Assembly (NCBI GenBank): GCA_038060895.1
Contig: JBBTCT010000030.1
Span: 1 to 33,016 of the forward strand
Length of the DNA: 33,016 nt
Origin: Planctomycetota bacterium
Lineage (GTDB): Bacteria; Planctomycetota; MHYJ01; WSZJ01
Direction: 5' to 3'
Position numbers and translations under genes: made by a program. Below are positions 1-33,016 of this stretch, in pieces; within the stretch, counting starts at the first letter, position 1; every line of letters starts with the position of its first letter. The notes beneath the pieces are model-generated. The model worked only from the letters and a program-made list of their open reading frames with translations, did not search any database and had not been told where the DNA came from.

Positions 1-88
1 ACGCACTCTCTAATTCGCCCTTGATCGGGAGGGCCTTCTCATGGAAGTTGAAGTTAGCCCTTTTCCCTCAACGGTATACTCCTCCGCA

Positions 89-1192
89 ATGGCTACCCCC
101 CGCGTCAAAGTTTTCGGTGCCGGTTCCGCCGGCAATCACCTCGCCCACGCCTCGCGCTCGATGAACTTCGACGTCGTCGTCTGCGACGTTGATGAAAAAG
201 CGCTGAGCCGCATGTCGAAAGACCTCTACCAGAACCGCTACGGCCGCTGGGATCCCGCGATCCAGCTCTTCACCAACGACAAGGCCCCCAAGGGCGGCTT
301 CGACTACATCCTCATCGCGACGCCGCCGGAGAACCAGATGGCGCTGGCGATGGAAGCCCTCGAAGAGAAGCCGAAAGCGATCCTGGTCGAGAAGATGGCG
401 TGCCCGCCGCACATGGAGCTGGCGCACGAGGTCTTCGAAGCGGCGAAGGCGGCGGGGGTGCGGGCGTTTGCGGGGTACGACCACGTCGTCTGGCGCGCGC
501 AGGAACTGGCCGAGGAGCAGGTGTCCGGCCGCGCGGTCGGCGACGTGCTCACGGTGGACGTCGAATTCCGCGAGCACTGGAAGCCGGTGCTGGACGCGCA
601 TCCCTGGTGGACCGGACCGGGAGACGCATGGCTCGGGCACTGGGAGCGAGGAGGAGGCGCGGGCGGCGAGCACTCCAGCGCGCTCAACCTGTGGCAGCAC
701 TGGGCGCACGTGCTGGGCAAAGGGCGCGTGTCGGAAGTCGAAGCGATGGTGACTTACGTGAAGGACGGCAAGGCGCACTACGACTCGATCATGACGATGA
801 ACTTGCGCTCCGAGAAGGGCCTGCAGGGGCGCGTGGTGCAGGATGTCGTGACGCGGCCCGCGAAGAAGCAGGTGAACGTGCAGGGGACCGAAGGGCGCAT
901 CGAGATGGTCGCGAACCACTCCGCCAGCGGCGACGCGGTCTTCCTGTATCGCCCGGGAATGCCCGACAAGATCACGCCGGTGCACAAGAAGCGGCCCGAG
1001 GATTTCATCGCCGAGGTCCGCCACATCTGGTCCACGGTCAAGGACAACAAGCCGTCCGCGATCGACCTCCAGCGCGGGCTCGACACGGCTCTGGTCATCG
1101 CGGCCGCACACGAATCCGAGGCGCGCAAGACGCGGGTGAAGATCGACTGGACCGTCGGATACACGCCGGAGGCGATTGTCTCGTGTGGGTAA
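89..1192 (+). CDS. Gfo/Idh/MocA family NAD(P)-dependent oxidoreductase
   Basis: N-terminal Rossmann motif VFGAGSAG, then IATPP, ILVEK and a C-terminal dimerisation-type region. ATG 89 is preferred over 41 because the fold starts just after it and TATACT lies at 75-80. Confidence 0.85.
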   Translation: MATPRVKVFGAGSAGNHLAHASRSMNFDVVVCDVDEKALSRMSKDLYQNRYGRWDPAIQLFTNDKAPKGGFDYILIATPPENQMALAMEALEEKPKAILVEKMACPPHMELAHEVFEAAKAAGVRAFAGYDHVVWRAQELAEEQVSGRAVGDVLTVDVEFREHWKPVLDAHPWWTGPGDAWLGHWERGGGAGGEHSSALNLWQHWAHVLGKGRVSEVEAMVTYVKDGKAHYDSIMTMNLRSEKGLQGRVVQDVVTRPAKKQVNVQGTEGRIEMVANHSASGDAVFLYRPGMPDKITPVHKKRPEDFIAEVRHIWSTVKDNKPSAIDLQRGLDTALVIAAAHESEARKTRVKIDWTVGYTPEAIVSCG

Positions 1193-1820
1193 CCCCACCC
1201 CTTCCATAGCTGTGGTCGTCTTCGACCTCGACGGCACCCTCATCGAGTCGGACGCGGTCAAGACGCGCGCGTACTTCGACATTTTCCCACCGGCCGCCGA
1301 GCCCGTCGTCCAGGCCGCGATCCGCGCGGATCGCTACGAGAACCGCTTCGCCCGGATCGCCCGCATCCTCCGCGGGCTTCACGGCGCGGAGCCGGCGCAG
1401 GCGGAAATCGACCGGCTCGCGAAGGCGTACAACGACATCTGCGAAGGGCATCAGTCCACCTGCGCCGAACGCCCCGGCGCATCCCGAGTGCTCGCGAGCC
1501 TCGCCGCGAAGCGGCCGTTGTACGTGTGCTCGGGGACCTGGGAGGAGTCGCTCCTGCGGGTCGTGAAGGCGCGCGGGTGGCAGCCGCATTTTCGTGGCGT
1601 GTATGGCGGTCCGCGCAAGAAGGCGACGAATCTCGAGCGCGTCGCGGCCCACGCCGGCTGCCGGGAAACCGACATGCTCGTCGTCGGCGACACGCGCGAC
1701 GATTTCGACGCGGCCGCCGACAAGGGGTGCGCATTCCGCGGCGTGAAGAGCGGCGCTTCGGATTTCGGCGACAAAAAGGTCACGCTGATCGCGGACCTGA
1801 CCGAGCTGGAGTCGCTGTAA
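1185..1820 (+). CDS. HAD family hydrolase (phosphoglycolate phosphatase-like)
   Basis: Motif I FDLDGTL, motif II VCSG, motif III Lys (GPRKK), motif IV VVGDTRDD. Overlaps the upstream stop. Start is GTG 1185 or TTG 1176. Confidence 0.88.
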   Translation: MGNPTPSIAVVVFDLDGTLIESDAVKTRAYFDIFPPAAEPVVQAAIRADRYENRFARIARILRGLHGAEPAQAEIDRLAKAYNDICEGHQSTCAERPGASRVLASLAAKRPLYVCSGTWEESLLRVVKARGWQPHFRGVYGGPRKKATNLERVAAHAGCRETDMLVVGDTRDDFDAAADKGCAFRGVKSGASDFGDKKVTLIADLTELESL

Positions 1821-4753
1821 TGGAAGCGCCCACGGGCGTCGTGACGCTCGTCTTCGTGGAGGGCCCGGCGGGGCTGGATCCGCGCGCGGGCCTCGCGGCG
1901 GCCGGGGGGTTCGAGGTGAAGTCGTCCCCGGGCGCCTGCATGGCGGCGTTCGCCGAGGCCGGGGCGGCGGTCCGGTTCGCGCTTGGGGCCCAGCTGCAGG
2001 CGGCGCCTGCCGGGGTGCGCGTCGGGATCGCGACGGGTGAAGCGATCGTGGAGCGCGACACGGCGACGGGGCGCGCGGACTATTTCGGCCCGACGGTCAA
2101 TCGCGCCGCCCGCATCATGAACGCCGCGCATCCGGGGCAGACGCTGCTGTCGGAAACCGCGCGCGCCGCGGCCGGGGACATCGCGACCGTGCGCGACCTC
2201 GGGGAGCACCGGCTGCGCGGAATCGAGCGTCCCGAGCGGCTCCACCTCGCCCTCCCCCCGGAGTGGAGCGCCCGCGAGTTTCCGCCGCTACGCACCCTCC
2301 GAACAGTTCCGACGAACCTCCCGCCCCAGTCCAGTACCTTCGTCGGCCGCGACAAGGAACTCGTGGACCTGGCCTCGCTACTCGAATCTCCCGGCGCCCG
2401 CTTCGTCACCGTCACCGGCGGCGCCGGCGTAGGGAAGACGCGCCTGGCGGTGCGGGAAGCGGCGGCGCGGGTCGACCGCACGGCCGGCGGCGTCTGGTTC
2501 GCGGACCTCGCAGAGGAGCGCGGCGCGGATGGAATCGCGCGGGTCGTTGCGGAAGCGATGGGGCATTCCGGCGTCGGAACCGACGCGGTCGCCGCGACGG
2601 GCGCCGCCATCGAGGCGCGCGGCCCCGTGCTGATCGTGCTCGACACGTTCGACCTGCACCTCGCGCACGCCGCGGCCACCGCCGGCGCCTGGGCCGCCCG
2701 CGCTCCCCAGGCGCGGTTCCTCTTCACCAGCCGAGTCCCCATCGGCCTCCCCGGCGAGCGCGAACTCCGGATCGAACCGCTTCCGGACAACGACGCCATC
2801 CGGCTCTTCGCGGACCGCGCGCGCGAGGCCCGGCCGGATTTTGAGCTGGGCCTCGAAAACGCGGGGGACGTGGCGCGGATCTGCAGCGAGCTGGACGGGC
2901 TGCCGCTCGCGATCGAGCTCGCCGCGGCGCGCGTGCGGATCATGCGGCCGGCCGAGATGGTGAAAAAGCTCGGGCAGAAGTTCCAGCTCCTGCGCTCGGC
3001 GCGCAAGGACACCACGGCGCGCCAGATGACCCTGGCGGCCGCGATTGAGTGGAGCGAAGAGCAGCTCGCGCCGTGGGAGCGAAGCGCGCTCCGGCAGCTC
3101 TCGGTGTTCCGGGGAGGATGCTGCGCGGAAGCGGCGGATGCCGTCGTCGATCTCGCCGCGCATCCCGGCGCGCCCGCCGGCAGCGCCGCCGCGCGCGCCC
3201 TCGTGACACGCGGCCTGCTTGTTGCGCGCGAAGGCGAGTTCGGCACGCGCTTCGCCATGTCGCGGACGCTCCTCGACTATGCCTCGAGCCGGCTTCCCGC
3301 GGAGGGACCCGAAGGGCGAGGCGCCGTCGAGGAACGGCACACCGCGTGGGTCGTGAAGTTCGCGGCGTACCTGGAGTCGCCCGCGGCTTTGGGCGACGCA
3401 CGCGACTTCGCGCGCCCGGAAATCGAAAACGTCTTCGCCGTGCAGGACAGGCTGCAGGGGCGCAAAGGCTCCGAGCGGACCGTGGCCGAGGTGGTCGCTT
3501 CGATCCGCAGCTCGTTTCTCCGCCGGGGCCCGCTGCAGGAAGGCGCCGACCGGTTCGCGAAGGCGCGGGAGGCCTTCGGATCCGCACAGACGGACGCCGA
3601 CATTCAGATCGCAATGAAGCTGGCGCTCGGACACCTGAGGATCCTGCGCGCGATGGGCAAGTGGAAGGAAGCGCTGGTCATCGCCGAAGAGTCCGTCCGT
3701 CTCGGGCGCCTGCGTCCGCCGGCGGGCCTGCTGACGGATTCGCTCTGGGAGCTGGCGTACACCGCGGGGTCCTTCAGCGACTACCAGCGCTCGGACGCCG
3801 CCCTCGCGGAGGCCGAGCAGATCGCCCGCGATACGAACAACACGATCCGGCTGGTCAGCTGCCTGTTCCTGAAAACGGCCAGGATCCGCGGGCTCGGCGA
3901 CGCGGCCGGGGCGCTGGTGGTGGCCGAGGAAGCGCTGGAGCTGGCGAGGCAGCGCCCCGAACGGGCGGACGCGTTCGCGGAAGCGCTGAACGGGGTCGCC
4001 AACGCGCTGTCCGAAACCAGCGATCCGGTAGGGTCGATCCGGTTGTTCCGCGAGGCGATGGCCATCGACGAACGCCTGGGGAACGAGTCGGGGATGGCCA
4101 TGCGGCTCGGAAACCTCGGCGATGCCCTGTGCGACGTAGGCGAATTCCCCGCGGCGCTCGAAGCCTACGACAAGGCCGCCGCGATCGACCGCCGCCTTGG
4201 CCGGCAGACCTACGTCATGTACGGGCTCATCCGCCGCTCCGCCGCCGTCCGCGCCCTCGGCGACCCGGCCGGCGCCCTCGCCCTCCTCGAGCAGGCCCGG
4301 CCGCAACTGGACCGCACCGGCAGCGGCCAGCTCCACGTCATCTGGGTCCACCACCGTCTCCAGGCCCTCCTCTCCCTCGGCCTAGCCGCCGCCGTCGCCG
4401 GCGAATACGAAGAAGCGCTCCGCCTGTCGCGCGCGGACGAAGACGCCGTCAAGGCCGCAGGCGCCGTCTCCCTCGGCGTGCGGGCCCTGCTCCGGCTGGG
4501 CCGCGCCGCGGAAGCCCGAACCGTTTTCACCCGCGAGTTCCCCGCCGGCGTTCCCCTGAAACTCTCTTCCACAGATCGATTCATGCTGTTCGCCACGCAG
4601 GCGCTCGTCTACGAAGCGACCGGCGCGACCGACGAAGCGCGCGCTTCGGCGCTCGAAGCCGCAGAGCTGGCCAGGCAGCTGCTGCGGTCGCACGGCCCGC
4701 GCAATGCGGTGCTGGCGGAGTTTTTGCAGGACGTGACGCGCCTTCGGGGGTGA
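1820..4753 (+). CDS. Degenerate class III nucleotide cyclase + STAND/NB-ARC-like ATPase + TPR protein (copy 1)
   Basis: Start is in a TAATG overlap with the HAD stop. Cyclase motif DYFGPTVNRAAR, LGEHRLRG linker, Walker A GGAGVGKT, Walker B LIVLDTFD, GLPLAIELAAAR, and TPR-like repeats (e.g. LGNLGDALCDVGEFPAALEAYDKA). Confidence 0.85.
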   Translation: MEAPTGVVTLVFVEGPAGLDPRAGLAAAGGFEVKSSPGACMAAFAEAGAAVRFALGAQLQAAPAGVRVGIATGEAIVERDTATGRADYFGPTVNRAARIMNAAHPGQTLLSETARAAAGDIATVRDLGEHRLRGIERPERLHLALPPEWSAREFPPLRTLRTVPTNLPPQSSTFVGRDKELVDLASLLESPGARFVTVTGGAGVGKTRLAVREAAARVDRTAGGVWFADLAEERGADGIARVVAEAMGHSGVGTDAVAATGAAIEARGPVLIVLDTFDLHLAHAAATAGAWAARAPQARFLFTSRVPIGLPGERELRIEPLPDNDAIRLFADRAREARPDFELGLENAGDVARICSELDGLPLAIELAAARVRIMRPAEMVKKLGQKFQLLRSARKDTTARQMTLAAAIEWSEEQLAPWERSALRQLSVFRGGCCAEAADAVVDLAAHPGAPAGSAAARALVTRGLLVAREGEFGTRFAMSRTLLDYASSRLPAEGPEGRGAVEERHTAWVVKFAAYLESPAALGDARDFARPEIENVFAVQDRLQGRKGSERTVAEVVASIRSSFLRRGPLQEGADRFAKAREAFGSAQTDADIQIAMKLALGHLRILRAMGKWKEALVIAEESVRLGRLRPPAGLLTDSLWELAYTAGSFSDYQRSDAALAEAEQIARDTNNTIRLVSCLFLKTARIRGLGDAAGALVVAEEALELARQRPERADAFAEALNGVANALSETSDPVGSIRLFREAMAIDERLGNESGMAMRLGNLGDALCDVGEFPAALEAYDKAAAIDRRLGRQTYVMYGLIRRSAAVRALGDPAGALALLEQARPQLDRTGSGQLHVIWVHHRLQALLSLGLAAAVAGEYEEALRLSRADEDAVKAAGAVSLGVRALLRLGRAAEARTVFTREFPAGVPLKLSSTDRFMLFATQALVYEATGATDEARASALEAAELARQLLRSHGPRNAVLAEFLQDVTRLRG

Positions 4754-4978
4754 CGAAATCCCGATGGGAGACGCTGTCCTCCTCTCCACAACTCACCTAC
4801 GCAATGCCTTGGAAATAGCGTGAGATAGTCCCTCCTCCCCGACCGCTGTGCTACTTCCGATGAGGCAGGGGTGCTTCCAGAGATAGCCAGCCGATTTCTG
4901 TGACGCGACCAAACCTTGCAGGCAGTTACGTCGCGACTCGAGTGCTGGTGGCGCCTCCCGATGTAGCATCTACTTCCC

Positions 4979-7900
4979 GTGAAACCCCCTTCAAAGTCCG
5001 TGACGCTAGTTTTCGCCGACCTGGCTGGCGCGCTGGAATTTGAGGCCCGGCACGCGGCGGCGTTTGCGGAGTCGGCGTCGCGCTGGCGAACGCGGGCACA
5101 GGAGCAACTCGGCGAAAGCGGGGGATACCTGGTGAAAGCGATGGCCGCCGGGATCATGGCGGCGTTCGCGGACGCGGGGAAGGCCGCGTTTTTCGTGACG
5201 CAGATTCTTGTCGAGGCCGAACGCTATCCGTGGCCGGGAGGCGCGTCGCCGGTGCGCGTGGGCGTGAACACCGGCGAGCCGATTCTCGAGCATGATGCGG
5301 GGACCGGCCGGGCCGACTATTTCGGTCCCGCCGTGAACCGCGCCGCCCGGCTTTGCGCGGCGGCGCACTCCGGGCAGGCGCTGTTGTCCGCTTCGACTCG
5401 CGAAGCGGCTGGCGCTTCCATTTCGGACGCCGACGTGACGGATCTTGGTGAACACCGGCTGCGCGGTCTCGAAACGCCGGAACGCGTCTTTCAGTTGCTG
5501 CCTTCGGCATGGCGCGGCCGCCATTTCCCTCCGATCGCCGCGGCGGCGAGCCTGCCGACGAATCTGCCGCCGCAATCGACGTCGTTTGTGGGGCGTTCGC
5601 GGGAAGTAGCGGAGCTGGAAGGGCTGATTGCGGGCGGAGTGCGGGTGATTGCGCTTGCGGGGCCGGCGGGGTGCGGCAAGACGCGGCTGGCGGTGAGGCT
5701 GGCGAGCGGGCTCATGGCGAAATTCCCCGGCGGCGCTTGGCTCGCGGATTTGTCGGAGGTGACCGACCTGGCGGGGGTGGCGGACGCCGTGGCCATGGCG
5801 CTCGGCGTGCAGCTTCCGTCGGGGCGGGCGCCGGCGGAGGCCGTGGGCGATCTGCTCGAATTCCGGCCGCCGCTGGTGCTGGTGCTGGACACGTTCGACC
5901 GGGTCAGGAAAGAGACAGCGGCCGCGGTGGCCGCCTGGGCGGCGCGCGCGCCGCGGTCGGTGTTCGTGCTGACGACGCGGGCGACGGCGGGCGTGCCGGG
6001 GGAGCGCGAAGTGCGCGTCGATCCGCTCGGCGCTCCCGGAGAAATCGCGAAGGGCCCCGGGGCGGCGGAGCGGGCGGCTGCTTCGGAGTCCGTGAGGCTG
6101 TTCGTGGATCGGGCGCGGGAAGCGCGGCCGGACTTCCGGTTGACGGACGAGAACGCTTCGGACGTGGCGCGGATCTGCGCGGAGCTGGAGGGGCTTCCGC
6201 TCGCGGTGGAGCTGGCGGCGGCGCGGGTCCGGGTGTTGTCGGCGGCGGAGATGGTGAAAAAGCTGGGGCAGAAGTTCCAGATCTTAAGGAGTGCGCGGCA
6301 GGACACGGCGCGGCGGCAGCAGACGCTGTCGGGGGCGATCGAGTGGAGCTGGGACCAGCTTTCGGAGTGGGAGCGGAGCGCGTTTCTGCAGGCGTCGGCG
6401 TTCGTGGGGGGCTTTCACGAGGAAGCGGCCGTGCAGGTGATCGACCTGTCGGCGCATGCGGGAGCGCCGTCGCCGGGCGCGGCGGTGCGCGCGCTGGTGT
6501 CGCGGAGCCTGGCGACCGTTTCGGAGACGCCGCGCGGGCCGCGGTACTCGATGTACCGGACGATCCGCGAGTACGCGGAGCGGCGGCGCGCGGAATCGGG
6601 AGCGGAGGGGGCGGCGGCGGAGGACCGGCACGCGGCGTGGTGCCTCGAGGAAGGACGTCGGCGCGAGGCGAGGCGGCGGACGCCGGCGGAAGTCGAGTCG
6701 AGGGACCGGATTTTTGCCGAACTGGACAACGTCTTCGCCGCGTGCGACCGGCTGGCCGGCTCGAAGGCGGCCGACGCGCCGGCGCGCGCGCGCCGCGGAT
6801 TCCAGACGCTGCTGACGCTCGAATGGCTTGCGGAGCGGTACTGCCGCAATCCCGGAATCCGCCTCCGGGCCGAGCAGGGCCTGATCCAGCTCGCGTCGCT
6901 CCCTCCCGCGCCCGGCGACGACGCGCTATGCGCGAACCTTCACACGATGGTAGGGGTCTGCCTCTGGACCCTGTCGGAACGCAGCGCGGCGATTCGCCAC
7001 TACGACCTGGCCATCGCCGCGGCGCGCGAATCCGGCGACCCCGGCACCGTGGCCCATGCTCTTTCGGGGAGAATCCAGGCACACTGGTCGGGCGGGCAGT
7101 ACGAGGACGGCCTCCGCCTCGCCGGCGAAGTCGAACGGATCTACCGCGAACTCGGCGATACCGGCGCCCTCGCCATGATCTCCAACACCCGCGCCGCGCT
7201 TCTCCTCTGGCGCGGCGAACTCCGCCCCTCCCTCGCCGCGTTCGAAACCGCCCTCGCCTTCAGCCGCAAGGTTGGCTGGGGTTACGGCACCGCCATGATC
7301 GTGGGGAACATGTCGCTGGCCTACAAGGAGCTGGGCGACCTCGCCACATCGGAAAAACTCTGCCGCGAATCCATGGCCTACGCCGATGCCGAAGACTACC
7401 CGTCGCTCAAGTCGACCTGCCTGGGAAATCTCGGCGGGCTCGTTTCGGACTCGGGACGCTATGACGAAGCCCTTCGGCTGTTCGAGCAGGCCGCGGACAT
7501 CGACCGCAGCCTGGGCGACAAGGCGCTTCTCGCCAGGAAGGACGGCAACAGGGCCGTCGTCCTGCTGCGGCAGAAAAAGTTCGAAGAGGCCCTGAAGATC
7601 TTCCAGGCCTGCGACCGCCATTTCCGCGAGCTCCTGGATCACGCCGCGGTCACCACGAATCTCACGAACACGGCGGCCGTGCTCATTTCGTTGAACCGGC
7701 ACGAGGAAGCGCTGGTCCACCTGGAAACGGCGCGGGTGGAGGAGGCGCGCACGGGGGACCGGCTGGGCCTCGCGCACATCGACCAGTACGTCGGGCGAAT
7801 TCACTTCGAGCGCGGACGGCACGAGCAGGCGGTGGGCCTCCTGCGGTCGGCGGTGCAAACGGGACGCGAACTCGGGACCGGGCAGGCCGCGCGGCACCTC

Positions 7901-8092
7901 GTCGCTGTCTGCATTCTTGCGCTGGCGGAGGAGAAGCTCGGGAGGCAGGCGGAAGCGGTCGCGCTCGTGCGGGAGATCGAACCTGCCATGGAAGCGTATG
8001 GGAAAATAGAAGGGAATTGGGACGAGGCACTGCGCGAATACTGGGACCGGGCAAAGTTGATCCCGGCAAAGACAAAGACGAGTCGCGAATAA
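4979..8092 (+). CDS. Degenerate class III nucleotide cyclase + STAND/NB-ARC-like ATPase + TPR protein (copy 2)
   Basis: VTLVFAD, DYFGPAVNRAAR, Walker A GPAGCGKT, Walker B VLVLDTFD, GLPLAVELAAAR, and TPR repeats (LGNLGGLVSDSGRYDEALRLFEQA). GTG start. Confidence 0.88.
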   Translation: MKPPSKSVTLVFADLAGALEFEARHAAAFAESASRWRTRAQEQLGESGGYLVKAMAAGIMAAFADAGKAAFFVTQILVEAERYPWPGGASPVRVGVNTGEPILEHDAGTGRADYFGPAVNRAARLCAAAHSGQALLSASTREAAGASISDADVTDLGEHRLRGLETPERVFQLLPSAWRGRHFPPIAAAASLPTNLPPQSTSFVGRSREVAELEGLIAGGVRVIALAGPAGCGKTRLAVRLASGLMAKFPGGAWLADLSEVTDLAGVADAVAMALGVQLPSGRAPAEAVGDLLEFRPPLVLVLDTFDRVRKETAAAVAAWAARAPRSVFVLTTRATAGVPGEREVRVDPLGAPGEIAKGPGAAERAAASESVRLFVDRAREARPDFRLTDENASDVARICAELEGLPLAVELAAARVRVLSAAEMVKKLGQKFQILRSARQDTARRQQTLSGAIEWSWDQLSEWERSAFLQASAFVGGFHEEAAVQVIDLSAHAGAPSPGAAVRALVSRSLATVSETPRGPRYSMYRTIREYAERRRAESGAEGAAAEDRHAAWCLEEGRRREARRRTPAEVESRDRIFAELDNVFAACDRLAGSKAADAPARARRGFQTLLTLEWLAERYCRNPGIRLRAEQGLIQLASLPPAPGDDALCANLHTMVGVCLWTLSERSAAIRHYDLAIAAARESGDPGTVAHALSGRIQAHWSGGQYEDGLRLAGEVERIYRELGDTGALAMISNTRAALLLWRGELRPSLAAFETALAFSRKVGWGYGTAMIVGNMSLAYKELGDLATSEKLCRESMAYADAEDYPSLKSTCLGNLGGLVSDSGRYDEALRLFEQAADIDRSLGDKALLARKDGNRAVVLLRQKKFEEALKIFQACDRHFRELLDHAAVTTNLTNTAAVLISLNRHEEALVHLETARVEEARTGDRLGLAHIDQYVGRIHFERGRHEQAVGLLRSAVQTGRELGTGQAARHLVAVCILALAEEKLGRQAEAVALVREIEPAMEAYGKIEGNWDEALREYWDRAKLIPAKTKTSRE

Positions 8093-8167
8093 CGGAGAAT
8101 AAAAGAGAATACGGCTTCAGACTTCAGTCCCGCGACCCGCGCCTTTCTCCTTCGGTTCGAGCATTCG

Positions 8168-11140
8168 ATGATCCCCGCACCTGACGGCGTCGTCACCCTG
8201 GTGTTCGCCGAAGCGGCGGCCTGGGGCGGCGAAGAGCCTGGCCTGCTCGAAGCCCGTCGCGGGTATGAGGTCAAGCGCGTCGGCGACCGACTGATGGCCG
8301 CGTTCGCTTCGGCGCCCGACGCGGTGCGGTTCGCGCTGGACCTGCTCGAGCGCGGCATCGAAGTCCGCTTCGGCATCCACTCGGGGGAGGCTATCCGCGA
8401 AACCGATCCCGCCACCGGCCGGTCGGACTATTTCGGACCCGCGGTCAATCGCGCCGCGCGCATCCTCGAGGCCGCGAATCCCGGGCAAGCCGTGCTGTCG
8501 CAGCCGGCGCTCGAGGCCGCGGCCGAAGCTCTTCGCGACGCCGCGGTCACCCCGCTCGGCGAGCATCGGCTGAAAGGCCTCGAACGCCCCGAGCCGCTCT
8601 TCCAGTTCCTGCCAACCCGGCTCAGCGGCCGCGCGTTTCCTCCGCTTCGGACCCTGACGGCGCTTCCCACCAACCTCCCGGTCCAGACGACGAGCTTCGT
8701 CGGGCGCGAAAGCGAACTTCACGAGATCGAGCGCCTCTTCGCTTCCGGCGCCCGGCTCGTGACTCTCACAGGCCCCGCAGGCGTCGGCAAGACGAGGATT
8801 GCCGTCCGGCTCGGCGCGGAACTGCTGGGCCGCTTCGCGGGGGGATGCTGGTTCGTGGACCTTGGCGAAGCGGGAATTGCCGGCGAGGGGGGCGCGGCGC
8901 TGGCGGGGCTCCTGGCGCAGGCGATCGGGGTGACGGTCGGCGGCGGATCGGTGGAGCAGGTCGGGCGGATCCTGGCGGCGCGGCGGTCGCTCCTGCTGAT
9001 CCTCGACACGTGGGACGTCGCGCGCCCGGGAGCCTCGGCGGCGCTGGAGTCGTGGCTGGCCCGCGCTCCGGAACTGAAGGTCATCGTCACGGGCCGCTCG
9101 GCGGCGATCGTCCCGGGCGAACGCGTGCTGCGCGTCGAGCCATTCCCCGTGCCGGACGCCATGAGGCTCTTCGTGGAGCGCGCCCGCGAGGCCAAGCCCG
9201 GCTTCTCGATCACCCCGGACTCGGAAGCGGACGTCTCGGCGATCTGTCGCGAGCTGGAGGGCATTCCGCTCGCGATCGAGCTCGCCGCGGCGCGCGTGAA
9301 AATCATGCAGCCCGCTATGATGCGCCGGAAACTCGGCCAGAAGTTCCAGCTCCTCAAGTCCGCGCGGCAGGACGCGACGCACCGGCAGCTCACGCTCAAT
9401 GGCGCCATCGAGTGGGGCCTGGAGACGCTGACCCCCGAGGAACGCCGCGTCTTCCTCAGGCTCAGCGTCTTCCGCGGCGGTTTCCTCGCGGAATACGCCG
9501 CGCAGGTCGTCGGCCCCGAAGCCACTCCCGAGCGCATCGAGGCCCTCCGTGCCCGCAGCCTGCTCGCCGCGCGCGACTATCCGTGGGGGCGGCGCTACCT
9601 CCTCTACCGCCTTATTCACGAGTACGCCGAGCGCGAGTGGCGCTCCGCCTCGACCCCCGACGAACGGCTCGCCCTGGAACGCCGCCACGCCACGGCGGCG
9701 CTGGAGTATTTCAAGGCCTGGGAAGAGAAGCTCCAGACCACGCAGCAGCGCGAGTCGCTGGACCGGCTCGAGGCCGCCATGGAGAACATCGCCGCCGTCC
9801 AGGAACGCGCCCTCGCGCGCGCGGCGGCGACCGCGTCTTCCGACGAGGCGGCCCGCGAGCTCGAAATCGCCGCGCGGGCTGTGGACTGCTTCACCGTGCC
9901 GTTCAGCGCCCGCGGGTCGGCGTCGGACTGGCTGACCCGGTGCGAGCAGGCCCTGAAGGCCGTCCTCGCCGTGCCTGCCATCGCGGAACGGATGGACCCC
10001 GAAATCCACTCCGGGCTGCTGGCGAACGTTTCGGAAGCGGCGCGCGCCGCCGGTGACAACGCCCGCGCGGCGACACTCGCTTCACATGCCGTCACTTCCG
10101 CCGCCCGGCGTCCCGACTCGCTGGGCTATGCCCGTGCGCTCCGCATCCACGCGTGGCACGACGCCCTGGCCGGGAGATTCACCCAGGCCCTCGCTTCCCT
10201 CGATCTGGCCACCCGCATTGTCCGCGTCCTCGGGCTGGACCGCGTCCTCTCGGAAATCGAGAACACGCGCGGGCTGACTCTTCGCCGAAGCGGCGAAACG
10301 CAGGGAGCGCTCGAGGCGTTCCGCGACGCGTACCGGCTTGCCCACGACAACGGCTCCATCGCGCTCGAGCCCGCCTACGCCTCAAACCTGGGCACCACGC
10401 TCGAAATGCTCGGGCAGCTGGACGAAGCGATGGTCTGGTACGAACGCGCGGAGAAGGGCGCGGAGGCGCTCGGCCGTACCAACGCCATAGCCGTCAATCT
10501 CGCCAATCGCGCCAATCTCCTTTCGCTTCGCGGCGACCACGAGGCGGCGCTCGCGACGCTCGCTCGGGCCGAAGCGCACGCCAGGGACCTCGGGCGCCCC
10601 GCCATTATCGCGGCCTGCCACGCCATGCGGTCCGCCGCGCTGGGTCGAGCCGGCCGCGCCGCGGAAGGGGTGGAGTCGAGCCTCGCCGCAGAGAAAATCT
10701 TCCGCGAGATTGGCGACCGAGCTCTCGTCGCTTCGCTGCTCGGCGAGCGTGCCCACCTGTACCGCGCTCTCAAGGATCTCCCGGAGGCCCGGAAGGCGTT
10801 CGAAGAGTCCGCGGGCGCCTTCGAAGCGCTCGGCAACCGCTCCGCGCTGCTCACCGTCGTCACGGGTTTTGCGGCATTCCTCCGCGAGACAGGAGGGCCG
10901 GCGGCTGCAACCCTCCGGCTGGCGCTTCAGAATCGCGCCGGCTGCTCCCCGGTCCAGGTCTTCGAAGCCCTGTCCGAGCTGGCGTTGACGGAAGAAGCGG
11001 CAGGAAAGCCGGCGGAAGCGAAGTCCGCCGCGCAGGAAGCGCTCACGGCGCTGGGTGGGGACGCGAGGTGGGAGTCATCCGTCCGGGCCGGGATGCTTCG
11101 AGATCTGCGCTCACGCATGGAGAAAGTCCTCGCGGGCTGA
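8168..11140 (+). CDS. Degenerate class III nucleotide cyclase + STAND/NB-ARC-like ATPase + TPR protein (copy 3)
   Basis: EVKRVGD, DYFGPAVNRAAR, Walker A GPAGVGKT, Walker B LLILDTWD, GIPLAIELAAAR, and TPR repeats (SNLGTTLEMLGQLDEAMVWYERA). Confidence 0.88.
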   Translation: MIPAPDGVVTLVFAEAAAWGGEEPGLLEARRGYEVKRVGDRLMAAFASAPDAVRFALDLLERGIEVRFGIHSGEAIRETDPATGRSDYFGPAVNRAARILEAANPGQAVLSQPALEAAAEALRDAAVTPLGEHRLKGLERPEPLFQFLPTRLSGRAFPPLRTLTALPTNLPVQTTSFVGRESELHEIERLFASGARLVTLTGPAGVGKTRIAVRLGAELLGRFAGGCWFVDLGEAGIAGEGGAALAGLLAQAIGVTVGGGSVEQVGRILAARRSLLLILDTWDVARPGASAALESWLARAPELKVIVTGRSAAIVPGERVLRVEPFPVPDAMRLFVERAREAKPGFSITPDSEADVSAICRELEGIPLAIELAAARVKIMQPAMMRRKLGQKFQLLKSARQDATHRQLTLNGAIEWGLETLTPEERRVFLRLSVFRGGFLAEYAAQVVGPEATPERIEALRARSLLAARDYPWGRRYLLYRLIHEYAEREWRSASTPDERLALERRHATAALEYFKAWEEKLQTTQQRESLDRLEAAMENIAAVQERALARAAATASSDEAARELEIAARAVDCFTVPFSARGSASDWLTRCEQALKAVLAVPAIAERMDPEIHSGLLANVSEAARAAGDNARAATLASHAVTSAARRPDSLGYARALRIHAWHDALAGRFTQALASLDLATRIVRVLGLDRVLSEIENTRGLTLRRSGETQGALEAFRDAYRLAHDNGSIALEPAYASNLGTTLEMLGQLDEAMVWYERAEKGAEALGRTNAIAVNLANRANLLSLRGDHEAALATLARAEAHARDLGRPAIIAACHAMRSAALGRAGRAAEGVESSLAAEKIFREIGDRALVASLLGERAHLYRALKDLPEARKAFEESAGAFEALGNRSALLTVVTGFAAFLRETGGPAAATLRLALQNRAGCSPVQVFEALSELALTEEAAGKPAEAKSAAQEALTALGGDARWESSVRAGMLRDLRSRMEKVLAG

Positions 11141-11142
11141 GC

Positions 11143-11967
11143 TCAGGCGCCCGCACAGTGCCCCCGCGAAGCCGCGCCCTCCTTCTTGACCTCGCGCAGC
11201 GGCCGTCCGCTTCCGCCATTGCGCGCCGCGACAATTTCGCAGACGACGGAAAGGGCGATTTCCTCGGGCGCCTTGCCGCCCAGGTCCAGGCCTGCCGGGG
11301 CCCGGATGCCGGAGAGCGCTTCTTCCTTGATCCCCATCTCACGGCACACTGCGAACACGGCTTCCCGGCGCCGGACGGACGCGACCATGGAGATCCCGGC
11401 GGCGCCAAGGTCGAGCGCGCGGCGGATCGCGAGGTGGTCGGACTTGTGGTGAGTGGCGACGACAACCCAGGTGCGCGGCGTCGCGGCGAGGCGCTCGTAG
11501 TCGGGGTCGTCGGTGACGACGGATTCGGCAGCCGGATAAAGCGCGCGCGTGCCTTCGGGGTCGTCCACGGTCACGCGGAACCCGGAGCGCGCGCCGAGGT
11601 CGCAAAGCGCTTCGACGAGGCGTCCGTGCCCCAGCACCAGGAGGCGCGCCTTCGGGAGATGCGGCTCGACGAAGACCTCCATCCGGCCGCCGCAGGGAAC
11701 GCCCGTCGCGCCCAGTTCGTCGGACAGCTCCAGCGGGATCATGCGGGTCTTCCCGTCCTTGAGCGCTTCAGCCGCCTCGGAAATGACCTGCGCCTGGACG
11801 CAACCGCCGCCGACGTAGCCGAAGAGGACCTCGCCGGTCTCGGAAAGGATCGCCTTGGCGCCCGCGGGGGCAGAAGCGGAGCCTTCGGAGCGAACGACCG
11901 TGGCCGTGCAAAAAGGTTTGTCGGCGTCGGCGAGGGACTGGGCGAGGGAGTGGAAGTCGTGGGGCAT
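11143..11967 (-). CDS. XdhC/CoxI family molybdenum cofactor insertion accessory protein
   Basis: ATVVRSEGSAS..GAKA, GYVGGGCV, CGGRMEVFVEP, Rossmann-like LLVLGHG, VVVATHHKSD and RAPAGLDLGGKAPEEIALS. True start is ATG 11967; the longer ORF to 12855 overlaps another gene. Confidence 0.9.
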   Translation of the reverse strand: MPHDFHSLAQSLADADKPFCTATVVRSEGSASAPAGAKAILSETGEVLFGYVGGGCVQAQVISEAAEALKDGKTRMIPLELSDELGATGVPCGGRMEVFVEPHLPKARLLVLGHGRLVEALCDLGARSGFRVTVDDPEGTRALYPAAESVVTDDPDYERLAATPRTWVVVATHHKSDHLAIRRALDLGAAGISMVASVRRREAVFAVCREMGIKEEALSGIRAPAGLDLGGKAPEEIALSVVCEIVAARNGGSGRPLREVKKEGAASRGHCAGA

Positions 11968-12039
11968 GGGGGCAGTATATCGCGGGGAGTGAGTCACCGC
12001 GGGAAGCGTACCTTGTGCGAAAAACGGCAACGGCCTTGC

Positions 12040-12066
12040 CGCAGAGGGCGCAGAGATCGCAGAGAA
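12040..12066. repeat. 9-nt tandem repeat (CGCAGAGnn) x3
   Basis: cgcagaggg cgcagagat cgcagagaa, bracketed by two copies of aacggcaac (12023-12031, 12065-12073). Confidence 0.7.
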
Positions 12067-12186
12067 CGGCAACAGCCTGGGCAGGGACATGAGCAGAGCG
12101 CTCAAACCGGGTAGAATGCCCCGCGAACCGGGAATACGAGTAAGGAATACCGGGGTCCGCGCCGATACACAACGGGGGTATTCACG

Positions 12187-12891
12187 GTGCGCGTCGAAAA
12201 CGACGAAATGTACGGCGACTGGGCCCATTGGCTCCAGGCGCCCTGCCCGGTCTGCGCCGCCCCGTTGCGCGCCCACCACCTGCACGACTTCGCCTCCCTC
12301 ATCTGCAAGGGCTGCCGCCAGAACCCGCTTCTCTATTTCTCCGGAATCCCCGCGACGAGGCGACACGGCCCGGCGATGACCAAGCTCCTGATGGAGCATG
12401 GCCTGCTCGTCGAGGTCGCCGCCGACATCGCAGGCGAGCTCAAGGCCGACGCGTCGCTTCCGCAGGTCGTCGAATTCCTGCTTTCCATGCACTACGTGAA
12501 ACCGGAGGTGCTGGAGAAGCTGCTGCGGAAGTGTGCGCCGAAGGGCTGGATCGACGGGATGACGATGACGTACGCGCCGGACTTGCCCGCGGCGACGGGG
12601 CCGCGGGTCCCGCATCACGGCGACCGAATCGACCTGCACGACTGGGAGATCGGCCCGGAGCTGGCGAAGCGGATCCCGCGGACGATTGCGCGGGTGTACC
12701 GGTGTGTGCCGGTCTGGGCGGACGGGACGCACGTCGTGCTGGCTGTGGACAACCCGGAGAAGGTGCGCGTCGCGGATGTCGCGGGGCTCATGGGATGCGA
12801 AGTGGCGCTCGTGAAGGCGCCGAAGGACCAGATTGCCGAGGCGCTGAAGAAGCACTATGGGGCGGCGGGATGGCAGGAGGCGTGGTGGTAG
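12187..12891 (+). CDS. Hypothetical protein: CxxC-x16-CxxC Zn ribbon + MshEN/T2SSE N-terminal-like domain
   Basis: CPVC...CKGC, and a C-terminal IDL..WEIGPELAKRIPRTIARVYRCVPVWADGTHVVLAVDNP that resembles the GspE/PilB N-domain. Start is GTG 12187 or ATG 12208. Confidence 0.65.
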   Translation: MRVENDEMYGDWAHWLQAPCPVCAAPLRAHHLHDFASLICKGCRQNPLLYFSGIPATRRHGPAMTKLLMEHGLLVEVAADIAGELKADASLPQVVEFLLSMHYVKPEVLEKLLRKCAPKGWIDGMTMTYAPDLPAATGPRVPHHGDRIDLHDWEIGPELAKRIPRTIARVYRCVPVWADGTHVVLAVDNPEKVRVADVAGLMGCEVALVKAPKDQIAEALKKHYGAAGWQEAWW

Positions 12892-12898
12892 GAATCGG

Positions 12899-13183
12899 TT
12901 TGGAGTTTCGAGTTCCGGAGGTTGAGTTCCGGGATCCGGGTTCCGAGTTCCGTGTGGGGTTCAGGGTTGAGAGTCTGGAGTTGTTGAGTGAGTTGCTCGC
13001 CAGGAGTTGAGTTTCGGGTTGAGTTTCCGTCCCAAACCTGGACGGGTCACCATCAACTCACCGCACAACCCGAAACGCGAAACTCCGAACCCCACACGGA
13101 GCCCGGAACCCGGATCCCGGAATTCAACTTCCGGAACTCCCAACTCCAAACACCGCCAACAACTCCGAACTCGCAACTCCCAA
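12899..13183. repeat. Long imperfect inverted repeat built from ~7-nt GAGTT(C/G)n units
   Basis: Arms 12899-12968 and 13081-13150 match at 62/70 by manual comparison. Inner stems are 13011-13021/13066-13076 and 13027-13032/13040-13045. Extra AACTC units trail to about 13183. Confidence 0.9.
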
Positions 13184-13203
13184 CCTGCGTTACTATTCCC
13201 CGC

Positions 13204-14364
13204 ATGCGATCCCTCCTTGCCGTTCTCTTCCTCGCAACAACCGCCTCCGCTGACCCCGAAGTGATGGGCCAGATCCTCGACAGCGACGGCAAGGACGGCG
13301 GGGTCATTGAATTCGCGATCCTGAAGCTCAAGAACCCCGAAGACCTCGACGGCACGCCCATTCCCGTCAAGACGGAGCGCTCGGGCCGCTTCTATGTCAA
13401 GCTCGCCCCCGGGGCCTACCGGATCGGCGACATCCGGAAGCCGCTCGAGCGGGACAAGAAGTTGTTCGAAGCGAATTACGCTCGCGACCTGATCGAAGTT
13501 GCCGACGGCGCCGGATTCGACATCGGGATGATCCGGCTGGAGAAAACCGGGACGTACGTGGCGGGGACGGTGAAGCGGGCCGGGAAACCGGTTGCTGGCG
13601 TGGCGGTCGAGGTGTTCGACCCGGGCGCCGGATACGCGACGGGTGTCAAGGCGACGACGGATGCCGCCGGGCGGTACGAGATGCAGATGAACGACGTGAA
13701 GGGCCCGCAGGCGCTGGTCCTCACGGTGGTCGAGAAGGAAGGTCAGGCTTTCGCGCGCGGCGCGGTCGATCTCTGGAAACCCGCGACGGCTGACGTCGAA
13801 CTTCCTGACAAGTATGCGGAAGTCATGATCGACCTGACCGCGCCGGAGGAGTGCTGGGTTTACTTCCACCCGAAGGGCGATCCCGCGCCGTACGTCATGC
13901 ACAAGCTGCGACCCGGCGCCAAGGCCTCCATCCCCGGGTTCGCGCCCGGCGCATGGACCATCACCGCCGTGTGCAGCGGCGCCCAGGCCGACGTCGAGGC
14001 GACCCTCCCGGTCACGGCCCCGATCGCGCTGGCCGTCTCCGCCGGCCCTCGCCACCGCGTCGACGGCAAAGTCGCCGTCACCGGCGCGCCCAAGGACTTC
14101 GACTGGTCGAGAGTCGCCGTCATTGCGAAACCGGCCGCGTCCAATTCCCCCGGCTACCTCTTCGCCCCCGTCTCCCGCAACGGATCCTTCGCCTTCGCCG
14201 GCCTCGCCCCAGGCAAGTACGAGCTCTCCATCGCCACCGGCAAGCGATTCGACGCGATGCGCTGGTTTTCCGTCAGCCGCTCCGCCATCGCCATGGGCGT
14301 CTTCGAGCTCATCGCTCCGCGCACCGTCGACCTCATCGTGCGGGCCGCCGACCTCGTCAAGTAG
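13204..14364 (+). CDS. Secreted protein with carboxypeptidase-regulatory/prealbumin-like beta-sandwich repeats
   Basis: Signal peptide MRSLLAVLFLATTASA-D. Motifs VAGTVKRAGKPVAGVAV..ATTDAAGRY and NGSFAFAGLAPGKYEL. The ORF extension to 12988 runs through the palindrome. Confidence 0.75.
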   Translation: MRSLLAVLFLATTASADPEVMGQILDSDGKDGGVIEFAILKLKNPEDLDGTPIPVKTERSGRFYVKLAPGAYRIGDIRKPLERDKKLFEANYARDLIEVADGAGFDIGMIRLEKTGTYVAGTVKRAGKPVAGVAVEVFDPGAGYATGVKATTDAAGRYEMQMNDVKGPQALVLTVVEKEGQAFARGAVDLWKPATADVELPDKYAEVMIDLTAPEECWVYFHPKGDPAPYVMHKLRPGAKASIPGFAPGAWTITAVCSGAQADVEATLPVTAPIALAVSAGPRHRVDGKVAVTGAPKDFDWSRVAVIAKPAASNSPGYLFAPVSRNGSFAFAGLAPGKYELSIATGKRFDAMRWFSVSRSAIAMGVFELIAPRTVDLIVRAADLVK

Positions 14365-14429
14365 GCTTGCCAGCTTCAGGGGAAGCGGGGACACTTCCAC
14401 GCCTCCGGCCCATTTTTCGGGACTTCCCC

Positions 14430-16103
14430 ATGACGCGCAGGCTGATTCCTTTCGTTCTGGCGGCATTCGCCGCCGGGTGCAGCAACCAGGGACGGCTCAA
14501 GAACTACGAAGTCGGCGAACTCGAGGAAGAACGCGTCCAGAAGGCGGTGAAGGCGATCGCCGCCGGGCTCGAGGCGGGGGATGTCGAGAAGTGCGTCTCC
14601 TCGCTGGTCCCGGACTTCCACCAGTTCTTCGACGAAGGTCGGATGGTCACCATCAGCTCCCCGGACGGCATGACCTTGAGCAAGTGGGAGGCGGGCGGGT
14701 TTCCCACGATGAGCGAAATGGACCGCGCCGGGATGAAGAAGTGGTTCGAAGCCTATCTCGGGACGTGGGTGGTGGTGGAGCGGGCGCTCGCGAAGATCCG
14801 CCGCGTGGATTTCGACGAGGACGACCTCTCGGTCGCCAGGGGCCGTTTCTTTCTCGACGTCTACGGGATCTCTTCCGGCGGCGAAGCGCGCGAAGACCTG
14901 GTCTACCTCGAGCTTCGCTTCAAGAAGGCCGGCGACGCCTGGCAGATTTCGAGGATCGAGCTGGACGAGCCGTTCATGTCGTCGCACTGCGGGAAGGCGC
15001 AGTTCCGGAACGTCTCGCGCGAAGTCAACGGGGTCTGGCCGCACGAGCGGAACCAGAACGCCCGCGGTTACCTGCCGATTCCCGAGCAGACCGCAGACTG
15101 CGGGCTCGCTTGCGGCGATTACGACGGCGACGGCTTCTACGACGTCTACCTGCTGAACGGAAGGAGCAAACGGCTGCTCCGCAACAAGGGAGACGGGACC
15201 TTCGAGGACGTGGCGGAGAAGGCGGGCGTGGCCGAGGCGGCCACTGAAAGCCGCTCGGCGCTTCTCGTGGATCTCGACAACGACGGCGACGACGACCTCT
15301 ACATCGGGAACAACCAGACGCCCAACAAGCTCTTCCGCAACAACGGCGACGGGACGTTCACGGACGTGACCGCGGACAGCGGGGTCGGGTACGTCGGCTT
15401 CAGCACTTCGTGCACCGCCGCCGACTACGACCGCGACGGCGACATCGACATCTACCAGTGCTGCTACGGGAATTTTTACGAGCGGCTGCCGCTTCCCCCC
15501 GCCTTCGACGGCCAGCCCAACCGGCTCTACCGCAACAAGGGAGGGCTGAAGTTCGAGGAAGTCGGCGAGGACGCCGGCGTGAACGACACCGGCTGGACGC
15601 TCGCCGCGACCTGGGGCGACGCGAACAACGACAACTGGCCCGATCTTCTGACGGCCAACGACTTCGGCGTGAAGAGTCTCTACATCAATCAGAAGGACGG
15701 CACGTTCGAGGAGGACGCCGAGGACGCCGGCTGCCTGGACCGGGGATTCGGCATGTCCACTGCCTTCGGAGACATCGACAACGACGGAGACTTCGACATT
15801 TATTTTTCGAACATGTACTCGAACACGAACTGGATTTTCCAGCGCACCGAAATCCTCCCGATGCCGTGGTTCCTCCATTGGCTCCGGACGCAGATCCTGG
15901 GCACCCTCGACTCGATGACCCTGGGCAACACGCTCTGTCTCAACAATGGAGACGGGACGTTTTCCAACATCACGGCGAATTCGGGGGTTGACTACGGCCA
16001 GTGGGCGTGGGGAAGCGAGTTCATCGACTACGACGCGGACGGCGACCTCGACATCTACTGCGCGAACGGATTCATCAGCGGGACCGACGCCGAGGATTTG
16101 TGA
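14430..16103 (+). CDS. Lipoprotein with NTF2-like domain + FG-GAP (CRTAC1-like) repeats; N-terminal part of a probable TGA read-through gene continuing to 17144
   Basis: Lipobox FAAG-C and six Dx[DN]xDGxxD-type repeats (DYDGDGFYD, DLDNDGDDD, DYDRDGDID, DANNDNWPD, DIDNDGDFD, DYDADGDLD). Ends NGFISGTDAEDL-TGA with the frame still open afterwards. Confidence 0.88.
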   Translation: MTRRLIPFVLAAFAAGCSNQGRLKNYEVGELEEERVQKAVKAIAAGLEAGDVEKCVSSLVPDFHQFFDEGRMVTISSPDGMTLSKWEAGGFPTMSEMDRAGMKKWFEAYLGTWVVVERALAKIRRVDFDEDDLSVARGRFFLDVYGISSGGEAREDLVYLELRFKKAGDAWQISRIELDEPFMSSHCGKAQFRNVSREVNGVWPHERNQNARGYLPIPEQTADCGLACGDYDGDGFYDVYLLNGRSKRLLRNKGDGTFEDVAEKAGVAEAATESRSALLVDLDNDGDDDLYIGNNQTPNKLFRNNGDGTFTDVTADSGVGYVGFSTSCTAADYDRDGDIDIYQCCYGNFYERLPLPPAFDGQPNRLYRNKGGLKFEEVGEDAGVNDTGWTLAATWGDANNDNWPDLLTANDFGVKSLYINQKDGTFEEDAEDAGCLDRGFGMSTAFGDIDNDGDFDIYFSNMYSNTNWIFQRTEILPMPWFLHWLRTQILGTLDSMTLGNTLCLNNGDGTFSNITANSGVDYGQWAWGSEFIDYDADGDLDIYCANGFISGTDAEDL

Positions 16104-16109
16104 CCACCT

Positions 16110-16138
16110 TTCTGGAAGAGCGTGGTCACGCACCAGGA
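16110..16138 (+). promoter_or_regulatory. Candidate bacterial SECIS element
   Basis: Lower stem UUCUGG/CCAGGA, upper stem GCGU/ACGC and apical loop GGUC, with the loop starting 20 nt after the in-frame UGA (16101-16103). Confidence 0.55.
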
Positions 16139-17144
16139 CGAGTTCGAAGCGAAGGAACGGAAGTTCAACATGGGCGACAAGTCGCTCAACGGCTACGAGA
16201 TCAAAAAGCTGTGGCGGAATGAGGACGGCCGGCACTTCTCGGACGTCTCCATCGCCAGCGGCGCCGGCGACCTGCACGACGCGCGCGGTTTCACGGCGTG
16301 CGATTTCGACCGCGACGGCGACCTCGACATCATGCTGCGGAACTACCACCAGGACTCGGTCTTCCTCCGGAACGAAGGCGTCAAGAACCACTGGCTGAAG
16401 GTCAAGCCGGTCGGGACCGCTTCGAACCGCGCGGGCATCGGCGCCCGGATCGAGATCGAGATCGGCGGGAAGCGGCAGATCCGGTGGATCACGGCGGGCT
16501 CCGGCTACCTCATGCAGCAGCCCAACGAGGCGTATTTCGGGCTGGGAACTGCGACGCGCGTGGACGGCATCACGGTCATCTGGCCGAACGGCGTCACGCA
16601 GAAATTCGGGCCGGCGGACGCCGACACCTACGTGAAAGTCACCGAGGGGAAGGACGGGACGGTCGTCATCCCGAACGGGAAACAGGCGATCCTCCCGCCG
16701 GTTGACCTGGGGAAGGGCGACCCTCTCTTCGAAGTGCTGGCCGCCTGCGACGTGAAGGACGTTGAGGGGAAGAAAGTCGATCTCGGGCATCTCGAGAAGC
16801 CGACGCTCGTCGTCTTCTGGGCGACGTGGTGCAACGTCTGCCGCGGCGAATTCGGCGCCATCGATGTCCTCGCGAAAACGCAGGCCAAGGCCGGGCTCGA
16901 CGTCGTGAGCATCGCGATTCTGGATCCGCAGGGCCCGGATTTGAAGAAGACCTGCGAGGAGCTGAAGCCCGGATTCAAAGTCTGGACAATGTCCCGCGAG
17001 GATTACGACCGTGTCTTCGGGAAGGACGCCGCGGTGCCGAAGTCGATCCTCATGGAGCGAGGCCGCGTGAGCTGTGTGTTCAACGGGAAGCTTCGGCCGT
17101 ATCTCGTGAAGTCGTACATCATCGAAGCCGTGCGAGCCAAGTGA
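16122..17144 (+). CDS. Final FG-GAP repeat + ASPIC/UnbV domain + TlpA-like thioredoxin domain; probably the C-terminal part of the 14430 gene
   Basis: Same frame as the upstream ORF. Contains DFDRDGDLD, the ASPIC/UnbV-type NHWLKVK..SNRAGIGARI..GSGY..YFGLG..VIWPNG, and VVFWATWCNVC. No signal peptide of its own. Confidence 0.82.
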   Translation: MVTHQDEFEAKERKFNMGDKSLNGYEIKKLWRNEDGRHFSDVSIASGAGDLHDARGFTACDFDRDGDLDIMLRNYHQDSVFLRNEGVKNHWLKVKPVGTASNRAGIGARIEIEIGGKRQIRWITAGSGYLMQQPNEAYFGLGTATRVDGITVIWPNGVTQKFGPADADTYVKVTEGKDGTVVIPNGKQAILPPVDLGKGDPLFEVLAACDVKDVEGKKVDLGHLEKPTLVVFWATWCNVCRGEFGAIDVLAKTQAKAGLDVVSIAILDPQGPDLKKTCEELKPGFKVWTMSREDYDRVFGKDAAVPKSILMERGRVSCVFNGKLRPYLVKSYIIEAVRAK

Positions 17145-17150
17145 GGAGGG

Positions 17151-17250
17151 GGTAGTGGGTAGTTGGTAGGGGGTAGGAAGGGCCATTCCCTGGACGATCG
17201 ATGGTCGTTCCTACCCCCTACCCCCTACCCCCTACCAACTACACACTACC
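17151..17250. repeat. Inverted repeat of 7-nt GGTAGnn units between convergent genes (possible bidirectional terminator)
   Basis: Left arm ggtagtg ggtagtt ggtaggg ggtagga (17151-17179). Right arm ttcctaccc cctaccc cctaccc cctacca actacac actacc (17208-17250). Confidence 0.85.
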
Positions 17251-18958
17251 TTGGCAGTCCCCACGCGCTCTGCAGGTCCTCCTGCGTTCCCCGGCCGCCC
17301 AGAAGATCGGTGATCGCCGCGAGCCGGCCCTTGGCGGGCTCTCCCGCGCCCAGCGCCCGCGCCAGCGCGCCGAAATCCCATTCGACCGCGGAGGAGCCGC
17401 CTTCCCTCCACATCCTGAGCATCTCCTCGATCGCCGCCTGCGCTCCTCTCGCCTCGCCCTTCCGCTCCCACGCCATCGCTCTCAGCGCCTCCAGGACCAG
17501 CGCGTTGTCACGCAGCGAATCGCGGATCAGGCCGTCGTTGGCGGCGAGAATCGCGAGCGCGTCATCCGGACGGTTCGCGGCCACAAGGATCTCCGCCTGC
17601 TCCAGGAGGAGGTTGGCGGATCCTGGAAGCGCCACCACCGCGGCGCGCGCGGCTCCCGCGGCATTCAGGGCCCGGCCTGTCTCGAATTCCGCCGCCGCGA
17701 TCGCCCGGTGCGCTTCCGGCCAGCGGCCGCCCGTCGCAGCGAGTGCGTCTCGCGCGGATTCCCCGGCGTCGTCGAAGCGCTTTTCGCCGAAGGCTTTCTT
17801 CACGTCCGCCATGAACCTCACGGCTTTCTCGACGCCCGTGGGCTCCAGTTCCGCCCACCACGCGTACGCAAGTTCACGGTAGTCGCAGAGGGGAGCCGCC
17901 GCTGCCGCCCGCAGTCCCACACGCGTTTCCGCGTCCAGTTCGCCGTCCTTCAGGTACAGCGCCAGCGCTTCGAGCACCGTCGCGTTCCACTTCATCCGCA
18001 CCGCGTCCTTCCAGGCCCTCCCGTCACGGCTCGCCTTGAGCTTGACGACGAGCGAGGCGTTGATGGCGATGGCGGCGTTCATGCGGGCGAAAAGCTGCAG
18101 GTACTGCTTAGCGGACATCCGGGCGCCTTCACGCCTCTCCGATGGCGCGCCGACTTCCGACCAGATCATGTGAACCGCGAGGTTGTAGTGGGCGAGCGCT
18201 TCCTGCCACGCCTCCGCATCCGTGAGCTTCTCGTCCGCGAGGCGCTTTTCGCGAAGCCGGTCGCGCAGGTCAGTCCAGCCCGCCACGGGGATCTCCCGGT
18301 TGACGAACGGGTCGCCGGGCGCCGGGACCCGGCAGCCCGCGATCACGAGTGCGCGCTCTTTCGGAAGCGTGCGCGCCGCCCAGCCGCCGGAGAGGGCGAG
18401 GTCGGGCAACTCGATGTCCGGCCCCAGCATGTCGGGCTCCAGCTTCTCCATGAACGCCTCGAACCCCGGCAGCATCCGCGCGTGGTCGCCCTTCGCGCAA
18501 ACCAGCATCGCGTGAAACACGAACTTCCGCCCCGGCGTCGCCCCTTCGTTCCACTCCCACATCACGTGCGTCGAGGCTGCGGCTCCGTCCACGGAGACGA
18601 AATCGCCGCGAGCCGCGGAAGCGCCGAATAGGTCGAAGGTGGAGGTCGAGACTTTCGTCCACTTGCCCTCGAGGATGCGGACCAGGACGTCTTCGTCCGG
18701 CCGTACGAAGGTCACGTCCACCACCGTGACCTTGAGCGCGATCTCCCCGCCATCGGCCGACATGGCGACGACGGATTCTTCCGTGGGATGCCGGGTCCAG
18801 CCTTCGGGAACGGCTCCGGAAATGTGAAAGCCCGGGCTCTCCCACGGACCAGCAGGGGCGGGAGGGGGAGTTTCGGGCTCCGGGGGCGGCGGGTCCGGGG
18901 TGGCGCAGCCGGTGATGAGGAGGGAGAAGAGGAGTGCGGCGGCGGGGAAGCGGGGCAT
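17246..18958 (-). CDS. Hypothetical lipoprotein with C-terminal TPR-like repeats
   Basis: Lipobox LITG-C, Pro-rich linker, an alpha/beta N-domain and an Ala-rich helical repeat C-terminus. Confidence 0.75.
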   Translation of the reverse strand: MPRFPAAALLFSLLITGCATPDPPPPEPETPPPAPAGPWESPGFHISGAVPEGWTRHPTEESVVAMSADGGEIALKVTVVDVTFVRPDEDVLVRILEGKWTKVSTSTFDLFGASAARGDFVSVDGAAASTHVMWEWNEGATPGRKFVFHAMLVCAKGDHARMLPGFEAFMEKLEPDMLGPDIELPDLALSGGWAARTLPKERALVIAGCRVPAPGDPFVNREIPVAGWTDLRDRLREKRLADEKLTDAEAWQEALAHYNLAVHMIWSEVGAPSERREGARMSAKQYLQLFARMNAAIAINASLVVKLKASRDGRAWKDAVRMKWNATVLEALALYLKDGELDAETRVGLRAAAAAPLCDYRELAYAWWAELEPTGVEKAVRFMADVKKAFGEKRFDDAGESARDALAATGGRWPEAHRAIAAAEFETGRALNAAGAARAAVVALPGSANLLLEQAEILVAANRPDDALAILAANDGLIRDSLRDNALVLEALRAMAWERKGEARGAQAAIEEMLRMWREGGSSAVEWDFGALARALGAGEPAKGRLAAITDLLGGRGTQEDLQSAWGLPR

Positions 18959-18983
18959 CGAGGGATTGTATGGCTACAGGGGT

Positions 18984-19108
18984 GCCTTATCCGCGGCTGT
19001 TTCCGCGTCATCGGCCCTTATCCGCGTATTCCTTTGCCTTTCTCAAAATAATGAAAAAGGAATTCGCGGATAACGGCCGGATCTCGCGGAAACAGCCGCA
19101 GATACGGC
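18984..19108. repeat. Imperfect inverted repeat with CCGCG/CGCGGA units
   Basis: tatccgcggctgtttccgcg..ggcccttatccgcgtattccttt (18988-19035) pairs with aaaggaattcgcggataacggcc..cgcggaaacagccgcagata (19056-19104) around an AT-rich loop. Confidence 0.85.
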
Positions 19109-19114
19109 GACTGC

Positions 19115-19143
19115 AAATAAAAACAGCCGCTCCGAAGAGCGGC
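19115..19143 (-). terminator. Rho-independent terminator of the DHH gene
   Basis: Minus strand reads GCCGCTC-TTCG-GAGCGGC then TGTTTTTATTT, 20 nt after the stop. Confidence 0.8.
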
Positions 19144-19163
19144 CATGTGAGAGTCAGTTTCTC

Positions 19164-20063
19164 CTACGCCTTGTTCGCCTTCAGCTTCCCGAGAATCTCC
19201 TTCAGCTGCGCTTCCGCCTTCTCCGGCGGCAGCTGCGCCGTCCCCGCCCCAGCGTGCCCGCCGCCGCCGTAGGAGCCCAGCAGCTTCCCGATGTTCACCT
19301 TCAGCGTCCGGTTGAAAATGCTCGACCCCGCCGCCACCACCGTCTGCCCCGCGTGCCCGCCGAAAATCCGCGCCTCAACGTTGCAGTCCGGGAACAGCGT
19401 GAACACCAGGAACCGGTTCCCCACAGGCAGATCCTTCATCCCACGGAAGTCCGTGATCACGATGCTGCCGTCGGCCTTCGAGTGCTTCTTCAGCAGCTTC
19501 TTGAATTCCTCCTGCTCCGCCAGCACCCGGTCCGTCCGCTTCTTTACTTCCACGTGAGCGAGCACCTTCGCCAAAGGCACTTCCTTGATGTATTCGCACA
19601 GCCACCGGAAGTACTTCTGGAACTCCGGCCCCAGCCCCGTCCGCGGATCCAGCGTCAGCCCCAGCAGGATCCACCCCTGCGGCTTCTCCACGTCCGACTT
19701 CGTCAGCTGCGCCGCGTCCAACCGGTCCGTCGCTTCCAGCAGCTCCGTGAACTTGTCGAACGTCTTCTGGTGTTTCTTGTAGTGGTTGTACACCACCCGC
19801 GCCGCGCTCGGCGCCACCTCGAACGCCCCCTCGAACTTCCCGATCGCGTCCAGCTTGCCTTCCTCGCTCACGTGATGGTCGAACCACTTTCCGCACCCCT
19901 TGACGTGCGGCAGGTTCACGATGATGTCTTCCTTCTCACACTTCACTTTCCCGTCCTGCACGTCTTTCGGGTGAGCGAAGCGGATCTCTTTGATGTCTTC
20001 GGCGATCGTGAGGAGGAGGGAAGACGTCAGGCCGTCGAGGTCGCCGCGGGTGAGGATGCGCAT
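19164..20063 (-). CDS. DHH/DHHA1 family phosphoesterase (exopolyphosphatase-like / nanoRNase-like)
   Basis: TRGDLDG, WFDHH, PSAARV and C-terminal GGGGHAGAGT. AAGGAG RBS. Confidence 0.88.
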   Translation of the reverse strand: MRILTRGDLDGLTSSLLLTIAEDIKEIRFAHPKDVQDGKVKCEKEDIIVNLPHVKGCGKWFDHHVSEEGKLDAIGKFEGAFEVAPSAARVVYNHYKKHQKTFDKFTELLEATDRLDAAQLTKSDVEKPQGWILLGLTLDPRTGLGPEFQKYFRWLCEYIKEVPLAKVLAHVEVKKRTDRVLAEQEEFKKLLKKHSKADGSIVITDFRGMKDLPVGNRFLVFTLFPDCNVEARIFGGHAGQTVVAAGSSIFNRTLKVNIGKLLGSYGGGGHAGAGTAQLPPEKAEAQLKEILGKLKANKA

Positions 20064-20104
20064 GGGGGGTCTCCTTTGAGTTCGGCGGAGGATTGTAGTG
20101 TTCG

Positions 20105-22246
20105 CTACTTCTTCTCCTCGTCATTTTTCGTCTCCGGGATCGGCCAGTCCAGGGAGTCCGTGTACTTGCGCCACCAGGCCTTCAGGTTCTCGATCTCGGT
20201 GTCGTCGGGGCGTTCTCCGAGCGCCGGGAGCCCGTGGGCGCCTGCGCGCTTTAGGAGTTTTTGAAGCGATCGGGCTGCGAAGTCGCAGACCGAGAGGAAG
20301 CATCGGCCGTTGGCATCCTCGCAGGTATCGCCCGTCTTCTCCTTGTCGTCGAGAGATGAGACAAGCACCTCGGCGAGGCTGCGGCTTCCGGCGGTCGCGG
20401 CAACCTCAACCAATTCCCGGCGCGTCCTCGGATTGCCCGACTTGAGCAGGAGTCCGAATGCCGTGGCTGCAGAATCGGCGGGAATGCGAACGAGCAGATC
20501 GGCGGCCCCCTGGACATGGATGGCTGAAAAGGAAGGCTCGCCCGCGGCCAGTCGTTCGGCGAGACGACGCAGCCCGGCCTCCGATCCGCACTTCCACCAG
20601 AGGATGTCGGCGGTCTCCAGCAGGACGCTTTCGGACTTCACGTTGAGCAGTTCTTCGAGCCTTTCCGAATCACGGGGGTCGCAGCGGTGCCGGAAGACTC
20701 TTAGTACCGAAGTGCTACTCTCGGCATGCGAGAGAATCCAGTCGAGGACCCTGCGGTGGTGTTTTCCCGGATCCAATGCCAGCAGGCCGCTCGCGGCGAA
20801 TTCCGGATTCGAGTTCAACTGTCCCAGGAGTCGTTCTTCCTGGCTCAGGTCCTTCGCGCAGTTCCACCAACGCGACGCGAAATCCAGCGATCGCCTGCCG
20901 TTCCATCGACCTGTGACGTACGGAAGGCCATCGCTCATCAATCTCTCACCGGTCAGGTGGGCCAAGATCTGCCCGCACGCGTCCCCGATGGAAACCAGAT
21001 AGTCGAGTTTCCAGTTGTCCTGCTCCCCGCGATCGGCATAGGCGCGTGGGGCCCAGCAGACGATCCGCGTCGGTTCAGTGTCGAGCAGGTGCGCGAGGAG
21101 CACTGGAATCGCGTCATCCCCCAGCGCAACCAGATTTGAAGCGGGATCCATCGGCGCCGTCGCCGCTCCCTTGAGATGCTCCTCGATGCAGGAGTAACTT
21201 CCGGCTTCCTTCACGGTCAGCTCACGAAGTTCGTGGACCCAGTATTCGACCTGCCGGCCCCGGGGGAGCCGCAGAAGTTCCGCGGCGGGGAGCTTCGCGA
21301 AGGGCTCATCCTCGCGGACCAGCTTCGCGTAACCCAGTGCAACGCCGCGCGCGAGGTCGGCACTGCGGTTTTCTTTGAGGTTTGCGAGGCGAGACCATCC
21401 TGCCAGGAGTTCCCGTCGATCCATGCCCGAGCTTGCACTGGTCAGGAGCCTTTCTTCGATCTTCCTGCTGACTCCCGTCGCAATGGCACTCGTGGATGTC
21501 CAGATGGTGCCTGGGGTGTTCTTCATGGCCCCGACGATGTCAACGCACAGGCGCGCCAACTGCAAGGCGAGCTTCCCGTGGCCGCGCTGACTTGCCCACC
21601 GGGCCAGCACGGCACAACGGGCGACCTGCGAGACGGATCCTCCTCCGATGAGCTCTTCACGGTCCTCGAGAATCGTCTGGCAAGTGGATTCAAAGTCCGC
21701 GTTCTCCCAGTCGCCTGGCCCGGGGCGAACAGGCTTCCTGTTCGCGTTCTCCAATTGCCACTCCCGCAGGTGGGTGGGGACTCGGGGAAGTTCGAGCAGC
21801 CCATCCTCGGTCTCAAGAGAAATCGACGATTCGTCGCTGCGTAGAAGCCACCCTGTCTCATATCTGAACCGGATCCAATCTCGTCCTTCTCGAGGGCCTG
21901 CATTGAACACAACGAAGGAAGCCTTCCCAACGTCGGGCAGCCCGAGCTCATCCAAGATTTCGCGGGCCGCCAGGACTTCTGCAGGCAATCTCAGCCATTC
22001 GAGTTTCGTTCGGAGCCGCGCCGCGGCTTCGGGCGGAGCGGTCCGCGCGGCTGCCTCCACTAGCCTGGAGGCGCGCTCACCGGCATCCTCGCACCAGGTA
22101 TCCAGCGCAACTTGGGCGGCTTCACGCTCGCCCGGGTTCTCTGAATCGAGCTGCTTGACGATCTGCGCCAGCTGCTCTTCCAGTTCGCCGGCGCCGGCGC
22201 GACTCATCCCGACGAAAACAAGTAGAAGGGCAGCGAGAAAACGCAC
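20105..22246 (-). CDS. Secreted hypothetical protein with HEAT/ARM-like helical repeats
   Basis: GTG start, signal peptide, and HEAT-like segments (QLDSENPGEREAAQVAL, LVALGDDAIPVLLAHLLD, LLKSGNPRTR). 713-codon ORF. Confidence 0.7.
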   Translation of the reverse strand: MRFLAALLLVFVGMSRAGAGELEEQLAQIVKQLDSENPGEREAAQVALDTWCEDAGERASRLVEAAARTAPPEAAARLRTKLEWLRLPAEVLAAREILDELGLPDVGKASFVVFNAGPREGRDWIRFRYETGWLLRSDESSISLETEDGLLELPRVPTHLREWQLENANRKPVRPGPGDWENADFESTCQTILEDREELIGGGSVSQVARCAVLARWASQRGHGKLALQLARLCVDIVGAMKNTPGTIWTSTSAIATGVSRKIEERLLTSASSGMDRRELLAGWSRLANLKENRSADLARGVALGYAKLVREDEPFAKLPAAELLRLPRGRQVEYWVHELRELTVKEAGSYSCIEEHLKGAATAPMDPASNLVALGDDAIPVLLAHLLDTEPTRIVCWAPRAYADRGEQDNWKLDYLVSIGDACGQILAHLTGERLMSDGLPYVTGRWNGRRSLDFASRWWNCAKDLSQEERLLGQLNSNPEFAASGLLALDPGKHHRRVLDWILSHAESSTSVLRVFRHRCDPRDSERLEELLNVKSESVLLETADILWWKCGSEAGLRRLAERLAAGEPSFSAIHVQGAADLLVRIPADSAATAFGLLLKSGNPRTRRELVEVAATAGSRSLAEVLVSSLDDKEKTGDTCEDANGRCFLSVCDFAARSLQKLLKRAGAHGLPALGERPDDTEIENLKAWWRKYTDSLDWPIPETKNDEEKK

Positions 22247-22270
22247 CGGCGTGCTCCCTGCGCAGGACGC

Positions 22271-24133
22271 CTACTTCAGATTCTCCGCATCAATCTTCCC
22301 CGCCGCCATATCCCACCCGGTCCGCCGCCGCACCCAGTCCACGTCCTGCGGGAGGTTCTGCAGCCCGGCGCTGGTGCGTGAGCGGATTGCCATGACGGCG
22401 TTGGACACCGCGAGGTCCATCTGGCCGGCGTCGCGGGCGCGCTCGTAGGCGGTGTAGTACTTCTTCCCGAACCATCCCAGGTCGCCGCGGAGGCGCTCGA
22501 GGAGGCGGTCGCGAAGCTGGGTCTGCATCTCGTTCATCAGCTCGCCGTCGGCGGGAATCTCGTTGGGGTCCTCGTCCACGCCGGCCTCGGCGTTGCCGGC
22601 GACGATGCGGTCTGCGCGGTTGGTGTCGCCGCGAAGCGAATCGACGGCGAGGGCCTGGCGGGCGGCGACGTCATAGACCTCGTAGGCGAGCGCCGCGGTG
22701 CCGCCGACGGAGCGGTCAATGATGTCGTAGTAGTACGTGCGCGTCTCGGTGCCGTTGACGTAGGACTTGCCGGTCAGGTCGAGGTAGGTCACGTCCTTCT
22801 TGTACTGCTTGAACTGCGGCGTCTTGCGGTCGGGGTGGTGGATGAGGTCGAAGCGCTCCAGCGTGCCCTTGACCATCAGGTCGGGCGTGAGGCCCGGGTT
22901 TTCCTTGAGGAAGACTTCCCAGCCGTCTTCGTCCATCACCGTCGCGTGGCGGCCGTTGCCGGACATTTCCTGCAGCAGCCGGTACGCCTCCGACGCCAGC
23001 CGGACCTCGCGCCCGGCCTGGTTCGTGCCGTTCCGAAAACCTTTCACGAGCACCAGCGGCCGCGCGGCGCGCTCCAGCCTCGTGCCCGCGTCTGCCACCT
23101 TGCGCGCCAGCTCCTCGTCGCCCGGCAGCACGGCCTTCGCCTGCTGCAGCCGTAGCCATTCGAGGCCGGGGAGCTTCCGCTTCGAAGCGTCCTCCGCCTT
23201 CACCACCAGTTCCTTCGCCGCGTTCTTGCGCACGGTGGCCGCGATCTCGTCGATTCCCGGCGCGCCGCCGTCCATCGCCTCCGCCCGCGCGAGATACGAA
23301 TACGCTGCAATGGCGTCGCCGTTGTCGTGCGCCTCCCGCGCGCTTGCGACCCACTTCTCGCCGAGCCCGCGCTTCGCCGCCACGAGCCCCTTCATCGCCT
23401 CCGGCGCATCCGGGCGCAGGTCGACGGCGGTCTGGAATCTCTGAAGCGCGCCCTCCAGGTCATCCTGCGTTTTCAGCTTCCAGCCCTGGTCGAGCAGCTC
23501 CATCACGCGCAGGTTCGTCTTCGTCTCTTTCACCACGGCGGCGAGCGCCGGCTGGCTCGCGCCGATCTCCTGCGCGTGCTCCAGGGCGACCTGCGACTTC
23601 ACCCACTGCCCGGCCTTGCCGAAATCCTCTGCGGCGGCGAGGAGCGCCTTGACCGACGCGTCGCGCGCCTGGGCGAGACGGTTCGGGATCTCCGGGAACG
23701 TCGACTTGTATCGCTCGATCGAGGCCAGGATGCGGAAGGCCTCTTCGCCCCCCGCCTTGCCCGCGCGCTCGATTTGCGCCGCGATGTCCGCGCGCAGCGA
23801 CTTGTATTTCTTCTCGTCCGCGGCGCACCGTTCGCTCGCCGCATCCTGCCGCCGCGCCGTCGCGATTTCCGCCAGCGCCCGGTCCAGTTCGCCGCGCTCC
23901 GCCGCTTCCGCCGCCTTTTCCGCGTGCGCCGTGGCCGCGTTCTTGCGCGCCGCCTCGAGCTTGCGCGCGACGTCCGTATTTCCCGGCGCCGACTGCGACG
24001 CCTTCCCGTAGGCCTCGACGGCGCCGTCGAAATCGCGGTCCTGGAAGCGCCGGTCGCCCTCGGAGACGCTGGAGGATGAGGAGCAGGCGGCGAGGGACAG
24101 GGCGGCGAGCAGAGCGGGGAAGTACCGGCGCAT
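22271..24133 (-). CDS. TPR-repeat lipoprotein with C-terminal alpha/beta (CsgG/LpoB-like) domain
   Basis: Lipobox LAA-C after MRRYFPALLAALS, GGAG RBS, TPR motifs (RDFDGAVEAYGKA, LEGALQRFQTAVDLRPD), then VLVKGFRNGT..PDLMVKGTL. The C-terminal fold call is tentative. Confidence 0.78.
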   Translation of the reverse strand: MRRYFPALLAALSLAACSSSSSVSEGDRRFQDRDFDGAVEAYGKASQSAPGNTDVARKLEAARKNAATAHAEKAAEAAERGELDRALAEIATARRQDAASERCAADEKKYKSLRADIAAQIERAGKAGGEEAFRILASIERYKSTFPEIPNRLAQARDASVKALLAAAEDFGKAGQWVKSQVALEHAQEIGASQPALAAVVKETKTNLRVMELLDQGWKLKTQDDLEGALQRFQTAVDLRPDAPEAMKGLVAAKRGLGEKWVASAREAHDNGDAIAAYSYLARAEAMDGGAPGIDEIAATVRKNAAKELVVKAEDASKRKLPGLEWLRLQQAKAVLPGDEELARKVADAGTRLERAARPLVLVKGFRNGTNQAGREVRLASEAYRLLQEMSGNGRHATVMDEDGWEVFLKENPGLTPDLMVKGTLERFDLIHHPDRKTPQFKQYKKDVTYLDLTGKSYVNGTETRTYYYDIIDRSVGGTAALAYEVYDVAARQALAVDSLRGDTNRADRIVAGNAEAGVDEDPNEIPADGELMNEMQTQLRDRLLERLRGDLGWFGKKYYTAYERARDAGQMDLAVSNAVMAIRSRTSAGLQNLPQDVDWVRRRTGWDMAAGKIDAENLK

Positions 24134-24251
24134 GGGGACTCCGCGAAAGGGGCCTTCTGGGAACAGCGTAGCGCGGGCCCAAGGGGGCGGGCAAGGGAGA
24201 TTCCCGGCCCGCAACCGCGGGATCTTCCGATATCCTCCGGGGCTTCAAATC

Positions 24252-25601
24252 ATGACGACCAACGTCCTGCTCGCGGAAGTTGCCGCGGCCGCCTCCGGCC
24301 CGGAGGAGCTCGTTCTCCGGCTGCTCCTGCAGCTCGCGGTCATCCTCGCCGCTTCGCGAATCGTGAGCTGGCTCGCGCGCCGTTTCCTCGGCCAGACTGA
24401 CGTCTCCGGCGAGATCCTCGCGGGGCTGCTCCTCGGTCCGAGCTTCCTCGGGGCGATCTCGAAGACGTTCATGGAGCAGCTCTTCCATCCCTCCACGCGC
24501 GAGATCTTCGGCGGAATCGCGGAGGTCGGGCTCGTCCTGCTTCTCTTCCAGATCGGCCTGGAATTCGAATTCAAGGAGCACCTCGGCCGCGACCGGCGGC
24601 CGGTCCTTGCGATCAGCCTCGTCGGGCTCGCGCTTCCGTTCGCTTGCGGGTATCTCGCGGCGCCGTGGTTCTGGGGGCAATTTGCCGAGCCGCGCCCGTC
24701 GCTCGAGGGATTCAGGCTTTTCTTCGCGGTCGCGCTTTCGATCACGGCGCTTCCCGTCCTCGGCCGCATCTACATGGAGCTCGGCCTGTCGCACACCCGC
24801 ACGGCCGCGCTCACGGTCGGCGCCGCCGCCATCAACGACGCGGCCGGCTGGCTCATCCTCGGCGTCGTCGCCGTCGTCGTGCGCGGCGACGCCGCGGGCC
24901 GCTGGATCCTCCCGCGCCTCGCCGGACTTGCCGCCTACGCCGCCGTCCTCTGGTTCGTCGCGCGCCCACTCCTCAAACACCTCGTCTCTCGCCACCTCGA
25001 CCGCCACGGCACCCTGCGCGCCCCCGCAATCGGCGCCATCCTCGTCCTCGTCTTCGCTTCCGCCGCCGCCACCAGCGCCCTCGGCATCTTCGCCATCATC
25101 GGCGGCTTCGCCCTCGGCCTCACCCTCCACGACGACCGCCGCTTCGCAACAGACTGGAAACTCCGCGTCAGCCCCCTCGTCTGGACGCTCTTCCTCCCCA
25201 TCTTCTTCGCCTGCACCGGACTGCGGACCGACATCGGCTCGCTTCATGGCCCCAGCGCCATCGTTCAGTGCCTCCTCGTCTGCGGGCTGGCGTTCGCGAC
25301 GAAGTTCATCGGTGCCTTCGCGGCCGCGCGCGCCTGCGGGGAGGATCTGCGAAGCGCCACGACCATCGGCGTGAGCATGAACACCCGCGGGCTCATGGAG
25401 CTCATCGCCCTCAACATCGGTTACCAGCTCGGCGTCCTCCCGCGACCGATGTACACGATCCTCGTCCTGATGGCCCTCGCCAGCACGTTGCTTGCGACGC
25501 CGGCGATCCGGTACTTGATGAAGAGAGAGCAGAAGAAGGACGGCGACCCGCTGTCGGGTCCAGCTGCCGAATCGCGGCCGGTCGAGACCGCGGTTCCATA
25601 G
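24252..25601 (+). CDS. Cation:proton antiporter (CPA2/Kef-type, Na+/H+ exchanger family)
   Basis: Many hydrophobic segments with GEILAGLLLGPS, LFQIGLE, SITALPVLGRI, AAAIND, FLPIFF..TGLRTD and MNTRGLMELI. Confidence 0.92.
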   Translation: MTTNVLLAEVAAAASGPEELVLRLLLQLAVILAASRIVSWLARRFLGQTDVSGEILAGLLLGPSFLGAISKTFMEQLFHPSTREIFGGIAEVGLVLLLFQIGLEFEFKEHLGRDRRPVLAISLVGLALPFACGYLAAPWFWGQFAEPRPSLEGFRLFFAVALSITALPVLGRIYMELGLSHTRTAALTVGAAAINDAAGWLILGVVAVVVRGDAAGRWILPRLAGLAAYAAVLWFVARPLLKHLVSRHLDRHGTLRAPAIGAILVLVFASAAATSALGIFAIIGGFALGLTLHDDRRFATDWKLRVSPLVWTLFLPIFFACTGLRTDIGSLHGPSAIVQCLLVCGLAFATKFIGAFAAARACGEDLRSATTIGVSMNTRGLMELIALNIGYQLGVLPRPMYTILVLMALASTLLATPAIRYLMKREQKKDGDPLSGPAAESRPVETAVP

Positions 25602-25753
25602 GCGCCCGCGCCCGGCCGCGAGGTTAAGATTCCCCAGTTCGGCGGGAGAGTCCGCACCTGCTTCCCGCCAGTTCCCAATCGGGCCTCGGCACGCGCATTG
25701 CGTCCGTTCGAACTCACCCGCAGCGCGACAGTGCCGGGGAAGCGGAGGCCGAA

Positions 25754-26659
25754 GTGGCGCTCAAAGGCAACAAGCGGATCCGGTCCGTGGCGCTGTTTGG
25801 CCTCGGCGTCGTGCTGGGCGCGACCGGGGGGCCGGTGGTGTACCGGAAACTTCATCCGCCGCTTCGGCAGCGTCCCGATATGAGAGATCACCCTGGAAGC
25901 GCTTCCTTTGCGCCGCCGGAATTGCCGCCGGAGGGCATTCAGGAGCCAACGCCGGATGATCCCGGAGCGCCCGTGCCGCCGGGACCCGGGAAAGTGGAAC
26001 ATCCTGAGCCCACAGTGCCCGAGATCGTGACTGCCATGCCCCCCCGCGGACCGGAATTCTTCGGATTCTCCGTGGGCTCGAACGACCGCGCGCCCGACCC
26101 CGTGCGGGAACCCAAGCCCGCGCCCAAGCCGGCTCCTGCTCCGAAGCTGGTGCGGCTCAGGCTGATGAAAGGCCGCTGCGTCGGCGGCTTCGACGGCACT
26201 TCACCCGTCCTCGACTTCTCCGGCTGGACCCGGTCGATCGTCGGCGAGCTGACCTACGAGACGGGCCGTCTCGCCGAAACTGCCAGGGGATTGGTGACCG
26301 CTGATCCCGCGACGCTGGACACGGGGGACGCCGCCCGCGACAAGGAGATTCGCGAGAAGATCCTCGAGACCGCGAAGTTCCCGCAAATGAGTTTTGAAGT
26401 CGGGGTGATCGGGATGACGGGCCTGGACACGATGAACATGTCCGGCACGATGGAGATCCACGGAGTCAGGAAACAGGTGACAATTCCCTGCTCGATCCGG
26501 GTGCGTCGCGACGGATACGCGTGGATGAAGGGCGAGATCCGGCTGAACATGACCGACTTCGGAATCGACCCGCCCGTGAAGATGGGGATCATCAAGGTGA
26601 GGGACGAAATCCGGATCTGGTTCGAGATCTGGGCGGAGCCGGTGAAGGAATTGAAATGA
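25754..26659 (+). CDS. YceI family protein with N-terminal membrane anchor and Pro-rich linker
   Basis: LDTGDAARDKEIR..LETAKFPQMSF, GTMEIHGVRK and MTDFGIDPP. GGAGG lies upstream of the GTG. Confidence 0.85.
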   Translation: MALKGNKRIRSVALFGLGVVLGATGGPVVYRKLHPPLRQRPDMRDHPGSASFAPPELPPEGIQEPTPDDPGAPVPPGPGKVEHPEPTVPEIVTAMPPRGPEFFGFSVGSNDRAPDPVREPKPAPKPAPAPKLVRLRLMKGRCVGGFDGTSPVLDFSGWTRSIVGELTYETGRLAETARGLVTADPATLDTGDAARDKEIREKILETAKFPQMSFEVGVIGMTGLDTMNMSGTMEIHGVRKQVTIPCSIRVRRDGYAWMKGEIRLNMTDFGIDPPVKMGIIKVRDEIRIWFEIWAEPVKELK

Positions 26660-26662
26660 CGC

Positions 26663-26696
26663 AAAAAAACCACCGGCGCGTTGGCGCGCGGTGGTT
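26663..26696. terminator. Terminator-like hairpin (U-tract on the minus strand)
   Basis: A7 run, then aaccaccg-gcgc-gttg-gcgc-g-cggtggtt, directly after the YceI stop. Confidence 0.6.
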
Positions 26697-26790
26697 CAAG
26701 GACCCCGAACTCCCATGGTCATTGAGTCCTCGAAGTTGAAGGAGCGGCCGCCCGCAAGAGCATCGGATCGACAATCCGATGAAGCGAGAT

Positions 26791-26850
26791 GGGGCAGGAG
26801 AGGGCAGGAGTGGTCGTGAGAGGGCAGGATGGGGCAGGAGTGGCCACCCG
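26791..26850. repeat. 10-nt period tandem repeat (RGGGCAGGAG-like)
   Basis: ggggcaggag agggcaggag tggtcgtgag agggcaggat ggggcaggag tggccacccg. Confidence 0.7.
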
Positions 26851-26977
26851 TGCGTGCATACAGTTGGCGAGGTTTTGCGGTAGAGATCCGGTCGGTTCCC
26901 TGCGCTACACATCTCGGCGCGTGCCGCGCGCACGCTCTGCGAGGTAAAATGGCAGAGTCCCCATTGGATGACTCTTC

Positions 26978-27358
26978 ATGCCATCCGCGTCCAAGCTGGC
27001 CCCGAACACGAGCCGATTGTTCGCCAACGCACTCAAGCTGAACCCCGGACTGCGCCTCGCGCTAGCGGACCGTCTCTATTGCAGCCTCGATCCCGATCCC
27101 GAAGTCGAGGCGGCCTGGGACAAAGAAATCGCCCGGCGGTTGAGACAAGTGGAGTCCGGGAAGGCGAAACTGGTGCCCTGGTCCGAGATCCGCCGAAAAC
27201 TGTTCAGCGCCGAGTGTGAAGCAGACCGGGACTCCAAGGCCGCTTTCCGCGCGACCCTGCTTCGTCGGCGCGACGAGATGCTCACAGGCAAAGTTAAAGG
27301 CATGACCGTAGAACAGTTCATGCGCGCCCTCGATCGGCAGGCCGCGAAGCGCCGTTGA
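26978..27358 (+). CDS. Putative addiction module component (TIGR02574-like unstable antitoxin) with duplicated C-terminal motif
   Basis: ALKL...RLALADRLYCSLD..EVEAAWDKEIARRL..VESGKAKLVPWSEIRRKL matches the family pattern. Confidence 0.75.
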   Translation: MPSASKLAPNTSRLFANALKLNPGLRLALADRLYCSLDPDPEVEAAWDKEIARRLRQVESGKAKLVPWSEIRRKLFSAECEADRDSKAAFRATLLRRRDEMLTGKVKGMTVEQFMRALDRQAAKRR

Positions 27359-27402
27359 TCCGGATTCCCTCCGCCCGTTACAATGTTGTCCCGAGGTCAA
27401 AC

Positions 27403-27654
27403 ATGCCACTGCACCCCCGAATCGAAATGAACCCCGCCATCATGCTCGGCAAGCCCGTGATCCGCGGCACGCGCATCCCGGTCGAGTTGCTGCTGCGCAA
27501 ACTGAGCGAAGGGGCGACCGAGCACGATCTGCTCGACGGCTACCCTCGATTGACGCCCGACGATTTGCGGGCCGCTCTCGCGTACGCGGCCGACACCCTG
27601 TCTCATGAGGAAACTGTCATCCCCGACTCGCCGGCCCCCGCGCCGAAAGCTTAG
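27403..27654 (+). CDS. DUF433 domain antitoxin
   Basis: RIEMNPAIMLGKPVIRGTRIPVELLL..GAT..DLLDGYPRLT.DDLRAALAYA. GAGG RBS and TACAAT upstream. Confidence 0.92.
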   Translation: MPLHPRIEMNPAIMLGKPVIRGTRIPVELLLRKLSEGATEHDLLDGYPRLTPDDLRAALAYAADTLSHEETVIPDSPAPAPKA

Positions 27655-27657
27655 CGC

Positions 27658-28023
27658 GTGCGGTTTCTGGCCGACGAGAGCTGCGATTTCGCGGCCGTTC
27701 GCGCGCTCCGTGCAGCCGGGCATGATGTGCTGGCCGTTTTCGAGGTCGCGCCGAGAGCAACCGACCCGGAAGTCCTCGCCCTCGCCGCCCGTGAGGACCG
27801 AACGCTTCTGACGGAGGACAAGGACTTCGGCCAGCTGGTGTTCGCCGGCGCCGGTGCGCAGTCCGGAGTCATCCTGATCCGATTCCGTTCCCAGACCCGG
27901 CAGGGACTCGGCAAAGCCGTGACTGACCTTGTCACCCGCCACGCCGAAGCCCTCCGCGGCCGGTTCACGGTGCTGGAGCCAGGCAAGACGCGCCTCTCGG
28001 GTCCGAAGCCGGGCGCACCGTAG
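27658..28023 (+). CDS. DUF5615 family PIN-like toxin (VapC45-like)
   Basis: MRFLADES..LRAAGHDV..ATDPEVLALA..EDRTLLTEDKDFG..GVILIR. Starts 3 nt after DUF433. Confidence 0.9.
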   Translation: MRFLADESCDFAAVRALRAAGHDVLAVFEVAPRATDPEVLALAAREDRTLLTEDKDFGQLVFAGAGAQSGVILIRFRSQTRQGLGKAVTDLVTRHAEALRGRFTVLEPGKTRLSGPKPGAP

Positions 28024-28061
28024 CGGCCAATGCTGCATTCCTTGACCCGGGTCGCGAGCAG

Positions 28062-28880
28062 GTGCGAAATCGTCGGATGCCGACTCGCCCCTGCCGAATT
28101 CTGCCCGCCTTGCTCTCCTTTGCACGCGTCCTCCTCGACGCGACCGTGATCGCCGACGTTCTCGTGCGCCTCGGCCTGAAAACCTCGCGACCCGCGGTCC
28201 AGCGAAAGCTCCGTCGCCCGCCGCCCCGCAAGCCGCTCCGCCTCGTCAAGCCCGTTCGCAAGCAGCCGAAGGGCATCCGCGCCCGTCGCCCGCACCACGT
28301 CTGGTTCACCGATTTCACCCGGATGAGTTGGCTCTTCGGCACCGTCCTGGTCCACGTTGGCGCCGTTATCGACGCCTTCTCTCGAAAGATCGTGGCGATC
28401 GGCATCTCGGAGGGCGAGCCGACCGCGGAGTGGACCGTCCGACTCCTGAGCCGCGCCATCTCCTGGCACGGCACGCCGCGTCACTTTATCACGGACCAAG
28501 GCGCGCAATTCACCTCGAAGCGAATGAAGCTGTACCTGAGGCGCCACCGCGTCCGCTGGCGCCACGGCGCCGTCGGCACTTCGCAGAGCATCGCCCTCAT
28601 GGAACGGTTCTGGCGCACCTTCAAGTGCGAGTGGGCCACTGTCTGGCTCTGCTGGGCCTCGCGCCCCGTCATCGAACGACGGCTGCGCGAATGGGTGGCC
28701 TGGTACAACGAGCACCGCGTCCATCGAGGAGTCGGCGGTCGCGTCCCAGCCGAGGTCGAGCAGGGGAAGCGACGACGAAGACCGCTCGTCGTCAAGCCCG
28801 AGGACCGCTGGCTGCTCATCCGCGAAGACTTCTGCGGACAGAAGCACATGCCAGTCTACCGACTCCGCAAGTCGGCATAG
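28062..28880 (+). mobile_element. DDE integrase-core (rve) transposase, probably 5'-truncated
   Basis: HVWFTDFT, AVIDAFSRKIV, ITDQGAQFTS, MERFWRTFKCE and YNEHRVHRGV. Partial HTH (IADVLVRLGLKTSRPAVQRKLR). No clear RBS or terminal IRs. Confidence 0.8.
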
Positions 28881-29118
28881 ATCCTGCTCTAAGTTCGAAA
28901 GTGCGCCAGGCTCCCCGTGCATTCGCGACACGCCATCGACGATGAATTCGCGCGCTGCGCTGCCAACGAAGCGAGTCCTAGCGCCGCCCGAAGTCGCAAT
29001 GCCACCTCAATCCCATCGGTCGCAGCCCTTACGAGTGCCGAACTTCGTGCTCACGCCGCGCTCCGACTTGGTTTTGAGCCTGTACAAAGGTTCGTGTTTC
29101 AGTCCTGACCACCCGAAG

Positions 29119-29193
29119 TACCCCCAATGGGATTTGAACCCATGTCGCGGACGTGAAAAGCCCGTGTCCTAGACCAGGCTAGACGATGGGGGC
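29119..29193 (-). tRNA. tRNA-Glu(TTC)
   Basis: Reverse complement GCCCCCATCGTCTAGCCTGGTCTAGGACACGGGC-TTTTCAC-GTCCGCGACATGGGTTCAAATCCCATTGGGGGTA folds as a cloverleaf. CCA is not encoded. Confidence 0.95.
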
Positions 29194-29286
29194 GAGAAAA
29201 GCGGCCAAACGGCCTCGCGCGATCAGGAGGCCGTTTGGCCGTTCTACTCATCTGGAAGACGGGCCCTCCCGGGCCCGTCCTTGAAA

Positions 29287-29359
29287 TGAGGGCGCTGGGG
29301 ATCGAACCCAGGACCCACAGCTTAAAAGGCTGTTGCTCTACCAGCTGAGCTACGCCCTC
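29287..29359 (-). tRNA. tRNA-Lys(TTT)
   Basis: Reverse complement GAGGGCGTAGCTCAGCTGGTAGAGCAACAGC-CTTTTAA-GCTGTGGGTCCTGGGTTCGATCCCCAGCGCCCTCA folds as a cloverleaf. CCA is not encoded. Confidence 0.96.
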
Positions 29360-29414
29360 TCACTTCATGAACGACATCTTATCGTCCAGCCGCTACTGCG
29401 GGTTCAAGTCGAAC

Positions 29415-29975
29415 CTACACCTCCATGATTTCCTTGGTTTTCTTCTCAAGGATGTCGTCGATCTTCGTCTCGTGGCCGGTGATCGACTTCTGGATCTCTT
29501 CCTTGAAGCGAGTCAGTTCGTCCTCCGTCATGACCTTCTTCTTTTCCTCGTCCTCGGCCTGCTTCATGGCGTCGCGGCGGATGTTGCGGATCGCGACCTT
29601 GGCTTTCTCGGAGCTGTCCTTCGCCATCTTCGAGTACTGCTTGCGGCGTTCCTCGGAGAGGGGAGGGATGGCGAGGCGGATGAGCTTGCCGTCGTTCTGG
29701 GGGTTGATGCCCAGGTTGGATTTCTGGATGGCCTTCTCGATGCCCGGGAGCGCGCCGACGTCGTAGGGCTTGATGACGATGAGGCGCGCATCGGGGCAAG
29801 AAATCGAAGCGACCTGCTTGATCGGCGTGGGGGCGCCGTAGTACTCGACCATGAAATGATCGACGAGCGCGGGCGTCGCGCGGCCGGTGCGGAGGCCCTT
29901 GAACTCTTCGGTCAGGACCGCGACAGCCTTGTCCATCTTGTCGTCGGCTTCGAGGATGATGTCGTCGCTGGGCAT
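29415..29975 (-). CDS. frr: Ribosome recycling factor
   Basis: LRTGRATP, YYGAPTP, LGINPQNDG, PPLSEERRK and KVAIRNIRRDA; canonical position after pyrH. Confidence 0.98.
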   Translation of the reverse strand: MPSDDIILEADDKMDKAVAVLTEEFKGLRTGRATPALVDHFMVEYYGAPTPIKQVASISCPDARLIVIKPYDVGALPGIEKAIQKSNLGINPQNDGKLIRLAIPPLSEERRKQYSKMAKDSSEKAKVAIRNIRRDAMKQAEDEEKKKVMTEDELTRFKEEIQKSITGHETKIDDILEKKTKEIMEV

Positions 29976-29982
29976 GGGATTC

Positions 29983-30699
29983 CTATCCGCTGATGATGGT
30001 GCCGATTTGCTCGCCCTGGACGACGCGGGCGATGTTGCCCGGGGTCTTGAGGTCGAAAATGATGATCGGGATGTGGTATTCCATGCACATCGAGATCGCG
30101 GTCGAGTCCATGACCTTGAGGCGCTGGTTGAGGACCTCGAGGTAGGTGAGCTTGTCGTACTTTTTCGCTGTCGGGTCCTTTTTCGGGTCGCCCGTGTAGA
30201 CGCCGTCGACCTTGGTGGCCTTCAGGATCACCTCGCAGCCGAGTTCCGTCGCCCGGAGCGCCGCGGCCGTGTCCGTCGTGACGTGCGGGTTGCCCGTGCC
30301 GGCCGCGAGGATCACGATCCGGCCCTTCTCCATGTGAGCCAGCGTTCGCCGGCGGATGTACGGCTCGGCCACGCTGTGCACGCTGATCGCCGTCGCAACC
30401 CGGACCTGCGCGCCGTGCTTTTCGAGGACGTCCTGAAGCGCCAGCGCGTTGATCACCGTCGCCAGCATCCCCATGTAGTCGGCCGTCGCCGCCGTCACGC
30501 CGCGCTTCGACAGCTCCGCGCCGCGAACGATGTTTCCGCCGCCGACCACCACCGCCACCTGCGCGCCGACATCGCGGGCCTTGAGGATCTCGCTCGCGAG
30601 CGAATCGATCTCGTCGATGTCCAACCCCTTGTTCCCCGAGGCGCACAAACCCTCGCCGGAAACTTTGAGCAGGATGCGCCGGTAGCGCGGGGCCGTCAC
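29983..30699 (-). CDS. pyrH: UMP kinase
   Basis: [40 protein letters not shown] and ATKVDGVY. The GTG start overlaps the tsf TGA (GTGA). Confidence 0.97.
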
Positions 30700-31310
30700 A
30701 GGCTCGCCCCGCCTCCCACCCCGACTTCGCTCCACGCGAAGCGCCGCACCACGATGTTCTCACCGAGCTTGCCCGCGACTCCCTTGACCATGTCGTTGAT
30801 CGTGCCCTTGAACTTGTCCTCGTTGCAGAAGGGCTGATCCATCAGGACCATCTGCATGTAGAGCCCCTTCTCCAGTTTCCCCGCGAGAATCTTCTCGGCG
30901 ATCTCGGGCGGCTTTCCTTTGATCGAGTCCTGGCTGGCCGCCTTTTCCTTTTCGACGAGCTCCGCGGGAACCTGCTCGCGTCTCACGACGACAGGCTTCG
31001 TGCAGGCAATGTGAAGCGCGATATTCTGCGCCATCTCCTGGAATTCGGTCGTGTTCGCGACGAAGTCGGTCTCGCAGTTGACCTCGACGAGGGCGGCCAG
31101 GCGGCCGTTGAAGTGGACGTAGGTGAAGACGCGGCCGGCTTTCGCCTCGCGCTCGCCGAGCTTCGCGCCTTTCTGTCCCGCTTTCGTGCGGAGCAGTTCG
31201 ACAGCCTTCTGGAAATCGCCGCCCGACTCCTCGAGCACGGACTTGGCGAGCATGAACGGCGCGCCGGTCCGATCGCGGAATTCCTTCACTTGCGTTGCGC
31301 TGATGGCCAT
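30696..31310 (-). CDS. tsf: Elongation factor Ts (short form)
   Basis: [20 protein letters not shown] and GENIVVRRF; 204 aa. Confidence 0.97.
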
Positions 31311-31335
31311 CTTTTCAACCTCTGGATATGAAGGA

Positions 31336-31357
31336 GGGGTGGGCCTAGGCCCACCCC
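31336..31357. other. Perfect 22-bp palindrome in the rpsB-tsf spacer
   Basis: ggggtgggcctaggcccacccc, with no long U-tract. Possible processing or attenuation hairpin. Confidence 0.6.
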
Positions 31358-31386
31358 GCCCGGTGACTCAGAATGTGGTGGAATTC

Positions 31387-32331
31387 CTACGGCTTGGCGG
31401 CGCCCGGCTCTACCTTCACGGTCTTCGTCTTGGCAGCCTCGGGCTTCTTCGCTTCCTCGGCGGCTCCTTCAGCCTTGGCCGGAGCGGCCTTGGCGGCTTC
31501 CGCAGCCTTCGCCGCTTCGACCTTGGCAGCCTCCGCGACCCTCTTGGCTTCCTCTTCCTTGCGCTTCGCAGATTCCTCCGCGGCCTTCTTGCGGCGTTCT
31601 TCCTCTTCCTTCTTCCGCTGCTCTTCCTGCTGCTTCAGCACGAGCGCGTAACGCGTCTTGCCCTCGATGACCGCGTCGGCGAGGCGGCTGAAGACGATCT
31701 GGATGACGCGCATGGCGTCGTCGTTGCCGGGAATCGGGATGTCCACGGAGCTGGGGTCGCCATCAGTGTCGATGAGCGCGATGACCGAGATGCCGGACTT
31801 GCGAGCCTCGGCGACCGCGTTCTTCTCGCGCCGCGGGTCGGCCATGATGAGCGCCGCGGGAAGCTTGCGCATGTTCCGCAGCCCGTCGAGGTTGCGCTTC
31901 AGCTTCCGCTTCTCGCGCATCACCATCGACTTTTCCTTCTTCGTGTACAGGTCGAGCGTGCCCGCAGCTTCCTGCGACTCGATCTCGAGGAGCCGCTTGA
32001 GACGCGAGCTGATCGTCGTGTAGTTGGTGATCGTGCCGCCGATCCACCGCTCCGAGACGTAATGCTGGCCGCAGCGGGCAGCCTCTGCCTCGGCGACTTT
32101 CTTCGCCTGGCGCTTGGTGCCGACGAAAAGAACTTCCTGGCCGTCTGAAGCGAGTTTCTTGCAGAACTCGTAGGCCTGGATGAGGCCCTTGATCGTCTCG
32201 CGCAGGTTGATGATGTGGATGAGGTTGCGCTTGCCGAAGATGAACGGCTTCATCTTGGGGTTCCAGCGCGACACGCGGTGTCCGAAGTGGACGCCGGACT
32301 GAAGCAGTTCCTGAACCGAAACCATCGCCAT
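31387..32331 (-). CDS. rpsB: 30S ribosomal protein S2 with Ala/Lys/Glu-rich C-terminal extension
   Basis: GVHFGH..WNPKM, LFVGTKRQA, RWIGGTITN, DTDGDP and IPGNDDA. GGAGG RBS at 32336-32340. Confidence 0.98.
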   Translation of the reverse strand: MAMVSVQELLQSGVHFGHRVSRWNPKMKPFIFGKRNLIHIINLRETIKGLIQAYEFCKKLASDGQEVLFVGTKRQAKKVAEAEAARCGQHYVSERWIGGTITNYTTISSRLKRLLEIESQEAAGTLDLYTKKEKSMVMREKRKLKRNLDGLRNMRKLPAALIMADPRREKNAVAEARKSGISVIALIDTDGDPSSVDIPIPGNDDAMRVIQIVFSRLADAVIEGKTRYALVLKQQEEQRKKEEEERRKKAAEESAKRKEEEAKRVAEAAKVEAAKAAEAAKAAPAKAEGAAEEAKKPEAAKTKTVKVEPGAAKP

Positions 32332-32441
32332 CTGGCCTCCGTAGTGCAGTGAGTGACTCGTCTCCGCCGAGACCCGGCCCGACTGTCGGGAAGGGCTCCC
32401 CCGCAAGGAGGATGCGCAGCCGCGAGACGAAAGGGGGGGGG

Positions 32442-32469
32442 ATTGTAGCGGTCTCTGGCTTGGGGTCAA
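32442..32469 (-). promoter_or_regulatory. Sigma70-type promoter of the rpsB operon
   Basis: TTGACC (32469-32464), 16-nt spacer, TACAAT (32447-32442). Confidence 0.75.
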
Positions 32470-32474
32470 GCACA

Positions 32475-32499
32475 TCCGGGAGCGCTGCGCGCTCCCGGA
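32475..32499. terminator. Hairpin downstream of the four-helix-bundle gene
   Basis: tccgggagcgc-tgc-gcgctcccgga, an 11-bp perfect stem with no clear U-tract. Confidence 0.5.
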
Positions 32500-32502
32500 A
32501 GG

Positions 32503-32975
32503 GGCAACTTCAAAACCGCGAACTCACAAGCAAACAGCTAACTTCAAAAGGCAATTGACCGAGATCAGGCGGCGTCTAGCTTTCGGATCATGGCGCTCAG
32601 GATGTTGCGAATCTCGGTGGCCTCAGTAATGTCGGCTTCGACGGGACACCAGCGGTGGTTGATGATCCTCAGCCAGTACCTCGACTCCCGGGATTCGCGG
32701 CGTGCGATTCCCAGGTACTTGCGCTTTTCGATCTTGCTGATGGCCCCCATCGCTTCCTCCGTATTGGACCCTACTGAACTCCCCGCCCGCGCCAATTGAT
32801 CGCGCGCGACGCCAGGTTCCTTCCCTGGAGCAAGAGCGGACGTGATGTCCAGGACGCGATTCGCGAACTGAAAGGTCCGCTCGCAGATATCAAACGGCTT
32901 GTTCTCGGCCATGTTGTCGTTCTCCTTTTGAAGTTGCTGGTTGCTTGAGAGTTGAAGTTGAAAGTTGAAGTTGCC
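32503..32975. repeat. Inverted repeats (AACTTC/AACTC units) flanking the four-helix-bundle gene
   Basis: 32503-32551 ggcaacttcaa..aactcacaagcaaacagctaacttcaaaagg matches the reverse complement of 32924-32975, ggcaacttcaa..aactctcaagcaaccagcaacttcaaaagg. Confidence 0.85.
32565..32912 (-). CDS. Four helix bundle protein (23S rRNA intervening-sequence protein family)
   Basis: DICERTFQFA..DQLARAGSSVGSNTEEA..S..E..KYLGIARRESRESRYWLRI..EATEIRNILSAM. AAGGAG RBS before ATG 32912. Confidence 0.92.
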   Translation of the reverse strand: MAENKPFDICERTFQFANRVLDITSALAPGKEPGVARDQLARAGSSVGSNTEEAMGAISKIEKRKYLGIARRESRESRYWLRIINHRWCPVEADITEATEIRNILSAMIRKLDAA

Positions 32976-33016
32976 GTTTCCAGCAACTAACAAAAGGCGA
33001 ACTTAGTACTTCGCCC

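Follow-up and report, generated by a model that had tools for sequence, protein, structure and literature searches.

The in-frame TGA at codon 558 of the gene at 14,430 to 17,144 is very probably a real selenocysteine (Sec) codon in a secreted propeller-thioredoxin protein, judging from sequence comparison, and with it comes, very probably, a large family of bacterial selenoproteins for which no entry was found in the current catalogue. The window, the whole stretch of planctomycete DNA that was analysed, is 33,016 nucleotides long. A single gene in which UGA-558 is recoded as Sec was the best explanation, to which we give a probability of roughly 0.88. An earlier note, made from the DNA letters, had proposed one 904-aa lipoprotein with Sec in its propeller, and this proposal draws support from a conserved UGA, from Sec machinery encoded in the genome and from a covarying hairpin; of the checks suggested in that note, all that were run turned out as a selenoprotein would predict. 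SelB and tRNA-Sec would insert Sec at UGA-558, guided by a coding-region hairpin starting about 10 nt downstream. The product would be an extracytoplasmic lipoprotein comprising a CRTAC1-like seven-bladed FG-GAP propeller, a UnbV/ASPIC domain and a TlpA-like CxxC domain. The features are as follows.

14430..17144, + strand: putative selenoprotein gene, 904 aa, terminal TGA at 17142-17144 (reading frame, Pfam, orthologue alignments, AF2)
14430..14480, + strand: predicted signal peptide with lipobox-like A-A-G-C (Cys17), by motif; orthologues have L-A-G-C or L-S-A-C
14502..14999, + strand: N-terminal alpha+beta domain, residues ~25-190 (AF2, paralogue alignment)
15093..16379, + strand: FG-GAP beta-propeller, residues ~222-650 (Pfam, motif reading, AF2, Foldseek)
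16101..16103, + strand: UGA codon 558, predicted Sec (conserved column, AF2, independent assemblies)
16110..16138, + strand: SECIS-like hairpin, stems UUCUGG/CCAGGA and GCGU/ACGC, apical loop GGUC at 16124-16127
16434..16634, + strand: UnbV/ASPIC domain, residues 669-735 (Pfam 65.4 bits, cut-off 23.4)
16749..17129, + strand: TlpA/ResA-like thioredoxin-fold domain, residues ~774-900 (Pfam, NCBIfam, phmmer, WCNVC motif)

The ORF list of the window holds two entries in the same plus-strand frame, 13851..16103 and 16122..17144. Translation of 14430-17144 with TGA read as U gave one chain of 904 aa in which codon 558 and the terminal stop are the sole TGA codons, so that the ORFs beginning at 14430 and 16122 do, as the earlier note had it, share one frame and are parted solely by this codon. 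The TGA lies in the context GTDAEDL-U-PPFWKSVVTHQ (DNA 16095-16115, gat ttg TGA cca cct ttc tgg). Contigs from two independent public runs cross it without differences (X3 record 23, identical to 16054-16700, and X4 record 26, identical to 15765-16228), as expected if the TGA is genuine. A nonsense mutation, a pseudogene or an assembly error would account for the bare presence of a stop and nothing more, whereas 15 genomes and even deep paralogues share the TGA, the sequence downstream of it is conserved, and the contigs from the two other studies show the same letters on both sides of it and at the codon itself. This explanation is already refuted by the TGA conservation and the independent contigs, and we regard it as vanishingly improbable. 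A metatranscriptome run (X11) contained short contigs of relatives only, none spanning the TGA, and says nothing on expression. Upstream of the gene lies a gene with CarboxypepD_reg repeats (12988-14364) that is syntenic within the genus, and downstream a conserved minus-strand gene of no family (17246-18958); neither explains the function.

The N-terminus, MTRRLIPFVLAAFAAGC, appears to carry a lipobox-like A-G-C, and the second part is without an export signal, in line with the earlier note, which saw such a signal in the first part only. The N-terminal alpha+beta domain matched nothing in Pfam at E<=1; AF2 models it as one helix with a long, curved beta-sheet (pLDDT ~90), and it is conserved in paralogues, whose alignment begins at about query residue 25-45. 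Pfam placed FG-GAP_3 on six stretches (154.7 bits), and DxDxDG motifs of the Ca type start before the TGA at residues 230, 281, 332, 397, 448 and 533 and after it at residue 625. Pfam and motif reading together bear out the order of six FG-GAP repeats, TGA, seventh repeat, ASPIC/UnbV domain and WCNVC thioredoxin domain that had been described. In the thioredoxin domain, AhpC-TSA and Redoxin matched at residues 774-850 (AhpC-TSA 32.2 bits, cut-off 26), W-C-N-V-C is encoded at 16827-16841, and alignment A2 shows hardly any variation at W797, C801, C804 and P870; we infer that P870 is the cis-Pro. AF2 produced a single seven-bladed propeller across the TGA (pLDDT 86.2, pTM 0.88), in which a helix predicted for residues 558-565 separates blade 6 from blade 7 and has residue 558 as its first residue, with low confidence around the Sec (58-67 for residues 551-590). 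In this model the part after the TGA is predicted to continue the same fold as the part before it.

These results bear on whether the region holds two genes, a 557-aa propeller lipoprotein ending at the TGA and a 340-aa ASPIC/thioredoxin protein starting from GTG at 16122. Such a split matches the gene-caller annotation: the database orthologues are stored as 549-558-aa N-terminal proteins, named "hypothetical" or "VCBS repeat-containing", in which the public annotation stops at the TGA, just as the earlier note had foreseen for annotation pipelines. However, the seventh blade would come after the TGA, and the second protein would lack an export signal, even though domains of the TlpA type work outside the cytoplasm. 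Moreover, the frame was unbroken in all 64 Sec-form sequences, the stop was never TAA or TAG, and in the non-Sec relatives a sense codon at the site leaves one continuous chain. Two separate genes are therefore very unlikely, and the evidence returns to one recoded gene.

Relatives were located with a stop-blind profile of a 146-aa region on loci fetched after a search of 41 genomes, 15 of which had TGA forms. Among 68 distinct family sequences, 64 (from the 15 genomes) had TGA in this column and none had TAA or TAG. The motif around the site was D-[LYWFT]-U-x-x-[FYL]-[WN], the TGA-bearing relatives extended to ~25-30% identity, and the alignment of orthologues and paralogues reached residue 904. 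The terminal stops of eight orthologues were TGA (four), TAG (three) and TAA (one), and TGA still works as a stop in this lineage. The counts of forms at the site omit HMM matches shorter than 100 aa (110 aa in one of the counts that cover non-Sec members) and identical 120-nt DNA; L166 has the same sequence as L089 and adds no independent case. Outside the fetched set lie G002:C276 and 112 further matches, and L093 (G007:C170) was without a long match.

The expectation that homologues would show Cys or TGA, and never TAA or TAG, held with a qualification. The TGA and the lack of TAA or TAG were as anticipated, and Cys occupied the site in 7 of the 23 non-Sec members bearing the motif (P0233, P0238, P0242, P0030, L119, L100 and L150), giving Cys/Sec pairs such as DLCSFFWRQVV beside DLUSFFWRQVV. 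The remaining 16, however, had Ser, Ala, Asn, Glu, Asp, Gln or Leu, which is unusual for an indispensable catalytic residue. Distant bacterial FG-GAP/ASPIC proteins had Leu or Met in the Sec column. In a quick tree the Sec forms did not group together but were spread over several clades, among Cys, Ser, Glu, Gln, Asn and Ala forms; as its starred branches force one change only, the tree gives neither a number nor a direction for Sec gains and losses. A search of protein representatives with the 146-aa profile returned, among the best 150 matches, mostly giant multi-FG-GAP proteins with summed repeat scores, and about 25 whose best stretch covers the whole profile were informative. TGA forms with both hairpin and CxxC were also found in Acidobacteriota (L094) and Verrucomicrobiota (L096 and L099). 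The wider contig search, with D[FIV]D[RG]DG[DR][LMP]D as its generic pattern, sampled the FG-GAP proteins and is neither a census nor a source of taxonomic frequencies.

Sec paralogues number three to nine per genome in this Planctomycetota genus, often in tandem, and the family occurs in at least three phyla, yet it is missing from the May 2026 catalogue. That catalogue comprises 119 prokaryotic selenoprotein families or subfamilies, mostly thioredoxin-like; it contained no such family and no CRTAC1-type selenoprotein, though the supplements of the primary surveys might hold it. Because current annotation cuts every copy in two, the size of the selenoproteome and the selenium dependence of groundwater/aquifer Planctomycetota would be underestimated. 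If the family is the new selenoenzyme class considered at the end, its expansion, to as many as nine Sec genes in one genome, may make it the dominant part of the selenoproteome in these groundwater Planctomycetota.

The Sec machinery that the earlier note had asked for is present in the genome, which encodes SelA, SelB and SelD, the last with an in-frame TGA of its own, and a tRNA-Sec (71.7 bits; anticodon tca by ARAGORN). SelA was found in all 15 genomes with TGA forms, but this is a weak test, as 37 of 41 relatives have SelA.

The hairpin was present at 16110-16138 with the stems, the GGUC loop and the 20-nt distance from the UGA with which it had first been described, and folding of nt +9 to +48 recovered the stem at -9.2 kcal/mol. 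The unconstrained MFE structure of 16098-16150 (53 nt) was another hairpin that pairs the UGA, GUGACCAC/GUGGUCAC, at -16.1 kcal/mol; its energy was within chance (z = -1.15; 23 of 200 shuffles fold as well). Single-sequence folding was accordingly dropped as support for a SECIS element and comparative data were relied on. The Rfam scan of the window returned two tRNAs only and was uninformative on the hairpin.

The published bSECIS model, as quoted in PMC13188914 (section 5), specifies a loop of 3-9 nt with G in its first two positions, a stem of >=4 bp, a spacing of 16-37 nt and an MFE of <= -7.5 kcal/mol. Within these constraints fell 61 of the 64 Sec forms. Of the codon-shuffled controls 72 of 320 passed, and of long ORFs from the same genome, tested at their terminal TGAs, 106 of 400, so that the model is permissive in this GC-rich genome, with 22-27% of controls passing. 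Among the passing Sec forms, 58 of 61 had a spacing of 16-21 nt, and the apical loop had G followed by G or U. Related hairpins were present in all subfamilies.

In the 38-member U-T subfamily, pair 18-26 was A-U in 18 sequences, G-C in 16, G-U in 3 and a mismatch in 1, with no A-C, and the synonymous choice between the Arg codons CGA and CGG tracked a Val/Ala change two codons on. In this subfamily 98.5% of cells were paired and the covariation was 0.187 versus 0.117 in shuffles (0 of 500 reached 0.187), counts that ignore shared ancestry. The Glu form L040 keeps the hairpin, and part of the hairpin conservation may therefore follow from the peptide F-W-R-Q-V-V. The comparative data are beyond chance, and the prediction of a hairpin conserved in position with compensatory changes agrees with the covariation at pair 18-26 and the 61 of 64 forms that pass the model. 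Covariation that runs through synonymous Arg codons and a swap of Val for Ala is a clean natural example of RNA structure shaping protein sequence, and the hairpin is a useful test case for predictors of bacterial SECIS elements and selenoproteins. Compared with the bacterial SECIS consensus quoted in PMC13188914, the candidate element is alike in lying just past the UGA, in its small loop with an early G-G/U and in its energy of <= -7.5 kcal/mol, and differs in being family-specific and in doubling as codons for F-W-[KR]-x-V-V.

Alternatively, the UGA may be a genuine stop that is subject to regulated or leaky read-through, with Trp, Cys or Arg inserted by a near-cognate tRNA, or that gives a dual output, in which a shortage of selenium leads to the truncated 557-aa product and a sufficient supply to the full-length protein. 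Exclusive conservation of TGA would suit programmed read-through as well, and the tolerance of Ser, Ala, Asn or Glu in many relatives means that Sec may not be needed. In contrast, the complete Sec machinery, the G-G/U apical loop at a SelB-type distance and the existence of Sec/Cys homologue pairs all point to Sec, and a six-blade piece of the modelled seven-blade propeller would be unlikely to fold. We consider read-through improbable and favor the insertion of Sec at UGA-558.

As for its role, the Sec, at the start of the short inserted helix that parts blade 6 from blade 7, would act as a redox nucleophile and form a selenenyl-sulfide, which the fused CxxC domain would resolve and a CcdA/DsbD-type membrane protein would then re-reduce through that domain. 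We infer this sequence of steps tentatively, at somewhat less than even odds. A DsbD_TM gene is present elsewhere in the genome (C14), unlinked to the locus. A relay between Sec and the CxxC, the coupling within one chain that the earlier note had suggested, is plausible and may draw indirect support from the sequences, since of the 54 Sec forms whose downstream sequence is long enough 52 kept CxxC; among the 10 members with neither Sec nor Cys but with a recognisable motif, 4 had CxxC and 6 had SxxC, CxxS or SxxS. The relay cannot be universal, however, as the thioredoxin motif is degenerate in two Sec forms (L088 and L025) and four others (L020, L048, L049 and L058) stop before any thioredoxin-like domain.

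The likeness to CRTAC1-type proteins noticed at the outset, FG-GAP repeats and ASPIC/UnbV in one chain, was found consistently by Pfam, with FG-GAP_3 and UnbV_ASPIC above the cut-offs, by AF2 and by Foldseek, whose best match to the AF2 model was 9etn_A (E 5.1e-29, TM 0.72 on target). Murine CRTAC1 (9etn) also matched by phmmer (E 2.4e-18), in an alignment that spans query residues 252-349 and 620-723 only, so that the Sec column has no aligned CRTAC1 residue. Vertebrate CRTAC1 ends in an EGF-like domain, whereas the protein described here has extra N-terminal alpha+beta and C-terminal thioredoxin domains. The latter has the W-C-x-x-C of TlpA/ResA/CcmG-type oxidoreductases and matched the TlpA/ResA chains 1jfu and 4nmu, but it is part of a 904-aa protein rather than free-standing and scored far under the NCBIfam equivalog cut-offs (35.6 versus 230 bits for TlpA, 29.2 versus 170 for ResA); by these scores it would be a relative of TlpA/ResA and not an orthologue. 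To the catalogued Sec-using extracytoplasmic thioredoxin-fold families there was a weak match (NF041054, 19 bits versus a cut-off of 300). Those families have their Sec inside the thioredoxin active-site motif, whereas here that motif is all-Cys (WCNVC) and the Sec would lie ~240 residues upstream in the propeller.

A Sec on an extracytoplasmic beta-propeller beside a dedicated CxxC domain would depart from the usual pattern and, if true, would give redox chemistry as a first biochemical handle on the functionally obscure CRTAC1/ASPIC-UnbV family. It is possible, though we would wager against it, that the family represents a new class of extracytoplasmic selenoenzyme with a CRTAC1-type propeller, a catalytic Sec on an inserted helix, in-chain recycling by CxxC and recruitment of substrates by TPRs. 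Extra C-terminal TPR repeats were found in most paralogues, with weak CcmH/CycH-TPR matches.

The ORFs at 13851..16103 and 16122..17144 share one plus-strand frame, and translation of 14430-17144 with TGA read as selenocysteine (Sec, U) gave a 904-residue chain whose sole internal TGA is codon 558, confirming the continuous, TGA-broken frame described in the earlier note. The N terminus, MTRRLIPFVLAAFAAGC, is lipoprotein-signal-like, with L-A-G-C or L-S-A-C in orthologues. FG-GAP_3 was assigned by Pfam to six stretches of the chain, and DxDxDG motifs were found six times 5' of the TGA and once 3' of it. The motif count and Pfam thus upheld the proposed order of six FG-GAP motifs before the TGA and the seventh, ASPIC/UnbV and the WCNVC domain after it.

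Features of the gene at 14430-17144
16101-16103, plus strand, internal TGA, codon 558, context GTDAEDL-U-PPFWKSVV
16110-16138, plus strand, hairpin UUCUGG..GCGU-GGUC-ACGC.CCAGGA, from a fold of nt +9..+48
Residues 669-735, plus strand, UnbV_ASPIC (Pfam)
Residues 774-850, plus strand, AhpC-TSA/Redoxin (Pfam)
16827-16841, plus strand, WCNVC thioredoxin motif (sequence)

When 41 related genomes were searched with stops read through, 30 gave matches, nearly all strong matches having exactly one TGA; seven copies were in the window's own genome (Sec copies: 7 there, 3-9 across genus members). The site column, that of codon 558, was located in the fetched matching regions with a profile of a 146-aa region in which all stops were masked, so that the codon was not presupposed. 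TGA occupied this column in 64 of the 68 distinct sequences with a long match, from 15 genomes (9 of this genus and order, 6 from elsewhere in the class). The remainder had Glu in one motif-bearing member and Val, Glu or Thr in three distant sequences lacking the motif; none of the 68 had TAA or TAG. Terminal stops in eight orthologues were TGA (4), TAG (3) and TAA (1), a mixture indicating that TGA is an ordinary stop in the lineage. Codon 558 was also spanned, with zero differences, by contigs of two independent public runs. A sequence error or pseudogene is therefore ruled out by the conservation and the agreement between runs, and a plain two-gene split by the absence of TAA and TAG at the site even though terminal stops vary.

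All four components of the Sec machinery sought were found in the genome: SelA, SelB, a tRNA-Sec (71.7 bits, exceeding the Rfam cut-off; anticodon tca by ARAGORN) and selD. The last, at G000:C2:48628-49548 (364 bits) in the window's own genome, itself carries one in-frame TGA, and this SelD is probably Sec-containing. Of the 41 relatives, 37 encode SelA, and every one of the 15 genomes carrying TGA forms is among them, a co-occurrence consistent with the Sec reading, if weakly so.

The hairpin reported 3' of the UGA is present, and by itself it does not stand out: the 53-nt minimum free energy (MFE) structure is another hairpin that pairs the UGA (z = -1.15). That 8-bp perfect pairing at window positions 16099-16131, GUGACCAC/GUGGUCAC (MFE -16.1 kcal/mol), is kept in orthologues with UGACCACC, and orthologues with UGACCCCC have it in weakened form; it could be a chance pairing or an extension of the lower stem of the SECIS. 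Across the family, all subfamilies had a hairpin starting about 10-13 nt 3' of the UGA with G-G/U in the apical loop. Under the bacterial SECIS model with four constraints (PMC13188914, section 5), 61 of 64 Sec forms (sequences with TGA at the site) passed, compared with 72 of 320 codon-shuffled controls and 106 of 400 TGA codons that end long ORFs in the same genome. Of the 61, 58 had a UGA-loop spacing of 16-21 nt. In the 38-member U-T-x-[FY]-W-R-Q-V subfamily, a 7-bp stem was paired in 98.5% of cells, with both-side changes at two pairs (17 cells), and its covariation score of 0.187 (0.117 in shuffles) was reached by none of 500 shuffles. The chief covarying pair joins the synonymous third base of Arg CGA/CGG to the second base of the codon three positions on (GUC Val/GCC Ala), with counts of A-U 18, G-C 16, G-U 3, mismatch 1 and A-C 0 (Fisher p 8.7e-8, uncorrected for ancestry). 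Some members of the window's subfamily have GUGUG-GUU[GC]-CACAC in place of GCGU-GGUC-ACGC. Sec forms of Acidobacteriota and Verrucomicrobiota had analogous hairpins; three Cys forms had none. As a caveat on the hairpin as SECIS evidence, one Glu form (L040) keeps it.

Given the conserved TGA, the Sec machinery and the SECIS-like hairpin, the original selenoprotein call was correct, and we consider 14430-17144 a genuine selenoprotein gene (probability about 0.88). Together with its paralogues it forms a new selenoprotein family, multi-copy and built on a propeller scaffold like that of CRTAC1; the recoding mechanism is standard. As anticipated, gene callers split the gene: in public databases the orthologues end at the TGA, as proteins of 549-558 aa labelled "hypothetical" or "VCBS repeat-containing". 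NCBIfam release 20 had no model for the family, and a full-text literature search returned nothing relevant linking selenoproteins or selenocysteine with FG-GAP, ASPIC, VCBS, beta-propeller or Planctomycetes. The main text of PMC13188914, PMC12013277 and PMC9312934 contained no FG-GAP, VCBS, propeller, UnbV, Planctomyc or CRTAC. Table 1 (section 7) of PMC13188914 catalogues 119 selenoprotein families or subfamilies with no FG-GAP/UnbV_ASPIC entry, and supplementary candidate lists may exist. In the part consulted, PMC4807772, on Planctomycetes on Porphyra, names fdhA and fmdB.

Members with a sense codon at the site were drawn from 1.84 billion representatives searched in full with HMMER, from a word-based search and from named genome contigs. 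Among the matches listed, 23 motif-bearing members lacked the TGA, with Cys in 7 (P0233, P0238, P0242 [DLCSFFWRQVV], P0030, L119, L100 and L150), Ser in 5, Ala in 3, Glu in 3, Asn in 2, and Asp, Leu and Gln in 1 each. Since 7 of these 23 carry Cys, the classical Sec/Cys correspondence is seen; the site does not hold a redox residue throughout the family. Leu or Met occupies the site in more distantly related FG-GAP/ASPIC proteins, and a quick tree interleaved Sec and non-Sec forms within one subfamily. The final ~150 residues of P0238 (1059 aa) are low-complexity and Arg/Ser/Cys-rich, and resemble a frameshifted translation of the thioredoxin/TPR region.

An AF2 model from a 21-sequence alignment (pLDDT 86.2, pTM 0.88) placed Sec between blades 6 and 7, where it opens a short helix (558-565); local confidence there is only 58-67. 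Its top structural match was murine CRTAC1 (9etn_A; E 5.1e-29, TM 0.72 on target); TlpA and ResA structures matched the thioredoxin domain, with scores far under the NCBIfam equivalog cut-offs. Paralogues run from an N-terminal alpha+beta region through propeller, UnbV_ASPIC and redoxin with CxxC to, usually, TPR repeats; one clade stops after UnbV_ASPIC. Four to five Sec paralogues (propeller-ASPIC-thioredoxin-TPR, about 1050-1150 aa) stand head-to-tail at G000:C36:36989-51674 (L033-L036) and, in relatives, at G002:C253:28159-44993 and G006:C204:12585-28469. In another ASPIC-type ORF, G000:C24:148196-148639 (L038/L039), a stop lies inside the aligned stretch; across this locus and its counterparts (G002:C5, G005:C226, G004:C163, G003:C51) it varies (TGA, TGA, TAG, TAA, none) and is unlikely to encode Sec.

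The lipobox or signal-anchor N termini and the TlpA-type domain suggest that the protein sits outside the cytoplasm. Among the 54 Sec forms whose downstream sequence was long enough, 52 kept CxxC (four ending before the thioredoxin domain and six short fetched pieces fall outside this count). The two degenerate cases, L088 (G004:C7) and L025 (G036:C141), have a thioredoxin-like region without CxxC. CxxC was present in two of three Cys forms possessing the domain; non-Sec, non-Cys members with a recognizable motif had CxxC in four cases and SxxC, CxxS or SxxS in six, and the motif was not found in two more. Sec may become oxidized and be recycled by the CxxC domain of the same chain; alternatively, it might bind a metal. 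Recycling, which we propose tentatively from sequence, would be expected to give the Sec/CxxC co-retention observed (no phylogeny correction). A DsbD/CcdA-type membrane protein is encoded elsewhere in the genome.

Other features of the window
4979-8092 and 8168-11140, plus strand, two adjacent large genes, each with an adenylate/guanylate-cyclase catalytic domain and TPR repeats (MalT-like region)
11143-12855, minus strand, 570-aa ORF, XdhC_CoxI and XdhC Rossmann domains in the C-terminal half, no family assigned to the N-terminal 300 residues
12988-14364, plus strand, upstream CarboxypepD_reg-repeat protein, syntenic across the genus
17246-18958, minus strand, convergent 570-aa protein, no family, syntenic across the genus
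29119-29193 and 29287-29359, minus strand, two tRNA genes (Rfam tRNA, 56.8 and 73.6 bits)

The plus-strand ORF at 17201-18631 is probably spurious, because it is less conserved than the minus frame.
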